Origin: Bradymonadia bacterium | GTDB taxonomy: Bacteria > Myxococcota_A > Bradymonadia > REDH01 | Length of the DNA: 64,000 bases | NCBI GenBank assembly: GCA_047629415.1 | Contig: JBLHWZ010000001.1 | Location: 3,808 to 67,807 of the forward strand | Reading direction: 5' to 3' | Shown here: positions 1-64,000 of the stretch, piece by piece | Layout: every line of letters begins with the position of its first letter | Numbering within the stretch: the first letter of the stretch is position 1 | Program-made: the position numbers and the translations under genes | Notes under the pieces: model-generated | What the model saw: only the letters and a program-made list of their open reading frames with translations | Databases searched by the model: none | What the model was told of the DNA's origin: nothing

Positions 1-489
1 AGGGACCAGCTGATTCAGCACGCCGACGCCCAAACGCTGCTTGCGCTCTTCACGCTTCGCTCATTCCTCTCCAAGCAACCAGCGACGCGGCAGCGCAAAC
101 GCCCGCTACATGTGATCGCGGAAATCCTCGATCCGGAGAACAAGGAACACGCCTCTGCGGCCGGTGCCGACGAGGTCGTGGAGACCACGCGCTTCGGTTT
201 CGATCTCATCGCCCACGCCGCCGTTGTACCAGGCTCCGGCAGGGTCATGAGTCGCGTGGTTGCCGCGGAATCGGAGAGCCTCTACATCGAGATGAACCCG
301 CTCACCGAGCCGACACCCTTTGGAAAGGTCGCGCACGACATCCGCGAGCTGCATCACGTCCTCGTCATGGGCATTCGCGAGCATGACACGAAGCGGGTGA
401 TCCTGAACCCCGAGGACGAACTCATCGTCACGCCCGAGGACGAACTCGTCTACCTCGGCAGCCTGCCCGAGTTCGGCCACTTGCCATGA
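1..489 (+). CDS. Partial (5'-truncated by the window edge) RCK/TrkA-C-like regulatory domain protein, possibly the C-terminus of a CASTOR/POLLUX-type or K+ channel protein
   Basis: The frame is open from nt 1 with no stop until 489. The motif HVIAEILDPENKEH is typical of the region flanking TrkA-C/RCK domains. The track ORF 112..489 is the in-frame tail. Confidence 0.55.
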   Translation, partial: RDQLIQHADAQTLLALFTLRSFLSKQPATRQRKRPLHVIAEILDPENKEHASAAGADEVVETTRFGFDLIAHAAVVPGSGRVMSRVVAAESESLYIEMNPLTEPTPFGKVAHDIRELHHVLVMGIREHDTKRVILNPEDELIVTPEDELVYLGSLPEFGHLP

Positions 490-1292
490 TCGTCGACGCC
501 TGGATTCAGCATCCCACGGACGTCTTCCGATCGCAGAAGATGTTCTCCCGCCTGTTGAGTTGGCAGGGAATGACCGAGTTCCCTCCGGTCTCGCACGAGA
601 TGACGGACGGCCTCATGAACGCCGCCGGCATCGATCGTGCGCTGGCCTCGGCTTGGTGGGGCCCCGAAGGGCCGCTCATCAGTAACGACGACGTCGCCGC
701 GCTCGTTGCCCACAACCCTGAGCGCTACGTCGGCATCGCGTCCGTCGATATTTCGCACCCTATGGACGGCGTAAGAGAGCTTCGCCGCGCGGTTCATCAG
801 CTCGGCTTCAAGGGCCTGCGACTGCTTCCATGGCTCTGGAATCTGCCACCAGACGATCGGCGCTACTACCCGCTCTACGCCGAGTGCATCGAACTCGACA
901 TCCCGTTCTGCCTCCAGATTGGCCACACCGGCCCGCTCTGTTCATCGGAGCCAGGCCGGCCGATCCCCTATCTTGAGAACGTCGCGCTCGAGTTCCCCGA
1001 ACTACGAATTGTCGCGGGACACCTTGGGTTTCCCTGGGTCAGCGAGGTCATCTCGCTCGCGCTGCGATTCCCGAATGTCTACATCGACACCTCCGCCTAC
1101 AAGCCGAAGCGCTTCCCTCCGGAGTTCGTCACGTTCATGACCGGCGTCGGGCGGAAGAAGGTGATGTACGGCTCCAACTTCCCCATGATCACTCCCTTCG
1201 AGTGCCTCGAAGGTGTCGACGAGCTCGGCTTCGACGAAGAGTCGAAGGCCCTCTACCTCGGCGGTACCGCGGCGCGCGTCTTCAAGCTCTAG
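486..1292 (+). CDS. Amidohydrolase-2 family (TIM-barrel metal-dependent hydrolase, PF04909-like)
   Basis: 268-aa ORF with an amidohydrolase_2-like layout (LLPWLW, IVAGHLGFPW, YIDTSA, KVMYGSNFP). Its ATG overlaps the upstream stop in an ATGA 4-nt overlap. Confidence 0.8.
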   Translation: MIVDAWIQHPTDVFRSQKMFSRLLSWQGMTEFPPVSHEMTDGLMNAAGIDRALASAWWGPEGPLISNDDVAALVAHNPERYVGIASVDISHPMDGVRELRRAVHQLGFKGLRLLPWLWNLPPDDRRYYPLYAECIELDIPFCLQIGHTGPLCSSEPGRPIPYLENVALEFPELRIVAGHLGFPWVSEVISLALRFPNVYIDTSAYKPKRFPPEFVTFMTGVGRKKVMYGSNFPMITPFECLEGVDELGFDEESKALYLGGTAARVFKL

Positions 1293-1297
1293 CACCG

Positions 1298-2023
1298 ATG
1301 GTCATTCAGCCCCGGTCGGACACGCTCCGGCTCTTCAAGCAGCACGACCACGCACTCACATGCGGCGAGATGGCGCGGTTTTGGCGGGGATTCGAGCGCC
1401 AGGAATCGCTCGAATTCGAAGCGATGCTCGCGATCGCGATGCATGATTGTGGCTGGATCGATGACGACGAGCAGGTACGTCTGGATCCCAAGACAAGCTG
1501 GCCCTACGACTTCGTTCGCATGCCAATCCCTCAGCGCAGCGCCGTCTATCGGCGAGCGATCGAGGAGGCCGAACGAGTCAGTGACTATGCTGGCTTGCTC
1601 GTCAGCGTGCACTTCTCTGGCTTCGCCGTCTCATTAGACACCGAATTCGCGGCAGCAGAGGCGGAGCGGCAGGAGCGACTTCGGGCCGCGCTCGGCGATC
1701 GCGCCGAACAGAGTGAGCGAGACTACTTCGCACTAAAGACCCTCGACCTGCTCTCACTCGCAGCCTGCCTGACTCCACCCGGTTCCGACGAGAACCACCA
1801 TCCGCGCTGGCTCACCCGCCAGGTCGACATCGGTGGCGTCTCGGTGGAGCTCCGATGGGAAGCCGAAAACCGACTTGAGCTAAGCCACTCGCCGCTGCGT
1901 CAGCCCGTGATGATTCGGCTCCCTTACCGCGAGATAGTGCGTCGTAAGTATGCGTCGCAGGACGAGCTCGCGGACGCTTGGGCAAACGCTGAGAGTGGTG
2001 TGGCCGAGGTGACGATCGGCTAG
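1298..2023 (+). CDS. Conserved hypothetical protein (possibly DUF3891-like); start taken at the internal ATG 1298
   Basis: Track ORF 1202..2023. The first 32 codons overlap the upstream gene, so the ATG at 1298 (MVIQPRS) directly after the upstream stop is the likely start. The motif AIAMHDCGW was read by eye. Confidence 0.55.
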   Translation: MVIQPRSDTLRLFKQHDHALTCGEMARFWRGFERQESLEFEAMLAIAMHDCGWIDDDEQVRLDPKTSWPYDFVRMPIPQRSAVYRRAIEEAERVSDYAGLLVSVHFSGFAVSLDTEFAAAEAERQERLRAALGDRAEQSERDYFALKTLDLLSLAACLTPPGSDENHHPRWLTRQVDIGGVSVELRWEAENRLELSHSPLRQPVMIRLPYREIVRRKYASQDELADAWANAESGVAEVTIG

Positions 2024-2052
2024 CCGCTGCGGTGAGTAGCGGCTAGCCGATC
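2014..2052. terminator. Perfect 15-bp inverted repeat with a 9-nt loop (GATCGGCTAGCCGCT-gcggtgagt-AGCGGCTAGCCGATC) between convergent genes; candidate bidirectional terminator hairpin with no U-tract
   Basis: Read directly from the sequence. The left arm overlaps the stop of the 1298..2023 CDS and the right arm ends 9 nt before the stop of the minus-strand 2061..3995 CDS. Confidence 0.5.
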
Positions 2053-2060
2053 TGCGATCG

Positions 2061-3995
2061 CTACTCCACCACCAACGACTCAGCGCCGTCGACCAAGGCC
2101 CCACCGGACACGATCGCCCGCGCGCTGCCGACAACGACGACCCGTTGCAACCGCAACTCGCCACCCCGCACTTCGGCGGCGACCTCGGGCGAATCGAGCA
2201 CAGAGTCGTGCACTTCAAACTCGCCATCACGCAACTCAATCGTACCACCGACGTAGCTAGAGCCTAGCTCGCTAGGGCCCGATCGACCTCCGCTGATCGA
2301 AATCGCCGGGTCTTCACCAACCGTGAGCTCCAGGTCAGTTCCGTAAAACGTACCGAGCACGTCGAGACCTGAACCTACAACGACCAGCGCTGTGCGGACC
2401 CAGGTGCCCTGCCCGCTCAACGTCACGCCGTCATTGGCTTCGAACATCACGTCTTCGGTATCAAAGGTTGAGCCCGTCACCACCGCTGCTGGACCAGCGG
2501 CAAGCACGCTGCACTGACGAAGAGCGACGCTGCTGGCGTTGCTAACTTCCAGCGCGGCGGTCTCTGAGATCGCCCTCAACTCGGAGTTCTCGAAGGTGAT
2601 ATCTGCACCATTCGCAGCCAGAAGGAGCGTCGGTACAGCTGAGACAACTTGGCTGAGCACAGCGGTCCCAAGCTCTTCTGCCGACACCAGCGGGCCAGTG
2701 ATGTTGCTCACGCGCAGACCGCTGATGGTGGCCTCCCCATGGGCGTCGACCTGTAAGGCTGGGCCCTCGACCGCCTCAACCGTGGCGCCGCGCACATCCA
2801 GCGTGGCGACCCCGATCGAGCGCAGCGCGCCACGGACTTCCGTCGCGAATGTGTCTGGTACGGCGAGCCCTTCGATGTAGACATCTTCGACGTCCACGCG
2901 ACCTCCACTGGAAACCAGTGCTCCGCTTTGCGTGTCCCAGATCCCTAGAAGCGTGCCGGTCACGGACGCCGCCCCGGAGAAGGCCTGCACGCCGACGCCG
3001 GGCGCGCTCGGGTCCTCATTCTCGGTGACGCTCGCGATCGCGACGTTGGTAAACTCAATGCTCGCGCCCGCGCCGATCGCGACCAGGCCAATGTCACGGA
3101 CTCGCTGGATCGTCACGTCCTCAAGCGTCGCAGAGCTGTCGGCGCTGACCTGAATCCCGCGGCCAAACGAGTCGTCCTCGAACGAGGGCAACATGTCATG
3201 AACCCAGACACTAGCGAGGTTTGCGCTGGCACCTCCAGCAACACGGATCCCAATTCTTCGAGCGGCGCGCACTTCGACGTTTCTCAACTCGACCTCTGCT
3301 CCGCCAGCGATCCAGACCCCGATGGCGTTGCCACTCACCGCCAAGTCGTGGATCTCAGCGAGGCCAATCGTGGCGTTCAGTGCACCCACTTCGGTCGACG
3401 GTGCTTCGGACCGAATCAGCGTCTGAGCGGCACACACGCCAACGAGAGTGAGGCCGGAGACGTCAAACTGCCCCACGTACTCCCCGGCCGCGAGAGCCAG
3501 CAAATCGCCCGGCGCAGCCTCCAAAATCTTCGCCGACAGCTCGCCCGGCTCGACGCGCCAGATGGTCGCGTCCGTCGCGAAGATCTCCCGAATCTGATTG
3601 TCAGAATACGGGTCGCAGCTTGAAACCCGAGCGCAGCCTTGTGCGAGGACTGGGAACTCACCTGCAGGGCATTCGGAAGGAGGCCGGTCTGGGACGCAGC
3701 CTCCCGCATCCGTCGCGGTCCATCCGTTTGGACAGTCCTGTGGCGGGATGTCGGGGGCCATCGGCAAACACCGGCCGCCGTTCACGAAGTGCATCTCGTT
3801 GCTCACTCCTGGGCAATCTTCACTTCCGATCGGTCCGTCGGGCCCAAGGATTTCTGGGACCTCACTCCAGTCCGCCGTGTCCTCCACACCAACATCCGTA
3901 GTCGATTCAAGGGGCCCTTCCCCGCACGCCGGCGTCGCGGCAGCCACAGTGAGCAGCGCGGCACCGAGCCCGCGGTAGTTTAGTAGGATGTGCAA
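2061..3995 (-). CDS. Secreted lipoprotein with right-handed parallel beta-helix (pectin-lyase-fold) repeats
   Basis: The N-terminus LLTVAAATPACGEG looks like a lipobox. A Cys-rich N-terminal region is followed by a long Gly/Val/Ala/Ser/Thr-rich run of beta-strand repeats (GVWIAGGAEVELRNVEV...) typical of beta-helix proteins. Confidence 0.7.
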   Translation of the reverse strand: MHILLNYRGLGAALLTVAAATPACGEGPLESTTDVGVEDTADWSEVPEILGPDGPIGSEDCPGVSNEMHFVNGGRCLPMAPDIPPQDCPNGWTATDAGGCVPDRPPSECPAGEFPVLAQGCARVSSCDPYSDNQIREIFATDATIWRVEPGELSAKILEAAPGDLLALAAGEYVGQFDVSGLTLVGVCAAQTLIRSEAPSTEVGALNATIGLAEIHDLAVSGNAIGVWIAGGAEVELRNVEVRAARRIGIRVAGGASANLASVWVHDMLPSFEDDSFGRGIQVSADSSATLEDVTIQRVRDIGLVAIGAGASIEFTNVAIASVTENEDPSAPGVGVQAFSGAASVTGTLLGIWDTQSGALVSSGGRVDVEDVYIEGLAVPDTFATEVRGALRSIGVATLDVRGATVEAVEGPALQVDAHGEATISGLRVSNITGPLVSAEELGTAVLSQVVSAVPTLLLAANGADITFENSELRAISETAALEVSNASSVALRQCSVLAAGPAAVVTGSTFDTEDVMFEANDGVTLSGQGTWVRTALVVVGSGLDVLGTFYGTDLELTVGEDPAISISGGRSGPSELGSSYVGGTIELRDGEFEVHDSVLDSPEVAAEVRGGELRLQRVVVVGSARAIVSGGALVDGAESLVVE

Positions 3996-6352
3996 CGGAC
4001 TCCCTCCGGATGTCGCGCGCAGACATTACGACCACCGAGATGCCAACGCACCGACGTCCCATGTGGCTCTGCCTCATAACCCTCGTCGTCGCTGAATCCA
4101 CCAATCAGCGCGAATGAATCGAATGTAGTGCCTGTCGACCACCCACACATGACACCCTGCGGCGATCGTAAACACGCGTCGTCGCGGCCGTCTCTGTTGA
4201 GGTCAACGAGTGAGAGAGCCCCGGTGTAGGCCTCGAACTGGGTCCATCCGGCGGAGTCGGCGAGTTGATCGCGGAAGCCCCAAAACCGAGGTTTTACGAA
4301 CGCCCCTTCGGCAGTTCCGAGCGCACAGACCAAACCGAGTGCGCCTCGACCGCAGACGTCGTCGAGCCCGTCGCCATCGATGTCTCCATAGCGAATCGTG
4401 GCCCCATACATGTCGGCGCTCCACCCGAGTTCGTCGTTGAACTCTGTCTGAAGAAGGTCGCGCTGCCTGCCCCATCCACCATCCTCGTTGGGAGCCGAGC
4501 AGGAGATCCCGGCGGCGGATCGCGCGCACAGATGTGGGCGGCCTGTTTCGTGGCCAAGGAAGGGCCAGCCGAGCGTCTGGAAGTAGGAGAATTCAAACCA
4601 GAAGTCGCCGGTTTCATCCCCGAAATAGGGGTCCTGACTGAGCAACGCGACGCCGTCGAAGCCTGCCTCAGACGCGGGTGCGCAGAGCATACCGAGAAAG
4701 CCTCGGCCACAGATATCGAGGGCGCCATCAGCGTTGAAGTCGACCAAGGTGACGGTGGCGTCACGAGCCAGGGAACTCCAGCCTGCGGCGTTCGAGTATT
4801 CCGAGTTTAGGACTGACGGAGCGCTCCAACCTTCCTCTGTCCGCGATGCGCAGCTGAGTCCTTCGCTCGCGCGCACACAGACCGTGGTCTCGCCCTCAAT
4901 GCCGCCGAGCTGGAACGATCGTTGGCCGGACCCGCCCAGAAACTCGTCGGAGAAGAGCGTGCTCTGTGTTTCTCCGCCCAACCCGAGCGTCCAGCGCTGT
5001 GAGGCGAGCGGTCCACCGTCTTCACTCCCTTGGCAGACTCCGACGGTCGGCTCAGCGCCAGATGTGAGGCAGCCGGTGTGATCGCCGATTCGTAGCTGCC
5101 CGTTGCTCATGAAGTGGAGCCTCCCGTCGCACTCCCCGGCCCCAAGAACCCCGCTCTGAACGCCAAGACATCCGAGCGAGTTTCGCATCGAGAAGCCGTC
5201 CAGTCTCCACGTGTCTGCGCTCCCGCAGAGACCCATCGACGCGCCGTCTTCGGTCGCAGAGAGGCAGGCGCCACCTGACTGAAGTCGTCCTTCGAAGCTC
5301 TCAAGACGCTGGATGGGATACTGGCGGCGGGACCACTCCCAGAAGGCAACGCCCGACTCGCGTTCGCACAGGCCTTCTTCCTCCTGGGCGGCGCCACAGT
5401 AGGCGAGCATCGCTTCCCATTTGGCGTCCAAGTCGGACGGATGCACGTTAAGCGGATCAGCGTCCATATTGTAGGTTCGATGCTCCCGATAGGCGGTGAT
5501 CCCGGCCTCGGTTAGGGCCGCTAGCGTGACACGGGCGGCCGCGATGTGATCATCGTTGTCGTGACCGTACACACCAGTCGGCTCCAGGGTGTGGACCTGC
5601 TCGACGTCCATCTCCCGAAGGTCCTGCGCAAGTGCTCGCGCGAGGTCCGTCTGCGCGATATTCACGGAGGGTGAGGAGACGCTCGGTAGTGATTCCACCT
5701 CGCCTTCAACCAGCTGCAGCAGCGCTGGGGCGCAGTCGGGAGCCCTCAGGAAGACCAACGAGACCGGGATCGGCGAGTCGAGCCAACAAATATGGGCCGG
5801 CATACCGAGGTCGTAGTCCTGGCAGGTCCAGTCCGTCTCGTCGCTCTCTGAGCCGAGCGCCATCAAGCTGTAGGCGGAGCGGAGCCCTAGCTCTCGAAGG
5901 GCAGGGTCGCGTGTTCCGCAGGCGTCTCCGGCGGTGAGTATCACGGTGCGCACCGCGCGACCGTGGCGCAGCGCTTCGAGAATGTCGGGATTCATGAAGA
6001 GCAGGTCGTCGTCCGGATGCGCTCCGACGAACACCTCAACGGGCGTACCGCGCGGCGGACGACCCGCGATCAGCTCGATCTGGCCTACGTCCGCATCCGA
6101 TGTATCCACCGCCGCATCGGCGTCGACCGGGACGTCTTCGCGTGTGTCACTGGTGGAGTCTGCGGCATCAGCGGCGTCTTCGGAGGCATCCCCGAGCGTG
6201 TCGGCCGCAGCGTCCGAACGAGTGTCGGAAACAACGTCTGAAGGGGCATCCAAGATGTCGGCGGCACGGACATCGGCTGGGGACTCGGGCGGCTCAGAGG
6301 TCGAGCCACACGCGGCCAAAAAAACGAGGAACGGGGCGACGGTCTTGCGCAT
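3980..6352 (-). CDS. Lipoprotein with an N-terminal PIG-L/LmbE-family deacetylase domain, then Cys-containing beta-rich repeats and FG-GAP/VCBS-like calcium-binding repeats
   Basis: Signal/lipobox FLVFLAACGS. A D/S/A-rich linker follows. LmbE-like motifs are present: HPDDDLLFM, LTAGDA, HDNDDHIAA. The C-terminal half repeats DxNxDGxxDxCGRG (DFNADGALDICGRG, DIDGDGLDDVCGRG, DLNRDGRDDACLR). Confidence 0.75.
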   Translation of the reverse strand: MRKTVAPFLVFLAACGSTSEPPESPADVRAADILDAPSDVVSDTRSDAAADTLGDASEDAADAADSTSDTREDVPVDADAAVDTSDADVGQIELIAGRPPRGTPVEVFVGAHPDDDLLFMNPDILEALRHGRAVRTVILTAGDACGTRDPALRELGLRSAYSLMALGSESDETDWTCQDYDLGMPAHICWLDSPIPVSLVFLRAPDCAPALLQLVEGEVESLPSVSSPSVNIAQTDLARALAQDLREMDVEQVHTLEPTGVYGHDNDDHIAAARVTLAALTEAGITAYREHRTYNMDADPLNVHPSDLDAKWEAMLAYCGAAQEEEGLCERESGVAFWEWSRRQYPIQRLESFEGRLQSGGACLSATEDGASMGLCGSADTWRLDGFSMRNSLGCLGVQSGVLGAGECDGRLHFMSNGQLRIGDHTGCLTSGAEPTVGVCQGSEDGGPLASQRWTLGLGGETQSTLFSDEFLGGSGQRSFQLGGIEGETTVCVRASEGLSCASRTEEGWSAPSVLNSEYSNAAGWSSLARDATVTLVDFNADGALDICGRGFLGMLCAPASEAGFDGVALLSQDPYFGDETGDFWFEFSYFQTLGWPFLGHETGRPHLCARSAAGISCSAPNEDGGWGRQRDLLQTEFNDELGWSADMYGATIRYGDIDGDGLDDVCGRGALGLVCALGTAEGAFVKPRFWGFRDQLADSAGWTQFEAYTGALSLVDLNRDGRDDACLRSPQGVMCGWSTGTTFDSFALIGGFSDDEGYEAEPHGTSVRWHLGGRNVCARHPEGVRCTSY

Positions 6353-6404
6353 AAAGGCATCCTACCGCGCCCCGTTCATGGCTCCAAAGTTGTAGGGCGC
6401 GAAA

Positions 6405-8498
6405 TTACTCCGCGCGCTCGAGCGTAACTTCGCGAAGCGCCTCGGTGACCAGGACCTGAAGCAACGAGTTGCGCTCCTGCGCCTCGACCAACTCGCCGGT
6501 CAATCGGTCGAGGGTTTCGTCCTGCTCGGCCAGGCGCCCGACGAGCGTGGTTCGGAGCTCAGCGTTGGTCTCCGAGTCACCCAACGTCCGGATGCTCTGA
6601 CGGAGCTCATTGGTCCGGTTCTGAACATCAGTCTGGGTGCGCCGCGCGTTCTGCATCTGCGTCTCGTTTGCCGCAATCTCCTCGAGCATCTCGACGATCG
6701 GCTCGAGAGTCGCTGCGATGTCGGGGCGCGCGTCCGGTCGAGAAATGTAGGCCGCGAACAGCTGCTTGGCGCGTGGGTCGAAGACGTTGATACTCGAGTT
6801 GACACGGCTACGCTGATTGACGGTGAAGGTCGTGTACTCGCCACTCTCAAGCTCAAACGGGATCAGGTAGTAACTGGCCTCGGTCTGCACTTCGTCGCTG
6901 TCGTAGTTGCCCTCAAGTAGCTCCCACCCACCATAGCGTGCGACCTTGAAGTACGCCGTCTGCGCATCGGCCAGAGCGGAGCGAACCTCAAAGGTGACAC
7001 CCTGAATCTGCTCGACCTCGGTGTGAATCGTGCCGTCGATGATGCGCACTAACGACACCTCTCCGGACTCGCTCGAGGCCCGCTGCGAGACCGTCACACG
7101 GTTCTCGAGCGCGTAGGGGATGACGGCGCTCTGGTCCGGCGCGATGAGTGGCGTGATCCCCTGGCCGACGAAAGTCGAGCCGCTGTAGATCGCGATCGGC
7201 GCACGCTGCACCGGGTACTCGGTGGAGTTGTCGATCAGCAGCGCGCGGTACGGGTGCTGATGGCTGGCCGGAGCCGAGTCTGGCTGAAAGATCAGCGCGT
7301 CTTCGCCCGCGATCTGCGAGTTCATCAACGTCACCATCGTGCTGGTCTGATCGGGCAACGTCACGCGGCCGGGCACGTCGAAGCGAACGACGGCGCCCAC
7401 ATCCTCAACGGTGGCGTTCACGCCACCCATCGACTCCTGCATGTCGCCCGCGGAGATGCCTTCGGGGGCGTAACGGTCTTGTTCGTCGCCCCACCTTTCG
7501 TCAGCGAGCGCGTCCCTGTAGAGCCGAGTGGCCACCTCCTCGGTCATCATCGGTGCCATCGGCGGAGCGGGCGCTGGCATGCTGCCGGCTCGCGAGCGTT
7601 GATTGGTGGCGACGACCGGCGTGGGCGGAGCGAGGTTCGCGATGTTCGGAACGCCATACCCGCTCATATCGGGCCGCTCGACGAAGATCGGCGAGTGCAG
7701 GTTGTAGCGGAACGAGATCGGGGAGCCCGCGGTGAGGCTCAGCTGCACATCGTTCCAATCCACGCCGCTGGTGTTGTCGATCACGGCCCAGCCTTGCAGA
7801 AAGAGCTCGTCATCATCGACCACCACGCGGTAGGCGGGCTTCCAAATCGGCATCTCAACAACGTAGGCCATGACAACGTCGTGGCTGCCCGACTGGCTGA
7901 AGCGCACCGTCACATCTGTGGGCTTCCAGTCGCCGTCAGCGAGGCTGTGGTCGAGCGAGCGACGCAGTCCGGTCGAGAGCGAAGGACTCTGGAGGTCGAC
8001 GTCATCAATCTCGGAGATCGCGATGGGCACCATCTCATCGCGCAGCGTTAGGATGGTGACATGCGGCTCCTCGTCGATGGTCTCAACGCCGACCACACGA
8101 CCACGGGTTCTGTCGGGGCCGACCTTGACGACTACCTCTGCCCCACGGAACGAGTGCAGAATCGCAACCAGACCGCCGGCGTTGCGGAGCTCGGGCGGAA
8201 GATCAGAGAGCCGATCGGAGGCGGATTCGTCGATGGGGAGCGACACACTCGCCGCGCCATTGGAACCCCGATCAACCACGACCAAGGTCGCCAGAATGTC
8301 GTTAATCTGATCGGCGCGGATCGGCATCACCAGCTCGTCGCCAGACACTCGGCCTGCGCGTTCGAGGTAGGCGACGCCTGACTGATAGAGCACCACACGC
8401 GTGACTGCCAAGTCCTCAGGAGCTTGCTGGCGTGCACCGCAAGCGCCGATGAGAGGAAGAGCGAGAAGGAGCGCGCCGAGGCGCATGGACTGAAACAT
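6405..8498 (-). CDS. DUF4139/DUF4140-family (TIGR02231-like) secreted protein with a C-terminal coiled-coil
   Basis: Signal peptide MRLGALLLALPLIGACGA. The N-terminal VTRVVLYQSGVAYLER matches the DUF4140 start pattern. A large central beta-rich region (697 aa) follows. The C-terminus is Gln/Glu/Leu-rich and helical. Confidence 0.7.
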   Translation of the reverse strand: MFQSMRLGALLLALPLIGACGARQQAPEDLAVTRVVLYQSGVAYLERAGRVSGDELVMPIRADQINDILATLVVVDRGSNGAASVSLPIDESASDRLSDLPPELRNAGGLVAILHSFRGAEVVVKVGPDRTRGRVVGVETIDEEPHVTILTLRDEMVPIAISEIDDVDLQSPSLSTGLRRSLDHSLADGDWKPTDVTVRFSQSGSHDVVMAYVVEMPIWKPAYRVVVDDDELFLQGWAVIDNTSGVDWNDVQLSLTAGSPISFRYNLHSPIFVERPDMSGYGVPNIANLAPPTPVVATNQRSRAGSMPAPAPPMAPMMTEEVATRLYRDALADERWGDEQDRYAPEGISAGDMQESMGGVNATVEDVGAVVRFDVPGRVTLPDQTSTMVTLMNSQIAGEDALIFQPDSAPASHQHPYRALLIDNSTEYPVQRAPIAIYSGSTFVGQGITPLIAPDQSAVIPYALENRVTVSQRASSESGEVSLVRIIDGTIHTEVEQIQGVTFEVRSALADAQTAYFKVARYGGWELLEGNYDSDEVQTEASYYLIPFELESGEYTTFTVNQRSRVNSSINVFDPRAKQLFAAYISRPDARPDIAATLEPIVEMLEEIAANETQMQNARRTQTDVQNRTNELRQSIRTLGDSETNAELRTTLVGRLAEQDETLDRLTGELVEAQERNSLLQVLVTEALREVTLERAE

Positions 8499-8713
8499 CA
8501 GCAGCTGGGATCAAAGGGACGGGTCGTGACTGAAACGCGACCCTCTGAGATTCGGTCTACCGCGATTTGGCGAGGTTGCGAATCAGTGAGAGTCGCGAGG
8601 TCATTCCGGTCGCGAATAATGCGTCTACCGAGCGCAACTTTGGCTTGGCGAATATTCAATCTTTAGCTAAACCGCCCCGCACTCTTCCCTTGGCGCAATG
8701 GGTCCCCCCGCCA

Positions 8714-9955
8714 ATGTTGAAATCGAAACACGAAGTTGTCCGCCCGGCCTTGGCTGGATCGGATTGGTGGTGCCGCCCCGGCCTCCGCTACATTGACGAC
8801 CGCCTGGTCTTCGCCGGCCACGACGTCGAAGCTCTCACCAAGGCCAACGGCGGCATGGTCATGGCGTACGATGGCCAACGCATCCGCGAGCGGATCAGCT
8901 CGGTTCGGGCTTCGTTTGAGAAGGCAGGGGGATCGTCTCAGATGTACTTCGCGCTCAAATCGAACCGCTTTCGCCCGGTCGTCGACGCCATCCGCGCTCA
9001 TGGTGGCTGCGGCATCGATGCATGCTCGCCGCGTGAGCTCGCGCTCGCGCTCGACGCGGGCTTCTCTCCACGAGAGATCTCGTTCACCGGCTCCGCGCTC
9101 AGCGAGCAAGATGTCGACGCGATCGTCGGCCACGACGTCACGATCAACGTCAACTCGATCAGCACAATTCACAAGATTGGGCACCGCGGGACCCGCAGGC
9201 CGATCGGCCTGCGTATCAACCCGCAGATCGGGATCGGCGCTACGAGCAGTCTCGTCTATGCCGGTGAGACTCCGACCAAGTTCGGCATCTACCCCGAGCG
9301 AATCCCCGAAGCCATGCGGCTTGCGAAGTCCTACGGCTTGGAAATCGAGGGTGTGCACATGCACGTCGGCAGCGGCTGGATGGCCGACGGCATGCCAACC
9401 TTCATGCGCGCACTCGAACGTATGCTCGCCATCGCCGAACCGCTCGGAGCTCTGCGGTACGTCAACGTCGGCGGAGGCATCGGCGTCACGCACAGCGCGA
9501 GGTGCCGGCCGGTTGACCTAGACGCATACGCCGCCGGAGTTACCGCTGCAGTGCGCTCCCGATTCGGTGGCGCGACAGTCTGCTGTGAGCCTGGCGACTA
9601 CCTCGTCAACGATTCTGCCTTACTCGGAGCTACCGTCGCAGAGGTCGAAGAGAAAGGCGGAGCCTTGTTCGTCGGCCTCAACGTCGGCTTCAACTCGAAC
9701 CCTCAAGCGGCCCACTATGGCTTCGTCCCAGAGGTCGTGCACACGACCCGCGGACCCGCCGGGCCCAATGACCGCAAACACGCAGTGACGGGCAATATCA
9801 ACGAGGTCGTCGACATGTTCAACGCGGGCGCTCGCCTGCCGGATGTCCATGAAGGCGATGTGTTGGCAGTGCTCAGCGCAGGCGGCTACGGCAGCTCCAT
9901 GGCCAGTGACCACTGCATGCGTGAGCGCGCAGCTGAGGTCATGATCAGGGCCTAG
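8714..9955 (+). CDS. PLP-dependent fold-III decarboxylase (Orn/DAP/Arg decarboxylase family, diaminopimelate decarboxylase-like)
   Basis: The internal ATG 8714 (MLKSKHEVV) is preferred over the track start 8567. The sequence includes YFALKSN (PLP lysine motif region), CSPRELALAL, HVGSG, GGGIGV, CEPGDYLV and LSAGGYGSSMAS, which are classic alanine-racemase-fold decarboxylase motifs. Confidence 0.85.
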   Translation: MLKSKHEVVRPALAGSDWWCRPGLRYIDDRLVFAGHDVEALTKANGGMVMAYDGQRIRERISSVRASFEKAGGSSQMYFALKSNRFRPVVDAIRAHGGCGIDACSPRELALALDAGFSPREISFTGSALSEQDVDAIVGHDVTINVNSISTIHKIGHRGTRRPIGLRINPQIGIGATSSLVYAGETPTKFGIYPERIPEAMRLAKSYGLEIEGVHMHVGSGWMADGMPTFMRALERMLAIAEPLGALRYVNVGGGIGVTHSARCRPVDLDAYAAGVTAAVRSRFGGATVCCEPGDYLVNDSALLGATVAEVEEKGGALFVGLNVGFNSNPQAAHYGFVPEVVHTTRGPAGPNDRKHAVTGNINEVVDMFNAGARLPDVHEGDVLAVLSAGGYGSSMASDHCMRERAAEVMIRA

Positions 9956-9975
9956 GACGCGCGCTACCCTCGCCG

Positions 9976-11370
9976 CTAGTTGCCTGCTTTCGCGCGATGC
10001 TCGTGCAAAGAGACGACTTGGAGGCTCGGTTGGGGTTCCGGCTGACGTTGTGCCTTCTGCGCGGCACGACGCCTCAGCGGCGAGCCGCCCTTCGCTTTCA
10101 TAGGCAGCAGAACGGCGATCATGACGCCCATATAGGGAACCATCGGCATGCGGTAGCGCGAGAGGGTTCCGAGGTTCGTGGTCGTCAGCCCGACAGCGAC
10201 CGAAAAGAGCGCGACGTAGACCAGGCAAAACATCAGGGGTGGGGAGCCACGGATTAGCCCCACCAACCGAAACCTCCGCCGTTGCACGATGAAGAGCACA
10301 GCGAAGAGAAGCAATGTGGTCTCCAACGCGTTCGCAGCCGCGATCGGGCTGCGAGCCTCGATCAAGAGAGGCCGGAACATCGCGGTGAACATCGCGATCG
10401 GGGCGGCCGCTACCTGGCCCGCGATGCCGGAGCCAACGGTGAGGCTATAGCCAGAGCCGCCAGCGGCCGTGCTGCCGATCTCCTGAAGGTGCTCGGCCTC
10501 ACCAGCGAAGTTCTCAAGAGCGTAGCGCGGGAAGAGCCGACCCAAACCCAGGACGCCAGTCACCATCACCACAAAGACAATCGATGTACGGAGAATGAGA
10601 ACTATCGGGCCCAGACCACTCACACGATTCGCGCGACGCTCATGCGATTGTGAACTCCAGTAGCTCCACACTCCGAAGCCGACGAGCATCGGGAAGAGAA
10701 TGTAGGCTTTGACCAGCGCCACTGGGATCGCGGCGAAGACCATCACGGTCAGGCCAATACCCCGCTTCTTCTTGTGAAATGCTTGGTAGTAGCCCCAAAC
10801 CACCCACCCGGCCGTCATCCAGATGACCCCCTCTTTCGTCAGGCAACCGGACCACAGCGCGACCGACGGCACCGCCATCAATCCGATCGCGATTCTCTGA
10901 CGGTATCGAGCAGGGAAGACCTCGCGAAACACGAGGTAGAGCGCGCCCTTACTGAGGAATGAGAACGCGCCCACGAAGAGGTTGATCCCGTAGATTGTCG
11001 CGCCAAAAGCCACCTGATGGAACGCGACGAACATGAACACCGTTTGCGTCGGTGCGTGGTTCCCCGGTGGAACGAACGGCAGGCGCTCCGAGAATGGAAC
11101 GAGAGCGTGGTGCAGATACGGGAGCACCCACGCAGCAGGGTCCTGCCGAATGACGGCCGACGCGCCCTGAGCGTGCTTGACGTACGACGTCATGTCGCCA
11201 TCGCCGTAGTAGAAATAGGTCAGCAGGACGTTCAGCAAGCCGAACATCACGTGCATCGCCCAGCCGAGGTAGATCGACGGCCTCTCACTCGGTGTCACAC
11301 GTTGCGAGATCGCGACCGAGAACGACACGCCGAGCAGCAACGCAACAATGCTGGCAATCACATCCGCCAT
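9976..11370 (-). CDS. Polytopic integral membrane protein (about 12 predicted TM helices; GT-C/O-antigen-polymerase-like or DUF2029-like guess)
   Basis: 464-aa ORF with many hydrophobic segments and short loops. No soluble domain was recognised. Confidence 0.65.
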   Translation of the reverse strand: MADVIASIVALLLGVSFSVAISQRVTPSERPSIYLGWAMHVMFGLLNVLLTYFYYGDGDMTSYVKHAQGASAVIRQDPAAWVLPYLHHALVPFSERLPFVPPGNHAPTQTVFMFVAFHQVAFGATIYGINLFVGAFSFLSKGALYLVFREVFPARYRQRIAIGLMAVPSVALWSGCLTKEGVIWMTAGWVVWGYYQAFHKKKRGIGLTVMVFAAIPVALVKAYILFPMLVGFGVWSYWSSQSHERRANRVSGLGPIVLILRTSIVFVVMVTGVLGLGRLFPRYALENFAGEAEHLQEIGSTAAGGSGYSLTVGSGIAGQVAAAPIAMFTAMFRPLLIEARSPIAAANALETTLLLFAVLFIVQRRRFRLVGLIRGSPPLMFCLVYVALFSVAVGLTTTNLGTLSRYRMPMVPYMGVMIAVLLPMKAKGGSPLRRRAAQKAQRQPEPQPSLQVVSLHEHRAKAGN

Positions 11371-11413
11371 GCCGGCCTCCTATCCCATCCCATTCTGTGA
11401 CGCCACATTGGGC

Positions 11414-12535
11414 TCAGACATTTGCTAGCAATGACATGTAGAGCGACTCCCACTCGTCGACCATACGATGCTTCCCGTACGTTCGTTCAACGTGGATTCG
11501 GCCGGCATCACCGAGCGCACGCCGCTCTGTATTGGTGAGGCCCATCATCGCGCTCATCGCGCCGAGTAGGTCGTCGTGCCCTGAGGTGCGCGCAAGAATC
11601 CCCTCCGCGGGGCTCGGGATAATCTCCGGTACACCGCCCACGTTCGTTGCTACTGCTGGTAAGCGCGACGCGAGCGCCTCGATAAGACCGTTGGGAGATG
11701 CCTCATATAGCGAGGGCAGAACGAACGCGTCGGCAGCCGCCATCAGGCGCGGCACGTCGCGACGAAGGCCCAGCAGCTGAACGGTGCCGTCTGCCAGTTC
11801 ATCGGGCACCATCGCGAGGATCTCCTCGTGCACATCGAAGAAGCCGCCGGCTGAGACCAGCCTAACGTTCGGGTGGGCCCGCCGCAGAGAGCGAAACGCC
11901 TTCACGAGCGTGGGGTAGTTTTTCTCTGCTCTCAGGTGGCCAACCACCAGCCACATGAAGTCATCGTCAGCGAGGCCAAGCTCCGCACGCACCTCTGCGC
12001 GAGCCGTATGATTCTCGTCGTAGAGACTCATATCAAGGCCGTTGCGGATCACTCGGACTTGTTCGGACAGAACCAGGCCGCGGGCCACAGCGTCATCCGC
12101 GATCGTCTGAGAGTTGAACACAATGAGATCTCCGAGCCGGCGAGTGAGCCGCAGCTGCCACTCACGCTTCGGGTTCGCCAGAATCGGCGTACGAATCGAA
12201 GAGACGATGATCGGCACGCGGGCCGCACGCCCCGCGATACGACCGATCGTGTTAGCAGCGACCAAAAACGTTGAGAGCACATCGGGGCGGTGCCGGCGCA
12301 GCTCTCGGATCATTCGAGCTATACCGCGCGGATCTGGAATGCCTCGCTGCATGCCGAGCAGAGTCACCGGGATTTCGGCCTGCTCGAGCGGCTCGACGAA
12401 GTCATTGCCCTCAAGAAGCGTGAGAATATTGGGAACCCAGCCGCGCTGCTTAAGCCCGATCGCAAGACGAACGAGTTGTGTTTCGGCGCCGCCACCCGAG
12501 AGCGAATTGGCACAGAAAGTGATTTTCCGCGTCAT
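11414..12535 (-). CDS. Glycosyltransferase family 4 (GT-B, RfaG/WcaL-like)
   Basis: The C-terminal GT4 signature EASPNGLIEALASRLPAVATNVGGVPEII is present with an N-terminal Rossmann half. The start is taken at MTRKITFCA (track ORF 11414..12568). Confidence 0.85.
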   Translation of the reverse strand: MTRKITFCANSLSGGGAETQLVRLAIGLKQRGWVPNILTLLEGNDFVEPLEQAEIPVTLLGMQRGIPDPRGIARMIRELRRHRPDVLSTFLVAANTIGRIAGRAARVPIIVSSIRTPILANPKREWQLRLTRRLGDLIVFNSQTIADDAVARGLVLSEQVRVIRNGLDMSLYDENHTARAEVRAELGLADDDFMWLVVGHLRAEKNYPTLVKAFRSLRRAHPNVRLVSAGGFFDVHEEILAMVPDELADGTVQLLGLRRDVPRLMAAADAFVLPSLYEASPNGLIEALASRLPAVATNVGGVPEIIPSPAEGILARTSGHDDLLGAMSAMMGLTNTERRALGDAGRIHVERTYGKHRMVDEWESLYMSLLANV

Positions 12536-12681
12536 GTGGAGACCTCTAACAAAGACAGGAGTCACCAATCGAGGTGGCGAGTCGAGAAGCGAGGCCGAGA
12601 CTCGGCTGTCGTGCTCAACCTTGGACGATGCTCAGCGACGGCGCGCGACGGTGCTCAGCTCTACTGATCAGGGAAAGGGCC

Positions 12682-13602
12682 TCAGCTCTTAACAGGCACT
12701 GCCTTGAGGAAAGCGTTACCGTCTTTGACGACGACATCAAAGTCGACTCGCGCGCAATCGTGCTTGGCGCGGGTCTTCGCACGCTGCTTCTCCAGGCTGC
12801 GCTTGACCGCCTCGTAGCTAAGATTGTCGACGTTGTGATTGAGCTTCTGCTTCTCGGAGACGAAGCGTTCATAAACCTCACGATCAACGTCACGGGATGT
12901 CGCGGCACGCTCTGAAGGTGCCTGTCCTGGCGCGACTCCGGTGGCGACCCCAGCCTTCACTCGCCGTCGCATCTCCTTGAGCATCTCCGCCTTCTTCGTG
13001 ACGTCGTCGACGGTCATCCCACGGATGTCCGGCGCCGGCTTGGCGGCCGCTTCGGGAGGCCTTGGCGGCTCAGGCAACAGCTCGACTTCAGCGATGGCAC
13101 CTGGTTTTGTGCCTCCCTCTAGGGCGCTCATGAAGTCCATGGCAGCGTTGGCTACCTCGGCTTTGCGCTTGGCTTTCCGGGTTTCTGTTGCGGCGTCTGC
13201 CGCGTCGGCGCCTTTGGCGTTACGAACCATGTTAATCGCTAGGTGATCGGCCGGTGCGAGGCCGTTTGCGTCGAGCTTGGCTTTGCGCTTCTCGGCCCTG
13301 CCGACTTGCGTGCGGTGCTTGCCCTCTTCCATGTCGCGCATCGAACGCTGCCAGTAGGCCTTCTGGCTGTTGTAGCGCTGGATCAAGGAGTTGGCTCGGA
13401 ACTTCCCCTGAGCGCGCCTGATCTTCGCACGCTGGAGTTGGTAAACCATGCGAACCACGTCCTTCTGAACTTGGTGTGGCGGGACCTTCTCGATTCCGAT
13501 GAAGTACTGTTCATAGAGCGCCCGCAGACGTTCCATGCGTTTTTCGAGCTGAACTAGAAGTACTTCCAGCTCCTCTTCATCCATCTCTTGTTGCGCGGCC
13601 AT
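12682..13602 (-). CDS. Conserved hypothetical Lys/Arg/Glu-rich protein (coiled-coil N-terminus, Ala/Lys-rich centre, conserved C-terminal domain)
   Basis: 306-aa ORF with a strongly charged composition. It resembles myxobacterial-type conserved hypotheticals, but no family was confidently recognised. Confidence 0.55.
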   Translation of the reverse strand: MAAQQEMDEEELEVLLVQLEKRMERLRALYEQYFIGIEKVPPHQVQKDVVRMVYQLQRAKIRRAQGKFRANSLIQRYNSQKAYWQRSMRDMEEGKHRTQVGRAEKRKAKLDANGLAPADHLAINMVRNAKGADAADAATETRKAKRKAEVANAAMDFMSALEGGTKPGAIAEVELLPEPPRPPEAAAKPAPDIRGMTVDDVTKKAEMLKEMRRRVKAGVATGVAPGQAPSERAATSRDVDREVYERFVSEKQKLNHNVDNLSYEAVKRSLEKQRAKTRAKHDCARVDFDVVVKDGNAFLKAVPVKS

Positions 13603-13774
13603 TCGTTCCTGCGTTGAGAAGCGGGCACGTGCATTGTAGACGACCGAGGCTGGCTCGCAAGGAACCCAGCGGAATCCTGCATGTTCTCAGCGCGCCTGCG
13701 CCGCCGGGAGAGTCAGTTCTGCTGAGAGAGCCAGTCCACGACTGCCCTCCGCGACCTGCTCGCCAGCGATCCTA

Positions 13775-14788
13775 TTGAGCCGCTCATCCACCAACCCGGT
13801 CCGCGTTTTACTCGGGCTCGCAGCACTTTCGGTACTAGCGGGACTGGTGGGCACGTTCGTGGGTAGCACGCCCATGGCCCCAGCTCGCGTTTGGGCTGGA
13901 CTCACAGGAGCAGACCCCGCCGCGACCGCCATCGTGCGCGGCGTGCGCCTACCAATGGTCATCTTGGCAGGACTTGTTGGCGCCCTGCTCTCCGGCTCAG
14001 GAGCGGCCGTACAAGGGCTGCTCAGAAACCCCCTCGCCGATCCCTACCTGCTGGGAATAAGCGGAGGCGCAGCGGTCGGCGTTGCCCTCACGGTAGTCAC
14101 GGGCACGGACACCGCCGCTCTCATGACCATCGCTGCCTTCCTCGGATCGATCGTCGCGGTCGCGCTCATCTACGCAGTCGCAGGCTCGGTTTCCTCCCAG
14201 CGATCCGGCGACGCCACGACCACGCTCCTGCTCACGGGCGTCGTCTTCAACGCGATGGCCGGGGCAGCGATCCTCGTGATGCACGCCCTGCTCGCCCCCG
14301 AACGATCGCACTCACTCCTGCTCTGGATGATGGGCTCGCTGGACTCTAGCAGCTCGCTCGCCCCGATCATGACCGCCGCCGCGCTGGTCATCGGGGCGGC
14401 TGTGTTGATCCCGGCCGGTCACTCCATGAATGCGCTCGGGCTGGGCGAGGAACAGGCGCGCGCCGTCGGCATCGATCCCGATCGACTTCGACGGACGGTG
14501 TTCCTGACCACCTCACTGATGGTCGGGACCGCGGTCGCGTTCAGCGGCCTCATCGGATTCGTCGGCCTACTCGTGCCGCACCTCGTCCGTATCCGCTGGG
14601 GAGGAGACTACCGGATCCTGATCCCGGCGAGCATGTTGGGCGGAGCGGGGTTCCTGATCCTTGCGGATGTCCTGGCCCGGGCAGCGTTTCACGTGGCCGA
14701 TAGCGTACTCCCCGTCGGCGCCGTCACGGCCTTGATCGGCGCGCCCACGTTCATCTGGTTGCTCCGCTTCTCGCTGAGGCGCTCATGA
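13775..14788 (+). CDS. FecCD-family ABC transporter permease (iron-siderophore/cobalamin/heme type)
   Basis: About 9-10 TM helices and the FecCD motif region LTGVVFNAMAGAAILV. Its stop overlaps the downstream ATPase start. Confidence 0.85.
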   Translation: MSRSSTNPVRVLLGLAALSVLAGLVGTFVGSTPMAPARVWAGLTGADPAATAIVRGVRLPMVILAGLVGALLSGSGAAVQGLLRNPLADPYLLGISGGAAVGVALTVVTGTDTAALMTIAAFLGSIVAVALIYAVAGSVSSQRSGDATTTLLLTGVVFNAMAGAAILVMHALLAPERSHSLLLWMMGSLDSSSSLAPIMTAAALVIGAAVLIPAGHSMNALGLGEEQARAVGIDPDRLRRTVFLTTSLMVGTAVAFSGLIGFVGLLVPHLVRIRWGGDYRILIPASMLGGAGFLILADVLARAAFHVADSVLPVGAVTALIGAPTFIWLLRFSLRRS

Positions 14789-15546
14789 GTGTTCAGGTAA
14801 AAGTCGCGACGGTCCAGCACGGCGGAAAGCCGGCATTGAACAGGGTCTCGATCACCTTCGAGCCGGGATCGCTCACGGCGATCATCGGGCCAAACGGGGC
14901 CGGAAAGTCGACGCTGCTTCGCGCTTGCGCAGGGCTGCTCCCGCTGAGCGATGGGAGCGTGACGCTTGCGGGCCGCTGCCTTGCAGAGATCCGCCCAGCC
15001 GACGTCGCGAAGCTGATCTCGATGATGTCCCAGCGCATAGAGTCCCCGCAGCTTTCGGTGCTCGACGTCATCCTGCTCGGACGCTCGGCGTACCTTGGAC
15101 GATTCGGTCAGGCCGGTAAGACAGACCGAGAGGCGGCTATTGAGGCGGCGGCCGAAGTCGGCGTGGCGGGGCTCGCAGACCGAGAATTCCCCTCACTCTC
15201 CGGGGGCGAGCGCCAACGGGTTCTCTTCGCGATGCAGACCCTGCAAGCAGCGCCCGTCGCACTCTTTGACGAGCCCAATAGCGCACAGGACTTCGACGGC
15301 ACCCGGTTGATGCTCGGTGTGCTTAGGCGCCGAACGGCGAACGGAGACTGCGTCATCGCCGCGGTTCACGACTTGAATCTCGCGCTCCGAGGCTTTGACC
15401 GAGTGATTTGCCTCGCAGACGGCGAGGTAGTCGCTGACGGCGAGCCCGAGGCGACCGTGGCATCGACCGAGGTCAATGCTGCGTTCTCAGGAGCTCTTCG
15501 GATCGAGCAAGCGGAGAACGGGATCGTGGTCTTGCCACGGATTTGA
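14785..15546 (+). CDS. ABC transporter ATP-binding protein (FecE/FhuC/BtuD-like)
   Basis: Walker A GPNGAGKST, signature LSGGERQRV and Walker B ALFDEP. It overlaps the permease by 4 nt. Confidence 0.9.
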   Translation: MSVQVKVATVQHGGKPALNRVSITFEPGSLTAIIGPNGAGKSTLLRACAGLLPLSDGSVTLAGRCLAEIRPADVAKLISMMSQRIESPQLSVLDVILLGRSAYLGRFGQAGKTDREAAIEAAAEVGVAGLADREFPSLSGGERQRVLFAMQTLQAAPVALFDEPNSAQDFDGTRLMLGVLRRRTANGDCVIAAVHDLNLALRGFDRVICLADGEVVADGEPEATVASTEVNAAFSGALRIEQAENGIVVLPRI

Positions 15547-15966
15547 GACAACGCGAGCGGTGGCTCTGAAGGCGACGGCAGAGCGCAGCCCGAGAAATCT
15601 GGGGCGTCGCAGGAGCCCGACAGGGTTCGAGACTCAGCTCAACTTCGTTCCGGTACCGTTGCGCTCGTCACTCCTCATTTTCTACGACGGTTGTACGTGA
15701 ATACCGGAGCGAGGAGACCGAAGTGAGCAGCGGAGTGGTCGGACTTGGTGCGATAATTTGCGACATGGCAGCACTTGCCCCTACATTGCGTACATCCTCG
15801 TACCCAACAGAGACGTTATGGACCGCGAACATATCAAGCACCTCATCGACAGTCTGGAGACGCTCAAGCGTGTGAGCCGCAAGGCGCAGCTGACGCCCGG
15901 CGACCCGCACAGCCACACGCCGCCGGTCGGCTGGTGGATCCGCGAGCATCAGGACGAAGACCTGAG

Positions 15967-17004
15967 CTAGGGTTCGGGCGCCGTTTCAAAGACGCGAGCG
16001 ACGACCGCATCCGCGTCCTTCAATCGGCTCCATTCCTGGCTCTCCAGCAAGTCGTGTACGGCCTCACGGTCATCCAATTCGGCGAGGCTCCGCAGCCAGA
16101 CTTCGGCGACCTCGGCGTCCAGATCGGCGCGTCGGAGGTAGCTCACTGCTTCCTTAGCCCGGCCCATTTGCGCGGTGGAGAGGCCAAGGATCCTCCAGAC
16201 TTCTGCGAGAACTCGCTTGGGCACATGCGGCTCGGTGCGAATCTGGTGACAGTAGCGGGCCGCCTCGTGCCAGTTCCCTGTCGCAAACGCAGATCGTGCC
16301 TCGCCGAGCAGCTCCTTCGAGAACTTGCTCTGGCCGCGGATCGGGCCTGACGCGCGGTCGCCCTTCAGCGCTTGGAAGTTCATCCATGCGACGACCGCCC
16401 CGAGCACGATCGCAAATCGGGAGAATCCAACCGACAGCGCGTATCCGATGAGGCCGAGCGCCAGGGCGATCCCCACAGAGTGCGTGATGCGCTCGGCTTT
16501 CAGCGGCGTCATGAAGCGAAGCAGTCCCAGCCGGAACAGGCGTCCGCCATCAAGCGGCCAGATCGGCAACACGTTGATCAACGTCCAGAATACGTTGACG
16601 TAGATCATGAAATCTAAGCCCAGGATGACCACCGGCGAGGAGAGGTAGGCCTCAACCGAGAAGCGCACGAGCGCCCAGCGGACGCCCCAGAACGTCAGTC
16701 CCAGCAACATGCCTGCGGCGGGACCCGCGATCAGAATCATCGCGTCTTCAGCGTCCGAGTCGGCACGCTCATGAGCGCAGGAGCCGCCCCAAATCTCGAG
16801 ACGAACGGAGGGGTTCAGCCGATAGCGTTTGGCGAACATCGCGTGCCCAAACTCGTGCACCAGTAAGCTGATCGTCAGCACCATGAACCACAGAACGCCA
16901 ACCTCGGGGCCGCTCTGCAGGCCGTTCCAGGCCACGATGATCAGGTACCAAAAGCTGATGGTGATGGGCACGCCTGCGAGCGAGCCGACGGGTAGTCCGT
17001 TCAT
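15967..17004 (-). CDS. M50-family membrane metalloprotease (site-2 protease-like) fused to a C-terminal TPR region
   Basis: HEFGHAMFAKRY (HExxH) sits in a TM helix, with a later LDGG-containing region and a C-terminal TPR-like helical tail. The start is set at MNGLPVG (complement start codon ending at 17004). The longer track ORF to 17700 runs antisense through the next gene's Ala-codon repeat. Confidence 0.75.
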   Translation of the reverse strand: MNGLPVGSLAGVPITISFWYLIIVAWNGLQSGPEVGVLWFMVLTISLLVHEFGHAMFAKRYRLNPSVRLEIWGGSCAHERADSDAEDAMILIAGPAAGMLLGLTFWGVRWALVRFSVEAYLSSPVVILGLDFMIYVNVFWTLINVLPIWPLDGGRLFRLGLLRFMTPLKAERITHSVGIALALGLIGYALSVGFSRFAIVLGAVVAWMNFQALKGDRASGPIRGQSKFSKELLGEARSAFATGNWHEAARYCHQIRTEPHVPKRVLAEVWRILGLSTAQMGRAKEAVSYLRRADLDAEVAEVWLRSLAELDDREAVHDLLESQEWSRLKDADAVVARVFETAPEP

Positions 17005-17148
17005 GCCGAGTCGCTTACTACGGCGAACGGTGCGTCGACAACCGCTCGCCGGGCACCTCATCGCTCGTAGCCTCCTGATTTCAGCATTGTTCCACCGAAT
17101 GCCGACTCCAAACTTGCTCGCTCTGGGTACCAATGCCACAAGAGATTC

Positions 17149-18321
17149 ATGAGAATTTTGCTTACGATCGTGCTCTGTCTCCCCGCGTCGGCGATGGCCC
17201 AATCCGGAGAGCCGGAGGCTCCCCCTGAAACCCAACCGGCCGAGGCTGCCGAGGAGGCAGAAGCCGGCGCGGACGACGCAGAAGCCAGCGCGGATGAGAC
17301 CGAAGAGGAAGGCGGCAGCAACCTCGAGACGGTTCTGGACGAGATTCAGGATGAGCAAGACGCAGAGGCAGCTACAGCAGCCGCAGCAGCCGCAGCAGCA
17401 GCCGCAGCGGATGCCGCTCGAGCAGCAGAAGAGGTCGCGCCCATCGTGATCCGTCCGGCCAATCTCCACGAGCCCGTCGCCGTATCCGAGCGACGGCCCC
17501 CACAGGACGTCATCGTCATCCATGAAGAAGAGGAGGGATGGGATCCTGAGGTAGAGATCTGGAGTGGTCTCTACGTGCAGGAGGGCATCGATGCCGGCTT
17601 CTTCCTCGGACTCTCGTTCGCGGTGGTCGAACAGGGCCCGCAGACGCGCTCCGAGTATGTCATCGCCGATCACTACGCACGGCGGGCCGTCTGGAACCAC
17701 CTCGACCTGAGCTTCGGCGTCAACCCGGGTAACGGCCTCGACGAGACCACCCTGGTGCTCGGTATTCGCGGCACCCGAACGGAGGTTGAGACCGGCGGTG
17801 GAGCGGAGAGCGGGACGTCAGAGATCTTCTTCGGACCCGCGCGATTCGAGCGCTCTCTCGCGATGGAACGTGAAGCGGACATCACCGTTTCGCTCGTTGA
17901 GGGCTACGCCGATCGGCGTTTCGCGATCCGTGAGGGTGCCTCGGTTCACGTTCTCGCCGACGTCGGTGCCGCGGGCTTCAACCACATCCAGTACACTCCT
18001 CTGAACGGTGTGGACCACTTCTTCAATGGCGTGCGAGCGCTCTCGCTCGACGTGACGATCGCGCCGGAGTTCACGCTCGGTGAGTCGGGCAGTAACTTCC
18101 GCTATATCGCCGGCCTCGCTGGAGACATCGCGATCGGCGCCCGAGATGGCGGCCTCCTCACCGTGCATTCTGACCTCAAAGCGGAGAGCGGAGTTGGTGG
18201 CGACATCACCGAGTGGGTGTCCTGGAGTGCCTTGATCGGGTATCGCGGAGCGGTGGACAGTCGTCGCGATAACCGCAGCGGCTGGTACTCCAACGTTCTC
18301 CTTCGCGGCCGAATCCCTTGA
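17149..18321 (+). CDS. Secreted hypothetical protein with an acidic low-complexity N-terminal region (E/A/D-rich, poly-Ala run) and a beta-rich C-terminal domain
   Basis: Signal peptide MRILLTIVLCLPASAMA. A GCA/GCC codon repeat encodes AAAAAAAAAAADAARAAEE. Confidence 0.6.
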   Translation: MRILLTIVLCLPASAMAQSGEPEAPPETQPAEAAEEAEAGADDAEASADETEEEGGSNLETVLDEIQDEQDAEAATAAAAAAAAAAADAARAAEEVAPIVIRPANLHEPVAVSERRPPQDVIVIHEEEEGWDPEVEIWSGLYVQEGIDAGFFLGLSFAVVEQGPQTRSEYVIADHYARRAVWNHLDLSFGVNPGNGLDETTLVLGIRGTRTEVETGGGAESGTSEIFFGPARFERSLAMEREADITVSLVEGYADRRFAIREGASVHVLADVGAAGFNHIQYTPLNGVDHFFNGVRALSLDVTIAPEFTLGESGSNFRYIAGLAGDIAIGARDGGLLTVHSDLKAESGVGGDITEWVSWSALIGYRGAVDSRRDNRSGWYSNVLLRGRIP

Positions 18322-18487
18322 ACGCCCGACACGCCGGCAAACGACGATCGAGCGGCGCGATTGCGCTCGTTCTCGTCATCGCATGGATCGTCCTCTTTAC
18401 AGTGTACGACCGCGCCTCCTACTCGTTGCTCGTGGCGATCGCGTGGTTCGCGGTCATCGCTCTCCGTCCCCCGCCCACCAAACGCCA

Positions 18488-19654
18488 ATGAGCGCGCTTC
18501 TTCGCAACGCCATCACGGCGGCTGTCCTCCTCTCGATCACGTTGCTCCCCTCGATGGAGGGCTTCGCTCAAGGCCAGGAACCGGTCCACGGACTCACCGA
18601 CGAGCCGAGCGAGCCGGTTGAACTATCGGAGTTCAACCCAGACTTCCACGATGCGCCCTACTTTGAAACATGGGACTTCTGGATGTGGTCGGAGGATGGC
18701 ACCGTCATGCTCCTGCAGTTCCTCTCCTCCAGCTTCGGCTTCGGGATCGAGAAACAGGGCTCCGGCAGACTGATCGTCATCAGCCCCGAAGCAATAAATA
18801 TCGGCGACGACCCGGACGGCGTGAGCTTCGCTGACCGAGGATGGTCCTGGGACGATGGGTGGAGTTGGGCAGAGGTTCCGCTCGACATCACCTGGCGAGA
18901 CTCCTTCTTGCGCGGCGACGGCGAGACCTTCGAATTCTACCTCCGAGGCCGCAACCGCACGACCTACATGGAAGCGACGATGACCTTGGTCGACCCGCTC
19001 TATCGGCCCGGCGACGGACGACTTGAGTACGGATGGGACCGCCACTTCTTCTACGAGCAAATCGCGATCCCGCGCTTCACGTTCGAAGGTCGATTGAACC
19101 GCAAGGACCACCGCGACGACGAAGACAGCTGGGAAGACGTCAGCGGCGTCGGATACGGCGAACACACGCTGACCAACAACTTCCCCTTCGACATCGCCCA
19201 GCGCTTCATTGGGTTTCGGGCGCTCCGAGATGACGGTCTGACCATCATCGCTGACGGCCTCACGACCCCGCAGGAATTCGGCGGCCGAGGGATCAACTGG
19301 GGTGTCGTGAGCCTTGGAGGGCAGCCGCTCATCGAGTCCGCTGAGGTGACCATCGTTCCGCTCAACGAGACGCCATTCGTGGGCGCCGGAAACGAATACA
19401 GCGTGCCCGGCGGGCTGCAGATTCAAATGCAAGACGGCGCCAACTGGGCCCGCGTGAACGTCTACAACGGCGAACTGGTCAGCGCGACGAGCCCCTTCGC
19501 CCGCGTCGGCACCTTCCTACGCGCCATGCTCGGCGCAATAATGGCGCCCTTCGACTTCGAGTCGACCGCCGAATACGAAGCGTGGGTGCATGTTGATGGC
19601 GAAACCGCGTACGTCTCCGGCCGCGGCTGGATGACGACGAACTTCACCGAATGA
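18488..19654 (+). CDS. Secreted hypothetical protein
   Basis: The start is taken at ATG 18488 (MSALLRNAITAAVLLSITLLPSMEGFAQG signal peptide) inside track ORF 18383..19654. It is Trp/Asp-rich and lies in an operon-like arrangement with its neighbours. Confidence 0.6.
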   Translation: MSALLRNAITAAVLLSITLLPSMEGFAQGQEPVHGLTDEPSEPVELSEFNPDFHDAPYFETWDFWMWSEDGTVMLLQFLSSSFGFGIEKQGSGRLIVISPEAINIGDDPDGVSFADRGWSWDDGWSWAEVPLDITWRDSFLRGDGETFEFYLRGRNRTTYMEATMTLVDPLYRPGDGRLEYGWDRHFFYEQIAIPRFTFEGRLNRKDHRDDEDSWEDVSGVGYGEHTLTNNFPFDIAQRFIGFRALRDDGLTIIADGLTTPQEFGGRGINWGVVSLGGQPLIESAEVTIVPLNETPFVGAGNEYSVPGGLQIQMQDGANWARVNVYNGELVSATSPFARVGTFLRAMLGAIMAPFDFESTAEYEAWVHVDGETAYVSGRGWMTTNFTE

Positions 19655-20574
19655 TCCCGCGCACTGCTCACTTCGTCTGCTTGGGCCAGGACCTCTCCTG
19701 GGCCCACGCTCTCTCGATTCACTCGGCGCTCGCACGCGGCGGATTCGATCGTGCCCTGCTTCATCACAGTCAGGACCTCGCTCGCTCGGCGGGATACGCG
19801 GCGCTCGATGGGCTCGTAGGTTTTGAGGCGATTCGCCTTGAGGCGCTCGTCGCCGATGAGGCACCCGAAGCGCGCGCACTTCGTCAGGTCCTCACGGAGT
19901 TAGACCGGACGAGCGCGCGTGAGGACGTCGTGCGCGCGGCGTTGCTTTGGCAGCACGGCGGCGTGTTCTTGAGCTTAGATACGGTCGCCGTCAGTTCCTT
20001 CGACGATGTGTTCGCGAGGAACGAATTCTTCTGCGGGGAGTCCGCAACGACCCGGCCTTCTTCGAATTCGAAACGATCGTTCGTAGCGGCGGCGGTCCGG
20101 AAACGGCTCGGCCGGGCACTGGAACGAGCTCCGAGAGCGGCGTCACGAGCGGCGGAATTTTGGCCTAAGGTCGCAAGTCCAGCGGTGATGGGCGCTCCTG
20201 CGCAAGACCCCTTCGTCGGACGACTTCTAGCGGCGATGGCACACGCGCACGTCGAGGAACGCAGAAAGCCAGGAGCCCTCGGCTCGGACATCCTGGAGTC
20301 CGTGCTGAACAAGTCACGAACCGGAACTGTGCTCTATCCCAGCACCGTCTTCGATCCATGCGGGGGACCGCGAGCCTCGTGGTGGTTCCACGACCCTTCT
20401 CCCACCACGCTGAGCGCGCTGAAGAGCAGAGAAACACTGACTCTTCGTTGGCACCAGGAGATCGCTCCGAGGCAGATCGTCGCTATCATCGACGCGGAAG
20501 CACTCTCCAAGCTGAAGATCGGACACCTTTTTTCGGCCCTCGCGGCCGACCTAAAGGCCGCGCAGACTCCCTAG
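19651..20574 (+). CDS. Glycosyltransferase with a DXD-containing sugar-binding region (GT32/Gly_transf_sug-like)
   Basis: HFVCLG ... RAALLWQHGGVFLSLDTV resembles the GT32 region pattern (LLyxyGGiYlDtD). It has a 4-nt ATGA overlap with the upstream gene. Confidence 0.55.
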   Translation: MIPRTAHFVCLGQDLSWAHALSIHSALARGGFDRALLHHSQDLARSAGYAALDGLVGFEAIRLEALVADEAPEARALRQVLTELDRTSAREDVVRAALLWQHGGVFLSLDTVAVSSFDDVFARNEFFCGESATTRPSSNSKRSFVAAAVRKRLGRALERAPRAASRAAEFWPKVASPAVMGAPAQDPFVGRLLAAMAHAHVEERRKPGALGSDILESVLNKSRTGTVLYPSTVFDPCGGPRASWWFHDPSPTTLSALKSRETLTLRWHQEIAPRQIVAIIDAEALSKLKIGHLFSALAADLKAAQTP

Positions 20575-20649
20575 AGCAGGTGCTCTCCTTGGTATCGTAG
20601 CGAAGATTACATACACTGCCGGGGCGATCGTCCCGCCCCAAGGCCTGCC

Positions 20650-23286
20650 ATGCGTCCATTCCTATTCCTTCTTGCCGCTCTTCCATTTGTTGCCTGCGGC
20701 ACAGACATCCGCAACCCCAATCCAGTCGATGCAGACGAAGATGGCGTCGTGGACTCGACTCCCGATGACTGCGAGCGGTCGACGATCTTCCCCGATGCGG
20801 ACCTCGACGGGCTCGGTGCGGACGCTGGAGCGTTGCAAGCCTGTGAACAGTTCGACGGCTGGGTCGCGGTCGGCGGCGACTGCGATGATCTGGACGCGGC
20901 GATTGGTGCTGGATTCACCTACTACGCCGACGTGGATGGCGACGGAACAGGAGATCCAGCAACCCCGATGATTGCGTGTGTTGCTCCCGACGGATTCGTC
21001 GACAACGCCAACGATACCTACCCCGCCTGTGACGGCGAACTCGACGCTTGTGGTGTTTGCGATGGGCCAGGTGCCTCCACATGGTACGCGGACGTTGATG
21101 GAGATGGCGTCGGGGACGAGCGCAGCAGTGTGCTCGCGTGCGAGGCGCCCGACGGATTCGTCGCCGAGTTCGGCGATATACTCGTCGAGTGTGAAACCGA
21201 CGAATTCGATTGCGCAGGCGTCTGCGGCGGTTCGGCCGAAAACGATGAATGTGGTGTCTGCGAGGGTCCCGGAGCAGCGACTTGGTATGTGGACACCGAT
21301 GGCGATGGGATTGGCGTCGATGAGGGCGCAGTCTCTCAGTGCGACCGGCCCGAAGGCGCCGTCGACATCAGTGGTGATCCCGAGCCGGAGTGTGCGACCA
21401 ACGACACGGATACGTGCGGCCTCTGTGCCGGACCCGGCCTGATCATGTTCTTCGCCGACGCGGATGGCGACGGTCTTGGAGACCGCTTCAGCACGGCGGC
21501 TGGCTGCGAAGCGCCGATCGGCCACGTCGAAAACAACACCGATCCCGAGCCCCTCTGCGCGACCAACGACTCCGATGAGTGCGGAATCTGCGCAGGCCCT
21601 GGCCCCCTGACCGTCTACGCCGACGTAGATGGAGACGGAGTCGGCGATGAGCGCGCGGCCATCGCCGCCTGCGACCTCTCACCCGGGTTCACCCTTGAGT
21701 TTGGCGACCCCCAGCCGGAATGTGCGACCGACGACACTGACGAATGCGGAGTCTGCGCGGGTGGCAACGCCACGATGGACTGCGTCGGTGTTTGCGACGG
21801 AGCCGCAGTGCTTGATGGCTGCAGTGCTTGCACCGGCGGGACCTCGGGCAACGAGCCATCTACCCTCGACACCGATCGCGACGGCATCCCTGATGCTTGT
21901 GACCTCTGCGAGGGCGCAGAGTCTGATCGCTTCGTCATCCAGTGGAACGAGGTTTCCCCGTTCGCGGGTGCAGGCGGCCCCTACACGTTCCAGGTCACAC
22001 TCTACTCAAACGGTGAATTCCGATACCAGTACTGGGACCTCGGCACCTACGAGGCGAGCGCCACGGTGGGCTACCAGTCTCAGGCGGGTGAGGACTTCAC
22101 CGAGCTCGGGTTTGGCTCACGCTTCCCGACCGACCACCCAGTGGTGCACTTCCGAGGTCTCGACGATGGTGGGGTCGCGGTCGAATACACGCCGCCAATG
22201 TCGTGGCTGAACATCGCGGATTCGGGCACTCGTCACCCGATGCCGGACGACGGCACCGTGATCGTCGAAATCGGCTTCGACTTCGTGTTCTTCGGCCAGA
22301 CGTACACTGAGGCGATCGTGAATTCGAACGGGTTCATCTCGTTCACCGAGCCGATCCCTGGCTACTCGAACACCAACCTCCCGAATGTCGCTGCCGGCGC
22401 CCTGCTCTCTCCGCTCTGGGACGACCTCAACCCCACCCGCGGCGGCGATCTCTACACGATGTTTGTGCCGCGCGGCTGCGCGCTGGACTGCGCTGGCCAA
22501 GCCGGCGGCGTCGCGTTCACCGACACCTGCGGCGATTGCACCGGCGGTGACACCGGCATCGCCCCGAACTCCAACACCGATTGTTTCGGTGTCTGTCATG
22601 GAGAGGCCGAGCTGGACATCTGCGGGGTCTGCGTCGGCGGAACAACGGGCGTTGACCCGTCGGACCCGCTCGATTGCCCGATGGGCGTCGATCTCATGAT
22701 CGACCAGGACTACCTCGCATCGACAATGTCGATTGAGTACCTGGAAGTCCCCGAAGGCAGCTGCCTGATCGCCGAAGGCTGCGTCCGTGGCTCCGGTAAC
22801 CGGAAGCTACTCCGCTTCGGAACTCGAATTGGAAACATCGGCAACATGGACCTCTCGATCGGTGTTCCGCCGTCTCGTGGCGAGAGCACCGATATATGGA
22901 CCTGGGACAACTGTCACGGCCATCACCACTACGCTGACTACGCTGCCTACGACCTCTTCGACGTAGCCAACGATGAGCTGATCCCGATCGGCTCCAAGAC
23001 CGGCTTCTGCGTCATGGATATCGGCGTCTATGACACGAGCATCACCACCGAGTGCAACGGCTACAATTGCGGCAATCAGGGCATCTCCGCCGGCTGCCAA
23101 GACACCTACGGCCCAAGCCTTCAGTGCCAGTGGATCGACGTCACTGACATCATCGACGGCACCTACGATGTCATCGTCACGACCAACCCTGTCGGGAACA
23201 TCGAAGAGCTGAACTACGACAACAACTCGAACCAGGTTCGAGTTGAGATTACAGGCGACGACGTCGCCGTAGTCGACGCGGACTAA
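20650..23286 (+). CDS. Large lipoprotein: about 7 MopE-type putative metal-binding repeats, a central beta-rich (NIDO-like?) domain and a C-terminal lysyl oxidase catalytic domain
   Basis: Lipobox LAALPFVACG. A module of about 80 aa repeats: YADVDGDGxGD ... C.AP.GFV ... DECGVCxGPGA.TWY. The C-terminus matches lysyl oxidase closely: WTWDNCHGHHHYADYAAYDL (Cu-site His), KTGFCVMD (LTQ Lys) and QGISAGCQDTYGPSLQCQWIDVTDIIDGTYDVIVTTNP...NYDNNSNQVRVEI. Confidence 0.85.
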   Translation: MRPFLFLLAALPFVACGTDIRNPNPVDADEDGVVDSTPDDCERSTIFPDADLDGLGADAGALQACEQFDGWVAVGGDCDDLDAAIGAGFTYYADVDGDGTGDPATPMIACVAPDGFVDNANDTYPACDGELDACGVCDGPGASTWYADVDGDGVGDERSSVLACEAPDGFVAEFGDILVECETDEFDCAGVCGGSAENDECGVCEGPGAATWYVDTDGDGIGVDEGAVSQCDRPEGAVDISGDPEPECATNDTDTCGLCAGPGLIMFFADADGDGLGDRFSTAAGCEAPIGHVENNTDPEPLCATNDSDECGICAGPGPLTVYADVDGDGVGDERAAIAACDLSPGFTLEFGDPQPECATDDTDECGVCAGGNATMDCVGVCDGAAVLDGCSACTGGTSGNEPSTLDTDRDGIPDACDLCEGAESDRFVIQWNEVSPFAGAGGPYTFQVTLYSNGEFRYQYWDLGTYEASATVGYQSQAGEDFTELGFGSRFPTDHPVVHFRGLDDGGVAVEYTPPMSWLNIADSGTRHPMPDDGTVIVEIGFDFVFFGQTYTEAIVNSNGFISFTEPIPGYSNTNLPNVAAGALLSPLWDDLNPTRGGDLYTMFVPRGCALDCAGQAGGVAFTDTCGDCTGGDTGIAPNSNTDCFGVCHGEAELDICGVCVGGTTGVDPSDPLDCPMGVDLMIDQDYLASTMSIEYLEVPEGSCLIAEGCVRGSGNRKLLRFGTRIGNIGNMDLSIGVPPSRGESTDIWTWDNCHGHHHYADYAAYDLFDVANDELIPIGSKTGFCVMDIGVYDTSITTECNGYNCGNQGISAGCQDTYGPSLQCQWIDVTDIIDGTYDVIVTTNPVGNIEELNYDNNSNQVRVEITGDDVAVVDAD

Positions 23287-23435
23287 AGTCGACCTCGCGG
23301 TAGTCGACCTCGCGGTAGTCGACGCTCGGTAGTCGACGTCGTGCTAGTCGACGCTGCCGTAGTCCACGTCGTGCTAGTCCACGTCGTGCTAGTCCACGTC
23401 GTGCTAGTCCACGTCGTGCTAGTCCACGAAGCGCA
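23287..23435. repeat. 15-bp direct tandem repeat array, about 9 full and 1 partial copies (consensus AGTCCACGTCGTGCT, variants AGTCGACCTCGCGGT)
   Basis: Read from the sequence. It starts immediately after the TAA of the lysyl-oxidase fusion gene, and a related unit GTAGTCGACGCGGAC sits in the last codons. The units are contiguous with no spacers. Confidence 0.9.
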
Positions 23436-23676
23436 AAGACCGGGGGACTGCGGACCGAGCATTCGCCGTAGGCAGGTCCGTTGCGCAGGTGCGATTCAGC
23501 TGCACTTCGTTCCGCCTCCGTTGTGCCTGCGCTACTCTCCGCCTTGGGCTCATAATGCCCTCACGGTCTGTCGATTCGGGTTTCGGCGGAGTGCCCGACG
23601 CGTCGACCGGAGTCGTCACTCTACGCCGCAACGACCCATCCACGCAGCTCCTAGCCTACGCCCCCAAACCTCGCGC

Positions 23677-24399
23677 CTACAGCCCTAAAGTCGCGTGCGG
23701 AATCCAGCTCTGCGCTTCGTCACGATAAGGCGCGACGAGCTGCCGATTGGTGTCTGGTACCGCCTTACCGTCTGTCTCTTCTGCCTCACCGCCGAGCGAC
23801 CGGAGGGCGTCGAAACCCTCGAAGTTGCGCCAGTTCGAGAGCGACTCGCGGTCGAACTCGAAGTTGGTGACGAGGTCACCAATGGCACCAAACTCGGGGA
23901 GGTCGGGTAGCTCCATCGGGACGAGATTCCTCCCTAGGGCTGCGAAGAACACGCGACGGACCCAGTGGTACTCCTCAGCAGAGAAGGCCTGGGCGTTAAG
24001 CGCAGCTACTTGCTCGACCTTGGCGGCTCGCATTGCTTCGCTGAACTCGACGAAGGTGCTGATGAGTTCGTCGCGTGTGAGCTCTCCACGGTCCTGAAGA
24101 AGCGCAAGCCGCTCTCGCAGTGTGGCCTGCTCGCTGCGAGCGCTTACGATGGCGCGTTGAACCGAGACGTACCGACTCACCTGAGTTTCGCTAAGCAGCC
24201 CATCTTCAGGCGCCGCAAATGCCGTCTGATTATCGAGGCCCTCGTCGAGCGATCGGACCTCCCGAATGTTCTCGACACCTGATCCCCAATCCGAAGCGAC
24301 CGCTTCGATCGGTTTCCAGACGAGCAGGTAGCCTGCCACGCAGACGACCACCGCAAAGAGAAAGACGAAGATTGAGCAGCCGAAGAAGAGTTTTCTCAT
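23677..24399 (-). CDS. Membrane-anchored hypothetical protein (N-terminal TM helix, periplasmic helical domain)
   Basis: MRKLFFGCSIFVFLFAVVVCVAGYLLVW is a TM/signal anchor. No motif was recognised. Confidence 0.55.
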   Translation of the reverse strand: MRKLFFGCSIFVFLFAVVVCVAGYLLVWKPIEAVASDWGSGVENIREVRSLDEGLDNQTAFAAPEDGLLSETQVSRYVSVQRAIVSARSEQATLRERLALLQDRGELTRDELISTFVEFSEAMRAAKVEQVAALNAQAFSAEEYHWVRRVFFAALGRNLVPMELPDLPEFGAIGDLVTNFEFDRESLSNWRNFEGFDALRSLGGEAEETDGKAVPDTNRQLVAPYRDEAQSWIPHATLGL

Positions 24400-25058
24400 C
24401 GGTTCGAAAGTGCAGCGTTAAAGGAGTGAATTGCGGCTGATATATCACGCGCACCAAGGATCGCCCGAATTGCTGCCACTCCGTCGGCACCGGCTTCGAT
24501 GCAGCTACGCGCGTTTTCGACGGTGATTCCCCCGATCGCGACAATAGGGATCGTCGCGAGTGACGGCTGCGCGCGGAGGTCTTGGAGGACATCAGTACCG
24601 CGGGGAGCCGACGCGTTCGCCTTCGTAGGGCGAGCGTCGAAGATCGCGCCCACACCTAGGTAGTCGACGCCAGCAGACACCAGGGCATTGGCTGCCTCTA
24701 CATCGCCAGCTGAGCCCCCGAGAAGGAGGTCGGGAAACGCGTTGCGGACGTCCGACGCCGCGGTGTCGCTCGGTCCAACATGAACTCCATGGGCTCCCGC
24801 CTCGATGGCGAGCTCCGGGTCGTCATTCACAATGCAGAGAGCGCCCGCGCGCTCACAGATGTCCGCAATCAAGCGAGCTGTTGCTAGCTTCTCGGCGCGG
24901 CTGCGATCGCGTTTGTCACGGTACTGCACAACCTTTACGCCGGCCTGCACCGCGACCCCAACGGCGGCAGCATAGTGCTCAGGCCTTGTGAGGCTGTCCG
25001 GCGTGATCGCGTAAAGGCGAATGGCTCTACGCAGAACCTCAGCTTCCGGGCGACTCAT
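24396..25058 (-). CDS. thiE: Thiamine-phosphate synthase
   Basis: RLYAITPD ... VQYRDK ... GAHGVHVG ... IVAIGGI are ThiE motifs. The start is set at MSRPEAEV so that it abuts the upstream lipA stop (track ORF 24396..25133). Confidence 0.8.
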   Translation of the reverse strand: MSRPEAEVLRRAIRLYAITPDSLTRPEHYAAAVGVAVQAGVKVVQYRDKRDRSRAEKLATARLIADICERAGALCIVNDDPELAIEAGAHGVHVGPSDTAASDVRNAFPDLLLGGSAGDVEAANALVSAGVDYLGVGAIFDARPTKANASAPRGTDVLQDLRAQPSLATIPIVAIGGITVENARSCIEAGADGVAAIRAILGARDISAAIHSFNAALSNR

Positions 25059-25059
25059 A

Positions 25060-26058
25060 CTAGCGTGCTGCTCGCGCCGCTGCTGCCTGTTTGTCTGCGC
25101 GATACGAGGAGCGAACGAGCGGCCCCGCCTCAACGTGAGTGAGACCTAGGCGCCGCCCCTCAGCGGCGAACTCAGCAAACTCGTCAGGGTGGACCCAGCG
25201 CGTGACGGGGAGGTGGTTCTCACTGGGCCGCATGTACTGACCGAGCGAGAGGATCTCGACTCCTGCGTCAGCGAGGTGCGCCATCGTCTCAAACACTTCC
25301 GCGTTCGTCTCACCAACTCCGAGCATCATACCGGTCTTGGTGACCGCACCTAGGGAGCGGGCGTAGCGCAAGACGTCGAGTGAACGCTCGTACCTGGCCT
25401 GTGGCCGCACCAGAGCATGCAGAGACTCAACCGTCTCGATGTTGTGGGCGAAGACGTCGGGCTTGGCCTCGATGACAGAAGCGATGCAGTCGTGGTCGCC
25501 CTTGAAGTCTCCGGTCAGGACTTCGAGTTCCGTTTGCGGTGCGAGGCGTTTGATCTTGCGGATGGTCTGCGCCCAGATGAACGCGCCACCGTCGGGCAGA
25601 TCGTCGCGGTCGACGCTCGTGATGACTGCGTAGCGCAAATCAAGTCGAGCCAATGACTCTGCGATTCGTCTGGGCTCGTCGAAGTCGACAGCGCCTGGCC
25701 TTCCGGTAATCACATCGCAGAATCCGCACGACCGAGTGCAAATATTGCCGAGGATCATGAAGGTGAGCGACTTGTTCGACCAGCACTCACCAATGTTCGG
25801 GCACGACGCGCTCTGACAAACGGTGTGCAGTCCCTCTTTTTCGACCAAGTCCCGGAGTTCAAAGAAGCTCTTGTTCAGCGAGAGCCTGACTTTGAGCCAC
25901 TCAGGTCGTCGCCCGGCGGGGGAGTCTTCTTTTGTCGGGCGTGCCATGCCCGAACGTCGCTCGGAGCGGAGAGGCTCGGTTCTCGGATAGGTCTGAGGCA
26001 TGAGGGCACGGGGGTTGAAGGACATGGGTGCCGTAGGTGGCGCCCCGAAGAGCGTCAA
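25060..26058 (-). CDS. lipA: Lipoyl synthase
   Basis: Radical-SAM cluster CTRSCGFC and the auxiliary cluster CPNIGECW, with RPEWLKVRL near the N-terminus. The true start is probably an internal Met, so the N-terminal coordinate is uncertain. Confidence 0.9.
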   Translation of the reverse strand: MTLFGAPPTAPMSFNPRALMPQTYPRTEPLRSERRSGMARPTKEDSPAGRRPEWLKVRLSLNKSFFELRDLVEKEGLHTVCQSASCPNIGECWSNKSLTFMILGNICTRSCGFCDVITGRPGAVDFDEPRRIAESLARLDLRYAVITSVDRDDLPDGGAFIWAQTIRKIKRLAPQTELEVLTGDFKGDHDCIASVIEAKPDVFAHNIETVESLHALVRPQARYERSLDVLRYARSLGAVTKTGMMLGVGETNAEVFETMAHLADAGVEILSLGQYMRPSENHLPVTRWVHPDEFAEFAAEGRRLGLTHVEAGPLVRSSYRADKQAAAARAAR

Positions 26059-26193
26059 GGGCTCGTAGAGGCCACCCTCCGGTTAGAATCACCGGAGTCG
26101 ACGCGTGCTCGGGACCAACAGCGTTCAAGGGAGGAGGACGATCGAAGTGGCTGCGGTATAACCGGACCGAACGCACCATCGAGACGCACGCCC

Positions 26194-26988
26194 ATGGCCC
26201 TCTTCGACAATCTACCCCAGCTATACAAAGACGAGCGCGACGACCGTGAGCTTGTCTCGTTCATTACGCTACGCCGCGCCGTTGGGTTCTTGGGCATCGG
26301 ATTTCCGATCTTGCTGATCCTCGGTGGTTTCGTGTTTTCGCCCTGCCTCTCTGAGGAGACCGTCGGTGCCTGCACTCGCGTACTGCCCACGCTCAGCGAG
26401 TATTACGCCAGCGGTGCTCGAGACATCTTCGTCGGTGTTCTCTGCGTGATCGGCTTCTTCTTCTTCGCCTATCGCGGTCACTCGCCCGAGGATGACATCG
26501 CCGGCGACCTAGCCTGCTTCTTCGCGCTTGGCGTCGCGCTTTTCCCGACGACCAGTCAGCATATGGTCATTGAGAAGATTCACGGAGCATCCGCGCTCGG
26601 CATGTTCCTGGTTCTCTTCTACTTTTCTGCCTGCCTATTCACCCTCACGAAAGACAGCCCCCGCGAGAAGGCGTGGCAACGAGTCCGCCGTGCGCTCGGC
26701 CAGATGGGCCGCAGGACCGCGCTCTTCATCGCGCGGAAGCCACCTACGAACGACCCGACCGATCATCGAAGTCCACGCAAGAGGAAGCGCGACGACGTGT
26801 ACCTGATCTGCGGCGGCGTCATCTTAGCCTGCGTGCTTCTCTGCTTGCTCTCGTTCGCCATCGGGGTTCGCACATCGCCGAGGTACGGAAGGTACAACCC
26901 TGTTTTGATTCTCGAGGCGGTCGCTTTGATCGCCTTTGGGTTCTCCTGGCTCGTGAAGGGAGAGGTCTTCCTGGTCGACAAGGACTAG
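26194..26988 (+). CDS. Hypothetical integral membrane protein (about 6 TM)
   Basis: The start is taken at ATG 26194 (MALFDNL), because the upstream part of track ORF 25825..26988 is antisense to lipA. Confidence 0.55.
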   Translation: MALFDNLPQLYKDERDDRELVSFITLRRAVGFLGIGFPILLILGGFVFSPCLSEETVGACTRVLPTLSEYYASGARDIFVGVLCVIGFFFFAYRGHSPEDDIAGDLACFFALGVALFPTTSQHMVIEKIHGASALGMFLVLFYFSACLFTLTKDSPREKAWQRVRRALGQMGRRTALFIARKPPTNDPTDHRSPRKRKRDDVYLICGGVILACVLLCLLSFAIGVRTSPRYGRYNPVLILEAVALIAFGFSWLVKGEVFLVDKD

Positions 26989-27094
26989 GAATCCTCGAGC
27001 GACGCAGGTGCGAGCGGCCCCCACACATCTTGCGCGGTTTGATAGACAGCACCGCCAGGGATAGAGTGGAGTCACTCAAACTGAAGAGTCTCCC

Positions 27095-28549
27095 GTGCGC
27101 TACGTTTCCGCTCTATTCGTCTTCACACTCGTCGCTAGTCCTGCGAGCGCGTCGGTCCTGCTTGAGGTACAAGCAGACCCGGAGCTTCGGGCGACAACCT
27201 ATATTCCGCTGGTGATCGATCAGCTGGAGTCTCGAGGGGAGTTCGTGCTGGAGCCGGACGATGAGACCGCGGCGTGGAACTCGGCGATCATGTTGGCACC
27301 GGAGACTCAGGTAGACGCTGAGTTCATAGCGTTTCACGATGCCATCCCGGCAGGACGCGACCAGTTCTTCGAGAACGAGTTTGAAGCGGCCATCGAGTTG
27401 CTGGCACCTGGCCTTGTACTCGTCACGGATGCGCCCGAACTGCTCGCGTTCCACCCGGATCTGGCGCCCGGATTCTTCGACGGGATGCTCACTCTAGTTC
27501 GGTCATACGACGCGTTGGGGATGTCCGAGACTTCGAACGACGCAGTCGCTCGCGTCACTCAGTTGATGTGGGCCGCCGAGCCCGACGAAGATGTCTATCC
27601 CCCTGGGTTTGTCCAAGCCTATCGCCGCCAGCAGGGCCTAATGCCGACGCGTTCTCTCGATGTCTCCTGGCGCGGGGAGGGTTGCAGACTCCGCGTGAAC
27701 GGGTTCGTCGTCTCACAGACCTCAGGCACTGATATTCGCTTGCCGGAAGGCGACCACTTTCTGACGCTCGAATGCGCTGACCGGCGCTCGCAGGTTGTCA
27801 GATTGCAGTCGGATCGAGCCGAAGCACGCTTCGATCTCGATTTTGACTCGGCGGTCTCGTTCGATCGAGGACGCGCCGTGGTGCGACCGCAGAATTCGAG
27901 CCCATACACGCTTCGCCGAATCGGCCAACAAGCAGCGCACCTACTTCGCGAAGACGCCGCCTACATGGTCTGGCTGGTCGAGCCGTCCACCGCGGACGCC
28001 ACCGGCTGGCTTGAGCTAAGCCGAGTCGACTCCGCCGGCGAGTTCCGAGCTGTGCGAATCGTCATTGGAGACATCAACACCGAGGCACGCCTCTACTCGG
28101 CCGTGGAGTACTTAGTGACCGGCCAGACCTCTGGCGGGGTCGCTGTCTGGCACCCCGTAAATGGGTGGACCGAACCCATCGGCATCCGCGTAATGGAGCA
28201 ATCGCGCTCGGCGGCTCCGTGGGTCTTCGGTGGACTGGCGGTCGCCGCCGCTGCGACCGGCATCATTTTTGAGCTCCGCACCTCAGAGTCAGTTGGCGAT
28301 ATCGAAGATTGCGTCGATCAGGTTCCCGAGGGCTGTGCTGCCGAGTCATTGCCCCAACTGCGCAGTGATGCGCGCATGAGCCGGTCCATCGCGAACACTC
28401 TCTGGATTACGACGGGGACGATGGCTACAGCTGCTTTGATCTCCGCGATCGTCGCGAAGCCACCACGCGATCAAAACGCTGCCGCGCCGCGGCTCATGCT
28501 CCACCCGCTGCGCGCAGGCGCCGGCGCTACCTTGACCTGGACCCGATGA
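27095..28549 (+). CDS. Secreted hypothetical protein with a C-terminal TM anchor
   Basis: GTG start with signal peptide MRYVSALFVFTLVASPASA. A C-terminal hydrophobic helix follows WITTGTMATAALISAIVA. Confidence 0.55.
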   Translation: MRYVSALFVFTLVASPASASVLLEVQADPELRATTYIPLVIDQLESRGEFVLEPDDETAAWNSAIMLAPETQVDAEFIAFHDAIPAGRDQFFENEFEAAIELLAPGLVLVTDAPELLAFHPDLAPGFFDGMLTLVRSYDALGMSETSNDAVARVTQLMWAAEPDEDVYPPGFVQAYRRQQGLMPTRSLDVSWRGEGCRLRVNGFVVSQTSGTDIRLPEGDHFLTLECADRRSQVVRLQSDRAEARFDLDFDSAVSFDRGRAVVRPQNSSPYTLRRIGQQAAHLLREDAAYMVWLVEPSTADATGWLELSRVDSAGEFRAVRIVIGDINTEARLYSAVEYLVTGQTSGGVAVWHPVNGWTEPIGIRVMEQSRSAAPWVFGGLAVAAAATGIIFELRTSESVGDIEDCVDQVPEGCAAESLPQLRSDARMSRSIANTLWITTGTMATAALISAIVAKPPRDQNAAAPRLMLHPLRAGAGATLTWTR

Positions 28550-29952
28550 AGATTGCACCCGCACTTGCTGCCGCCCTCGCCCTCTCTTGGGCAGCGATTG
28601 GCTGTTCCCCGGACCGCGATGAGGATGACGCCGCCTTCGCCATCCCTGGCATAGGCGGCGACAATGGTGACGGACAAGGCGACGATACGTGCGATCTCCC
28701 GTGCCTCTTTGGTTCCGTGTGTATCGAGGGCGAGTGCGTACTGCCCTGCGATCCCACCTGCGACGACGGCGATACCTGTGTGCTCGGCTTCTGCATCGAG
28801 GGAGAGTTTGAAGACGGCCCCGATTTCGATGAGCCGTGTGCACCGGCGTGCGCACTAGACGAGGTCTGCTTTGGCGGGGAGTGTGAGCCCGCAGAGTGTG
28901 ATCCTGGATGCGCACCAAATCAGATTTGCACCCGCACCGGTGCCTGTCAGGACCGCGACGCGTGCGCTGATGATCGCGAGTGCACCGACGGGGCCTGCAT
29001 CGGCGGGTCCTGTGTGCCTGCGATCGATCCCGCGACGTGGGAGCCGATCGGCCCTACTTCCTACGTGTACTACGTGGAGCTTCCGCCAGCGGTGGGCCCG
29101 GACGCTTGCTGCTTTGACATCAACGGCGACGGCGAAATCGACAACGCGATCGCTACGCTCTCGACCGTACTCGCGGTCGTCGGAATCACCGACATCGAAG
29201 GCGACTGGTTCGGGGCGATCGAAGACGACAAAATCGGCTACGCCTTTGCCTTCGACGGACTCGACGGCGAGGTCAGCGACATCGACCTTGGGGTGATTCG
29301 GGTCCACAACGACCGCAACCGCGACGACTGGCCCGACCAAGAGTGGGAAGAGCGTGCGGACGGCGAAGGCGTCTTCGAGATCGACCGCGCCGGCATCACC
29401 CGCTTTGGTCCGGAGACGCGCTTCCCTCGGGCCTCCGTTCGCTTCGGAGAGCTCTCAGCCGGCGTCAGCGAGTTCGTGATGGCGTTCCCAGCTGACGCGC
29501 TACTCGCGACGTCACGAGAGCCCGTCTACTACCGCATCCAGGACGCCCGCATCGACGGCGACTTGCGGATCGATGGAGACGAAATCTGGGCCGGCGACTT
29601 CGAAGACGAAGCGGGCGTCGCCATCGGCGGCGCGATCTCGGCTGAGGACTGGGTCGACACCCTCAACTTGGCCGCGCTGGGCTGCGACTGTCTCGGATTC
29701 GGCGCGGGAGAGAGACTCTTCTCACTGGAGCGTGACGAAGGCGACCTCATCATCTTCTGCGACGAGGACGTCGACTTGGATGATTGCGAACAGGAGGAGA
29801 ACAGCTGCGCCAACCTGCCCCTCGTGTGCCAAGCGCTGCCAACGCTCAGCCGCTTTGGCCCGTGGGACGTCGATTTGGACGGTGACGGCTTGGGAGATGC
29901 CGCCAGTATTGGCCTTCGGATGTGGTTAGCCCCGGCTGAGATCGTGGAGTAG
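28546..29952 (+). CDS. Lipoprotein with myxobacterial-type Cys-rich repeats (CxxGxC) and an Asp-rich beta domain
   Basis: Lipobox LSWAAIGCS. Repeats such as CIEGECVLPCDPTCDDGDTCVLGFC are present. It has a 4-nt overlap with the upstream gene. Confidence 0.6.
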   Translation: MKIAPALAAALALSWAAIGCSPDRDEDDAAFAIPGIGGDNGDGQGDDTCDLPCLFGSVCIEGECVLPCDPTCDDGDTCVLGFCIEGEFEDGPDFDEPCAPACALDEVCFGGECEPAECDPGCAPNQICTRTGACQDRDACADDRECTDGACIGGSCVPAIDPATWEPIGPTSYVYYVELPPAVGPDACCFDINGDGEIDNAIATLSTVLAVVGITDIEGDWFGAIEDDKIGYAFAFDGLDGEVSDIDLGVIRVHNDRNRDDWPDQEWEERADGEGVFEIDRAGITRFGPETRFPRASVRFGELSAGVSEFVMAFPADALLATSREPVYYRIQDARIDGDLRIDGDEIWAGDFEDEAGVAIGGAISAEDWVDTLNLAALGCDCLGFGAGERLFSLERDEGDLIIFCDEDVDLDDCEQEENSCANLPLVCQALPTLSRFGPWDVDLDGDGLGDAASIGLRMWLAPAEIVE

Positions 29953-30339
29953 GCCCAGCTTACTCGGCCCCAACTTCGACCGCGCGCATCGAGAACCTGC
30001 GATGAAGGAACGTGACCGGAAACTCGCCCAACGCGCACGCATCCGAGACGAGTTCGGGCCGCTCTACGATGAAGTCTCTCAAATCCTCTTCGATGTGGAT
30101 TCGGTCGGGATCAACTTCGAACACAACACAGTCTAGTACGAGCCCGAGGTCGACACCCTCCTCCCTCGTCTCGGCCTCTGTCGCTCGGCCGACGAGGTTC
30201 GAGTTGGCATTCGTGAGGAGTTCGTCCGCTGGTTTTGCCCCGCCGATATCGGGTCCCAGAGTTCTTACGATGAAGCCGCCAAAAGCGTTTGGCGGGCTTG
30301 GGCCAAGCAGCGGACTCGCGAACACGACCGTTGAGACGC

Positions 30340-31254
30340 TCAGCCGGTCTGACGTGACCTAAAGAAGAACGGGCCCAAGAACACGAGCATCGTCCAGGGT
30401 TTTGAAAGTGAGCGCTCTGCGATCGCGCACCCCCCGCCTTCAGCGGAGTCCGCCGAGTCTGCGGAGTCTGCGGAGTCCGCCGAGTCTCCGGAGTCCCAAG
30501 CATCAGGTCCGCCCGCATCCGTGACATCTCCGGCGTCCGCCTCAAACGCATCCCCGGTGTCTCTGCCGGTTCCGCAGACTTCGGGGCTGCGGGTACCCGG
30601 TCCTGCCGGATACAGCGGCGTGACCGAGAAGCAGCCATTATCGACGGACTTTTGCCCAAACATCTGCGGGCGGCCGCACTCGGCCGGAAGGAGAACCGTC
30701 GCGTCCCCCCGGTGACTTCGGTTCGACACATAGTGCACCCACCACCCCACCGGCTCCCCGACCGCGATGGGTTCGAGCACAGTGAACTGGCCGCCAGTGT
30801 CATAACAATCCCACGTCTGCATCTCGTCCCAGCAACCGCTGGACCACTCTTGCGGGTAGGACTCGAGCGCTGGCGCAAGATCGACACCGCCGAGTTGACC
30901 GACTTCGTCGACGATAGTGATGGAACCCGAGAACTCGAAGAACTCGCCAGCTCTCTGGCCAAACAGTCGAACGTCCACTGTGTGCGTTCCTAGTGGGACT
31001 CCCTGGAGCGAGATGGATTGCCACAGGGCCTCCGGCGCCTGAGCCTCTACTCCATCGATGAGGACGTCTCTGTCCCAGCCGAAGGACGGCACGAGCCAGA
31101 GCACGCCGTCGACCGGCACGGTCCCACCGTCGAGACTCGGATGCGACCAAACGACCTGCGGCTCCGCTGGTGCGCACATCGCGAAAGCCCTCTCGACCGG
31201 AAGAACGAGCGCCAATAACGAGAGCACGAGCCCCAATCCAGTTGCATCTTTCAT
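30340..31254 (-). CDS. Secreted hypothetical protein with a (SAD)n low-complexity stretch and a possible MYXO-CTERM-like C-terminal sorting tail
   Basis: The start is taken at MKDATGLGLVLSLLALVLPVERAFA (signal peptide). The C-terminus is GDSADSADSADSADSAEGGGCAIAE...WTMLVFLGPFFFRSRQTG, i.e. GC followed by a hydrophobic stretch and then basic residues. Confidence 0.55.
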   Translation of the reverse strand: MKDATGLGLVLSLLALVLPVERAFAMCAPAEPQVVWSHPSLDGGTVPVDGVLWLVPSFGWDRDVLIDGVEAQAPEALWQSISLQGVPLGTHTVDVRLFGQRAGEFFEFSGSITIVDEVGQLGGVDLAPALESYPQEWSSGCWDEMQTWDCYDTGGQFTVLEPIAVGEPVGWWVHYVSNRSHRGDATVLLPAECGRPQMFGQKSVDNGCFSVTPLYPAGPGTRSPEVCGTGRDTGDAFEADAGDVTDAGGPDAWDSGDSADSADSADSADSAEGGGCAIAERSLSKPWTMLVFLGPFFFRSRQTG

Positions 31255-31685
31255 GGGCCAGAGGCTAGCGGCGCCGAGAAAGAGCGGCAACTTGGGATCC
31301 ACATCGCCCGAGAGAATCCGTATTCTCGGAGAATACTCAGGCGGCGTGTCGAGATTGGATTGCCCGATGTTTGCGACGGACATTTCGTTCGTGTCCAGGA
31401 GTGAGTCGGCAGCTCGAGCGGGTCCCTGGAAGGACGAGTGACGAAGACACGGGCGGAGTGAACAAGCAAACTGGGCAAGCCGATGAAGGACGCCGCCTCA
31501 CCCCACCGTCGGCAGCGGCCTCGAGGCCTTGACCCGGCCTCGCCGAGGGACCTGAGCGACCTGGCCCCTACCACCTACGCAACGGGCCGCGCTCCAAGGT
31601 AGTCCGCGCGTTGTTCACAATCTCTCCGCCCGTCCCTTTCCTGCGGGCGATGGACCATTGCAACCGCGTCGCCTATCCAGCTGGC

Positions 31686-32186
31686 ATGGGAACATTCGAT
31701 CACGTTCATATCTACTCCGCCGACGTCGCCAACACGATCGAGTTCTATCGAGGCGTGCTCGGTGCCCAGCCGATCGGAGACCTCGGAAACTCTGCAGGGG
31801 GGAAAAACCACCTCTATATTCTGGGTGGGCAGTACCTCGCGATCAGTGAGTTCCCCGCGGGCATGGAGGCAAAGCCGCCAGCCGCTGCGCTCGATGGAGC
31901 CCTCGATGTGGGCTTCGGTATGAGCCACTTTGGGTTCAACGTGGTCAATCTTGAGACGACGCTAGCCCGCGCCATCGACGCGGGATGCGAGGCACACAGC
32001 GCACCAAAAACCAGCGGGCCTCTCAAGTACGCTTACGTCACCGGTCCCGACGGCGTGGTCATCGAGTTCACCGAGTACGTCCTGCCGATGCACCTACGGC
32101 CGGCCGGCGCGGCTCTGCAAGTGTTCAACGCTGCGGTCCACGTCATGAAACGCGTCATCGGACGGGCGCTGATCGCTGCGGCATGA
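31686..32186 (+). CDS. VOC-family (glyoxalase/bleomycin-resistance/dioxygenase fold) protein
   Basis: FDHVHIYSADVANTIEFYRGVLG ... MSHFGFNVVNLETTLARAIDAG ... VVIEFTEY. The start could instead be 31611 or 31650. Confidence 0.65.
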   Translation: MGTFDHVHIYSADVANTIEFYRGVLGAQPIGDLGNSAGGKNHLYILGGQYLAISEFPAGMEAKPPAAALDGALDVGFGMSHFGFNVVNLETTLARAIDAGCEAHSAPKTSGPLKYAYVTGPDGVVIEFTEYVLPMHLRPAGAALQVFNAAVHVMKRVIGRALIAAA

Positions 32187-32440
32187 CGGACGATTCGGCC
32201 TCAAAGGCTCGAAGCGCGCATTCTGCGCTAGCCCAGAGCCAGCGACGGCGGCTCCCCGTCGCGCGCGACACGACTCAGGAACTTCGCTCTACGCTACCGT
32301 CGGCTCGCGTGCGCGAGTTCGTGCGGTTTACTGAGGGCAAGCTCGCCGAGGACCTCGCTTGAGCGCATTGTAGGATGGCATCACATCGCAAGGCCGTGCG
32401 AGAGATGCCTTACCGGAGCCCCAACCTTCATCCACGGCCG

Positions 32441-33757
32441 CTACGCCAGCATCAACGCGGGCGTTTCCATGTAGCGAGCGAAGCGAATCAGGAACTTCGC
32501 TCCGACAGCGCCGTCCACAGCTCGGTGATCGCAGGTCAGCGTGACGCTCATGCGCAGGCCGACGGTGAGCTCGTCATTCGGTCCGACGACCGGAATCTTC
32601 TTCGTCGCGCCGACCGCGAGGATGCCTGCTGCGGGCGGATTCAGGACCGCGGTGAAGTGGTCGATTCCAAACATGCCGAGGTTCGAGATCGAGAAGGTCG
32701 AGCCCATGAACTCGTTGGGCTGGAGCTTCTTGTCCCGCGCACGGCGAGCGAGGTCTTTCGCTTCTACCGCGATGTGCGTGAGCGACTTGGCCTCTGCTTG
32801 GCGCACGATCGGCGTGATCAGGCCGCCTTCGAGGGCGACAGCCATTCCGATGTCGGCCGTTCCGTAGAGGCGAATCGAGTCGCCCTCATAGGCGCTGTTC
32901 ATCTCTGGAACGTCGATGAGCGCTTTCGCGCACGCCTTGATGATGAAGTCGTTCACCGAGACTTTCACGCCGGTCTCGTCTTCGGCGAGGGCAGCGTTGA
33001 TCTCTTTGCGGGTCGCCATGACACGGTCCATGGCGATCTCGCGGGTCAGCATGAAGGCCGGAGCCTGCCATGCCTGTCCGAGGTTTCGGGCGATGGCCTT
33101 CCGCATTTGCGAGAGGGGCACGACTGTCGATTCCTTCGGCGAGCCGAGAGTCGGCAGCGAGAACCTCGGCGCGCTGGCCGCCGCTGGAGCTACCGGCTGA
33201 GCAGCCGGAACGAAGCTCTCGACGTCTCGCTTTACAACGCGGCCTTGAGGGCCTGAGCCGGCGATATCCCCTACATCGATGCCCTTCTCTTGGGCGAGCT
33301 TTCGCGCCAGTGGCGAGGCGAGGACACGTCCATCTCCTCGGCCGACCGGAGCCGGTTTCGCTGGTGCAGCGGATGCCGCCGGGGCGGTTGGCGTAGGAGG
33401 TGCGGACGCGGGTGCAGAAGCTTCGGGCGCGGGTGACGACGTGGGCGCAGGTGCGGAGGCGGCAGCTGGCGCTGCGGCCTTGGCCTCGAGCTCTGCGAGC
33501 AGTTCGCTGATGTCCTCTCCCTCCTCACCGACGATGCCCATTGCGACGCCGATCGGCACTCCCGAGCCAGCGGGGATCAGGATCTTGAGCAGGACTCCGT
33601 CGAAGAACGACTCCATCTCCATGGTGGCCTTATCGGTCTCCACCTCGGCGATCGGCTCGCCCGTTTCGACTGCGTCGCCCTCATTCTTGAGCCACGCCAC
33701 CAGCATGCCCTCTTCCATGGTGGGGCTGAGCTGAATCATCTCGATGACTTCTGCCAT
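32441..33757 (-). CDS. pdhC: Pyruvate dehydrogenase complex dihydrolipoamide acetyltransferase (E2)
   Basis: Lipoyl domain with ETDKATME. Ala/Pro-rich linkers follow. The catalytic C-terminus has DHRAVDGA. The start is set at MAEVIEM (complement start codon ending at 33757) rather than track 33952. Confidence 0.9.
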   Translation of the reverse strand: MAEVIEMIQLSPTMEEGMLVAWLKNEGDAVETGEPIAEVETDKATMEMESFFDGVLLKILIPAGSGVPIGVAMGIVGEEGEDISELLAELEAKAAAPAAASAPAPTSSPAPEASAPASAPPTPTAPAASAAPAKPAPVGRGDGRVLASPLARKLAQEKGIDVGDIAGSGPQGRVVKRDVESFVPAAQPVAPAAASAPRFSLPTLGSPKESTVVPLSQMRKAIARNLGQAWQAPAFMLTREIAMDRVMATRKEINAALAEDETGVKVSVNDFIIKACAKALIDVPEMNSAYEGDSIRLYGTADIGMAVALEGGLITPIVRQAEAKSLTHIAVEAKDLARRARDKKLQPNEFMGSTFSISNLGMFGIDHFTAVLNPPAAGILAVGATKKIPVVGPNDELTVGLRMSVTLTCDHRAVDGAVGAKFLIRFARYMETPALMLA

Positions 33758-33776
33758 AATCTTCGGTCTGCGTGGG

Positions 33777-34757
33777 TCAGCTGTAGGTGACGCGTCGAAT
33801 CGCTTCTTTAATGCGTTCGGGCGTGGGCAATACGATTTTCTCGAGCGGAGGCGAGTACGGCATCGGCACGTCCAAGTTGTGCACGCGGAGGACGGGCGCG
33901 TCGAGATAGTCGAAGCATTCGCGCTGGATTCGGTCGGCGATTTCCGCGCCAACGCCGTTGTACTTCCAGCCCTCTTCCACGATCACGACCCGGTTGGTCT
34001 TCTTTACCGACTCGAAGATAAGTTCGTCGTCGAGCGGGCGCAGCGTGCGTGGATCGATCAGCTCGATGTCGACGCCCAATTCCTCGACTAGCCCATCAAC
34101 CGAGTCCATGAGCTGGCGCATCTGGCGCGACCAAGCGATGACGGTGATGTCCTTACCGGCGCGCTTCACCTCGCCCTTGCCCATTGGGATGAGGTATTCG
34201 CCTTCGGGCACCTCCCCCTTCGACGAGTAGAGCGCTTCGTGCTCCACAAAGACGACCGGGTCGTTGTCGCGAATGGCGGTCTTCAACATGCCCTTCGCGT
34301 CATAGGGCGTCGCGGGCATCATGACCTTGAGGCCAGGAATATGCGTGTACTGTGATTCCAGCGACTGGGAGTGCTGAGCGGCCAGTGCACCGCCAGCTCC
34401 GCCAGCCCCGCGCAGCACCATCGGCACATTGAGCGCGCCGGCCGTCATCGCGTGAGCCTTCGCTGCGGTGTTGATCATGCCGTCCAACGCGAGGATCGCG
34501 AAGTTGAACGTCATGACCTCGATGATCGGTCGGCAGCCAGCCATTGCGGCACCGATTCCAAGGTTGACGAACCCGAGCTCGGCGATGGGCGCGTCGATCA
34601 CGCGCTCCTCTCCGAATCGGTCGAGCATACCAGCGGAGACTTTGTAGGCCCCGTTGTACTCCGCCACCTCTTCTCCCATCAGGAAGATGTCCGGATCAAG
34701 ATCCATCTCCTCGATCATCGCCTGGTTCAGGGCATCTCTAAAGAGCGTCACAGCCAT
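33777..34757 (-). CDS. pdhB: Pyruvate dehydrogenase E1 component beta subunit
   Basis: Transketolase-like pyrimidine-binding and C-terminal domains (MAVTLFRDALNQAMIEEM...). It is adjacent to the E1 alpha and E2 genes. Confidence 0.9.
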   Translation of the reverse strand: MAVTLFRDALNQAMIEEMDLDPDIFLMGEEVAEYNGAYKVSAGMLDRFGEERVIDAPIAELGFVNLGIGAAMAGCRPIIEVMTFNFAILALDGMINTAAKAHAMTAGALNVPMVLRGAGGAGGALAAQHSQSLESQYTHIPGLKVMMPATPYDAKGMLKTAIRDNDPVVFVEHEALYSSKGEVPEGEYLIPMGKGEVKRAGKDITVIAWSRQMRQLMDSVDGLVEELGVDIELIDPRTLRPLDDELIFESVKKTNRVVIVEEGWKYNGVGAEIADRIQRECFDYLDAPVLRVHNLDVPMPYSPPLEKIVLPTPERIKEAIRRVTYS

Positions 34758-34759
34758 CG

Positions 34760-35764
34760 CTAGCTCACCGGTGTGGAGTAGACGTATTTGTAGATGAGTT
34801 CCTCATCCGGCCAAGGCGCAGCCTCAGCCTTCTTCAGGACTTCCTTCATTTCGGCCTTGATGCCCTTGTCCATCTCCTTCAACTCGTCCTCAGTGGCGTA
34901 TCCCTTCTCATGAAGGAAGGTCGCGAGCTTCGGGATCGGGTCCTGCGCCTTCTCTTCCGCGAGGTCGTCTTTCGTCCGGTACTTTCCGGGGTCCGACATC
35001 GAGTGGCCGCGGAAGCGTGAGCAGCGGACTTCTAGGAAGAAGGGCCTGCTCGTCTCGCGCACGGTCTCGACGGCGCTCCGCATCGCGTCATGCGTGGCGA
35101 GAACGTCCATGCCGTCAACCACGGCATTGTCGAAGTTGTACGTATTCGACATCTCGTTGGCCGGCAGAATCGAGGAAACTCGCTCAAGCGCCGTTCCCAT
35201 GCCGAACTTATTGTTCTCAAGGACGAAGACGATCGGGATGTCCCAAACAGACGCCATATTGAACGCTTCGTGGATGGCTCCCTGCTGGAGGGCTCCATCG
35301 CCGAAGAACGCCATCGTGACGCCGCCGGTCTTTCGGTACTTCTGGCCGAAAGCGATGCCGGTCGCGAGTGGGACCTGCTGTCCGACAAGCCCCCACCCGC
35401 CCCAGAACCCCTTCTCGATGTCGAAGAGGTGCATCGATCCGCCAACGCCGTGAACGTTGCCTGAAGCCCGACCAAAGAGCTCGTCCATCGCAGACTGCGC
35501 GGGAATTCCCATAGCCAGCGCTTGCGCGTGGATACGGTACGCCGAGATCATGATGTCGTTCTTCGACCGATCGAGGGCGCGCGCCGCTGCGGTGCTGAGC
35601 GCTTCTTGGCCGATGTAGAGGTGGCAGAACCCGTAGATCTTACCCATGCCATAGGCGCGGGCAGCGTGTTCTTCGAACCGCCGCTGAACGAGCATGTCGC
35701 GATACATCGCGACGAGTTCGTCTTTCGGCAGCTCAGCTGCGGGAGTGAACGCGGGGGTAGTCAT
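34760..35764 (-). CDS. pdhA: Pyruvate dehydrogenase E1 component alpha subunit (TPP-dependent)
   Basis: TPP-binding motif GDGALQQGAIHEAFNMASVW...ENNKFGMGT. It lies immediately upstream of pdhB. Confidence 0.9.
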   Translation of the reverse strand: MTTPAFTPAAELPKDELVAMYRDMLVQRRFEEHAARAYGMGKIYGFCHLYIGQEALSTAAARALDRSKNDIMISAYRIHAQALAMGIPAQSAMDELFGRASGNVHGVGGSMHLFDIEKGFWGGWGLVGQQVPLATGIAFGQKYRKTGGVTMAFFGDGALQQGAIHEAFNMASVWDIPIVFVLENNKFGMGTALERVSSILPANEMSNTYNFDNAVVDGMDVLATHDAMRSAVETVRETSRPFFLEVRCSRFRGHSMSDPGKYRTKDDLAEEKAQDPIPKLATFLHEKGYATEDELKEMDKGIKAEMKEVLKKAEAAPWPDEELIYKYVYSTPVS

Positions 35765-35934
35765 CGCGCAAGGGATGGGAGGGAGAGAAGCCGCCGCAGA
35801 GTGGTCATCGGGGCCCGGAAGATCAAGCCCAGCGCGCTCCGCGCCGCGTTAGAAGCCCCGGCGACCGACCGCGCCGCACTCGCAGGCCACCTCAACAGTT
35901 GATCGAAGAGGCCAATGACACGCGCCCAGATCTG

Positions 35935-36300
35935 CTAGGCCTGCTCTCGCTCGATCCTCAGCCCCACCCACTCCGGGTCGCCAGGCACACCGGTCGCGTA
36001 CTTGCGAATCGCCAGCCGAACCCGCTCGACTGAGAGCTCTTTCAGAACGCGGGCGCAGATCTCCTCGGCAAGCGTCTCAATCAAATGAACGCTGGGACCA
36101 TCAACCACATCGACAATGATCTGAGCGATGTCTCGGTAGTCGACCGTTCGGCCAAGCGCGTCCGTGGTCCCGGCAGACTGGGCCGGGACATCGACCTCTG
36201 CATCGAAGGCGAACCGGCGCCCCTCGGCCCGCTCCTCTTCGTACACGCCGTGGCGTCCGCGAATCTCAAGATTGTGCACTGCGATTGTGTCGTAGGTCAT
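35935..36300 (-). CDS. folB: 7,8-dihydroneopterin aldolase
   Basis: 121 aa. The start is set at MTYDTIAVHNLEIRGRHGVYEEER (FolB N-terminal pattern); the upstream extension of the track ORF is probably non-coding. The core VDYRDIAQ and the C-terminal region fit FolB. Confidence 0.75.
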   Translation of the reverse strand: MTYDTIAVHNLEIRGRHGVYEEERAEGRRFAFDAEVDVPAQSAGTTDALGRTVDYRDIAQIIVDVVDGPSVHLIETLAEEICARVLKELSVERVRLAIRKYATGVPGDPEWVGLRIEREQA

Positions 36301-36484
36301 GGAGCGCCGCGTAGCACACGGCGCCGTCGGAGGGCCAGACGGTTTGTCTGGCACGGACCACATGCTTTGGCAGCGACGGGCAATCCGGTCACTTGGGTTG
36401 TCGCAGAGAGAGTTGCGGCGCGTTCCGAAACCCATCGGCCGCCCTGGCATCGCAACGGAGCGCCCAACCATACACCGTCTCCCA

Positions 36485-36787
36485 ATGAACTACCGAAAAG
36501 CCAGTTCTCTGCTGGGCATCTGCACCCTCTCATTCCACCTAATCGCCTGTTCTGAGACAACCACGGAGTCGCTCGAAGAGTCGCTCGAAGAGCCCGACAC
36601 GGGCGCCGACATCGCGACTGGCGTAACGGATGCGGTGACCGTCGGGGTCGACACGGCGCCCGCTCCAGACCTCGGTAACGTGGCTGGCTCGTCGGATGCT
36701 TCCGACTCTGGCTCCGCCGACACGAGCGTCTGCTCGCAAGCACTGCCCCGAGTCGAAGAACCCTGGGCCCTGCCACGGGCGATATGA
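36485..36787 (+). CDS. Lipoprotein signal peptide plus D/S/T-rich linker; probably the frame-shifted 5' part of the downstream DUF3179 gene
   Basis: MNYRKASSLLGICTLSFHLIACSETT is a lipobox. It ends at TGA 36785-36787, which overlaps the ATG (36784) of the next ORF in another frame. Confidence 0.4.
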   Translation: MNYRKASSLLGICTLSFHLIACSETTTESLEESLEEPDTGADIATGVTDAVTVGVDTAPAPDLGNVAGSSDASDSGSADTSVCSQALPRVEEPWALPRAI

Positions 36788-37764
36788 TTCTGCGCGATAC
36801 GCTGACCGATTCCTTGTGGAACGCGCGCGGCGAATCGTTCGCCGCGCCGTGCGAGGGAGTCACCCTGACGAAGCTCCCGTCTCACAATGCGTTCTGGTTT
36901 TCTTGGAGCATCAGCCGAGAAGGACACCCAGTCTGGAATCGCGACGAAGCAAACTCCGCCGGCGCCATTCAAGCTGACGCAGCGGGCGACTGTTTGGTTC
37001 CATGCAACGAAATCCGCTCCGGCGGTCCGCCACCTGATGGTATCCCCGCGCTCGACGTCGACGGCCGATGGAATCGCCCGACGGCGGCTGTGATGGTCGC
37101 GCCGGAAGACCCATCCGCTGAGTATGTCCGCGATGACGACCTGGTCCTTGGCCTAGCGATCGACGGCGAAGCGCAGGCGTTCCCACACAGCATCCTGTGG
37201 TGGCATGAAATCCAGGTGGCACGAGTCGGCGGCCGTGAGGTCAACGTGACGTTCTGCCCACTGACCGGATCTGGGATGATCATCGACGGCGTGCAAGGTG
37301 GTGAGCCTTGGTATGCGTACGTCAGCGGGCGCCTCTTCAGCTCGAACCTGACCATGTTCGAGCGAGATATCGAAGACCCGATATTCTGGAATCAGATGTT
37401 GTTGCAAGGCGTGTCGGGCCCCCGCGCCGGCGAGCAGCTCGAGATTCTCCCGGTCACCGAGACGACCTGGGCACGCTGGCTCGAGATGTACCCGCAGACC
37501 ACGGTCACGAGCGACGAGACGGGCTACAGCCGCAACTACCAGAGCTATCCCTACGGCGACTACCGCTCGGACGATGCGGATACGTTCGCCGGCACTAATC
37601 CCCAGCCAGTAGATACCTACGAGAACAAGGACATGGTGCTGAGCGTTCAGGGCTCAAACATCAGCAAAGCCTATGCCTTCGACGAGATGGAGACCTTTGG
37701 CCAGCGTGTGGCTGTCAATGATGATTTTGATGGTACCCCCCATGGTGATCTTCTAGGACGCTGA
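36784..37764 (+). CDS. DUF3179-family protein (secreted, domain of unknown function)
   Basis: GIPALDVDGRW ... ILWWHEIQ ... VTFCPLTGSG ... LFSSNLTMFERDIEDPIFWNQ fits the DUF3179 pattern read by eye. This frame has no signal peptide of its own. Confidence 0.65.
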   Translation: MILRDTLTDSLWNARGESFAAPCEGVTLTKLPSHNAFWFSWSISREGHPVWNRDEANSAGAIQADAAGDCLVPCNEIRSGGPPPDGIPALDVDGRWNRPTAAVMVAPEDPSAEYVRDDDLVLGLAIDGEAQAFPHSILWWHEIQVARVGGREVNVTFCPLTGSGMIIDGVQGGEPWYAYVSGRLFSSNLTMFERDIEDPIFWNQMLLQGVSGPRAGEQLEILPVTETTWARWLEMYPQTTVTSDETGYSRNYQSYPYGDYRSDDADTFAGTNPQPVDTYENKDMVLSVQGSNISKAYAFDEMETFGQRVAVNDDFDGTPHGDLLGR

Positions 37765-37823
37765 ACACTCCGCCGCCGTCCCGTTCAGCCGCGAAGTCGG
37801 TAGCGAGACTCTCGAGTTCGAGG

Positions 37824-38441
37824 GTGCGAGCGCACCGTGACGGTCGCACAATGACAATTCGTCGAGCACTTCAAGTCCTCGTGAGTGCCCTTGCGGCATT
37901 CGCGTTTGCCCCCGGCTCAGCCCGCGCCATCTCAGGCTTCGCTCCCGAAGCGCAGTCGGCTTGGGTCGAGTTCGGGTGGTCCAGTTGGTCCGCAGACTCC
38001 CAATACGCGGGCCCCTTTAGTCCCGGTGAACTCAGCTACGACGGTGGCGCTTCACTCGGAGATCGGGTGCCTATCTCAATCGACGAGGATGGGGGGATAT
38101 TCGCAAGTACGTCGTTATATCTATCTATACGAGTGACGCAAGTCGAGCGGTTCAGCGACGGCGCGTACTTCCCCATTCAGCAGACATCAGTCTTGGAGTT
38201 GCCCTCGACCCGCACCACAACGGCGGGTACCCGGGACGTCTTCGCTTGGATGGCATACGAGATCTCGGAGACCGAGCGCGTCGGCGTTTCTTTGCTTGGG
38301 CATGTGAAGATTCCTACCACCCAAACCTCCTTCGAAAGCCTGACGGTGCCGCTGTCTGAGGGACAGGCGGACGTGGCGGTCGAACAACAAACGACGTTTG
38401 CGCCGACTCCGCAGCTGCACATCTCTGGACGCTTGCTGTAG
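37824..38441 (+). CDS. Secreted hypothetical protein, N-terminal part of an outer-membrane beta-barrel-like protein; ends at an in-frame TAG
   Basis: GTG start. A signal peptide (TIRRALQVLVSALAAFAFAPGSARA) is reached via the internal ATG 37851. Beta-rich segments follow. Confidence 0.55.
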   Translation: MRAHRDGRTMTIRRALQVLVSALAAFAFAPGSARAISGFAPEAQSAWVEFGWSSWSADSQYAGPFSPGELSYDGGASLGDRVPISIDEDGGIFASTSLYLSIRVTQVERFSDGAYFPIQQTSVLELPSTRTTTAGTRDVFAWMAYEISETERVGVSLLGHVKIPTTQTSFESLTVPLSEGQADVAVEQQTTFAPTPQLHISGRLL

Positions 38442-38811
38442 CGCTACCGATTCCAGGTACAAGAGGAGGTTGGCGGTTCGACCGCGACGATCAAGCCGGG
38501 TAACGAGACGGAGATCGGTATCGAGTTTACTGGGGCCCCACAACGGGATCTCTGGCTGCGTACGACATACAACGGACTCTTCGCCCAAACGTCAGAAGAC
38601 CGCACGGTATCGGAGTTCATCGGGCCGAAGGAGCGCCGGCAGCTGCACACGGCTGAGTTTGGCGCCTATGTGAACTTCGGGCGCTGGATCCACGAGAAGG
38701 CAGACGGCATCGCCCTCGACGCTTGGTATCGGCATCCTCTCGGCGGCGTAGACTACCTCCGCGGGGGTTCGGTAGGCCTCGGATTGGCCTATGGGTTCAA
38801 CTGGGGCGACT
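38442..38811 (+). other. In-frame continuation (about 123 codons, no ATG, no stop) of the preceding CDS after its TAG; reads as the C-terminal strands of the same protein
   Basis: Translated by eye: RYRFQVQEEVGGSTATIKPGNETEIGIEFTGAPQRDLWLRTTYNGLFAQTSEDRTVSEFIGPKERRQLHTAEFGAYVNFGRWIHEKADGIALDAWYRHPLGGVDYLRGGSVGLGLAYGFNWGD*. Coordinates are within about 1 nt. Confidence 0.45.
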
Positions 38812-38881
38812 GAGTGCTTCTACGAGCCTCCAATGGCGGCTGGCGCGTTGTCCGCCGCAGCCAATGTGGTAGAGTACGCCG

Positions 38882-39475
38882 ATGTCTCACCCTGAACACA
38901 ACTCGACCCCCGACCGCGTCAAACTTCCGTTCACCTTCGACCCCGAGCGGTTGCTGGCGGAAGTTCAGGCCATGTCTCTCAGAGACTTCGTTCATTACGA
39001 TGTCGTGCCGTTGCGATCGCCGGCCCACTTCGTTGATCCGACCGTCCCGGCGCCTCCTCCAGCCGCGGACTTCGCTGACGGAAGCTGGACTCAGTGGAAA
39101 GACGCGCCCGGCCTCGAACGATCGCCGCACCTGCAGGAGGTCCTCGCCGCGTTCAACGCGAACACAGCGGTGAACCTGGTCCGGGTGCTTCGACTAGAAG
39201 CAGGTGGAGTGATCGCCGAACACACCGATCCAACACTTGGTCTGCACATTGAGCGTTCGATGGTGCGACTCACCGTTCCGATCGTTCGTGGGCCAGCCTG
39301 CACTTTCTGGCTCAACGACATCCCGGTACCGATGCTGCCAGGCGAATGCTGGTACCTGCGCCTTACCGATCCTCACAAAGTGCACAACAACGGGACGGCG
39401 GAGAGAATGAGCCTGACGATCGATGTGGTCCCGAACCCTTGGCTACAAGAGCTCATCCAGTCCGCAGCGCTCTAG
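38882..39475 (+). CDS. Aspartyl/asparaginyl beta-hydroxylase-family cupin (AspH/LpxO-like, Fe/2OG-type)
   Basis: LRLEAGGVIAEHTD ... TFWLNDIPVPMLPGECWYL ... HKVHNNGTAERMSL resembles the Asp_Arg_Hydrox domain (PF05118). Confidence 0.65.
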   Translation: MSHPEHNSTPDRVKLPFTFDPERLLAEVQAMSLRDFVHYDVVPLRSPAHFVDPTVPAPPPAADFADGSWTQWKDAPGLERSPHLQEVLAAFNANTAVNLVRVLRLEAGGVIAEHTDPTLGLHIERSMVRLTVPIVRGPACTFWLNDIPVPMLPGECWYLRLTDPHKVHNNGTAERMSLTIDVVPNPWLQELIQSAAL

Positions 39476-39552
39476 AAGACCGCAGGCGCCAGGCGGCTGT
39501 GTTGACTGCGTGCTGGCGTTGCCTCGTGCTCCTCTCGTGTTAGAAGACGCTC

Positions 39553-40626
39553 ATGACCTTGCTCGACCAACTCCGCCCGCCCGAAACGAAGGCCCGCGCA
39601 TCCGTCGCCCGCCTCTCGAAGGCTTGGTACGTCGCCTGCTTCTCCCACGAACTCCGCGCCAAGCCAGTGGCGCGTACGATTCTCGGGATACCACTCGCCG
39701 TTTATCGGAAGTCAGATGGTTCACCCGCCGCCGTGCTGGATCGATGCGCGCACCGCAACGCTCCGCTGAGTGAAGGCCAGGTAAAGGGGGATTGCGTCGA
39801 GTGCCCTTATCATGGGTGGCAGTTCAACTCGGACGGCGACTGCACCACAGTTCCCGGCTTGATGTCAGAAGAGGCATCGCGCGGCAGGCGGGTGAGCGCG
39901 TATCCAGCTCTCGAGCGCGACGGTTTTGTTTGGATTTGGACCGACGCGGACGAGCCGCCCGATCGCGAGCCGTTTGCGTTCCCGCTCGCAGATGCAGACG
40001 GCTACACGACCGTCCGCCGTATGGTGGAGGCCGAGGGCACCATGCACTCAGTCATCGAAAACGCGCTGGACGTTCCACACACCGCATTCCTCCACAAAGG
40101 CCTCTTTCGAGGTGTTTCCGAACCCAACGAGATTGAGGTGGTCATCCGCCGAGAGACCGACAGGGTCGAGGCGGAGTACATCGGAGAGCCGCGGCCAGAG
40201 GGAGTCATCGGCAGGTTCCTTTCACCATCCGGCGGGCTCGTCGTTCATTTCGACCGGTTCATTCTCCCGTCGATTCTGCAGGTTGAGTATTCGATTGGTG
40301 ACGAGAATCATGTGCTCGTGACTGGCGCTTGTACACCGGTCAATGACTTCCACACGCGGATGTATGCGGATGTGAAGGTCCGGTCTCGCGTTCCCGGGTG
40401 GCTCGTTAAGCTGGCGACGCCACTCGGCGTGAAGGTGTTCCAGCAGGACGCCGAAATGCTCGCGCTACAGACGGAGAACATTCGGAGATTCGGCGGGGAG
40501 CAGTTCGAGTCCACCGAGATAGACGTGCTTGGCGGACATATTTGGAAGCTGCTGAGGCAGGCCGAGCGCGGAGTAGAGGCGGAGCACGCCGAGTACGCTG
40601 AGAAGCGGTTCAAACTGCGCGCCTGA
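39553..40626 (+). CDS. Rieske [2Fe-2S] non-heme iron oxygenase, VanA/PaO-like (vanillate O-demethylase oxygenase-subunit family architecture)
   Basis: N-terminal KAWYVACFSHEL (compare VanA NAWYVAC). Rieske motif CAHRNAPLSEGQVKGDCVECPYHGWQF. Length about 357 aa with a C-terminal catalytic domain (DVPHTAFLHKG). Confidence 0.8.
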   Translation: MTLLDQLRPPETKARASVARLSKAWYVACFSHELRAKPVARTILGIPLAVYRKSDGSPAAVLDRCAHRNAPLSEGQVKGDCVECPYHGWQFNSDGDCTTVPGLMSEEASRGRRVSAYPALERDGFVWIWTDADEPPDREPFAFPLADADGYTTVRRMVEAEGTMHSVIENALDVPHTAFLHKGLFRGVSEPNEIEVVIRRETDRVEAEYIGEPRPEGVIGRFLSPSGGLVVHFDRFILPSILQVEYSIGDENHVLVTGACTPVNDFHTRMYADVKVRSRVPGWLVKLATPLGVKVFQQDAEMLALQTENIRRFGGEQFESTEIDVLGGHIWKLLRQAERGVEAEHAEYAEKRFKLRA

Positions 40627-40637
40627 CCGCGCACACC

Positions 40638-41471
40638 TTGAAGAATCCTATGCCCTACTCTGCCACGGCTAGCGTCTACGAACTCAACGGAGACGTTGCG
40701 ACTCCACAGGAGCCAGCGCGAAGCGGTTGGGATCCGCGTCTCGTTAACGGGAGTTCCACCTCTGCGCTGCTGGCCGCCGTGCTCGAGCGCGACCTTGCGC
40801 GCGAGGGTCACGCCCCCGCTCGGTTCATCGTCGATATGTTGCGGCCTATTCCGTTCGCCGATGCACGAGTAGAATCAGTCGTCACCCGGATGGGAGGGCG
40901 CCTTGCGCTCGGTGATGTGTCGATGTTTGTCGGAGACAAACTCGTCGCGCGGGCTTCGGGCATGTACTTGGCGCAGAACGAAGGCGACGAGTTCGCGACC
41001 CCGAACGCAACGCCTACCTCAGCCGATCAGCTGCGAAACGGGGTGCTGCTCCCGGACTTTGGGAGCGCCAGGGAACAGCCGCCGTTCCAGCATTTCTGCG
41101 ACATTCGATGGGCGACCGAGTTCGAGGCGACCGCTCCTGTCGTATGGTTTCGGCCACCGCCGGCCTTGATCGGTGGCCTACCGCCGTCCGACACGGTTCG
41201 TGCCGTCGCAGTGGCTGACTTGCTCGCTGGTCTCACCGTCACACACCAGATACGCAGCGGTTTTCCTCACGCGGCAGCGATCAACGCTGATCAACACATC
41301 GTCTTCGCCGGAGCGCCCGTAGGTGAGTGGTTCGCGCTGCGTATGGAGAGGGTCGCAGCTTCGCAAGGAGCGGGTTTTGCGTCAGCGGACGTCCTCGATT
41401 CTAGGGGACTGCGTGGCCGAGTGACACACACACGGGTCGGAAATCGGCCGCAGGCGAGGTCGCCAAGGTAA
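40638..41471 (+). CDS. Thioesterase-like (double hot-dog / acyl-CoA thioesterase II-like) protein, tentative
   Basis: 277-aa ORF located between the Rieske and CCD genes. A fold-level resemblance was recognised by eye with low certainty. Confidence 0.45.
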   Translation: MKNPMPYSATASVYELNGDVATPQEPARSGWDPRLVNGSSTSALLAAVLERDLAREGHAPARFIVDMLRPIPFADARVESVVTRMGGRLALGDVSMFVGDKLVARASGMYLAQNEGDEFATPNATPTSADQLRNGVLLPDFGSAREQPPFQHFCDIRWATEFEATAPVVWFRPPPALIGGLPPSDTVRAVAVADLLAGLTVTHQIRSGFPHAAAINADQHIVFAGAPVGEWFALRMERVAASQGAGFASADVLDSRGLRGRVTHTRVGNRPQARSPR

Positions 41472-41522
41472 AACGGACTCCGCGACCAAGACAGTGTGCC
41501 CTGTTCCAGATAGACTGGGCCA

Positions 41523-42965
41523 ATGAACATGCATCTCAACCCGTATCTCGCTGGTCCCTACGCCCCCATCGATGCAGAGCGCGGGCCCGTTACGCTCAAC
41601 GCGATCGAAGGTGAGATCCCCCGCGATCTTAACGGGATCTACGTGCGCAACGGTCCGAACCCCAAACATGAGGCGGAGGGTCAATACCACTGGTTCGACG
41701 GTGACGGCATGCTGCATTCGGTGCTCTTTGAGGACGGCACTGCGACCTATCGTAACCGCTGGATTCAGACCTCCCACATGGCTCGCGAGACCGAGGCTGG
41801 ACGAGCGCTCTGGCGCGGTTTGCTCGAGTCCGCTGCAAGGAACCCGAGGGACTCACCTTACAAGCTCACCGCGAATACGGACGTACTGAGTTGGAACGGG
41901 AAGCTCTACTGCCTCTGGTACATCTCGGGTACGCCCTACGCAGTCGACCTCGAGACATTAGAGACGTTTGGCGAAGAGACCTTTGCGCATGAAGGACTCC
42001 GCACGACGGCACACGCCAAGGTCTGCAGCGAAACCGGGGAGCTCATCTTCTTCGACTACGGCTTCCGCGCCCCTTTTATGCGCTGCGGCGTCGTGGGAAC
42101 TGACGGAGTGGTTAGCAACCTCGCCTCGATCGATCTCGGCGGGCCCCGCCTTCCGCACGATCTCGCGATAACGCGAAACCACACAATCCTCATGGATCTA
42201 CCGGTTCTCCCAGACCCTGAGGCCCTAAAGCGGGGGCGTTGGCGAACCAGCTTCGCCTCCGAAGTGCCTGCCCGGTTCGGCGTGATGCCTCGGCACGGCC
42301 GGGGAAGCGATATTCGCTGGTTCGAGGCAGCTCCCTGCTACGTCTACCATGTCATCAACGCGTGGGAGGATGGCAACACGATCGTCATGACTGGTTGCCG
42401 CTGCCCGGACCCGATCCAAGCGCCACGCGAGCGCGATGGAAAGCTCGGTCAGATGATGGCGAACCTACGAGTCACGGCGAGTTTGCATCGTTGGACCTTC
42501 GACCTGGACACCGGCGAGTGCCGCGAAGAGCAGCTCGACGACCGCAATGCAGAGTTTCCGAGCGTCGATCTCCGAACCGTCGGCCAAGCGAACAGGCACG
42601 GTTTCACAATGGCGCTCGACATCGACTCGACCCTGCGGTTCTCCGGTATCGTGAAGTATGATCTGCACACCGCCTCGGCCACCGAATGGAGCGTCGGCGA
42701 GGGGCGCTTCGCGAGCGAGGCCCCTTTTGCCCCTCGCGACGGCAGCGAGAGCGATGACGATGGGTATCTGGTCTCGCTCGTCAGGGACGCCAACTCCGGC
42801 GGCTCTGAGTTGGTGATACTCGACGCCGCGGACCTCCAGCAGGTCTGCAGACTCAGCGTGCCGTTCGACGTGCCTAACGGATTCCACGCAACTTGGGCCG
42901 ACTCGGATGAGCTGGCCAAAGCCCGAACCGCCTCATCCTCGAATCTGCTCACTCATCGGGGTTAG
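41523..42965 (+). CDS. Carotenoid-cleavage-dioxygenase family enzyme (RPE65 family; carotenoid/stilbene/isoeugenol oxygenase-like)
   Basis: The N-terminal NPYLAGPYAPIDAE...LNAIEGEIPRDLNGIYVRNGPNP...HWFDGDGMLH is the canonical CCD start. It is about 480 aa with conserved His positions. Confidence 0.9.
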   Translation: MNMHLNPYLAGPYAPIDAERGPVTLNAIEGEIPRDLNGIYVRNGPNPKHEAEGQYHWFDGDGMLHSVLFEDGTATYRNRWIQTSHMARETEAGRALWRGLLESAARNPRDSPYKLTANTDVLSWNGKLYCLWYISGTPYAVDLETLETFGEETFAHEGLRTTAHAKVCSETGELIFFDYGFRAPFMRCGVVGTDGVVSNLASIDLGGPRLPHDLAITRNHTILMDLPVLPDPEALKRGRWRTSFASEVPARFGVMPRHGRGSDIRWFEAAPCYVYHVINAWEDGNTIVMTGCRCPDPIQAPRERDGKLGQMMANLRVTASLHRWTFDLDTGECREEQLDDRNAEFPSVDLRTVGQANRHGFTMALDIDSTLRFSGIVKYDLHTASATEWSVGEGRFASEAPFAPRDGSESDDDGYLVSLVRDANSGGSELVILDAADLQQVCRLSVPFDVPNGFHATWADSDELAKARTASSSNLLTHRG

Positions 42966-43018
42966 GTCGATGTTTAGCTGACCGTGAGACCCTCACGTCC
43001 CAAGTTGGGCGCTGGGCC

Positions 43019-45730
43019 TTACGGTCCCGGTACGATCCTGGCCGTCACACGCAGAGCCGATCCGTCCGCCCCGAGAGCGGGCAGCCGTACGGTCATCGTC
43101 GTCCCCTTGCCGACCGCGCTGGCAGCGTCCAGCGTGCCACCAGCATTTTCAATCGCACTCTGAGAGATCGACAAGCCGACGCCCATGCCCTGACCCTCCC
43201 CCGTGGTTGTGTAAAAGGGAGTGAACACTCGGACGAGATCTTCACGAGAGATTCCACAGCCGCTGTCGACGACGCGGATAATAAGCTCTGCCCCGAAAAC
43301 CGCGCTGCGCACGAAGACCTTGTCTCCAGCAACGCTGGCGTCGATCGCGTTCTGAATCAGGTTTCGGAAGGCCTGCTGAATCTCATCGGATAGGGTTCGC
43401 ACATAAACGTGGGGCGCACCCAACTCGAGTTCGACGTCGATCTCCTCTGTCTCCCCGCGGGAAGAGACGAGCTTGGCCAAGTCGGCCAATGTCTCGTCGA
43501 TAGGCACGAGGGAGGCGGTGTTGGGGAACCCCTCGCGGGAGTAACGATGCAAGATGTCTACGACGCCTTGGATCCGCAGAACACCGGAGTCGGTGGCCTT
43601 CTGGAGGCGGTGCATGCGGTCCGCGGCCTTCTGCAGCTTCTTGGCACGCTCTTCGGTGGAAAGCTGTTCGTCTTCGATGATTGTCATCGCCTTGGCGATC
43701 GTCTCGGCGACAAGCTGCGCGGTGCTTCGGATGTAGGTGAGCGGGTTGTGAATCTCGTGAGCGAGTCCGGCACTGACTTGCTCCAAACTCCGCTTTTGCG
43801 CTCGAATAATCGTGCGAACCTGACGACCTCGTTTGATCAGTTCGTTTCGGACGACGGTGCGGAGCTCCTTTGGAGAGAAGGGCTTCGCCATGTAGACATC
43901 AGCGCCCTTTCCGTAGGCCGTCTCCCGGTGCTCGACCTCGTTGCGACCGGTAAGCATCACGATCGGCGTCTCGGCGATCGTAGCGTCATTTCGAATCGCC
44001 TCGATCATCTGCACGCCGTTCATTACCGGCATCATATAGTCGGTAACGATCAGATCGGGCTTCTCACGCCGCGCGAGCTCCAGACCCATAGCACCGTCGG
44101 TGGCAGTGTAGACCGCGTGCTCCTCGTTGAGGAGTTGGGTGACGAATCGAATGATCTCGACGGTGTCCTCGACGATGAGCACCTTGGTGGGCTTGCCCTC
44201 GTCGTCTCGATTGCTGAGAACCCGCCGCTCCGTCGCTTCGTCGAGGCCGTAGAGGCGGTAGTCCTCAAGTTCGGTCAACGATTTCGACCACTCCGCTGCT
44301 CCACCATCCTCTTCTCGTCGGACTTGGTTGGAATCCGTGGGGTTACACTGGCGGCGCTCGATCGCATCAGGAGCGAAGTGTTCGGTGCCGCGAACGAGTC
44401 TGACAGTGAACGTGGTGCCCACTCCTTCCTCGCTCTCCACATCGATCGTGCCATTGTGAAGGTCGACGATCTCCTTCGCCAGGGCGAGTCCGATCCCGGT
44501 GCCGCCGAAGTTCCTCGACGCAGACTGGTCGGCTTGAGTGAAGCGCTCAAAGATCGACGGCAGGTAGTCTTCAGCAATGCCGATTCCGTTGTCTGTGACC
44601 CGAATCTCGACGCAATCTGGCTGCGTCACACAGCTGAGCCCCACCGTACCGCCTTCGGAAGTGAATTTGAGCGCGTTTGCCAAGAGGTTCACCAAGACAC
44701 GCTCCAGCATGTCCTCATCCGCGTAGAGGTCTGACGGAGGCGGCTGCGCGTCAATCGTCAGGTCGATGTCCTTCCGGGACGCCATCGACTCGGTCCGCGT
44801 GACGAGGTCCTCTAGGACGGTGACCGGGTTCACGATTCCGAGGCGAAGCCTCAGGTGACTCTCCTCGAGCTTTGCGAGGTCGAGCAGGTCAGTGATGAGC
44901 TTGAGAAGACGAACCGCATTACGCCACATGCCGTCGACATAGGATCGCAGCTCAGCGGGCAGATGAGCCTCGCCGTCGCGCAACTCCTGGAGCGGAGACA
45001 TCACGAGCGTCAGCGGAGTCCGCAGTTCGTGGGTGATGTTATTGAAGAACTGGGTTTTCACTCGGTCGGCGTCGCGCAGTTTTACGTTCGCGACCTCTAG
45101 CCTGTCTCGAGCTGACGCCAGTTCGCCATAGGCCTCATAAAGCTTCCGCGCGGCCGAGTCGCTCTCCGTCTCCAGTCGCGCGCGATTGCGCTGCGCGTAG
45201 ACGGCCACGAAGGTTGTCGTGAGGATGTACCCAACGTGAGAAATCGCCGCCGCCGAGTTGATCTTCCAAGCCCCAACGAACAGGGGCGCGAAGTAAGGCC
45301 CGAGCGCCGCTGCATAGAAGAGCGCAAGTGTGCGGCCTGACCACCGGAAGAGTAGAGCAACGGAGATCATGACGAACATGAGCCCGACGAAGTATTCCGA
45401 CTCGAAGCCTCCGTCGAAGGCGACCAGCGTCGTCATTGCCCATGCGACCGCGAGCCCGAGCCCGACACTCACAGCGACGTCGTGAGGCCGGAGCCATGCC
45501 GGCGGCTTTCGAGAGACCAAAAGCACGAGCGCACCGATGACAAAGAGCGACACTCGCACGGCGATAGTCACACCGATCGCATCAGCGATAAGGACCCGAT
45601 CCAGCGCCCAGTAGAACGGCTCCAACACGACGACGGTTAAGGCCGCGACCGGAATTAGGCGCCAGTTCCGAGCGCGGGCGGCCTCGGCCGGGGCAATTGG
45701 GAGTGCGCGGACGCTGTCGGTGCTGCTCAA
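43019..45730 (-). CDS. Hybrid sensor histidine kinase: TM sensor region, HisKA/HATPase, REC receiver, then a second HisKA/HATPase
   Basis: About 8 N-terminal TM helices. First H-box HELRTPLT with G-boxes. Receiver KVLIVEDTVEII...DLIVTDYMMPVMNG...K. Second H-box AGLAHEIHNPLTYI and a C-terminal ATPase domain. Confidence 0.9.
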   Translation of the reverse strand: MSSTDSVRALPIAPAEAARARNWRLIPVAALTVVVLEPFYWALDRVLIADAIGVTIAVRVSLFVIGALVLLVSRKPPAWLRPHDVAVSVGLGLAVAWAMTTLVAFDGGFESEYFVGLMFVMISVALLFRWSGRTLALFYAAALGPYFAPLFVGAWKINSAAAISHVGYILTTTFVAVYAQRNRARLETESDSAARKLYEAYGELASARDRLEVANVKLRDADRVKTQFFNNITHELRTPLTLVMSPLQELRDGEAHLPAELRSYVDGMWRNAVRLLKLITDLLDLAKLEESHLRLRLGIVNPVTVLEDLVTRTESMASRKDIDLTIDAQPPPSDLYADEDMLERVLVNLLANALKFTSEGGTVGLSCVTQPDCVEIRVTDNGIGIAEDYLPSIFERFTQADQSASRNFGGTGIGLALAKEIVDLHNGTIDVESEEGVGTTFTVRLVRGTEHFAPDAIERRQCNPTDSNQVRREEDGGAAEWSKSLTELEDYRLYGLDEATERRVLSNRDDEGKPTKVLIVEDTVEIIRFVTQLLNEEHAVYTATDGAMGLELARREKPDLIVTDYMMPVMNGVQMIEAIRNDATIAETPIVMLTGRNEVEHRETAYGKGADVYMAKPFSPKELRTVVRNELIKRGRQVRTIIRAQKRSLEQVSAGLAHEIHNPLTYIRSTAQLVAETIAKAMTIIEDEQLSTEERAKKLQKAADRMHRLQKATDSGVLRIQGVVDILHRYSREGFPNTASLVPIDETLADLAKLVSSRGETEEIDVELELGAPHVYVRTLSDEIQQAFRNLIQNAIDASVAGDKVFVRSAVFGAELIIRVVDSGCGISREDLVRVFTPFYTTTGEGQGMGVGLSISQSAIENAGGTLDAASAVGKGTTMTVRLPALGADGSALRVTARIVPGP

Positions 45731-46581
45731 TCGATCGGCGAGTTACGGTAGGTGAGCCGCAAGAGGTCGAATACGCCGGTCTTGAAACCATACTGTGCTG
45801 CTCCGAGGAATCCCTCGTAGCGGGCGTATGTGCTGGCGTCGGTCAACGTCGTTGCCTCAGTTTGCTTGGCTCTGAGGCGCCGACGCCATTCGCGGCACGT
45901 ACGCTCATAGTCGGCGCGATCGTTGCGGAGGCAAACCAACTCTAGCACGCTCTCGGCCGCAGTGGCGAGTTGCGAGAGGCGGGGCAGGTCGGACTCCGGA
46001 AAGATGAGCGCGACGGCACCAGTGACGTATCCGCCCTTGGCGTAGACGCTGGTCTGCAACGAGAGCTGACCGTTGGGCTTGAGCATCGCCGCGCATTTTT
46101 TAAAAAAGTGCTCGTACTTCATCACCCGTGTGCCGGCGTCGTCCTCGGGGCGAACGAAGTGCTCGATGGCACCGACCGAGATGAGCGAGTCGTAGAGTTC
46201 GTCAGGCTCGTGCTCCTCCCATGACTCCAGCCGGACGTCGGCGGAGCGCGGTCCATGCTCTTTGCAGTAGGCGAGCTGTGCCTTGCTGAGCGTGAGGCCA
46301 ACGGTGTTGGTGATTCCCTGTTCATGCAGGCGCCGCAGATTGGCTCCCCAGCCGCACCCAATATCGAGCACGCGCGACCCGGGGACCGCGCCTGACTCAC
46401 GAATATGGTGATCGATCTTGTTAAGCTGCGCTTGCTCGAACGAATCCGTCTCCGCCAGGTAGAGCGCCGACGAGTAGGTCATCGACTCATCGAGCCACAG
46501 ACCAAAGAACTGATTGTCCGTATCGTAGTGAGCCTGAATCGCTTTCGGGCTAGCGCCGGATGTACTTAGTGAATCGGTCAT
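45727..46581 (-). CDS. Cyclopropane-fatty-acyl-phospholipid synthase family SAM-dependent methyltransferase (CMAS, PF02353-like)
   Basis: QAHYDTDNQFFGLWLDESMTYSSALY with SAM motif VLDIGCGWGANLRRL. The start is set at the internal Met (MTDSLST), giving a 4-nt overlap with the upstream gene. Confidence 0.85.
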   Translation of the reverse strand: MTDSLSTSGASPKAIQAHYDTDNQFFGLWLDESMTYSSALYLAETDSFEQAQLNKIDHHIRESGAVPGSRVLDIGCGWGANLRRLHEQGITNTVGLTLSKAQLAYCKEHGPRSADVRLESWEEHEPDELYDSLISVGAIEHFVRPEDDAGTRVMKYEHFFKKCAAMLKPNGQLSLQTSVYAKGGYVTGAVALIFPESDLPRLSQLATAAESVLELVCLRNDRADYERTCREWRRRLRAKQTEATTLTDASTYARYEGFLGAAQYGFKTGVFDLLRLTYRNSPID

Positions 46582-48035
46582 TTTGCCCTTCGAGCCTCGA
46601 GGAAGTGCCAACTATCGCTGCTGTCACTTATCAGTTTGATAGAGTTCGCATCCGCTGTCTCTGGAAAGAGAGCCCTAACGTCCTCCTCCGAGCGGTAGAG
46701 GAGCCTCCAGTCCAGGACGAACTCCGGGACCCAGTGTACATCCGGGCGCCGAGCGGCGTTCCCGAAGAGCACGCGCCCGCCTGGTTCGACGAGTCGAAAA
46801 CATGTCTCGGCAACCTGCCGCGCGACAGGCTCAGTGAGGTAGTCGAAGAAGCCAGCCGAATAGATGAAATGCTGCTCGCCGAACTCATCAACAAGCCGCG
46901 GATCGGAGACCAATTGCTTGAACGAGGTGAATAAACAGCTGACTCGAATCCGATCGCGACACCTCCAGCCAGCGCGAGTTACGCGCTCATTGGCGTGGGA
47001 GAGCGCACGGTCGTCCTGGTCGATGAGCGTCCAGTGGATTTCGCGAGTTCCGTCATAGGTCGACAGAAACTCTTCGACCTCAGTCGCCGGACCTGACGCC
47101 AAGCACGCGATACGCAACGGCTCGGGACCGAGGGGAGCGTCTCGGATAACCCGGCCGAGGTGCTCCAAGAGCAACTGCTTGCGCGAGATCACTGTCGCTG
47201 CGAGCCTCTCCTCGCGTCCCAACTGGTGCATGATACGCCCGAATATTGAGTCCCCCCGGCGGGTCTCCTCGTACATGTAGCGCATCATCACGAAGTCCCC
47301 AGGGTAGCCGAACGGCTTCGTGTACGCCCGCCACCAAAGCGGCGCATCACTGAGCAGCGGCGTCACCAACAGTTCAGTCAGTCGCTTGGCCGCGTGGAAC
47401 GTCGCTCGGTCACGATCGAGCGTCAGGGATGCTTCGTTTGCCGCGAGCCGCAGCCGTCGCCACTCACCACGCATTTCCTCTTCGGCCTTCCTCTCCGCAA
47501 CCTCCAAGCTATCCAGGGCCAACGTGCCCTCGATACTCCCAAGCTCTTCCTCTCGACGATCGAGCAGGTCCTTCCAGTGGGCAAGAAACATCGCCACTTG
47601 CGAGACGATCTCTCGGTATTCGCGCGGAACCAGATCGTATTTCTTAGTTCCTTGCGCCAACGCCTTCTCAAACGCGAAGCTGTCGTGAACTGTGGCCAAA
47701 CGCGGGATATCGATGAAGTCGTCCAAGATCGTCATCGCGACCTTAGAGCGCGACGTCGGGTCTTCGACTCGGACGATACGCCCCCGACCCGAGAACGCCT
47801 CGATCGTGTCGAAGCTCATCGAGACCGCATGCTCTGTTCCTACCTTCGGCAGATCGGAATCTGGAGATGGAAAGTACGAGAGTCCGTTCATGCTGACGTC
47901 GTAGAGGCTGACCGCCTGCCCACCAACAAAGACCGACGGCTTCGCCGATCCCATCAGCGTGCGGGACTGGTAACGCTCTGACCGAAAATGAATGGACCGA
48001 CCCACCCCACCACTAAGTTCTTCGTACTCGCTCAT
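46578..48035 (-). CDS. PilZ-like N-terminal domain fused to a class I SAM-dependent methyltransferase domain
   Basis: N-terminal RSIHFRSERYQSR ... DVSMNGLSYF (PilZ RxxxR / DxSxxG pattern). The C-terminal half carries the Rossmann methyltransferase motif LRIACLASGPATE ... DYLTEP ... VEPGGRVLFG. Confidence 0.7.
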   Translation of the reverse strand: MSEYEELSGGVGRSIHFRSERYQSRTLMGSAKPSVFVGGQAVSLYDVSMNGLSYFPSPDSDLPKVGTEHAVSMSFDTIEAFSGRGRIVRVEDPTSRSKVAMTILDDFIDIPRLATVHDSFAFEKALAQGTKKYDLVPREYREIVSQVAMFLAHWKDLLDRREEELGSIEGTLALDSLEVAERKAEEEMRGEWRRLRLAANEASLTLDRDRATFHAAKRLTELLVTPLLSDAPLWWRAYTKPFGYPGDFVMMRYMYEETRRGDSIFGRIMHQLGREERLAATVISRKQLLLEHLGRVIRDAPLGPEPLRIACLASGPATEVEEFLSTYDGTREIHWTLIDQDDRALSHANERVTRAGWRCRDRIRVSCLFTSFKQLVSDPRLVDEFGEQHFIYSAGFFDYLTEPVARQVAETCFRLVEPGGRVLFGNAARRPDVHWVPEFVLDWRLLYRSEEDVRALFPETADANSIKLISDSSDSWHFLEARRAK

Positions 48036-48359
48036 CTACCTCACAAGTGAATGCCTAGCCCTACAAGTTACACCCACTCTTATCCGGGTGTAAACCAAGA
48101 CTTTGAGCCGACTCTCGCCAGACCAGCGAAAACCCTAACTCCCGACGCAATGCGGAAGCAGTTCGCTAATCTCGAACTAATGCGCACAAAACACCTCGCA
48201 ACTCCGGCCCTCACTATTGCTAACGGAGGCGACAACGCTACGAGAGAGAGCAGCGACACGAGCCTAAACCATCGTGGTCACACTCCGCGGCTTGCTGCTG
48301 CTGACCCCTCGTCCAGGCGAATCGAAGACACTATTGGGCATAGGCGCTAGGTTGGTTGC

Positions 48360-49556
48360 ATGCGCTCACGACAAAAAATCACCGACGCCTTCATCTATGG
48401 CGGCATTCGCACGCCTCGCGGAAAGTCGCGACCCGAAGGGGCGCTCCACTCCGTCCGCCCCTCCCGATTGGCAGCCTACGTCCTCCAATATCTGGTCGCA
48501 GAGCACAGCAGGTCCGAGATCGACGATATCCTTCTAGGTTGCTCAACGGCTAGCGGGGAGCAGGGCGCAGACATCGCGCGAATCGCTGCTCTGATGGCGG
48601 GTCTCATCGAAGCTCCAGGCGCGACCATCAGCCGCTTCTGCACTTCCGGCCTAGACGCCGTCGCGCTAGCGGCTGCCAAGGTCGCGTCCGGCGCCGCGTC
48701 GCTCACGATCGCAGGTGGCGTGGAGTCTACCTCACGGGTCCCGATGTTCGCGGACGGCGGCGACTGGTTCGCGGACACGGAGGTCGCGTCGGAGACTGGA
48801 TTTGTGCACATGGGAGTCTCGGCAGACCTCCTCGCGACGCTCGCGGGTTTGGAACGGGGGGCGCTAGACGCCTACGCCCAGCGCTCGCATCAACGTGCCG
48901 CCGAGGCACGCGACGGCGCGATGTTCAAATCGTTACGGCCTGTTGAACTCGCTGACGTCGCGTTCGCTCAGGACGAGCTTATCCGGGATGGAATCTCGCT
49001 CTCTAAGCTGGCGTCCCTGACGCCTGCGTTTGATAATGTCGGGGGGGATAACATCGTGCGTTCGCGGTACCCTGAAATCGGAGAGGTTCGACGGCTTCAC
49101 ACCGTCGGCACATCACCGTCCCTAGCGGACGGCGCCTGCGCGCTTTACGTCGGGGACGAAGAGGGCGGCGCAAAACTCGGCGCTGTACCTCGAGCCCGAA
49201 TCGTTGGGTCCGCGACACATGCGGTGGAGCCGGTCCTCATGCTCACAGGAAACGTCGAGTGCACACGAAAAGCTCTGCGGAGCGCCGGTATGGAGCTCGG
49301 TGACATCGACGTGTTCGAGGTCAACGAGTCGTTCGCCGCCGTGCCTCTGCACTATAGCCGCGAGCTCTGCATCGATGAGAGCGACCTCAATGTCTTTGGT
49401 GGTGCGATCGCGATGGGGCATGCACTTGGAGCGACCGGTGCAATGCTGGTCCTCACCGCCCTGGATGTACTTGAGCAACGCGACGCGAACACCGCCGTGG
49501 TATCGATTTGCGGCGGAGCTGGCGTCGCAACGACGCTGGTCCTCGAACGTGTATGA
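48360..49556 (+). CDS. Acetyl-CoA C-acyltransferase (thiolase family)
   Basis: Active-site Cys region RFCTSGLDAV and C-terminal NESFAAV...GGAIAMGHALGATGA...CGGAGVA. Confidence 0.9.
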   Translation: MRSRQKITDAFIYGGIRTPRGKSRPEGALHSVRPSRLAAYVLQYLVAEHSRSEIDDILLGCSTASGEQGADIARIAALMAGLIEAPGATISRFCTSGLDAVALAAAKVASGAASLTIAGGVESTSRVPMFADGGDWFADTEVASETGFVHMGVSADLLATLAGLERGALDAYAQRSHQRAAEARDGAMFKSLRPVELADVAFAQDELIRDGISLSKLASLTPAFDNVGGDNIVRSRYPEIGEVRRLHTVGTSPSLADGACALYVGDEEGGAKLGAVPRARIVGSATHAVEPVLMLTGNVECTRKALRSAGMELGDIDVFEVNESFAAVPLHYSRELCIDESDLNVFGGAIAMGHALGATGAMLVLTALDVLEQRDANTAVVSICGGAGVATTLVLERV

Positions 49557-49772
49557 TGACGACCAAGGCTGCTCTGCCGCTGGGCAACTCCATGAGTCAT
49601 GGTGGGCGCAGAGGCTTCAGTTCGAGGCCGGCAGACGAGACGACGGGAGGACAGTCGCGCCGCTCCCGCGCGAACCCAAATCCAGTCCCCCTTCCTTCCC
49701 CTCAAACTCCGAGCGGCCATGTACACAATATGGACGAGGCGTGTAGGCTCGCCGCATCATGAGCTGGGTCGC

Positions 49773-51929
49773 ATGAACTACTTCTCCACTTGTCTCGCAC
49801 TCGCCTCACTCGTCGCTCTCTCAGCGTGCACCAGCGACCGTCCGCCCGGGAACCCGGGAGTCGATACGGAGCCGAGCGCTGACACGATCGACGCAGGCCC
49901 CGACTTGGTTGTGGCGGACACTGACGTCGCCCCCGACAGTTCCGATGTCGGGCCTGACACTGCCCTGGACACCCCCGACTCCGAGCAGGACGTTCGGCTC
50001 GACATAGCGCCGGAAACTGGAGAAACAGGAGTTCCCGACCCCCGCGAGACCGGAGAAGACTGCCGAGACTCAGAGGACTGCGAGAGCGGCCTCTGCATCG
50101 TGGTAGCCGCGGGACGCAGCGTCTGTTCGAACGAGTGTGACGCTGGCTGCCAAGCGGGCTGGACCTGCTTGGGCGCGATCTGCCAATGCGGGGCAGGCGA
50201 AGAGATCTGCGATGGGCTAGACAACGACTGTGACGCGCACGTCGACGAAGGCGGCGCCGAGTTAATCGGGTGCCCAGCCGGAGGCGTCTGCGACGCGGGT
50301 GTTTGCGGCTGCCCTTCCGACGAACTGATCTGCGACGACGGCTGCTTTGATTCCATGACCAGCAACGAACATTGTGGTGGGTGCGACCAAGCATGCTCGC
50401 CCGGCGACCTCTGCATAGATGGCTACTGTCCCTGCCTCTCCGGTGACGAAACGCGCTGTGATTCTCTGTGTACGGATCTCACGAGCGACGTGGACAACTG
50501 CGGGGGCTGCGGTGTCTCTTGCGGATTCGGCGTCTGCGACGAAGGCGCGTGCATCTGTGGCGAACCTGAGACGAGCTGTGAGAGCGGCTGCGCCGACGTC
50601 GCAACCGATTGGCAAAACTGCGGCGCCTGCGGGACCGTTTGCGGCGACGATCAGGTCTGCGTGGCGGGCGCGTGTGAATGCGGCTGCCCCGATGCCAGTT
50701 GCGCAGACGGAGCGTGCCTTCCGCTCGGATTTGGGAACTCACTGACCCTCGAGTTCGAGTTCAACGGGGCAGCCCTCCGAACCGACATCGTCTTCAATAT
50801 CGACACCACCGGGTCGATGGGCCCGTCGATCGAGATCCTGGATCGTGACTTCGATGACGGCATCCTTCTGGCATCACGCGACGCTTTTGAGGACCCCGCA
50901 TTCGCGCTCACCTCGTTCGCCGATTTCCCATGTGTATGGAACGGATCCGGCGGTAGCGGGCGAGACGTCCCCATGCGACTGGAGCAGCGAATAACTGCGT
51001 ACCCGAGCCAGTTAGTCGCGGCGCTAGGTAGGCTGCGTGCTGCCGGCGGACGCGATATCCCGGAGACAGGAATCGAGGCGCTCTATCAGATCGCGACCGG
51101 CGTCGGATCTGATGAGTGCCGCCCAGGTATCGTCGCTCCGTTCGATCCGCGCGTGGGGAGAATCGAGGGCGTAGCCGACGGGGTGGCCGGGGGAGTCGGC
51201 TTCCGCGAGGGCGCCCAACCGATCGTATTCCATCTCACCGACGCCCCCAGCCACGCGCGCGAGGATGAGCAATATAAGTTCGGTGCCACCGAGCCTGAAG
51301 CGATCGCCGCCCTCCAAGAAGCGGGCATTCGTGTCGTCGGTCTCTTCACCATCGACGATGCTCTGGAAGACCTCGAGGCCTTCATCGCAGAGACTGGAGC
51401 GGCAGCCCCGACTTGCGCATGGGATGCTGCAAGACACTTCGACTGCTCGCCCGGTGAGTGCTGCACATGGCTCGGACGCTCGGGCACCGAACCGGACTCG
51501 ACCGGCCGATGCCCTCTTGGCTACTACGTGCGCCGCGGCTTCTTGAACGAAGACGACCTCACGGATGTCGCGTCAGACGCTTATCGCGTGCTGACCCAAC
51601 ACGTAGGCCGTGATGTGGTCATCCGTGCCGTGTCTAACCGAGAGGCTGCGGACCCCGCCTTTGACACGCGCTGCCTGATAGAAGAGCTCCGCATCGTCGA
51701 AACGGCTTCGAGCGGCGAGTGTCGACCCGAAACGATAACGGTGGACGTCGACGCAGATGGTGTGACGGAAGCAGCAACCGGTGTGACGGCGGCAACCACA
51801 GTGAGGGTTGAAGTCGACGTGAACAACACGTGCGCAAACGATGCAGGCGCCTACCCCGTGCACTTCGAACTCACAGGCACCGACGGGGTGCTCCTGGGCG
51901 AAGAGTCGGTCGCGTTCTTCGTACGCTAG
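49773..51929 (+). CDS. Lipoprotein with Cys-rich repeats (CxDGxDNDCD, myxobacterial Cys-rich repeat type) and a C-terminal vWA-like domain
   Basis: The start is set at ATG 49773 (MNYFSTCLALASLVALSACTSD lipobox). Repeats like ICDGLDNDCDAHVDEGG are present. IVFNIDTTGSMGP is a MIDAS-like motif. Confidence 0.65.
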   Translation: MNYFSTCLALASLVALSACTSDRPPGNPGVDTEPSADTIDAGPDLVVADTDVAPDSSDVGPDTALDTPDSEQDVRLDIAPETGETGVPDPRETGEDCRDSEDCESGLCIVVAAGRSVCSNECDAGCQAGWTCLGAICQCGAGEEICDGLDNDCDAHVDEGGAELIGCPAGGVCDAGVCGCPSDELICDDGCFDSMTSNEHCGGCDQACSPGDLCIDGYCPCLSGDETRCDSLCTDLTSDVDNCGGCGVSCGFGVCDEGACICGEPETSCESGCADVATDWQNCGACGTVCGDDQVCVAGACECGCPDASCADGACLPLGFGNSLTLEFEFNGAALRTDIVFNIDTTGSMGPSIEILDRDFDDGILLASRDAFEDPAFALTSFADFPCVWNGSGGSGRDVPMRLEQRITAYPSQLVAALGRLRAAGGRDIPETGIEALYQIATGVGSDECRPGIVAPFDPRVGRIEGVADGVAGGVGFREGAQPIVFHLTDAPSHAREDEQYKFGATEPEAIAALQEAGIRVVGLFTIDDALEDLEAFIAETGAAAPTCAWDAARHFDCSPGECCTWLGRSGTEPDSTGRCPLGYYVRRGFLNEDDLTDVASDAYRVLTQHVGRDVVIRAVSNREAADPAFDTRCLIEELRIVETASSGECRPETITVDVDADGVTEAATGVTAATTVRVEVDVNNTCANDAGAYPVHFELTGTDGVLLGEESVAFFVR

Positions 51930-52004
51930 CCGCACGAACGGATGAGTCCGCCCAGAACGCTGAGCGCCTGGGCGTATCCGCTCCCCCGCTGGGCCTTCTC
52001 GACC

Positions 52005-53327
52005 CTAGTCGCCCGGAATCTGGCGGATCGCGCGAATCGCAGTCGGGTTACCGGTCAGCGTTCGTGCTTCCTCGATCAGGCCCTGAATCTGCGCGTCGCT
52101 CAGCGCCTTATCGATCCCGACCACCTCGTACGCGATGCCGTACTTCTCGAAGTCGCGGTGCGACGACGTGATGTTGTTTGCGCCAGCGTGGTAAATCGCG
52201 TCGTCGACAGCCTTCTTGGTGCCTCGCTCACAGCTGTGAACGACGGTCAGGTAGCTACCGATTCCCTCGTCGCCGCCAATCCCAATCTCCTGCTTGCCCC
52301 CAAAAACGCAGTTGCGCAGACGGCCGGTGCGACTCAAAAGACGTGTCGTCGCTGCGACGTGCGTCGCGATCCGTGGCTGCGCTTCAAGAGTTGCAGCGCC
52401 GATATGGGGCGTCCCAAAGATTCGAGGGTGATCGCCGTACGGGTTCTGCCAGGGATCCTCTGAATCCTTTGGCTCAACCGGGTAAACGTCGACCATCGCC
52501 TCTCCGACGTGTCCCTCATCTACAGCGCGACAGAGGTCGACCGGATCCAGAATGTTGCCCCGCGCGAGGTTCACAAAGATCTTCGGGCTCGCGTAGTCTT
52601 TGTCGCCGAGCGCCTTGAAGTGCTCATACTTGAGGACGCCGTCGTTCGAGCGACCCTTGTAGTCGAACGCCGAGACGTGGGCGGTGACGACATCAGAGAG
52701 CCGGAAGAGCTCCTCGATCGAGTCCACTGACTTCCAGCCCATCGTCTCGCCGACTTCACGGGAGAGATCACGGTTGTCGAAGAAGACGACCTTCATGCCA
52801 AGCTGCACCGACTCTTGGGCGACCTGCTTGCCAATATTGCCGAGGCCGAAGATGCCGACGGTTTTACCGCGGACTTCAAATCGGCCACTCTGGGTCTTGT
52901 ACCACTCATTGTTATTGGTCTCGCGTACCGCCTCGAAGATCCGGCGGCTCATGCAGATCATGGTGCCCAAGAAGAGCTCAACAACCGACCGCCCATTGGA
53001 GATCGGATCGTTGGTCACGAGCACGCCACGATCTGCGCATGCCTGCTTGTCGACGCTGTCGTCGCCAATGCAGCAGAGGTTGACCGAGAATAGTTGGGGA
53101 GCTGCATCGAGCACTCGCGCCGTCACGGGGACGCGCGAGCGCTTGTAGAGAAGCTCGTAAGGGGCCGACTTGAGAAGCTCGATGAGCTGATCCTCGTCCG
53201 GCGTTTCGGCCGGACGGAATGGCTCGATGCCGATCGACCGGAGATGGTCGTCAAGCGTCGGGTCAGGGTTCTCAAGGACGAGTGCGCGCGTAAATTGCCC
53301 GCGGCCGATTCGGAGATGCTGAGTCAC
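52005..53327 (-). CDS. D-isomer-specific 2-hydroxyacid dehydrogenase, D-3-phosphoglycerate dehydrogenase-like
   Basis: NAD-binding GIFGLGNIGKQVA ... catalytic RGNILD ... HIGAAT. About 440 aa, suggesting an extra regulatory domain. Confidence 0.85.
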   Translation of the reverse strand: MTQHLRIGRGQFTRALVLENPDPTLDDHLRSIGIEPFRPAETPDEDQLIELLKSAPYELLYKRSRVPVTARVLDAAPQLFSVNLCCIGDDSVDKQACADRGVLVTNDPISNGRSVVELFLGTMICMSRRIFEAVRETNNNEWYKTQSGRFEVRGKTVGIFGLGNIGKQVAQESVQLGMKVVFFDNRDLSREVGETMGWKSVDSIEELFRLSDVVTAHVSAFDYKGRSNDGVLKYEHFKALGDKDYASPKIFVNLARGNILDPVDLCRAVDEGHVGEAMVDVYPVEPKDSEDPWQNPYGDHPRIFGTPHIGAATLEAQPRIATHVAATTRLLSRTGRLRNCVFGGKQEIGIGGDEGIGSYLTVVHSCERGTKKAVDDAIYHAGANNITSSHRDFEKYGIAYEVVGIDKALSDAQIQGLIEEARTLTGNPTAIRAIRQIPGD

Positions 53328-53400
53328 AGCGTTCGTAGTTGGGGTTCAAAAACGAAGAACGCCGCCGGTAATTCTGGCGGCGTGTTCAGGCAAATACTGC

Positions 53401-53565
53401 CTATCCTTCTGCCTCTTCACCGGCGTCAACTTCCGGCTTCACGAAGCGATAGAGTAGTTCCGATACAACATCGACCTGCGTGCGGCCGTTCTTGTCGCAG
53501 TACTCCTTCAAGAAGTCGTGCGCTTCGGTGCTGATCCAGACTGGCTTTTTTCCGTCGTTGCTCAT
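53401..53565 (-). CDS. Small (54 aa) hypothetical protein, paralog of the adjacent ORF; possible ribbon-helix-helix fold
   Basis: Not in the ORF track (under 60 aa). Translated by eye: MSNDGKKPVWISTEAHDFLKEYCDKNGRTQVDVVSELLYRFVKPEVDAGEEAEG. It shares the KKPVW-x3-AH-x2-LK-x-Y ... VDV-x-S-x-L pattern with 53585..53899. Confidence 0.4.
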   Translation of the reverse strand: MSNDGKKPVWISTEAHDFLKEYCDKNGRTQVDVVSELLYRFVKPEVDAGEEAEG

Positions 53566-53584
53566 GATGGGCTCCTAGTGTGGA

Positions 53585-53899
53585 TCAGACGATCCAGATG
53601 CCGCCGACAAAGCGGACGTTCTTGTCGTTCGGGTCAGGCATGGGCTTGCGAGGCTTGCGCTTCGCCGGCGTGATCGGACGCGGCTTAAGGGCCGGCTTCG
53701 TCGACACTGGCTCTACTTCGATCGGCGCGGGAGCGGGAGCTTCCGGTTCGGTCAGCCCGGCGTCGGGGCTCAGGTCGTTGAGGCGCGAAAGCACCAAGCG
53801 CGAAGCCACGTCCACCATGGAGGACTTGGTCATCTTCGCGTATCGCTTGAGGATCGCGTGTGCGTCCTCATCTACCCATACCGGCTTCTTGGTTGCCAT
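53585..53899 (-). CDS. Small (104 aa) hypothetical protein with an RHH-like N-terminus and a Pro/Lys-rich C-terminal tail
   Basis: The start is set at MATKKPVWVDEDAHAILKRYAKMTKSSMVDVASRLVLSRL. The tail PEAPAPAPIEVEPVSTKPALKPRPITPAKRKPRKP is basic and Pro-rich. Confidence 0.5.
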   Translation of the reverse strand: MATKKPVWVDEDAHAILKRYAKMTKSSMVDVASRLVLSRLNDLSPDAGLTEPEAPAPAPIEVEPVSTKPALKPRPITPAKRKPRKPMPDPNDKNVRFVGGIWIV

Positions 53900-54004
53900 C
53901 GTCGATCTCGCTATTGCGGGAATCCTGCGCGTACTGCGCGGGGCCGCCCACGTAGCGCAGCAAGTTAAGCGGTGCAAGTGATCAGCGGTGATTGAACTCC
54001 AGCA

Positions 54005-55837
54005 CTAGCCGCCGAAAGCAGCCAACGCCGCGATTCTGCCAAACGCGCTGCCCGGAACGTCGACCCGCACGATCGCCTCGTTGTGGTCGATCTCCCATTC
54101 GGCAGAGGAAAAAGCGCCGTGTAAGCCCGCCGCCATCAATGCGAACGTGTAGTGCTCGACCACGCTCGACCACTGTGACGAAAAGTCCTCGGCTTCCTCA
54201 CGGTTCTCGAAGACGAATCGTCCTTCGAATTTCGGCTGGCGACCTAACGAGAGCGCCGCCACCAGTTGCTGTGGAGCAGCTGTGCCAGAGCGCATGCCAT
54301 CGACTCGGAACGATCGGAAACCACTGAATGTCCACAACACCGCCGGACCGCGACGGCCGGTTCCGGCGAGGTCACCAGCCTCCAGCAAGCCGCGCATCCA
54401 AGGCGCATCGTCGCGGATTGGGGGCTCGCCATCCGCGCTGTTGCGTCGGCCGTTTCCGCGAGCATCACGCCACTCCTCAAGTGCTTCGTCACGGCGGGCT
54501 TCTGCCTGCGGCAACAGCTCCTCGCGTTGTGCGTCCCATGCGACGATCGCGCGATTTGTCTCCCGAGTTCGATCCCGTTGACGTTCGTTGCATCGAGTTC
54601 GGCCAACTCCGCGTCGGTCGTCACAACCGGGAGCGTCGTATTCTTCAGGGCGCTCGCCAACCAACCCCAACTCCACGAGGAGCTCATCGAGAGTCGGCGG
54701 CGGTCCCAGCACGGTCGAAATTGTGTTGGCCTCGTCCGCGAGGCCGCGAGCGCTCGGCGCCCCGCGCAGGAGATCATCCATCAGATCGGGTTGCGCGTAA
54801 ATCAGCAGGCGGTCCATCGGTACCAAGAAGCGACGCTGAAACGAGGTGCCCGCTCCCGGGGTTCCAAGGTACCGCCCATCACTCCGCTCCTCCCAGTTGA
54901 CGCCGCTCGGGAACCCGCGCCGGAGCTCCGACATCAGATATCCGGGGTCGAGGTGATGAACCGCTGCAACAAACGTGCGCTGGCTGTTGGAGATGTCCGT
55001 CGAGGCGAGCAACATCGTGTCGACATCGTCGATCAGGTTGATCCCCGTGTTCTCGGTCAAGTGCTGCGTATCGCCAAGCGCTCCGAAGATAGCTTCGACT
55101 TGATCGCGATACGGAGAGCGGCGGATTCGATCGTTCCTAATGATTGCCACCGAAGCGGCTCCCTCAGGGCCCCACATGCCAACGTCCGTCGCAACAGGGT
55201 TTACTGTGCCTTCTGGATACCGCTGCGTAGGGGGCAATGACGCCGGATCGACCGGTTCTTCCGGCGCTGGTGCTGCCGGCTCACTCGTTTCGGCTGGCTC
55301 ACTGGGTTCTACCGGCTCGCGACGCTCGCGAGGCCGCCGAAGTCGATCACCCGGACGGCGCGCCGGTTCGGTCCCAGCATCCGTCGGAGGCTCGTCGGTA
55401 CCGTCGTCTCCCACCTCGGGCTCTACCTGAGGCTCCACTCGCTCGGGCTCCACTTGAGGCTCGACGGGCTCGACGGGCTCGACGGGCTCGACGGGCTCGA
55501 CGGGCTCGACGGGTTCCGTCTCAAACTCAGTCATTTCCTGAGCGAGCGCCTCCATCTCTTCTTGAGTGAGTTCGGATTCGACGTACTCTTCTGGAGGCTC
55601 GTCGGATGGCTCCGCCCAACCGATCTGTGCCATCAGCGCGACACCAGCAGACTCCTGCACGTCGATGTCTACCGACACCTCAGGCGCTCTCACGGTGTAA
55701 GCGATCACCACCACCATCGAATGGAGAATCGCGGAAGCGACGAGGCACATCACCAGCCCCCGCTCGAGCAGGAGCCGGTTCTTCGAGATCGCCTCGACCT
55801 CGGTCGAGCCTGGTTCTTTTGTGCTTACTTCGTTCAT
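54005..55837 (-). CDS. Membrane-anchored hypothetical protein with a (PVE)n / Pro-Glu-rich repeat linker and a large C-terminal domain
   Basis: TM helix LVMCLVASAILHSMVVVIAYTV. The segment PVEPVEPVEPVEPVEPVEPQVEPERVEPQVEPEV is encoded by a 9-bp tandem repeat. The start at MNEVSTK is a guess. Confidence 0.55.
   Translation of the reverse strand: MNEVSTKEPGSTEVEAISKNRLLLERGLVMCLVASAILHSMVVVIAYTVRAPEVSVDIDVQESAGVALMAQIGWAEPSDEPPEEYVESELTQEEMEALAQEMTEFETEPVEPVEPVEPVEPVEPVEPQVEPERVEPQVEPEVGDDGTDEPPTDAGTEPARRPGDRLRRPRERREPVEPSEPAETSEPAAPAPEEPVDPASLPPTQRYPEGTVNPVATDVGMWGPEGAASVAIIRNDRIRRSPYRDQVEAIFGALGDTQHLTENTGINLIDDVDTMLLASTDISNSQRTFVAAVHHLDPGYLMSELRRGFPSGVNWEERSDGRYLGTPGAGTSFQRRFLVPMDRLLIYAQPDLMDDLLRGAPSARGLADEANTISTVLGPPPTLDELLVELGLVGERPEEYDAPGCDDRRGVGRTRCNERQRDRTRETNRAIVAWDAQREELLPQAEARRDEALEEWRDARGNGRRNSADGEPPIRDDAPWMRGLLEAGDLAGTGRRGPAVLWTFSGFRSFRVDGMRSGTAAPQQLVAALSLGRQPKFEGRFVFENREEAEDFSSQWSSVVEHYTFALMAAGLHGAFSSAEWEIDHNEAIVRVDVPGSAFGRIAALAAFGG
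55459..55513. repeat. 9-bp tandem repeat (GGGCTCGAC x6) inside the 54005..55837 CDS, encoding the PVE repeat on the minus strand
   Basis: Read directly; coordinates are within a few nt. Confidence 0.8.
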
Positions 55838-55970
55838 GCGTCGGTCGGGGACTGTTGCCTTGCACGCTGAGTCTTGCAACGCAACGCGAAACGCATCGGT
55901 CTGACGACCACGCCTCCAATCGATTCACCGACGCGAGCGACGCCACCCCTTAAGCGACGCCAAAAACCGA

Positions 55971-57911
55971 TTGCGCTCTTCGGCGGATGCACTAACCGAC
56001 TCGGTAATGCGAGGAAAAGTTCACGGAAATTTGCAGTCGCTTAAGTCGAGCCAGCGCAAAGCGTTGGAGAAGCTCGGCGAGAGGCGGCTTCGGCAGGATG
56101 TACCTGTGACTCCCGAGTTTGCGGGACAGATGTCACGGTTGTCCCGAGACCTTAACAAGTCGATCGGCGCGCTCGTTGATCGCCGTGGGAAAGTGACGGC
56201 TGTCGTGCTCGGCGACCACCGGCGACTCTTTCTGCCGGACCTTGGCCGCCAGCGCGCCGGCGGTTCACGGTTTCGAGGTCTGCGGCTGATACGCACACAC
56301 CTCGCCGGCGACCTCCTCTCGCACGACGACCTCACCGACCTGTCGAAACTCAATCTCGACATGGTGCTCTCGCTCCACGTCGAAAAGTCGGGGCTCCCGG
56401 GCAAGGTAGCCTGGGCGCACCTCATCCCAGACAACCCCGCTCGGGACATCTGGCGGACCGAAGAGCTCGACCACGTTAACCACGTGAACTTCTCGTTCGA
56501 CGAGTTCATCTCCGAGCTTGAAAACGAGTTCGAGGCCAAGCGTGACGTAGCCGTCGAGACGGCAAAAGACAGCGCGATCATCGTCTATGTGCGAACGCGC
56601 GACGACTGGATGCACAAGCAGAACCTCGCCGAGCTCCACGAGCTGTGCCGGACTGCCGAAGTCGCCGTCGCCGAGGAGTACGTTCAGTCCCGCATGGAGT
56701 TGGACCCGCGGACAGCGGTCGGCAGCGGTGCACTCGAGGACATCGAACTACGCTGCCTCCAGCTCGGCGCGGATATCCTCGTCTTTGGACAGGACCTGAC
56801 GCCCGCGCAGATGCGGACGATCACCAACCGAACGCAGCTTCGAGTCATCGATCGTACCCAGCTAATCCTCGATATCTTCGCGCAACGCGCGCAGTCGAGC
56901 GTCGGTAAACTGCAGGTGGAGCTCGCGCAGCTGAAGTACCAACTCCCGCGCCTGACTGGCAAAGGCACCGCGATGAGTCGCCTGGCTGGCGGCATCGGTG
57001 GACGCGGCCCCGGCGAGACCAAACTCGAGGTAGACCGGCGACGGGCCCGCGACCGCATCACCGCCCTGGAGCGCGGCATCAATAAGTTGAGCGCAACCCG
57101 CTCGCTGCGACGCAAGAATCGACGCGACAGTCGAATCCCAACCATCGCGATCGTTGGCTATACAAACGCCGGAAAGTCGACGCTCCTAAACACGCTGACG
57201 AATTCGACCGTGCTCAGCGAGGACAAGCTCTTTGCGACGCTGGATCCCACGACACGCCGGCTCCGATTCCCAGAAGAGCGTGAGGTGATTCTGACCGATA
57301 CGGTCGGCTTCATTCGCGACCTCCCTGAAGAGCTGAAAGTCTCGTTCCGAGCAACACTCGAGGAACTCGACGAGGCCAACCTTCTGCTCCACATCGTTGA
57401 CGGATCGGACGACGGTCACGACGAACACATCCGCTCTACCCACGCTCTCCTCGACGAGCTTGGCCACGACGAGACGCCACGCATGCTCGTCTTCAACAAG
57501 ACCGACAGGCTGAGCGCTGAGGAGAGGGCCAATCTAGAGACGGGCAACCCACACTCCGTGATGATCTCCGCGCTGACTCGAGCTGGCTCACGGAAGTTGC
57601 TCGAGGAAATCGACCGCTGGCTGATCGCATACGGACGGAGCGACGTCGTCCCTCACGGGTTCAGTGCCGACGAGAACGACGCCGACGAGAACGACGACGA
57701 CGAGAACGACGCCGACGAGAACGACGACGACGAGAACGACGACGACCAGAACGACGACGACGAGAACGACGACGACGAGAACGACGACGACCAGAACGAC
57801 GACGACGAGAACGACGCCGACGAGAACGACGACGACGAGAACGACGACGACGAGAACGGCAATCTTGCCGAAGGCGAGCCGGCGAGATCGAGCCGGGTGG
57901 ACCCACTTTAG
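55971..57911 (+). CDS. hflX: GTPase HflX with an N-terminal extension of about 200 aa and a C-terminal (DENDD)n polyacidic tail
   Basis: HflX N-domain (LTPAQMRTITNRTQLRVIDRTQLILDIFAQRA...GKLQVELAQLKYQLPRL). G-domain: G1 GYTNAGKST, TLDPTTRRL, DTVGF, NKTD. The tail is DENDADENDDDENDADENDDDENDDDQNDDDEN... Confidence 0.85.
   Translation: MRSSADALTDSVMRGKVHGNLQSLKSSQRKALEKLGERRLRQDVPVTPEFAGQMSRLSRDLNKSIGALVDRRGKVTAVVLGDHRRLFLPDLGRQRAGGSRFRGLRLIRTHLAGDLLSHDDLTDLSKLNLDMVLSLHVEKSGLPGKVAWAHLIPDNPARDIWRTEELDHVNHVNFSFDEFISELENEFEAKRDVAVETAKDSAIIVYVRTRDDWMHKQNLAELHELCRTAEVAVAEEYVQSRMELDPRTAVGSGALEDIELRCLQLGADILVFGQDLTPAQMRTITNRTQLRVIDRTQLILDIFAQRAQSSVGKLQVELAQLKYQLPRLTGKGTAMSRLAGGIGGRGPGETKLEVDRRRARDRITALERGINKLSATRSLRRKNRRDSRIPTIAIVGYTNAGKSTLLNTLTNSTVLSEDKLFATLDPTTRRLRFPEEREVILTDTVGFIRDLPEELKVSFRATLEELDEANLLLHIVDGSDDGHDEHIRSTHALLDELGHDETPRMLVFNKTDRLSAEERANLETGNPHSVMISALTRAGSRKLLEEIDRWLIAYGRSDVVPHGFSADENDADENDDDENDADENDDDENDDDQNDDDENDDDENDDDQNDDDENDADENDDDENDDDENGNLAEGEPARSSRVDPL
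57667..57858. repeat. 15/18-bp tandem codon repeat (GACGAGAACGACGMC, about 13 units) encoding the acidic tail of HflX
   Basis: Read directly from the sequence. Confidence 0.85.
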
Positions 57912-58267
57912 CCTAAGAGTTCGAGCCGGGGGACACGCCCCCAGGAACTCCCAAGCCGAGTCTTCCAGAGACCCTTCTTGTGAGCTACGGCGTCCTCGAC
58001 GTCACGGCCACCCAAGATGGCGAGCAGTTCGACATCGCGGACGGAGCGGAAGTTGAAGTCTCGATTCCGGCCCCCGCCAACCCGGAGCCCGAGACGTAGC
58101 TCGAGACCGTTCCATTGTGGTCCTTCGACGAAGAGAAGGGCATCTAGGTTCAGGAAGGAAGCACCACCTACAACGAGGACACCCACTCGTGGGAGGCATC
58201 CCTCCCGCACCTCTCGGCTTGGAACGTCGACGTTACCCTCACGGACCGCACGTGTGTTCGTGGTCAG

Positions 58268-59185
58268 GTGCTCGATGCCGACGGTAACGCAGTGGCAGCT
58301 GCCAGCGTACAGATGACCGCGGGCGATCTCTCAGCTGGCTACCGAGACACCACCCACACGGCAGAGGACGGATCGTTCTGCTTGGTTGCGAGGCAAGGCG
58401 CGACCGTGTCGTTCACGGCTACTACGCTGGACGACAGCGGCGAAGAGCTGACGGCTGAGCTCACCGGTGCCGTAGCCGGCAACGAGGAGTACTCGGGAGC
58501 CCTCAATCCTGTCATGTGCAGCGCCTCCAGCTGTGCGGACATCGGAACGATTCAGTTCGCCAACGACGGTCCGACGGTGGGCGAAGCGGTAAACTGCTCG
58601 GCGCAGTGCAAAGGTGGCGAGGGATACTGCGGCAGCGTGCCCTGCTACCCTAGCTACTGCACCGGCGGGGAGGGCGGCTGCACGTTCGGATTCGTTGACG
58701 CTTGCGGCGACGACCCGATTGCGTCGTGCGTGGGTACCGGAACGTATACGGAATTCGCCGTCTCTCTCTACCAGGATTCGTACACGGACTCGTTCTGCGG
58801 TTTCTGTGACCCTGTCGGATCGGAGTCGCCGGCGCTCTGCGTTCCGGTGACCTGCAACGAGGGCCAGATCGAAGTTGATGGAGCATGCGCCCAGACAGCA
58901 GCCAACGGCATGCAATTCACGTTGGAGTGGCTCCGAGAGGGGCATGATCTCGACATCAATCTCAAGACGCTCAGCGGCTCAATCGTAAACTACAACACGA
59001 ATTCGATTGCGGGTTGCACCCTCGACGTCGACGACACTGACGGCGGAAGCGAGATCGGTGCCGCTGTCGAGAACGTCAACTATCAAACCGCCGCCGATGG
59101 CTTCGAGAACGGTACCTACGAAGTGTGGGGCCACAACTACTCCGCAGCCAGCGGTGACGCTCCCTACACGCTCGGCGTGTACTGA
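58268..59185 (+). CDS. Secreted-type hypothetical protein fragment: carboxypeptidase-regulatory-like start, Cys-rich middle and a C-terminal domain of unknown family (copy 1); ends at an in-frame TGA
   Basis: GTG start with no signal peptide. VRGQVLDADGNAVAAASVQ...DGSF resembles a CarboxypepD_reg-like motif that is normally internal. Domain copy 1: MQFTLEWLREGHDLDINLKTLSG...CTLDVDDTDGGSEIGAAVENVNYQ. Confidence 0.5.
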   Translation: MLDADGNAVAAASVQMTAGDLSAGYRDTTHTAEDGSFCLVARQGATVSFTATTLDDSGEELTAELTGAVAGNEEYSGALNPVMCSASSCADIGTIQFANDGPTVGEAVNCSAQCKGGEGYCGSVPCYPSYCTGGEGGCTFGFVDACGDDPIASCVGTGTYTEFAVSLYQDSYTDSFCGFCDPVGSESPALCVPVTCNEGQIEVDGACAQTAANGMQFTLEWLREGHDLDINLKTLSGSIVNYNTNSIAGCTLDVDDTDGGSEIGAAVENVNYQTAADGFENGTYEVWGHNYSAASGDAPYTLGVY

Positions 59186-59779
59186 GACGAGCGACTAATC
59201 GACACCTTCGATGAGACCGCACCCTCGACCGAGCCATACCTCGGCAAGTGTCACTCTATCACCTTCACCGACGGCCGTTGCTCCGCCGTTGCGGATTGCG
59301 TACCCCCCGTTTTGGCCTGCGACCCGGAGTGCAGCGCCGGCCAGACCTCGGTTGAAGGCGTGTGTGTGCGGAACCCGGAAGAGGGAATGCGCTTTACGCT
59401 CGATTGGGCGACTGCTGCCGACCTCGACATGTACGTCACCACTCTCTCGGGTACCGACTTCAGCTACGTCACGACAACCGGCGCCGGATGCGCACTCGAC
59501 GTCGACGACACTGACGGTGGTACGGCCGAAGCTCCCGCTGTCGAGAACATCAATTGTGATGCGGATGTCGAAGGCTTCTTGCCCGAGACCTACACGTGGC
59601 AGGTAATCCCCGATAGCGGCGTAGGACGATTCTCGATCGAGCTCTTCTGCAACGAGGCAGCCGCTGGCGCTCAGACGGGAGAGATCACCGAGGTGGTCCG
59701 AGAAAGCGAGACGTGGACGGTTTGCTACCAGGGCGAAGCCGGCTGCGTCGAAGGCGCCTGCCCGGAGCAGGACGCCTGA
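59186..59779 (+). other. In-frame continuation after the TGA at 59183-59185, open with no stop through track ORF 59312..59779 (TTG start); contains paralogous domain copy 2
   Basis: Translated by eye: DERLIDTFDETAPSTEPYLGKCHSITFTDGRCSAVADCVPPVLACDPECSAGQTSVEGVCVRNPEEGMRFTLDWATAADLDMYVTTLSG...CALDVDDTDGGTAEAPAVENINCD... It is in the same frame as 58268..59185. Confidence 0.45.
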
Positions 59780-59997
59780 GCGCGGCCCAAACGACGCGCC
59801 CCAATCGCCGGCCCTCCCGTCTGGGAGGGCCGGCTGCGTTTTTGGCAGGACGAGCCTCATCCAGTCCACTGGAGAGCGGCTCCCGGAGGGCACGTTCTGA
59901 CAATCTCAGACGCGGCGATGGCTCACCGGGGCCGCCTCTGCCATTGACAATAGGGGCCGAAACTCCCAATTCGCCCTGCCTCGTTCCCGCTGTGCCC

Positions 59998-62900
59998 ATG
60001 TCGGTCGACCTTCAACAAGATCGCGCCCTGCGCGCTTCTCGCTACCCCATTGATGACCTCGTCAAAGCGGTCAAGAAGGAGGGATACAGCAGGATTGTCG
60101 GCGCTCGAGGCGGGTTCCTCCCGGTCGTCATCGCAGACCTCGTCAAACGACTCGGTCGGCCAACGATCGTCGTGGTGCCCGACGCGTCGGAGTCCCGCGT
60201 CTTCTACGACGCGCTCAGCACGGCGACGACACTAGGAGCGGAGCGTGTAAGCTTCCTGCCTCCCCCGGAAATCTCGCCCTACGCCGGCGTCTCGCCAGAC
60301 CGTCAAACCACGCTCGCCCGGGTCAATGCGCTTACCCGCATTCCGAAGCTTGGCGCCGGCGAGGTGATGGTGACCTCCGCGCTCGGTTGGGCGCGACGCT
60401 CCGCGCCGGCAGCCGCCCTCGAAGCCTGCTCGGTCTCGCTCTCGATCGACGATGAGGAGGTCGACACTGCCAAGCTCGCGGCGACCCTGGTCGCCGGTGG
60501 ATACAGTGGCGTCGGGCTCGTCGAAGACCCAGGCACGTTCAGCGTTCGCGGCGACATCGTCGACATCTTCCCCGCCGGAGCAGAGTTCCCTTATCGGGTG
60601 GAGCTCTACGGGGACATGGTCGAGTCGATCCGTCGCTTCGACCCCGAAACTCAGCGCGGAGTGGATGACGCAGACCGCGTCGACGCTGGGCCAGCCGTCG
60701 AAACGCTGCTCACCGCTGACTCCCTCGCCTCGCTGCGTGAGCGTCTGGGTGCCCTGGCCGAATCGATGAGTGTGCCCTCCAGCAGGGTGGGCGCGGTACT
60801 TCGCGATCTGCGGGCCGGCGTGCGATTCTTTGGTATCGAGTCGCTGCTTCCTGCGTTCCACGACTCCCTCCAGAGCGTTGGGGAACGACTGCCAGAGAAC
60901 GCGCTGGTCGTCGTTCTTGAGCCCGGCGAGTGTGAAGCACAGGTCTCGAAGTGGCTCGAAGCTCGCTATGACGAACACGAGCGCGAGGTCGGACACGGCG
61001 AGCTGCACTTCGCGATCGACGAGTGGATGATCCCGGAGGCCGATTTTGCGGCGAGCCTCAGCCCTGAGGGCGCGGTCCGTGTCGACGCATCGAGCCTATT
61101 GATGGCTGGTGAAGAGGGCATTCACTTCCCCTCGCTAGACAACGCCGACCTCGTCCGCGTTCGCAAAGAGCGGGCGGGAGGAGACGGCGCTGTGCACGCG
61201 ATCCTCGACGTGATGGAGGAGTGGCGCGAGCTCTATGGACGCATCGTGTTTACCTGCGGCAGCCGCGCCACCGTCGACCGCGTCGCCGCCCTGATTCGCA
61301 CCTATGGCGCGGAAGCCAAAGTGCGGAGCAAGATGCCCTCACTCGATACCCCCGTCTCGCCCCCCTGCGTGGAGTACGAGGTAGCGTTGGGCGATCTTCG
61401 AGACGGGTTTCGCTCTCCAGCGCTCGGCGTTGCGGTCATCTCAGATCGCGAGCTGCTAGGCCGAGCGGCAAGACGCTCCGGGCGAGCCGCAGCGCAGGAA
61501 GTCGCGACCCTCTCGTCATTCAAGGAGCTGCAGCCGAACGATCTGATCGTACACATCGACTTCGGAGTCGGCCGCTACCTCGGCCTTGAGCGAATGGACG
61601 TCGGCGGGGTCGGGAATGACTTCTTGGCGCTTCAATACGGCGGCGGCGACAAGCTCTACCTGCCTGTCTACCGATTGGACCGCGTGCAGAAGTACGCGGG
61701 TTCCAACTCCTTCCAGCGGCTAGACAAGCTAGGCGGGACCGCTTGGGAGCGCACCAAAGATAAGGTCAAGAGCCAGCTCGCAGACATCGCCCAGGAGTTG
61801 CTCCGGCTGCAGGCCGTCCGCGCCGCCGAGGAAGGCTTCCGGTATAGCGAGCCAGACGAGTTCTATGCCGAGTTCGAGGCGGCGTTCCCGTACGAGGAGA
61901 CCCCGCACCAGGCCAGCGCGATCACGGACGTGCTCAACGACATGATCTCGGACAAGCCGATGGACCGACTCCTCTGTGGAGACGTTGGTTTCGGCAAGAC
62001 CGAGGTCGCGATTCGGGCAGCGTACAAAGCCATTCTTGACGGCAAACAGGTCGCCGTTCTCGTACCGACGACAGTCCTCGCAGAGCAGCACGGCAAATCA
62101 TTCCAGGGTCGACTCCGTCACACGGCGGCCAACGTCGCAGTGCTCTCCCGATTCCGCAGCAGCGCGGAAGCAAAGAAGATCGTGGAGCAAGTAGCCGAGG
62201 GCAAGATCGATATCGTGATAGGCACGCACCGGCTGCTCTCAAAGGACATGAAGTTCAAGGACTTGGGAGTCCTCATCGTCGACGAGGAGCAACGCTTCGG
62301 CGTCACGCACAAGGAGAAGATCAAGAAGCTGAAGTCGAGCATCGACGTGCTCACGCTCTCCGCGACACCGATCCCACGGACGCTCGAGATGGCGATGCTC
62401 GGGATCCGCGATCTCTCTGTGATCCTGACGCCGCCACCTGGCCGGCTCGCAGTCCGAACCCACATCGCGAAGTTCCAGGACAACGTTCTGAAGGATGCGA
62501 TCGAACATGAACTCCAACGCGGCGGCCAAGCGTTCTTCGTGCACAACCGAGTCGAGACCATTCACGCGGTCGCGACGGAGTTAAGGCGGATCGCGCCGGA
62601 GGCCCGCATCGGCGTCGGGCACGCTCAGATGAAGGACTCCGAGCTTGAGAAGGTCATGCTCCAGTTCCTGAATCACGACATCGACATCCTCGTCTCGACG
62701 ACGATCATCGAGTCCGGCATCGACATCGCGTCGGCGAATACGATGTTCATCAACCACGCCGACAAGTTCGGACTTGGTCAGCTGCACCAGCTGCGCGGAC
62801 GGATCGGCCGATCCAACCAGCGCGCGTACTGCTACCTCCTGGTGAAGGAGCCCAAGCGGCTCTCGGTTGACGGCAAGCGCCGGCTTGAAGTGCTGCAGCA

Positions 62901-63522
62901 ACACACCGAACTCGGCTCCGGCATCCAGATCGCCCAACACGACCTCGATATGCGCGGCGCCGGCAACATCCTAGGGAGCGGCCAGTCCGGCCATATCGAA
63001 GCGGTCGGATTCGAGCTCTACTCCGAGCTGCTCAACGAGGCGGTGCAGGAGCTGCGTGGATTGGCAAAGGAAGAGACTGTTCAGCCGGACGTGAAGGTTC
63101 CAGTGGCGGCCTATCTGCCCGAGGAATACGTCAAGGACGTCAGCCAGCGGTTGCTCTTCTACAAGCGCTACTCGATGGCGCAGAACGAGGAGGAACTCTT
63201 CGACGTGCACGGCGAGCTTCAGGAGCGATATGGGCGCGCGCCTCAACCAGTTGATTCGCTCCGCGACATCGTTCGCCTGAAACTGGAAATGAAGGCGATC
63301 GGAGCCAAGAGACTCGAGGCCGGACCCAACGGAGTTGTCGTTGAGCTCACAGAGAACACCCCGTTGGACCCTGATAAAGTGATCGCGCTGATTCAGTCAT
63401 CCAAGGGCGAATACGAGTTCCGACCACAGATGACCTTGGTGCGCCGCTTGAATGGGGTGCAGGGGACCGATATCCTCGCCGCAGCGCTTCGGGTCTCCCG
63501 TGAGGTATCTTCTTGTGCGTAA
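59998..63522 (+). CDS. mfd: Transcription-repair coupling factor
   Basis: The start is set at ATG 59998 (MSVDLQQ) inside track ORF 59713..63522. UvrB-homology N-terminal region. SF2 helicase motifs: LLCGDVGFGKTEVA, DEEQRFGV, LSATPIPRT, QLHQLRGRIGRS. The C-terminal TRG/CarD-like region is present. 1174 aa. Confidence 0.95.
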   Translation: MSVDLQQDRALRASRYPIDDLVKAVKKEGYSRIVGARGGFLPVVIADLVKRLGRPTIVVVPDASESRVFYDALSTATTLGAERVSFLPPPEISPYAGVSPDRQTTLARVNALTRIPKLGAGEVMVTSALGWARRSAPAAALEACSVSLSIDDEEVDTAKLAATLVAGGYSGVGLVEDPGTFSVRGDIVDIFPAGAEFPYRVELYGDMVESIRRFDPETQRGVDDADRVDAGPAVETLLTADSLASLRERLGALAESMSVPSSRVGAVLRDLRAGVRFFGIESLLPAFHDSLQSVGERLPENALVVVLEPGECEAQVSKWLEARYDEHEREVGHGELHFAIDEWMIPEADFAASLSPEGAVRVDASSLLMAGEEGIHFPSLDNADLVRVRKERAGGDGAVHAILDVMEEWRELYGRIVFTCGSRATVDRVAALIRTYGAEAKVRSKMPSLDTPVSPPCVEYEVALGDLRDGFRSPALGVAVISDRELLGRAARRSGRAAAQEVATLSSFKELQPNDLIVHIDFGVGRYLGLERMDVGGVGNDFLALQYGGGDKLYLPVYRLDRVQKYAGSNSFQRLDKLGGTAWERTKDKVKSQLADIAQELLRLQAVRAAEEGFRYSEPDEFYAEFEAAFPYEETPHQASAITDVLNDMISDKPMDRLLCGDVGFGKTEVAIRAAYKAILDGKQVAVLVPTTVLAEQHGKSFQGRLRHTAANVAVLSRFRSSAEAKKIVEQVAEGKIDIVIGTHRLLSKDMKFKDLGVLIVDEEQRFGVTHKEKIKKLKSSIDVLTLSATPIPRTLEMAMLGIRDLSVILTPPPGRLAVRTHIAKFQDNVLKDAIEHELQRGGQAFFVHNRVETIHAVATELRRIAPEARIGVGHAQMKDSELEKVMLQFLNHDIDILVSTTIIESGIDIASANTMFINHADKFGLGQLHQLRGRIGRSNQRAYCYLLVKEPKRLSVDGKRRLEVLQQHTELGSGIQIAQHDLDMRGAGNILGSGQSGHIEAVGFELYSELLNEAVQELRGLAKEETVQPDVKVPVAAYLPEEYVKDVSQRLLFYKRYSMAQNEEELFDVHGELQERYGRAPQPVDSLRDIVRLKLEMKAIGAKRLEAGPNGVVVELTENTPLDPDKVIALIQSSKGEYEFRPQMTLVRRLNGVQGTDILAAALRVSREVSSCA

Positions 63523-64000
63523 TCCCCTTTTCTACATCGCCTGCCTGCCGCTAATTGCGTGCAAGCCAGATCCCCTTCCTGGCGAACCGAACGCACCGCA
63601 GCTGGTGACCGCTGGCGAGATTGCGCGGAACGAAGGATCCGATCCGCCGTTGCTGATGATCGGTGACCGGCCGTTGACGATGAACGAGTTCGATCGGCGC
63701 TCGCAATTGATGTCTCCTACGGCTCAGCTCCGCCTTGCCACCGCCCAGAACAGCCAGAAGCTGCTCGAGATGATCGTCTGGGCCGAGCTCGTGGCTATTG
63801 AAGCGACGCGGCTGGAACTCGTCGGCGGATTGGACGAACAGGTACTTGTGAACGACGCCCACGCGCAGGGTCGACTGGAAGCGATGGCCGCCATCTCGGT
63901 TAACCGAGGCGCCATCACCGTCGACGAAGTACGAGCGCTCTACGATGCGACTGCTGACACTATCCAGCGAGCAGAAGAGCGGCGCGTCTATACGATTGTT
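63515..64000 (+). CDS. Partial (3'-truncated by the window edge) lipoprotein, SurA-N/PpiD-like periplasmic chaperone or peptidyl-prolyl isomerase
   Basis: The GTG at 63515 overlaps the mfd stop. VRNPLFYIACLPLIACKPDP is a lipobox. NEFDRRSQLMSPTAQLRLATAQNSQKLLEMIVWAELVAIEA resembles a SurA N-terminal chaperone domain. The frame is open to the window end. It is not in the ORF track because it has no stop. Confidence 0.55.
   Translation, partial: MRNPLFYIACLPLIACKPDPLPGEPNAPQLVTAGEIARNEGSDPPLLMIGDRPLTMNEFDRRSQLMSPTAQLRLATAQNSQKLLEMIVWAELVAIEATRLELVGGLDEQVLVNDAHAQGRLEAMAAISVNRGAITVDEVRALYDATADTIQRAEERRVYTIV

What the first reader, a model, noticed from the sequence alone, without database searches (positions are those of the whole stretch)
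23270..23435. 15-bp tandem repeat array (about 10 units) beginning in the last codons of the lysyl-oxidase fusion gene and extending into the 3' intergenic region
Nine full units, AGTCGACCTCGCGGT changing to AGTCCACGTCGTGCT, are perfectly head-to-tail with no spacers, so this is not a CRISPR array. The 3' four copies are identical, suggesting recent expansion. The unit length is a multiple of 3 and the gene's terminal codons (VAVVDAD) are themselves a repeat unit. Slippage could therefore extend or truncate the C-terminus (phase or length variation). The array could alternatively serve as a protein-binding site in the 390-bp convergent intergenic region.
Basis: seen in the sequence. Interest (0 to 1): 0.55.

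Follow-up and report, generated by a model that had tools for sequence, protein, structure and literature searches.

The report
Variable 15-bp minisatellite after stop codon
A 15-base DNA unit repeated about ten times sits just after the stop codon of a secreted lysyl-oxidase gene in an uncultured Bradymonadia bacterium; its copy number differs between near-identical strains but the protein is unchanged, so it is most likely an ordinary variable-number tandem repeat.

Summary
The array is real: TRF gives 23287-23428, period 15, 9.5 copies, score 152. The proper array starts at the first base after the TAA stop (23284-23286) of an 878-aa lipoprotein/NIDO/lysyl-oxidase gene. Only about two degenerate units lie in the last codons. 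It has five older, diverged units (one of 14 nt), then four identical AGTCCACGTCGTGCT units and a partial one.

Four other assemblies of the same species carry the array. Two have 7 and 8 copies of the perfect unit instead of 4. Two contigs end inside it. The protein tail and stop are identical in the two assemblies that include the gene end.

Orthologous loci at 83%, 68% and about 50% protein identity have short spacers and no array, with the stop at the same aligned position. The unit occurs nowhere else in the window or in the collections scanned. I found no Rfam match, no terminator or promoter pattern, no coding signal, and no replication, partition or mobile-element genes nearby.

Best reading: a young, lineage-specific minisatellite (VNTR) born in place from sequence around the stop codon and growing by slippage. 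The unit is quasi-palindromic and hairpin-prone. C-terminal phase or length variation is not supported. A binding-site role has no support. Interest is low.

The parts
20650..23286 (+). 878-aa gene: lipoprotein-type signal (MRPFLFLLAALPFVAC), Cys/Asp-rich MopE-like repeats, NIDO-like region, C-terminal lysyl oxidase domain. Stop TAA at 23284-23286.
   Evidence: ORF list and translation. Pfam Lysyl_oxidase 1.4e-33 and NIDO 5.8e-06. Identical to NCBI MFT6395280.1, 'MAG: Bradymonadia bacterium'.
23256..23286 (+). About two degenerate repeat-like units inside the last codons (DDVAVVDAD*). The second is 16 nt and holds the stop codon.
   Evidence: 9/15 and 10/15 matches to the perfect unit. Family D2 of the repeat finder begins at 23259. 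The stop position aligns with the orthologues.
23287..23360 (+). Older, diverged part of the array: five units of 15, 15, 14, 15 and 15 nt. Identical in all three assemblies that span it.
   Evidence: Unit 1 aligns with the sequence just after the stop in the 83% orthologue, AGCCGACGGGCGTCT GTCCGAC, which is a 15-nt-spaced proto-repeat.
23361..23420 (+). Perfect, copy-number-variable block (AGTCCACGTCGTGCT) x4. Each unit is quasi-palindromic (CACGtCGTG plus CTAG at the junction).
   Evidence: 4 copies here, 7 in L001 and 8 in L007. Contigs L008 and L009 end inside it. ssDNA hairpin -14.2 kcal/mol, z -5.3.
23421..23435 (+). Terminal partial or degenerate unit, with a small cluster of substitutions at the 3' edge of the array.
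   Evidence: The window reads AGTCCACGAAGCGCAAAGA. Four other assemblies read AGTCCACGCTGCGCAAAGT.
23436..23676 (.). Non-repetitive, non-coding remainder of the convergent spacer.
   Evidence: GC is flat across the three codon positions, 0.58-0.70. Unique in the window and no homology to the spacer of L002. No Rfam hit. RNA folds are no better than shuffles, z -0.8 and -1.1.
23677..24399 (-). Convergent 240-aa gene with an N-terminal hydrophobic helix and no Pfam domain, followed by thiE and a lipoyl-synthase-like radical SAM gene.
   Evidence: Identical to NCBI MFT6395281.1. The gene order is syntenic in L002 and L014.

Best explanation
This is a young, lineage-specific minisatellite (variable-number tandem repeat) in the 3' intergenic DNA of the lysyl-oxidase gene. 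It has no demonstrated function.

Proposed history (inferred):
1. A GTCGAC-rich stretch spanning the stop codon already held a weak 15-nt-spaced proto-repeat.
2. That stretch was duplicated in place, producing the diverged 5' units. A 30-bp higher-order duplication is visible: units 4+5 resemble unit 6 plus the terminal partial unit.
3. One 15-bp unit, AGTCCACGTCGTGCT, is now expanding and contracting by replication slippage or unequal recombination.

The unit is quasi-palindromic, so slipped strands can fold into hairpins. That would be expected to favour instability.

All change happens downstream of the stop codon, so the protein is unaffected. The only consequence shown is a change in spacer length (390, 435 or 450 bp) and broken short-read assemblies.
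For: Shown directly:
- Array anatomy, running from diverged 5' units to four identical 3' units.
- Three assemblies of the same species have 4, 7 and 8 copies of the perfect unit with identical left flanks. One of them, aligned in full, differs from the window by 1 substitution in about 3.5 kb outside the array region. The encoded proteins differ by 1 and 2 residues.
- Two further assemblies break inside the array. The Logan contig L008 starts exactly 30 nt before the first non-periodic base, as a k=31 graph requires. Logan contigs hold every 31-mer only once (PMC12424806).
- The protein tail and stop are unchanged in the two alleles that include the gene end.
- The array is absent from syntenic orthologous loci: the 83% clade has a 91-nt spacer in two independent assemblies, L002 and L014. 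It is also absent at 68% (L003) and about 50% identity (L012/13, L015-17).
- The stop is positionally conserved, and L002 carries a proto-repeat AGCCGAC...(15)...GTCCGAC aligned with unit 1.
- The unit is not dispersed. There are no other copies in the window. There were 0 hits in species-representative genomes and one chance 1.5-unit hit in JGI metagenomes.
- No Rfam family, no terminator or promoter pattern, no coding signal.
- The surrounding genes are chromosomal housekeeping genes, with no rep, par or transposase.
- The perfect block folds as a long imperfect hairpin: ssDNA -14.2 kcal/mol for 4 units, z -5.3.
Against: - Copy numbers come from short-read metagenome assemblies. Perfect periodic runs of 68-128 nt are close to the read and k-mer lengths, so 4, 7 and 8 may be mis-estimates. 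The fact of variation is not proven without reads.
- Neutrality is an argument from absence: no conservation, no partner, no motif. The array exists only in one shallow lineage, so selection cannot be measured.
- A different tandem repeat seems to occupy the same site in a sister lineage. That could mean the site is more than a random hot spot.
- The hairpin potential grows with copy number (RNA -57.5 kcal/mol for the 8-copy allele), so an effect on 3'-end formation is not excluded.
Confidence: 0.75

Rival explanations
1. The array is a functional 3'-end element. Transcribed from either convergent gene, it folds into a long imperfect hairpin. That hairpin would act as a terminator without a U-tract, or as a 3' stabiliser against exonucleases in the way REP/BIME elements work in E. 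coli. Copy number would tune its strength.
For: The perfect block is self-complementary: ssDNA -14.2 kcal/mol, z -5.3, and -16.2, z -5.0, on the other strand. RNA of the 8-copy allele gives -57.5 kcal/mol, z -5.1. It lies between two convergent genes, where a bidirectional stop would be useful. A second, unrelated tandem repeat appears to sit at the same place in a sister lineage.
Against: In its real context the window allele does not fold better than shuffles: z -1.2 and -0.6 for 201 nt, and -0.8 and -2.3 for 100 nt. There is no U-tract, and no terminator-like site was found. The 83% clade manages with a 91-nt spacer and no array. There is no Rfam match. Self-complementarity follows automatically from a quasi-palindromic unit being repeated.
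Confidence: 0.12
2. The array is a set of protein-binding sites (iteron-, operator- or centromere-like) that recruits a dimeric DNA-binding protein to the dyad-symmetric cores.
For: Each unit contains small palindromes: GTCGAC or CACGtCGTG, and CTAG. Tandem short repeats are how iterons and parC-type centromeres are built (established knowledge).
Against: The motif occurs nowhere else in 64 kb. No Rep, Par or recognised DNA-binding gene lies within about 10 kb on either side, and the context is chromosomal housekeeping. The site lies at the 3' ends of both flanking genes, not at a promoter. It is absent from the orthologous loci. A 15-bp period puts successive sites on different faces of the helix (inference).
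Confidence: 0.05
3. The array is a contingency locus. Slippage would change the length or frame of the lysyl-oxidase C-terminus.
For: The unit length is a multiple of 3, and the last codons resemble a unit. The frame after the stop stays open through the array to 23688. Tail length differs between lineages, 878 against 883 aa.
Against: The stop precedes every well-conserved unit. The two other alleles that include the gene end keep the same tail and stop. The stop is positionally conserved in orthologues. The read-through product is Arg-rich and does not look like protein, with no codon-position GC contrast. A unit that is a multiple of three cannot switch the frame on and off.
Confidence: 0.03
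4. The array or its copy-number differences are an assembly artefact.
For: Two contigs terminate in the array. Perfect runs of 68-128 nt are hard for short-read assemblers. Logan contigs cannot contain a repeated 31-mer.
Against: The array itself, with identical diverged 5' units and flanks, is recovered in five independent assemblies from different samples and pipelines. Assemblers collapse or break tandem repeats; they do not invent diverged units. Only the exact copy numbers are in doubt.
Confidence: 0.05

Closest known systems
Bacterial VNTR / minisatellite loci used for MLVA typing (e.g. MIRU-VNTR loci of Mycobacterium tuberculosis; own knowledge)
   Same: Head-to-tail repeats of a 10-100 bp unit in intergenic DNA of a high-GC chromosome. 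Copy number differs between otherwise near-identical strains. Older units are diverged and the active units are homogeneous. No phenotype is required.
   Different: The unit is shorter (15 bp) than MIRUs (about 40-100 bp). It is a single locus rather than a dispersed family. It is known only from metagenome assemblies, so copy numbers are not verified.
Simple-sequence contingency loci (phase-variable genes of Neisseria, Haemophilus, Campylobacter; own knowledge)
   Same: Tandem repeats next to or overlapping a gene for a surface or secreted protein. Slippage is the mutational mechanism.
   Different: Contingency repeats have 1-8 nt units inside the reading frame or promoter and switch expression on and off. 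Here the unit is 15 nt, lies after the stop, and the variation leaves the protein unchanged.
REP/BIME-type extragenic palindromes at 3' ends of genes (own knowledge)
   Same: GC-rich, hairpin-capable sequence in a 3' intergenic region between convergent genes. It could in principle stabilise the 3' ends of transcripts.
   Different: REP elements are dispersed in hundreds of copies per genome and are conserved as a family. This unit is found at one locus only.
Plasmid iterons and parC-type centromere repeats (own knowledge)
   Same: Short direct repeats in tandem that contain small dyad symmetries.
   Different: No origin, Rep or Par genes nearby. The setting is a chromosomal housekeeping region. 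The position is 3' of both flanking genes. It is not conserved in relatives.
CRISPR arrays
   Same: Short repeated units in non-coding DNA.
   Different: No spacers between units, and a 15-bp unit is too short for a CRISPR repeat. No cas domain turned up among the 35 predicted proteins I scanned.

Membership tests
VNTR / minisatellite | Head-to-tail copies of a unit of about 10-100 bp, far beyond chance | tested here: met
   TRF gives period 15, 9.5 copies, score 152. 0 of 100 shuffles reach the observed number of unit matches.
VNTR / minisatellite | Copy number differs between closely related strains at the same locus | tested here: met
   4, 7 and 8 copies of the perfect unit in the window, L001 and L007, with identical flanks. 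Caveat: these are short-read assemblies, and two further contigs break in the array.
VNTR / minisatellite | Locus-specific origin: absent or much shorter at the orthologous site of relatives | tested here: met
   The 83% clade has a 91-nt spacer with only a 2-unit proto-repeat. There is no array at the 68% and about 50% loci.
Contingency (phase-variable) locus | The repeat tract lies in the reading frame or promoter, so copy change alters the frame, the protein or expression | tested here: not met
   The variable block 23361-23420 is 75 nt past the stop. The other two alleles that include the gene end encode the same tail and stop. The unit is a multiple of 3.
CRISPR array | Repeats of about 23-50 bp separated by unique spacers of similar length | tested here: not met
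   Start-to-start spacing equals the unit length, 15. There are no spacers.
Dispersed extragenic repeats (REP/BIME, MITE) | Many copies of the same element at different loci in the genome | tested here: not met
   No other copy in 64 kb. 0 hits in the genome collection. One chance hit in the metagenome collection. The rest of this genome was not available.
Iterons / centromere-like repeats | Adjacent replication-initiator or partition genes, or an origin context | tested here: not met
   The neighbours are a glycosyltransferase, the lysyl-oxidase fusion gene, a membrane protein, thiE, a radical SAM gene, an ABC transporter and an M50 peptidase. GC skew shows no switch.
Iterons / centromere-like repeats | Specific binding by a cognate protein | not testable with these tools
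   This needs EMSA, DAP-seq or ChIP.
Intrinsic (rho-independent) terminator | A stable GC-rich hairpin followed by a U-tract at the 3' end of a gene | tested here: not met
   0 terminator-like sites in 22800-24200. Hairpin potential exists, but there is no T-run after it. In context the z scores are -0.6 to -2.3.
Known structured RNA (Rfam) | Match to a curated covariance model | tested here: not met
   0 matches at E<=1 in 22500-24500 on either strand.

The most novel reading that the evidence does not exclude
The first bases after this gene's stop codon may be a recurrent birthplace of tandem repeats. The window lineage has a 15-bp array there. A sister lineage with 85% protein identity appears to have an unrelated 30-bp array, CCACCCATCCGGCCCGCCGCGCCACCCGCA, in at least 2.6 copies starting 2 nt after its stop. 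That second array is inferred only from the geometry of a contig break.

If this is not coincidence, two readings are open. The site could be structurally prone to duplication, for example through a collision zone of convergent transcription or replication. Alternatively, a hairpin-forming array whose strength depends on copy number could be selected as a 3'-end element (terminator or stabiliser) for the convergent gene pair.
Probability: 0.1. Interest if true: 0.4.

Novelty: new member of a known kind. Interest (0 to 1): 0.15.

Why it matters
Its main use is practical.
- It is a ready-made strain marker (VNTR) for an uncultured Bradymonadia population.
- It is a documented cause of contig breaks and copy-number errors in short-read metagenome assemblies of this organism.
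- It shows the birth of a minisatellite clearly: a proto-repeat in one clade, then diverged old units and an actively varying perfect block in the next.

It does not change the lysyl-oxidase protein, and nothing suggests a new mechanism. It would be of wider interest only if the hairpin-forming array affected 3'-end formation of the convergent genes.

Tried and rejected
- **Coding extension of the gene.** The frame stays open through the array to 23688. However, the product is Arg-rich and does not look like protein, and the spacer has flat GC at the three codon positions. Orthologues stop at the same position. Rejected.
- **A small gene in the spacer.** ORFs 23341-23688 (+), 23419-23643 (-) and 23489-23728 (+) have no codon-position signal. 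Rejected.
- **Known RNA family.** No match.
- **Structured RNA.** Folds of the array and of the spacer in context are no better than shuffles.
- **Promoter or terminator patterns.** None found.
- **Dispersed repeat or mobile element.** Self-BLAST of the spacer finds nothing else. The two-unit pattern gave 0 hits in the GTDB species-representative genomes. In JGI metagenome contigs it gave one hit, a chance 1.5-unit match in an unrelated context (L005).
- **Protein-based scan of genome contigs for closer relatives.** It returned only two distant NIDO-region matches at 29-35% identity. Uninformative.
- **Literature search for tandem repeats in Bradymonadales.** Nothing found.
- **Exact look-up of the window's own protein (P0122).** No contig on record, so the source MAG contig could not be re-fetched for comparison.
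Full report
**1. What is in the sequence**

The window has 60-65% GC. The + strand ORF 20650-23286 encodes an 878-aa protein. It has a lipoprotein-type signal, Cys/Asp-rich repeats of the MopE type, a NIDO-like region and a C-terminal lysyl oxidase domain (Pfam PF01186, 1.4e-33). Its stop codon is TAA at 23284-23286.

The next gene, 23677-24399, runs on the - strand. It encodes 240 aa with an N-terminal hydrophobic helix and no Pfam domain.

Tandem Repeats Finder reports 23287-23428, period 15, 9.5 copies, 88% matches, score 152. Read unit by unit:
- two repeat-like units lie in the last codons: 23256-23270, and 23271-23286, which is 16 nt and includes the stop;
- five diverged units follow the stop, of 15, 15, 14, 15 and 15 nt;
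- then four identical AGTCCACGTCGTGCT units at 23361-23420;
- then a partial unit.

The +1 unit and the -1 unit compensate each other, so the array keeps its overall register. It is not "perfectly head-to-tail" in 15s. The signal is far above chance.

**2. Whose genome it is, and the setting**

The lysyl-oxidase protein and the 240-aa protein are identical to NCBI MFT6395280.1 and MFT6395281.1, from "MAG: Bradymonadia bacterium", on a 71-kb contig.

The neighbours are ordinary chromosomal genes:
- a glycosyltransferase, thiE, and a lipoyl-synthase-like radical SAM gene;
- a FecCD/ABC transporter and an M50 peptidase;
- E1 dehydrogenase subunits, HflX and Mfd.

I found no replication, partition, transposase or cas domain among the 35 predicted proteins scanned.

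**3. Comparison with other assemblies of the same species**

Two JGI contigs span the array.
- L001 (sample 3300047666) encodes a protein that differs from the window's by F186L.
- L007 (sample 3300047667) encodes a protein that differs by F186L and S453P.

Both have exactly the same diverged 5' units. They carry 7 and 8 copies of the perfect unit, against 4 in the window.

Outside the array region, the window and L001 differ by a single substitution in about 3.5 kb. Three more substitutions cluster within 12 nt of the 3' edge of the array.

Two further contigs of the same species come from the other side and end inside the array: L008 (Logan SRR28417388) and L009 (JGI 3300049783). L008 begins exactly 30 nt before the first non-periodic base. 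That is what a k=31 de Bruijn graph gives at a perfect tandem repeat. The Logan paper states that every 31-mer is distinct in its contigs by construction (PMC12424806).

So the array is recovered in five independent assemblies and is not an artefact. It is the most variable point of the locus. The exact copy numbers still need read-level confirmation.

**4. Comparison with relatives**

The syntenic locus of the 83% clade has a 91-nt spacer and no array. Two assemblies agree on this, L002 and L014. Loci at 68% identity (L003) and about 50% identity (L012/13, L015-17) have none either.

In the nucleotide alignment the stop codons of the window, L002 and L003 fall in the same column. The proteins are 878, 878 and 877 aa. 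The sequence just after the stop in L002 is AGCCGACGGGCGTCT GTCCGAC. It aligns with unit 1 of the array and already has a 15-nt spacing of CCGAC. I read this as the seed from which the array grew; that is an inference.

Within the array, units 4+5 (AGTCGACGTCGTGCT AGTCGACGCTGCCGT) resemble unit 6 plus the terminal partial unit of the JGI alleles (AGTCCACGTCGTGCT ... AGTCCACGCTGCGCA). This suggests an older 30-bp duplication followed by the current 15-bp expansion, also an inference.

**5. Tests for function**

- No Rfam family matches on either strand.
- There is no promoter-like or terminator-like site.
- The non-repeat spacer has no codon-position GC contrast. It is unique in the window.
- RNA folds of the array and the spacer in context do not beat shuffles, with z from -0.6 to -1.2.
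- The unit and its cores occur nowhere else in the window.
- A two-unit pattern found nothing in the species-representative genomes. In the JGI metagenome contigs it gave one chance match only.

One positive property stands out. The perfect unit is quasi-palindromic (CACGtCGTG, and CTAG at the junction). The perfect block alone therefore folds into a long imperfect hairpin:
- ssDNA -14.2 and -16.2 kcal/mol for four units, z about -5;
- RNA -57.5 kcal/mol for the 8-copy allele, z -5.1.

For the window allele with its flanks, z is only -0.8 on the + strand and -2.3 on the - strand. I take the hairpin mainly as the likely reason the tract slips easily. It also leaves open a weak possibility of an effect on the 3' ends of transcripts.

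**6.

Slippage cannot lengthen or shorten the protein here.
- The variable block lies 75 nt beyond the stop.
- The three alleles have the same tail and stop.
- The coding units are diverged, at 9-10 of 15 matches.
- The stop is ancestral in position.
- A 15-nt unit cannot shift the frame.

What is true is that the acidic Val/Asp tail varies between lineages: GDDVAVVDAD, GDEVEVVPEP, GDEVEVDHEH, and a tail five residues longer, GDVVDVVPDAVDPAP, in an 85%-identical relative. The GTCGAC-rich end of the gene is therefore indel-prone over evolutionary time.

**7. An unexpected observation**

In the 85%-identical relative (sample ERR13955096) the locus is split between two contigs.
- L006 ends 32 nt after the lysyl-oxidase stop.
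- L019 ends 119 nt after the stop of the 240-aa gene.

The two contigs overlap by 13 nt and share a 17-nt direct repeat. Both break points fall exactly where a k=31 graph would break a tandem array of the 30-nt unit CCACCCATCCGGCCCGCCGCGCCACCCGCA with at least two full copies plus 17 nt. With a single copy there would be no repeated 31-mer and no reason for a break.

So a second, unrelated tandem repeat probably starts 2 nt after the stop in the sister lineage. This is an inference from assembly geometry. It suggests the site is a hot spot and is the basis of the "novel case".

**8. Verdict**

The array is best explained as a young, lineage-specific, copy-number-variable minisatellite born in place next to the stop codon (confidence about 0.75).

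The rivals, in order of my confidence:
- a hairpin 3'-end element (0.12);
- a protein-binding array (0.05);
- artefactual copy numbers (0.05);
- C-terminal phase variation (0.03).

It is a new member of a well-known kind. It is useful as a strain marker and as a warning for assembly, but otherwise ordinary. Interest 0.15.

Noticed in passing
window 57668-57858 (within gene 55971-57911, +): A second 15-bp tandem array (CGACGAGAACGACGA, 12.7 copies, 94% matches, TRF score 347). It is coding and gives a (D/A)DEND-type acidic repeat tail on an HflX-family GTPase (Pfam GTP-bdg_N, GTP-bdg_M, MMR_HSR1). A long acidic repeat tail on HflX looked unusual to me. Unlike the array under study, this one could change protein length by slippage.
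   Followed up: partly
window 55415-55513 (within ORF 54005-55879, -): A perfect 9-bp repeat (GGCTCGACG, 6.2 copies) and a 27-bp repeat, encoding (EPV)n in a 624-aa protein with no Pfam domain. This is another coding tandem repeat, so such repeats are common in this genome.
   Followed up: partly
L006 7653-7684 and L019 3724-3842 (sample ERR13955096): In an 85%-identical relative the contigs on both sides of the same intergenic region break. The break points fit a tandem 30-nt repeat (CCACCCATCCGGCCCGCCGCGCCACCCGCA, at least 2 copies plus 17 nt) beginning 2 nt after the lysyl-oxidase stop. This would be an unrelated array at the same site.
   Followed up: partly
window 23429-23439: There is a cluster of 3 substitutions at the 3' edge of the array. 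The window reads GAAGCGCAAAGA and four other assemblies read GCTGCGCAAAGT. The remaining 3.5 kb shows 1 substitution. In the other assemblies the flank forms a small perfect palindrome, AGTCC-GGG-GGACT, which the window allele breaks.
   Followed up: partly
window 20650-23286: The gene has an unusual architecture: lipoprotein signal, about six MopE-like Cys/Asp repeats, a NIDO-like region and a lysyl oxidase domain. About 50 full-length relatives were found, all from uncultured Myxococcota- or Bradymonadia-type metagenome bins and none characterised. The short acidic C-terminal tail after ...VRVEITG differs in sequence and length between lineages.
   Followed up: partly
window 39553-42965: Adjacent genes encode a Rieske/VanA-type oxygenase (39553-40626) and an RPE65-family carotenoid cleavage oxygenase (41523-42965, Pfam 1.2e-127). 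A 277-aa ORF between them holds a 22-bp x2.4 repeat at 41325-41375.
   Followed up: no
L018 1644-1652 (sample ERR13847227): A contig from a third relative (84% identity in the 240-aa protein) ends only 9 nt after that gene's stop. The same intergenic region may be hard to assemble there too. The cause is unknown.
   Followed up: no

Follow-up and report, generated by a model that had tools for sequence, protein, structure and literature searches.

The four co-directional genes at positions 38882 to 42965 of the window (by which we mean the whole 64,000-nucleotide stretch of DNA from an uncultured Bradymonadia bacterium that was analyzed) are probably three units that evolved separately and came to lie side by side in this lineage, and not a conserved pathway. 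In two close relatives the genes have been kept and lost independently of one another, and the combination was not found at any locus examined beyond this clade.

The four-gene block and its surroundings

The block consists of four intact plus-strand open reading frames (ORFs), with the catalytic motifs conserved in the AspH-like, Rieske and CCD proteins. They encode an AspH-like Fe/2OG oxygenase of the Asp_Arg_Hydrox family (38882-39475; 197 aa), a Rieske oxygenase with Rieske and VanA_C domains (39553-40626; 357 aa), a thioesterase-like (TE-like) protein with a predicted TesB fold, and an RPE65/CCD dioxygenase, here termed CCD (41523-42965; 480 aa). The TE-like gene runs from an ATG at 40650 or a TTG at 40638 to position 41471, giving a protein of 273 or 277 aa; homologues and gene callers agree on the ATG at 40650 and a 273-aa protein beginning with MPYS. 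Four tightly spaced genes in one direction had been proposed for these coordinates in a first-pass annotation, and the ORFs are indeed present. A Pfam search upheld the family assigned to each (Asp_Arg_Hydrox, Rieske plus VanA_C, 4HBT_3 plus 4HBT_3C, and RPE65). The block is also, as described, convergent with a minus-strand operon encoding a hybrid kinase, a CMAS methyltransferase and a 485-aa protein. The intergenic distances of 78, 12 and 52 nt given earlier are coordinate differences and are each too large by one; the true noncoding gaps are 77, 11 (23 when counted from the ATG at 40650) and 51 nt. Runs of four closely spaced co-directional genes are no rarity in bacterial genomes. Promoter and terminator consensus scans of the block returned no more sites than did shuffled sequence, and no Rfam element was found in the region.

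Immediately upstream, positions 36299 to 38815 on the plus strand hold genes for a DUF3179 lipoprotein, which Pfam recognized, and a 312-aa protein (orf312); tblastn with the corresponding proteins of a close relative (L095) matched this region. Both look disrupted in the window: the relative's proteins match in three frames, indicating frameshifts, and an in-frame TAG is present at 38439-38441. Downstream, 5.4 kb beyond the CCD gene, lies a PRK08242-type thiolase gene (48360-49556, plus strand; Pfam and NCBIfam matches). When the window's main ORFs were scanned with Pfam, no reductase or ferredoxin gene was detected, in agreement with the earlier remark that no VanB-type reductase adjoins the block. 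Genes for carotenoid synthesis, aldehyde dehydrogenases and ring cleavage were likewise not found among the ORFs scanned.

Enzyme families and catalytic residues

The Rieske protein matched the Pfam Rieske (E value, 7.5e-25) and VanA_C (1.4e-11; 45.4 bits against a cutoff of 23.5) models. In an alignment of 22 sequences, its [2Fe-2S] motif (Cys65/His67/Cys84/His87) and its mononuclear-iron motif (E169-x3-D173-x2-H176-x4-H181) are invariant, as is D299, which by its position is probably the third iron ligand. The sequence AWYVAC, cited earlier as a VanA-like N terminus, occupies residues 24 to 29. A length of about 350 aa, the CxH...CxxH and E-x3-D-x2-H-x4-H motifs, the VanA_C domain and the lack of a beta subunit are shared with the VanA/GdmA/DdmC class, and we assign the protein as an alpha3-type Rieske non-haem-iron oxygenase component. 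The label “VanA-like” thus holds at the level of this class but no closer: the nearest solved relatives, GdmA (7QWT; 112 bits) and DdmC (108 bits), score no more than about 110 bits. All O-demethylase models of NCBIfam stayed below their cutoffs, and a partner reductase is neither adjoining nor present in the scanned ORFs.

The CCD matched the Pfam RPE65 model over nearly its full length (model positions 3 to 468 of 469; 427 bits against a cutoff of 27; E value, 1.2e-127). Its four His iron ligands, H164, H212, H276 and H455, are invariant in an alignment of 25 sequences and align with the histidines of CCD1 and VP14. The best NCBIfam model was the 8'-apocarotenoid 13,14-cleaving dioxygenase NF052295, although the score of 270 bits misses the equivalog cutoff of 675 and does not establish membership; the CCD fell below every NCBIfam equivalog cutoff, including those of the LSD models (224 against 800 bits and 164 against 650 bits). 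Its best PDB match was a carotenoid 9,10-dioxygenase (253 bits), with LSDs at 170 to 185 bits, and its nearest database homologues are uncharacterized proteins of only 57% identity. By these matches, the CCD resembles carotenoid-type CCDs most closely. With the CCD1, NCED and Mycobacterium Rv0654 type it shares the full-length seven-bladed-propeller RPE65 match and the four His ligands, but its identity to characterized enzymes is modest and their equivalog cutoffs are missed. LsdA, LSD4 and NOV1 belong to the same superfamily, are of similar length and gave secondary matches of 164 to 224 bits, far under the LSD cutoffs. In an alignment with 5V2D, which we take to be an LSD structure, the 5V2D motifs VYRN and ALKE lie opposite LLES and CLWY in the CCD; if the Tyr and Lys of these motifs are, as we presume, Tyr-101 and Lys-134 of LSD, the CCD carries Leu and Trp at those positions. 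In LSD, Tyr-101 and Lys-134 hydrogen-bond the 4-hydroxyl of the stilbenoid substrate (PMC8191317), and their absence from the CCD disfavors a stilbene or isoeugenol route.

The AspH-like protein matched Asp_Arg_Hydrox at 41 bits (cutoff, 22.6; E value, 2e-10) and belongs to a family with 1138 representatives at an E value of 1e-3 or lower, within which His114-x-Asp116, His165 and Arg175 are invariant. A Foldseek search with its AF2 model (pLDDT, 89.6) placed an L-proline cis-4-hydroxylase, a proline 3-hydroxylase and a nucleoside-antibiotic hydroxylase nearest (E values, 1.6e-9 to 5e-7), with AspH ranking behind them (3e-6), and a PDB sequence search returned proline hydroxylases only, at a marginal E value of 3e-4. 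The protein shares a double-stranded beta-helix, the HxD...H triad with its Arg and the Asp_Arg_Hydrox match with both free-amino-acid hydroxylases and AspH, but its 197 aa make it much shorter than AspH, whose TPR and substrate-protein binding regions it lacks. The description “AspH-like” is therefore sound at the Pfam level, whereas by modeled fold the protein is nearest to free-proline hydroxylases and would resemble small-molecule hydroxylases.

For the TE-like protein, the Pfam domains 4HBT_3 and 4HBT_3C were matched with E values of 3e-7 and 6e-10, respectively, while sequence searches of NCBIfam and PDB gave no match. Its AF2 model is of moderate quality (pLDDT, 60.7; pTM, 0.69; residues 110 to 149 and 199 to 212 uncertain) and matched TesB structures in Foldseek (E value, 5e-12; TM score, ∼0.6). 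The model points to a TesB (double-hotdog) fold and a predicted acyl-CoA-thioesterase-II-like protein. The fold and both Pfam halves are those of acyl-CoA thioesterase II (TesB), but identity to TesB is only about 17% and the family is tiny (5 clusters among 5.8 billion) and clade restricted.

Gain, loss and gene neighborhoods

The locus is common to two close relatives, represented by the loci L095 and L008/L009, and the three genomes formed one clade in 200 of 200 bootstraps. Only the Rieske and TE-like genes are constant among them. L095 has the order DUF3179-orf312-AspH-Rieske-TE, followed after 70 bp by the convergent kinase gene; the CCD gene has been cleanly deleted, and the AspH-like gene is retained (74% identity; omega, 0.14). 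L008/L009 has the order FolB-Rieske-TE followed by a CCD pseudogene, which has lost its start codon and C-terminal half, contains in-frame stops and carries the changes HWFDGDGM to HWCDGDGM and PHD to PHG. The AspH-like, DUF3179 and orf312 genes are absent there, save for a 143-bp remnant in L008 that matches window positions 38616 to 38758. The TE-like gene lies directly 3' of the Rieske gene in all three relatives (gaps of 11 to 23 nt), and the two genes had omega values of 0.02 to 0.08 in all pairs, with dS above 1 (Rieske, 0.02 to 0.05; TE-like, 0.06 to 0.08). None of the four genes is disrupted in the window, and each shows purifying selection wherever this was measurable. The orf312 and CCD remnants of L008 suggest that the ancestor of the clade may already have had most or all of the block and thus that the arrangement is old within the clade.

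The Rieske protein is a member of a large family of stand-alone enzymes, strongly conserved in Myxococcota, Gemmatimonadota and other phyla, with more than 586 genome matches and best orthologues of 89%, 80% and 78% identity. The genes for the 80% and 78% orthologues are solitary, flanked by genes for an ABC1 kinase and a peptidase M3. Since orthologues of the enzyme are widely conserved and stand alone, its function must predate the block. With Rieske and CCD genes as anchors, we surveyed gene context by tblastn in flanks of 8 to 10 kb, a method of weak sensitivity where families diverge as much as the AspH-like and TE-like ones do. Within 8 kb of Rieske orthologues, an AspH-like, TE-like or CCD gene was found in 0 of 80 species loci, even at an E value of 1e-3; no neighbor recurred in more than 12 of the 80, and no reductase recurred. 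Conversely, none of 83 CCD-anchored loci had a Rieske, TE-like or AspH-like gene nearby, and all three partners were absent near the closest CCD homologues (55 to 57% identity). The first-pass annotation had named the failure of the genes to co-locate in other genomes as grounds for refuting the cassette, and this is the pattern observed; L095 and L008/L009 each miss one or two of the genes. A TE-like homologue of 52% identity (locus L093) has a methyltransferase gene and a NAGPA-like gene as neighbors, with no Rieske gene on its 6.1-kb contig.

The neighbors that do recur near CCD homologues are thiolases. In a sample of homologues of 39 to 57% identity, a thiolase gene was present at 28 of the 73 loci with enough flank, and within 300 nt at 16 of these. 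The window thiolase shares 54% identity, along its whole length, with the thl2 product of a CCD-thl1-thl2 operon (locus L006), and it is possibly a remnant of this CCD-thiolase association, of which we found no description.

Competing explanations and significance

According to the reading that we favor, the first of the three units would be a small Fe(II)/2OG hydroxylase gained and lost jointly with its upstream neighbors, DUF3179 and orf312. The second would be an alpha3-type Rieske mono-oxygenase or demethylase, normally stand-alone and presumably supplied with electrons by a reductase encoded elsewhere; in this clade it is followed by the clade-restricted gene with the predicted TesB fold, and the pair is probably co-transcribed. 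The third would be the CCD, whose substrate, cleaved at a double bond, is most likely a carotenoid, an apocarotenoid or another polyene and whose recurrent neighbors in other genomes are thiolases, not oxygenases. All four genes may share one transcript in the window, yet they would constitute no obligatory pathway. The tight spacing, the possible age of the arrangement within the clade and the intactness of all four genes run counter to simple juxtaposition, and a facultative shared role is possible.

The first-pass annotation had offered two pathways for the block, neither of which found support. The first, apocarotenoid tailoring, can be framed as a clade-specific accessory route. Carotenoids or apocarotenoids, perhaps obtained from prey, would be cleaved by the CCD; hydroxylation or demethylation by the Rieske and 2OG enzymes would follow, and the hotdog protein would free a CoA-linked intermediate. 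Four intact, close-set co-directional genes, a CCD nearest to carotenoid-type enzymes and the L008 hints of a complete ancestral block are consistent with such an apocarotenoid-tailoring cassette, but we consider it unlikely: L095 dispensed with the CCD while retaining the other three genes, L008 lost the CCD and AspH-like genes and kept Rieske and TE under strong constraint, the combination is absent from 163 anchored loci, the Rieske enzyme stands alone elsewhere with a function older than the block, and the scanned window ORFs include neither a carotenoid gene nor a reductase. Less probable still is lignin-type aromatic catabolism, with stilbene or isoeugenol cleavage by the CCD and O-demethylation of vanillin or vanillate by the Rieske enzyme. 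The VanA_C domain, the aryl O-demethylases GdmA and DdmC as nearest solved Rieske relatives and the secondary LSD matches of the CCD speak for it. Against it, the CCD appears to lack the two 4-hydroxyl-binding residues (PMC8191317) and misses the LSD cutoffs widely; the Rieske enzyme matches GdmA and DdmC only at about 110 bits; genes for a VanB-type reductase, an aldehyde dehydrogenase or ring cleavage were not found among the scanned ORFs; and the host comes from a predatory lineage (Bradymonadia).

A third explanation, tentative but worth considering, is that the Rieske and TE-like genes alone form a functional module acting on an acyl-CoA- or acyl-carrier-linked substrate, whose thioester the predicted thioesterase would hydrolyze or bind, with the AspH-like protein and the CCD as bystanders. 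Their adjacency in all three relatives, the strong purifying selection on both and the Foldseek match of the TE-like model to TesB argue for it, but the TE-like gene is missing beside the 80% and 78% Rieske orthologues and from all 80 species loci, and the L093 homologue has no Rieske gene on its contig. It is also conceivable, though quite improbable, that the ancestor of this Bradymonadia clade built a new accessory pathway from AspH-type, Rieske, TesB-fold and CCD enzymes, remodeling carotenoid or polyene material, possibly prey derived, that is now being lost piecemeal in its sisters; separately, the CCD-thiolase pairing could mark an undescribed route of CCD products into beta-oxidation-like chemistry.

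Were a four-gene pathway real, it would represent a new bacterial route joining double-bond cleavage to Rieske and 2OG oxygenation. If, as the juxtaposition reading holds, the genes do not behave as one functional set, the gain is mainly negative: an attractive operon hypothesis that lacks support can be set aside. Each of the four genes encodes an unremarkable new representative of a known enzyme family, and their arrangement is specific to this lineage. Modest follow-up may be merited by the conserved stand-alone Rieske family of Myxococcota, Gemmatimonadota and other phyla, the recurrent CCD-thiolase association and a predicted TesB-fold family for which the databases searched contain hardly any relatives.

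The four-gene block and its surroundings

The block comprises four genes on the plus strand, encoding an AspH-like Fe/2OG oxygenase (38882 to 39475; Pfam Asp_Arg_Hydrox, 2.3e-10), a Rieske oxygenase (39553 to 40626; Rieske, 7.5e-25, and VanA_C, 1.4e-11), a thioesterase-like (TE-like) protein (40638/40650 to 41471; 4HBT_3 and 4HBT_3C, which together make up a TesB-type thioesterase), and an RPE65/CCD dioxygenase (41523 to 42965; full-length RPE65 domain, 1.2e-127). The Pfam search agrees for every gene with the family assigned in the first-pass annotation. Noncoding gaps of 77, 11, and 51 nt separate the genes; the second widens to 23 nt when the TE-like gene is started at the ATG chosen by gene callers and homologues. 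As had been described, a convergent operon lies downstream of the block, encoding a hybrid histidine kinase, a CMAS-type methyltransferase, and a 485-amino-acid protein. A run of four such genes is statistically not unusual, and the GC content across the block is flat (~0.61 to 0.62). Scanning positions 36400 to 43300 for promoters and terminators gave counts no higher than those in shuffled sequences, so operon structure was undecidable from the scan; the four genes may be co-transcribed.

The remaining window genes are housekeeping genes, including those for lipoyl synthase, a 2-oxoacid dehydrogenase complex, FolB, a thiolase, HflX, Mfd, transporters, and glycosyltransferases. Pfam scans of the main window ORFs turned up neither a carotenoid-synthesis gene nor a ferredoxin or oxygenase reductase, in keeping with the earlier remark that an adjacent VanB-type reductase is missing, and an Rfam scan of the whole window detected no element. 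The hybrid kinase (43019 to 45730, minus strand) has two HisKA-HATPase units on either side of one receiver domain and is kept with the methyltransferase and the 485-amino-acid protein, which has weak methyltransferase matches, in both the window and the related locus L008. An 878-amino-acid protein (20650 to 23286) carries a lysyl-oxidase domain (1.4e-33) at its C terminus and weakly matches the nidogen-like (NIDO) domain, a combination that is, to our knowledge, unusual in bacteria. A 776-amino-acid protein (49599 to 51929) has no Pfam match and a sub-threshold NCBIfam match to an MXAN_6577-like cysteine-rich family (76.7 bits; cutoff, 100).

Gene content in close relatives

The locus is shared by three related genomes, which a Rieske tree placed in one clade in 200 of 200 bootstraps. 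Synonymous divergence among them is saturated (dS > 1), and all intact genes that could be compared are under purifying selection (omega, 0.02 to 0.14). Only the Rieske and TE-like genes are constant across the three. At the window locus, the AspH-like, Rieske, TE-like, and CCD genes are all intact and preceded by apparently disrupted genes for a DUF3179 lipoprotein and the protein orf312. Locus L095 has the DUF3179 and orf312 genes, the AspH-like gene (74% identity), and the Rieske and TE-like genes; the CCD gene is absent, and 70 bp separate the TE-like gene from the convergent kinase gene. At L008/L009, only a 143-bp orf312 remnant is left, the AspH-like gene is absent, the Rieske and TE-like genes are present, and the CCD gene is a pseudogene that has lost its start codon and C-terminal half, contains in-frame stops, and has mutated conserved motifs. 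The Rieske tree left the order of the three relatives unresolved (51% versus 47% bootstrap), and both CCD loss in L095 and a later CCD gain are therefore compatible with it. An obligatory four-enzyme pathway would be expected to disappear as a set; the independent loss of its members argues against one.

Both genes that precede the AspH-like gene (36299 to 38815) look disrupted next to their L095 counterparts. The DUF3179 gene carries frameshifts near 36775 to 36790 and near 37740, and in the orf312 homologue an in-frame TAG (38439 to 38441) takes the place of the Trp codon of L095. These disruptions may reflect either true pseudogenes or errors of assembly.

Relatives and neighbors of the individual enzymes

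The individual enzymes look functional, and the block's proteins also occur on JGI metagenome contigs. The Rieske protein has invariant cluster ligands (Cys65, His67, Cys84, and His87) and keeps the motif E169-x3-D173-x2-H176-x4-H181 together with D299. Its nearest solved relatives, GdmA (7QWT; PMC12445004) and the dicamba demethylase DdmC, score only ~110 bits each. We rejected the best NCBIfam match, the sterol 4-beta-methyl oxidase SdmA, which scores 78 bits against a cutoff of 600 and spans only about the first 200 model positions. Scanning across genomes yielded more than 586 relatives, spread over Myxococcota, Gemmatimonadota, Binatia, KSB1, and other groups, and the family (loci L013 to L092) is strongly conserved, with 53 to 61% identity across phyla.

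We surveyed up to 8 kb per side at the best 80 species loci of these relatives (53 to 76% identity), and AspH-like, TE-like, and CCD genes were found at 0 of the 80, even at an E value of 1e-3. When ORFs of at least 120 amino acids were clustered across these loci, the top clusters proved to be artifacts from alternative frames within the Rieske gene. Among true neighbors, a Ser/Thr kinase ranked first, occurring at 12 of 80 loci, with no family more frequent, and the rest (OmpA, D-Tyr deacylase, DUF4112, Uma2, and PALP) followed no theme. Orthologues with 80% and 78% identity stand alone, flanked by ABC1 kinase and peptidase M3 genes; at L010 and L012, the Rieske gene adjoins a divergently transcribed ABC1/UbiB-type kinase gene. 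Our literature search found nothing relevant on myxobacterial Rieske oxygenases.

The CCD keeps its four His ligands. Its best solved match is a carotenoid 9,10-dioxygenase (253 bits), and its best NCBIfam model, an 8'-apocarotenoid 13,14-cleaving enzyme, scores 270 bits, below the cutoff of 675; for lignostilbene dioxygenases (LSDs), the scores are 164 to 224 bits. Aligned to 5V2D, which we take to be an LSD structure on which Tyr-101 and Lys-134 can be placed, the CCD has Leu and Trp at these positions. In LSDs, the two residues hydrogen-bond the stilbenoid 4-hydroxyl (PMC8191317), and their replacement argues against a stilbene or isoeugenol substrate.

The closest CCD relative has 57% identity. 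Rieske, TE-like, and AspH-like genes were absent from the loci of the CCD's three nearest homologues and from all 83 CCD-anchored loci. Thiolases of one or both of two types (PRK06289 and PRK08242) were instead present at 28 of the 73 CCD loci with usable flanks, and at 16 of these 73 a thiolase lay within 300 nt of the CCD gene (examples among loci L004, L006, and L098 to L173). The window contains a thiolase of the second type (48360 to 49556), past the convergent kinase block, with 54% identity to a thiolase of the CCD-thiolase-thiolase operon at L006. Literature searches found nothing relevant on CCD-thiolase clusters or on carotenoids in Bradymonadales.

The AspH-like protein keeps H114-x-D116, H165, and R175. 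Its confident model (pLDDT, 89.6) is closest to free-proline 4- and 3-hydroxylases and a nucleoside-antibiotic hydroxylase, with AspH itself behind. Some relatives (P0247, P0269, P0279, P0281, and P0390) are fusions with GNAT (acetyltransferase) or sulfotransferase domains. Structures and fusions fit small-molecule tailoring, and the fusions hint at small-molecule or peptide tailoring roles. The N-terminal region of P0247 appears methyltransferase-like by eye only, without a Pfam match. A Rosetta-stone link between orf312 and the AspH-like protein was discarded, as the N-terminal domains of the fusions P0247 and P0263 have no similarity to orf312.

The TE-like protein shows a double-hotdog fold of the TesB type (Foldseek E value, 5e-12; moderate model). 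Only five 90%-identity clusters of its family turned up in a set of 5.8 billion proteins, and three of the five come from this small Bradymonadia clade. An identical protein in NCBI is annotated as hypothetical in a "Bradymonadia bacterium" MAG, and a homologue with 52% identity is encoded next to a methyltransferase gene on a 6.1-kb contig that lacks a Rieske gene.

Probably three units rather than one cassette

The first-pass annotation had proposed that the four genes form one functional cassette. The absence of the partner genes from the surveyed Rieske and CCD loci and the differing gene content of close relatives match the synteny pattern that the annotation itself had named as refuting this. 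A route combining stilbene or isoeugenol cleavage with O-demethylation is disfavored because the CCD lacks the Tyr/Lys pair, the Rieske protein is weakly related to characterized demethylases, and no reductase was found among the scanned ORFs. A clade-specific apocarotenoid pathway, the other function suggested, gained no positive comparative support, and we consider it improbable.

The most likely reading of the block is that three independent units happen to adjoin one another in one lineage. One would be a DUF3179-orf312-AspH unit, its first two members apparently disrupted in the window; another would consist of the Rieske and TE-like genes; and the last would be the CCD gene, whose usual companions elsewhere are thiolases. 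Each of the four proteins is a new, uncharacterized member of a known enzyme family, and the arrangement of their genes is lineage specific. Three side findings may merit a note of their own: the family of stand-alone Rieske oxygenases, the association of CCD genes with thiolases, and the very rare family with a TesB fold.

Follow-up and report, generated by a model that had tools for sequence, protein, structure and literature searches.

A three-gene operon of a Bradymonadia genome resembles a distant, rearranged relative of the Phc quorum-sensing operon

Three minus-strand genes lie in a row in the window, by which we mean the whole 64-kb stretch analysed, from a Bradymonadia (Myxococcota) MAG, and encode proteins of 485, 284 and 903 aa (Table 1; gene 2 has the NCBI record MFT6395304.1). 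An earlier sequence-only reading of the locus had described them as joined by 4-nt overlaps, and both junctions agree with it: the end of gene 1 (...GCA AAA TGA) is overlapped by the ATG of gene 2 (ATGA), and the end of gene 2 (...ATC GAT TGA) by a TTG (TTGA), which we infer to be the start of gene 3, as no other start yields the TTGA overlap. Gene 1 starts with ATG, with the ribosome-binding site GAGG 5-8 nt upstream, and GC3 is 0.71-0.74 in genes 1, 2 and 3 and alike in the neighbouring genes. The region between gene 1 and the divergent thiolase gene is the presumed promoter region; a consensus scan of 48036..48359 found no sigma-70-like site. Synteny of the trio in relatives was also confirmed, its order being kept at 85% and 55% identity. 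The operon is flanked by thiolase, acyl-CoA thioesterase, Rieske oxygenase and RPE65 oxygenase genes. The Rieske/thioesterase/RPE65 cassette is convergent with the operon, as previously noted, and among the relatives only the closest one, L002 (85% identity), has it too; the flanking genes are absent from every other related locus examined. The oxygenase cassette is unrelated context.

Table 1. Features of the operon and its upstream region, in window coordinates
Feature	Position	Strand	Basis or description
Gene 1	46578..48035	-	PilZ-like / helical bundle / class I SAM methyltransferase, PhcB family; ORF and RBS
PilZ-like domain, gene 1 aa 13-110	47706..47999	-	Foldseek, motif conservation, PF07238 matches of homologues
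Helical linker and cap, gene 1 aa 110-299	47139..47705	-	AF2 secondary structure, invariant columns
Rossmann-fold SAM methyltransferase domain, gene 1 aa 300-485	46581..47138	-	Weak Methyltransf_12/25 matches, invariant columns, Foldseek
Gene 2	45727..46581	-	CMAS-family methyltransferase, 284 aa counted from ATG; PF02353
Gene 3	43019..45730	-	Membrane sensor-HK-REC-HK hybrid kinase, 903 aa, TTG start (inferred); Pfam domains
Polytopic membrane sensor, gene 3 aa 1-215, ~6 TM	45086..45730	-	PhcS/MASE8-like; hydropathy, hhalign
First kinase core (HisKA with H234, then HATPase_c)	44381..45085	-	Pfam, sequence inspection
Receiver, gene 3 aa 513-635, Asp564	43826..44194	-	Response_reg E=2.6e-24, sequence inspection
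Second kinase core (H658, then HATPase_c)	43061..43798	-	Colinear with PhcR together with the receiver
Intergenic region upstream of gene 1	48036..48359	-	Divergent from thiolase gene; presumed promoter region

The linker of gene 1 is made up of three long helices and, after them, a helical cap bearing an invariant KPxGYPGD motif (columns K240, P241, G243, Y244, G246 and D247 in the family). The C-terminal domain gave weak methyltransferase matches only in Pfam (Methyltransf_12, E=0.0017), its residues G315, A317, E319, Q340, D398 and Y399 are invariant in the family, and the small-molecule methyltransferases SgvM, SibL and CurJ CMeT are among its Foldseek matches. Gene 1 is colinear with Cupriavidus PhcB (24% identity over 458 aa, E=8e-31) and also matches a Paraburkholderia PhcB-like protein (E=6e-35). 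These two references, 69% identical to each other and both located inside phcB-phcS-phcR-phcQ operons, are operon orthologues that stand in for Ralstonia PhcB. Moreover, close homologues of gene 1 carry the PhcB name in their JGI label, 'EF 3-hydroxypalmitic acid methyl ester biosynthesis protein'. Judged by sequence, gene 1 is homologous over its full length to the beta-proteobacterial PhcB, a quorum-signal methyl-ester synthase; as it shares only ~24% identity with the PhcB that has been studied experimentally, its substrate may differ. The N-terminal domains of beta-proteobacterial PhcB and of the window's clade, when compared alone, gave no significant match (hhalign probability 19%), and for this reason the name 'degenerate PilZ' for the PhcB N-terminus draws on colinearity only.

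The N-terminus of gene 1 has an Arg-rich lead-in (R13, R18, R21, R25) and a six-strand beta-barrel spanning residues 33-103. In its AF2 model (pLDDT 81), the strands (33-37, 40-47, 51-55, 68-75, 78-91, 98-103) are followed by a C-terminal helix as in PilZ domains, and this helix starts at residue 110 in the model of the full protein (pLDDT 88). The best 23 Foldseek matches of the N-terminus in the PDB are all c-di-GMP-bound PilZ domains, the PilZ matches having a probability of 1.0 and TM of 0.5-0.6; the MapZ-CheR1 complexes 5xly and 5y4r are among the fold matches. PF07238 matched neither the gene 1 protein at E<=0.1 nor its isolated residues 1-129 even at E<=10, therefore the PilZ claim needed other evidence. 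The same model matched 42 of 52 aligned homologues (E<=0.01, best 9e-8). The (D/N)xSxxG motif is present as D46-V-S48-M-N-G51, aligned with LRDLSRSG of VCA0042, and across the homologues it is kept almost without exception (D/N in 60/60, S in 59/60, G in 60/60). An RxxxR motif can be read as R21-Y-Q-S-R25, with R or K at position 25 in just 33 of 54 homologues; the family-invariant pair is R18 and R21, spaced RxxR rather than in the canonical manner, which only 41 of 129 representatives (a full-length, 50%-identity set) display. The R..R pair plus [DN]xSxxG is kept in 100 of these 129 representatives vs none of 120 beta-proteobacterial PhcBs, and R89 is likewise near-perfectly conserved along with the two arginines and [DN]xSxxG in sequences that are only 27-40% identical. 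The fold, the motifs and the family HMM matches support the fusion of a PilZ-like domain to a class I SAM methyltransferase that the sequence-only reading had proposed; of the two checks it had named, the predicted structure agrees for gene 1 itself, while the HMM recognizes most of its homologues and not gene 1.

The conserved signature makes the PilZ domain look intact for c-di-GMP binding. The operon could alternatively be a Phc-like module in which this domain has a purely structural, oligomerisation or docking role, with no c-di-GMP binding and no gating, and the missing Pfam match of gene 1, the RxxR spacing and the functional beta-proteobacterial PhcBs that work without PilZ motifs would all agree with that. 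We regard it as unlikely, because near-perfect purifying selection on [DN]xSxxG, the two arginines and R89 at such low identity would be difficult to account for if no ligand were bound, and because, according to a review (bioRxiv 10.1101/814665), PilZ domains still bind c-di-GMP when they are part of a fusion protein. A precedent for control of a methyltransferase is given by MapZ (PA4608) of Pseudomonas aeruginosa, which in its c-di-GMP-bound form binds and inhibits CheR1, the contact surface being the helix after the PilZ barrel (bioRxiv 10.1101/814665). Both cases bring together a PilZ barrel and a class I methyltransferase; however, MapZ acts in trans, whereas gene 1 is a cis fusion through a long helical bundle, and its methyltransferase is of the PhcB type and not CheR, with a target that is presumably a lipid and not a chemoreceptor.

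Gene 2 was correctly placed in the CMAS family from the outset (PF02353, E=4e-53, 180.9 bits with a cut-off of 27). Mycolic-acid methyltransferases and CFA synthases are its best sequence matches (E 1e-31 to 1e-35), and the closest solved structures are CmaA2, PcaA, MmaA2, MmaA4 and CmaA1. With mycobacterial CmaA1, CmaA2, PcaA and MmaA1-4 and bacterial CFA synthases it shares the ~285-aa single-domain format, the SAM motif VLDIGCGWG, the catalytic Glu (E140) and Tyr (Y225). Its scores stay far below the cut-offs of the NCBIfam CFA synthase/mycolic methyltransferase equivalogs (151 vs 390, 128 vs 650 and 126 vs 400 bits), its matches begin at about position 105-116 of the 383-410-residue CFA synthase models, and it lacks the N-terminal lipid-binding domain of bacterial CFA synthases. 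From the CmaA1 and E. coli CFAS literature we take C35, E140, H167 and Y232 of CmaA1 to be the bicarbonate-site residues of cyclopropane synthases. Gene 2 has S38, E140, Q176 and Y225 instead of the full set, Cys35 being replaced by Ser, and the equivalent of H167 is Gln176 in 9/9 operon-linked orthologues, a clade-specific His-to-Gln change. A further difference from the mycolic and CFA enzymes is the location of gene 2 in what appears to be a signalling operon.

In the window's clade, the gene immediately after the PhcB-like gene is a CMAS gene in 8/9 informative loci. A Thermoanaerobaculales locus has it directly upstream of the PhcB-like gene, between this and the kinase, and the CMAS genes of the window-clade loci and of this locus have the LSLQT variant in common. 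Most loci of the PhcB-like family are without a CMAS gene. It is an add-on found largely in the window's clade and does not belong to the family's core.

Pfam detected HisKA plus HATPase_c twice in gene 3 with Response_reg between them, and hydropathy indicated ~6 hydrophobic spans in residues 25-153, in line with the earlier description of two kinase modules flanking a receiver, with a polytopic membrane sensor. The H-boxes are HELRTPL (H234) and HEIHNPL (H658), and the receiver Asp lies within LIVTD564. The sensor is all-membrane and almost without periplasmic loops. Its clade profile matched the sensor of beta-proteobacterial PhcS (hhalign 97.1%, E=5e-11, 185 columns), a value to be read with the caveat that composition can inflate profile matches of TM domains. 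Pfam MASE8 (PF20968), present in Cupriavidus PhcS and in several kinases beside PhcB-like genes, did not match gene 3 residues 1-224 at E<=10. Residues 513-884 are colinear with residues 8-370 of Cupriavidus PhcR (23.6% identity, E=3e-14), and residues 652-884 align with PhcS 225-440 (28.6% identity). As the sensor matches PhcS and the REC-HK half is colinear with PhcR, gene 3 looks like a PhcS-PhcR fusion. The best match to its whole architecture is LvrA of Leptospira (NF047465; gene 3 191-885 to profile 168-818/819), which has a different N-terminal sensor; orthology with LvrA was rejected (322.6 bits vs a cut-off of 1200).

The neighbourhoods were compared in a non-redundant set of 29 metagenomic loci, each with no less than 3 kb of sequence on either side of the PhcB-like gene. 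A kinase core lies within 1.6 kb of this gene in 24/29 and within 4.5 kb in 26/29 loci; HK-REC-HK kinases occur at 8/29, many accompanied by a separate REC-HK (PhcR-like) gene, and an MMPL lipid exporter adjoins the PhcB-like gene at 7/29. The core partnership of the family is synthase plus sensor kinase, which is nearly universal and is often joined by an MMPL exporter. This pattern fits a diffusible lipid signal better than bulk membrane-lipid homeostasis.

The latter would mean that both methyltransferases cyclopropanate or methyl-branch bulk membrane lipids, with tuning of the enzyme by c-di-GMP, while the kinase senses the physical state of the membrane. The usual substrates of CMAS enzymes are acyl chains bound to phospholipid or ACP, which would make gene 2 compatible with bulk-lipid modification too; its nearest relatives, the mycolic-acid and CFA synthases, have lipid acyl chains as substrates, and the all-membrane sensor and the PilZ evidence of gene 1 agree with this reading as well. 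We nevertheless consider it improbable: gene 1 shows homology to a known autoinducer synthase from end to end, the CMAS gene is missing in most of the family while the kinase partnership is not, MMPL exporters recur beside the synthase, and gene 2 itself departs from the CFA and mycolic enzymes in its equivalog scores (126-151 bits against cut-offs of 390-650), its missing lipid-binding domain and its His-to-Gln change at the bicarbonate site. The sequence-only reading, in which second messenger and membrane state together control lipid methylation, is not supported as stated, given a PhcB homologue, a kinase made of PhcS-like and PhcR-like parts, and a synthase-kinase pair that recurs across the family while the CMAS gene belongs to one clade. 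A tailoring cluster without signalling, in which the methyltransferases act on a natural product or lipid made by the flanking genes and the kinase is a local regulator, draws on the thiolase, thioesterase and oxygenase neighbours and on the natural-product methyltransferases among the full-length fold matches of gene 1, but is very hard to credit: apart from the 85%-identical relative, no related locus examined has those neighbours, and the trio or the synthase-kinase pair travels across phyla without them.

In the known system, methyl 3-hydroxymyristate or -palmitate is made by the methyltransferase PhcB; the sensor kinase is PhcS, and PhcQ is a REC protein. Ralstonia uses a 3-hydroxy fatty acid methyl ester as its signal. 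PhcR of the Ralstonia phc operon combines a receiver and a kinase domain (PMC8578825), and the phcB-phcS-phcR-phcQ operons of the Cupriavidus and Paraburkholderia references agree with this published operon. The operon studied here shares with phcBSRQ of the Ralstonia solanacearum species complex and Cupriavidus the full-length synthase homology, the arrangement in one operon with the synthase beside the sensor, a MASE8-like membrane domain in the sensor kinase and a REC-HK unit colinear with PhcR; the PhcS-type and PhcR-type parts are present together in one protein. It differs from phcBSRQ in that this fusion of 903 aa has an extra HELRTPL-type kinase core, a CMAS-family methyltransferase sits between synthase and sensor, and gene 1 has ~16 extra N-terminal residues with the Arg-rich motif and DxSxxG, where beta-proteobacterial PhcBs have NLQRKS. 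The host is a myxococcotal MAG and not a beta-proteobacterium. BLAST of the 64-kb window with PhcQ, PhcR and REC queries found no PhcQ-like receiver and no other REC or HK gene, and BLAST found no MMPL or PhcA-like partner in the window, the queries including none specific to PhcA.

Judged by its gene content, the operon seems to be a remote relative of the Phc quorum-sensing operon of Ralstonia, with its parts rearranged. We lean, with modest confidence, towards a Phc-type module for cell-cell (or self) lipid signalling whose synthase may be switched by c-di-GMP. Gene 1 would act as a PhcB-family SAM-dependent methyltransferase making a small, diffusible, methylated signal derived from a fatty acid. 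Gene 2, translationally coupled to it and altered in its active site, would most likely put a second methyl-derived modification on the acyl chain, which could be a C-methyl, methylene or cyclopropane group at a double bond or an O-methylation of a hydroxyl, and would yield a clade-specific signal. The lipid would be perceived within the membrane by the PhcS/MASE8-like six-helix domain of gene 3; autophosphorylation at H234 and transfer of the phosphate to its own receiver at D564 may then control the second, PhcR-like core (H658), which would act on a response regulator encoded elsewhere. As the signature for c-di-GMP binding is preserved in the PilZ domain of gene 1, intracellular c-di-GMP would probably bind there and switch synthesis of the signal.

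The minus-strand operon at 43019-48035 encodes what we rate as a new Phc-like module, in which the synthase bears a PilZ-like domain, a CMAS-type enzyme has been added and the sensor looks like PhcS and PhcR joined in one protein. The gene junctions read ATGA and TTGA, which bears out the 4-nt overlaps and the coupled-looking arrangement proposed in the sequence-only reading, and the GC3 of the three genes (0.71-0.74) is the same as that of the adjoining genes. The long form of gene 1, starting at 48035, is backed by the GAGG ribosome-binding site and by three invariant residues, Y4, L7 and G9. For the close homologue P0003, the start was placed at the internal Met28 (about 47954), which cuts off the Arg-rich lead-in to the PilZ-like domain and indicates that members of this family can lose their RxxxR motif from view through automatic start-codon choice. 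The exact gene 1 product had no copy in a collection of 15 billion proteins; the gene 2 product is present there and matches MFT6395304.1, encoded on a 71-kb contig of a Bradymonadia (Myxococcota) MAG, at full identity. A promoter and terminator scan gave nothing above shuffled expectation. With the 362-aa product that NCBI and JGI record for the divergent thiolase gene, the intergenic (promoter) stretch ahead of gene 1 may gain about 100 bp over its length in the ORF list. Two further ORFs, of 776 and 624 aa, had no Pfam match; the former is very rich in Cys and Asp, shows C-x-C/G-C patterns again and again, has a hydrophobic segment at its N-terminus and probably encodes a secreted repeat protein.

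Positions of the operon genes, neighbouring features and features of related loci (L numbers, own coordinates)
Feature	Positions	Strand	Description
Gene 1, PilZ-like/methyltransferase	46578-48035	-	485 aa, ATG start, GAGG 5-8 nt upstream
Gene 2, CMAS-family methyltransferase	45727-46581	-	284 aa
Gene 3, membrane sensor-HK-REC-HK kinase	43019-45730	-	903 aa, putative TTG start
Oxygenase/thioesterase cassette	38882-42965	+	Asp/Asn-beta-hydroxylase-like protein, Rieske/VanA_C oxygenase, two-domain acyl-CoA thioesterase, RPE65-family dioxygenase
Thiolase ORF	48360-49556	+	398 aa from first ATG
776-aa ORF	49599-51929	+	Coding-like GC3
624-aa ORF	54005-55879	-	Coding-like GC3
L003	1174-2931		Class III nucleotidyl cyclase with TPR repeats near PhcB-like module
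L005	12801-14372		GAF-sigma54 activator near PhcB-like module, possible output regulator
L007	10532-12999		IS element (rve integrase genes) between CMAS gene and MASE8 kinase fragments
L008/L009/L049	6317-7780, 8001-9479		Tandem PhcB-like PilZ-methyltransferase paralogues, two kinases flanking
L010, Paraburkholderia graminis pPHS1_P, NZ_CP024936.1	430540-436970		phcB-phcS operon on conjugative 494-kb plasmid

Several homologues of gene 1 are named by JGI as the extracellular factor 3-hydroxypalmitic acid methyl ester biosynthesis protein, i.e., PhcB. Among plasmids, tblastn picked out a full-length relative in P. graminis, with genes for a kinase and two receiver proteins after it, and this relative as query retrieved thousands of beta-proteobacterial homologues (Cupriavidus, Massilia, Janthinobacterium) with the same PhcB naming. 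Residues 37 to 481 of gene 1 are colinear with the Cupriavidus PhcB (24% identity, E=8e-31), whose locus encodes in order PhcB (463 aa), a MASE8-HisKA-HATPase kinase (443 aa), a REC-HisKA-HATPase protein (381 aa) and a REC protein (332 aa). This order matches the phcB-phcS-phcR-phcQ layout of Ralstonia, where PhcR consists of a receiver and a histidine-kinase domain without DNA binding (PMC8578825). On the P. graminis plasmid, only a receiver of 134 aa (64% identity with PhcR 1-122) remains of the PhcR counterpart, and a PhcQ orthologue comes next. The same strand also carries, 1 kb upstream, a CFA-synthase-family gene of the canonical, His-containing kind.

The N-terminus of gene 1 had been read as a PilZ domain fused to a class I methyltransferase, and this holds for the fold, the motifs and the homologues, though not for a Pfam match of the protein itself. 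Neither Pfam nor NCBIfam gave a PilZ or PhcB model match for the full-length protein or its isolated N-terminus, the latter having no Pfam PilZ match even at E<=10, and the full-length protein showed only weak methyltransferase similarity in Pfam. PDB sequence searches with the full-length family profile and the N-terminal profile returned insignificant matches only, the best N-terminal one being the PilZ protein VCA0042 (E=1.2). Many of the 66 relatives retrieved by homology search carry precomputed PF07238 matches, and when aligned full-length homologues were scanned singly, 42 of 52 had PilZ at E<=0.01 (best 9e-8). Alignment of 60 sequences showed the three defining residues of (D/N)xSxxG, which reads D46-V-S48-M-N-G51 in gene 1, in 60/60, 59/60 and 60/60 cases, and R18 (54/55), R21 (54/54) and also R89 were essentially invariant. 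The window protein has the canonical R21xxxR25, but only 33 of 54 homologues carry R or K at position 25, which makes RxxR(x)R, and not the textbook RxxxR, the signature of the family. In the AlphaFold models, which are confident (pLDDT 88 for the full length, 81 for residues 1-112), a six-strand barrel (33-103) leads into three long helices (110-203), followed by a helical cap and, at 307-482, the Rossmann methyltransferase. The top 23 Foldseek PDB matches of the N-terminal model are all c-di-GMP-bound PilZ domains, including BcsA, MotI, Alg44, YcgR, VCA0042, PA0012 and MapZ, with probability 1.0, TM 0.5-0.6 and modest E-values of about 2e-3. We conclude from the model and the alignments that the predicted fold and the key motif are those of a PilZ domain, for which c-di-GMP binding is predicted. 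The fold search with full-length gene 1 matched only generic small-molecule methyltransferases and gave no clue to the substrate.

R18, R21, [DN]xSxxG and R89 are kept in nearly all of about 85 aligned members from outside the beta-proteobacteria (27-100% identity to gene 1), whereas in all sampled beta-proteobacterial PhcBs the start lies about 16 residues further in, NLQRKS replaces DxSxxG and R89 is exchanged for Ser or Asn. When 1.84 billion cluster representatives were searched exhaustively with a profile, 2,247 proteins reached E<=1e-30, and the R..R signature followed by [DN]xSxxG was present in 100 of 129 full-length proteins among the top matches vs none of 120 beta-proteobacterial PhcBs. 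When the N-terminal domains of the two groups were aligned on their own by hhalign, the similarity was insignificant (19% probability). The canonical PhcB N-terminus could be a degenerate PilZ domain, judging solely from colinearity.

Gene 3 has the Pfam order HisKA/HATPase_c, Response_reg, HisKA/HATPase_c behind about six hydrophobic spans (residues 25-153), as expected of the HK-REC-HK kinase with a polytopic membrane sensor described previously, with H-boxes at H234 (HELRTPL) and H658 (HEIHNPL) and the receiver Asp in LIVTD564. Its receiver and second kinase (513-884) are colinear with PhcR 8-370 (E=3e-14), and the second kinase core is also similar to the PhcS core. MASE8 was not detected in gene 3 by Pfam. 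Compared by hhalign with the beta-proteobacterial PhcS sensor, the membrane-domain profile of the gene 3 clade aligned over 185 columns (97.1%, E=5e-11); it also aligned with the membrane domains of kinases adjoining other PhcB-like clades (97.6% and 98.7%), and these figures are possibly somewhat inflated by composition bias of transmembrane segments. On these sequence comparisons we rate gene 3 as a probable PhcS-PhcR fusion. The best curated whole-protein model was LvrA, but orthology was rejected at 322 bits vs a cut-off of 1200. Beyond the operon, a BLAST search of the 64-kb window found no GGDEF-like, REC, HK, MMPL or PhcQ gene.

The assignment of gene 2 to the CMAS family is supported by Pfam (CMAS, E=4e-53), and its closest solved structures are M. 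tuberculosis CmaA2, PcaA, MmaA2, MmaA4 and CmaA1 (E 1e-31 to 6e-35). The alignment was read in PcaA/CmaA1 numbering, in which C35, E140, H167 and Y232 are the residues given a bicarbonate-ligand role in work on CmaA1 and E. coli CFAS. At these positions, gene 2 carries S38 instead of C35 and Q176 instead of H167, and keeps E140 and Y225 (equivalent to Y232). The Gln (LSLQT) occurs in 9/9 operon-linked orthologues, most of which retain Cys35. These residue changes, together with scores far under the NCBIfam equivalog cut-offs, mark gene 2 as a distinct CMAS subfamily. Cyclopropanation is possible, and a methylene or methyl branch or O-methylation, exemplified in the mycobacterial family by MmaA3, is equally plausible.

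We compared one genome locus (a Myxococcales MAG, 55% identity), contigs retrieved through exact-protein look-up and, by way of a profile-guided scan, 80 metagenomic loci. With annotation by BLAST using domain queries, four layouts recurred. At >=38% identity to gene 1, the order is PhcB-like, CMAS, an optional MMPL gene and HK-REC-HK (L001, L002, L003, L007, L013, L015, L016, L017, and L018 without CMAS); at about 33-36% it is HK-REC-HK, PhcB-like and REC-HK, with CMAS inserted in one Thermoanaerobaculales locus; at about 28-33% an optional MMPL gene precedes the PhcB-like gene, which is convergent with a kinase of roughly 500 aa; the beta-proteobacterial layout is phcBSRQ. Among 29 non-redundant loci with >=3 kb on both sides, a kinase core lay within 1.6 kb of the PhcB-like gene in 24 and within 4.5 kb in 26, an MMPL exporter adjoined in 7, and only 1 had CMAS. 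The expected synteny in relatives is found for the synthase-kinase pair, and for the trio with CMAS in the first layout. The kinase association in 26 of 29 loci identifies the synthase and the membrane kinase as the constant unit, an arrangement characteristic of an autoinducer synthase and its receptor, and the CMAS gene is an accessory specific to one clade. The tandem paralogues of L008/L009/L049, the upstream one with a PilZ match at E=0.003, may form a two-signal system, and the IS element apparently disrupts the sensor in the L007 genome. The oxygenase cassette is convergent with the operon as noted before, and we rejected it as part of the system because its Rieske, thioesterase and RPE65 genes recur, among the related loci, only in L002, the relative with 85% identity, where the hydroxylase-like gene is unmatched.

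The domain observations of the sequence-only reading largely stand, but on function a signal synthase and sensor has better support than the control of membrane-lipid methylation that it proposed. For the mechanism of such a synthase and sensor, we infer the substrate, product, ligand binding and relay order. Gene 1 would produce a methylated fatty-acid-derived signal, to which gene 2, translationally coupled to gene 1, would add a second methyl-derived modification. The signal lipid would partition into the membrane, or be exported in relatives having the MMPL gene, and its sensor would be the six-helix domain of gene 3. Phosphate would then pass from H234 to D564, and the second, PhcR-like kinase (H658), under the control of the receiver, would signal to an unlinked regulator. 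The PilZ domain would make signal synthesis by gene 1 c-di-GMP-dependent. MapZ, which is among the N-terminal Foldseek matches, provides with CheR1 a precedent for PilZ control of a methyltransferase in trans (bioRxiv 10.1101/814665), and the cited review generalises that c-di-GMP binding is kept by the PilZ domains of fusion proteins.

We hypothesize, with clearly less than even confidence, that synthesis of a Phc-type lipid autoinducer is gated directly by intracellular c-di-GMP through a built-in PilZ domain of the synthase, that the PilZ-PhcB and kinase pair is widespread, that Ralstonia PhcB is a derived form which lost this input, and that the CMAS enzyme of the window clade yields a chemically new signal. 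If so, the pair would span more than 2,000 clusters at 50% identity in Myxococcota, Acidobacteriota and other uncultured lineages, and the signal of the window clade could be, e.g., a methyl-branched, cyclopropanated or methoxy fatty acid methyl ester. We found no paper joining PhcB with PilZ or c-di-GMP binding and no description of Phc-type systems outside Burkholderiales, and Phc quorum sensing is regarded in the literature as peculiar to Ralstonia and close relatives. Homologous synthase-sensor pairs are common in uncultured bacteria, as the number of cluster representatives indicates, and most members outside the beta-proteobacteria bear the conserved c-di-GMP-receptor signature, whereas the studied PhcBs are without it. 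The co-translated CMAS variant suggests undescribed signal chemistry. If the PilZ domain binds c-di-GMP, it would be a cis-fused counterpart of the MapZ-CheR1 control and would provide a direct post-translational link between the second messenger of the sessile/motile switch and autoinducer production.
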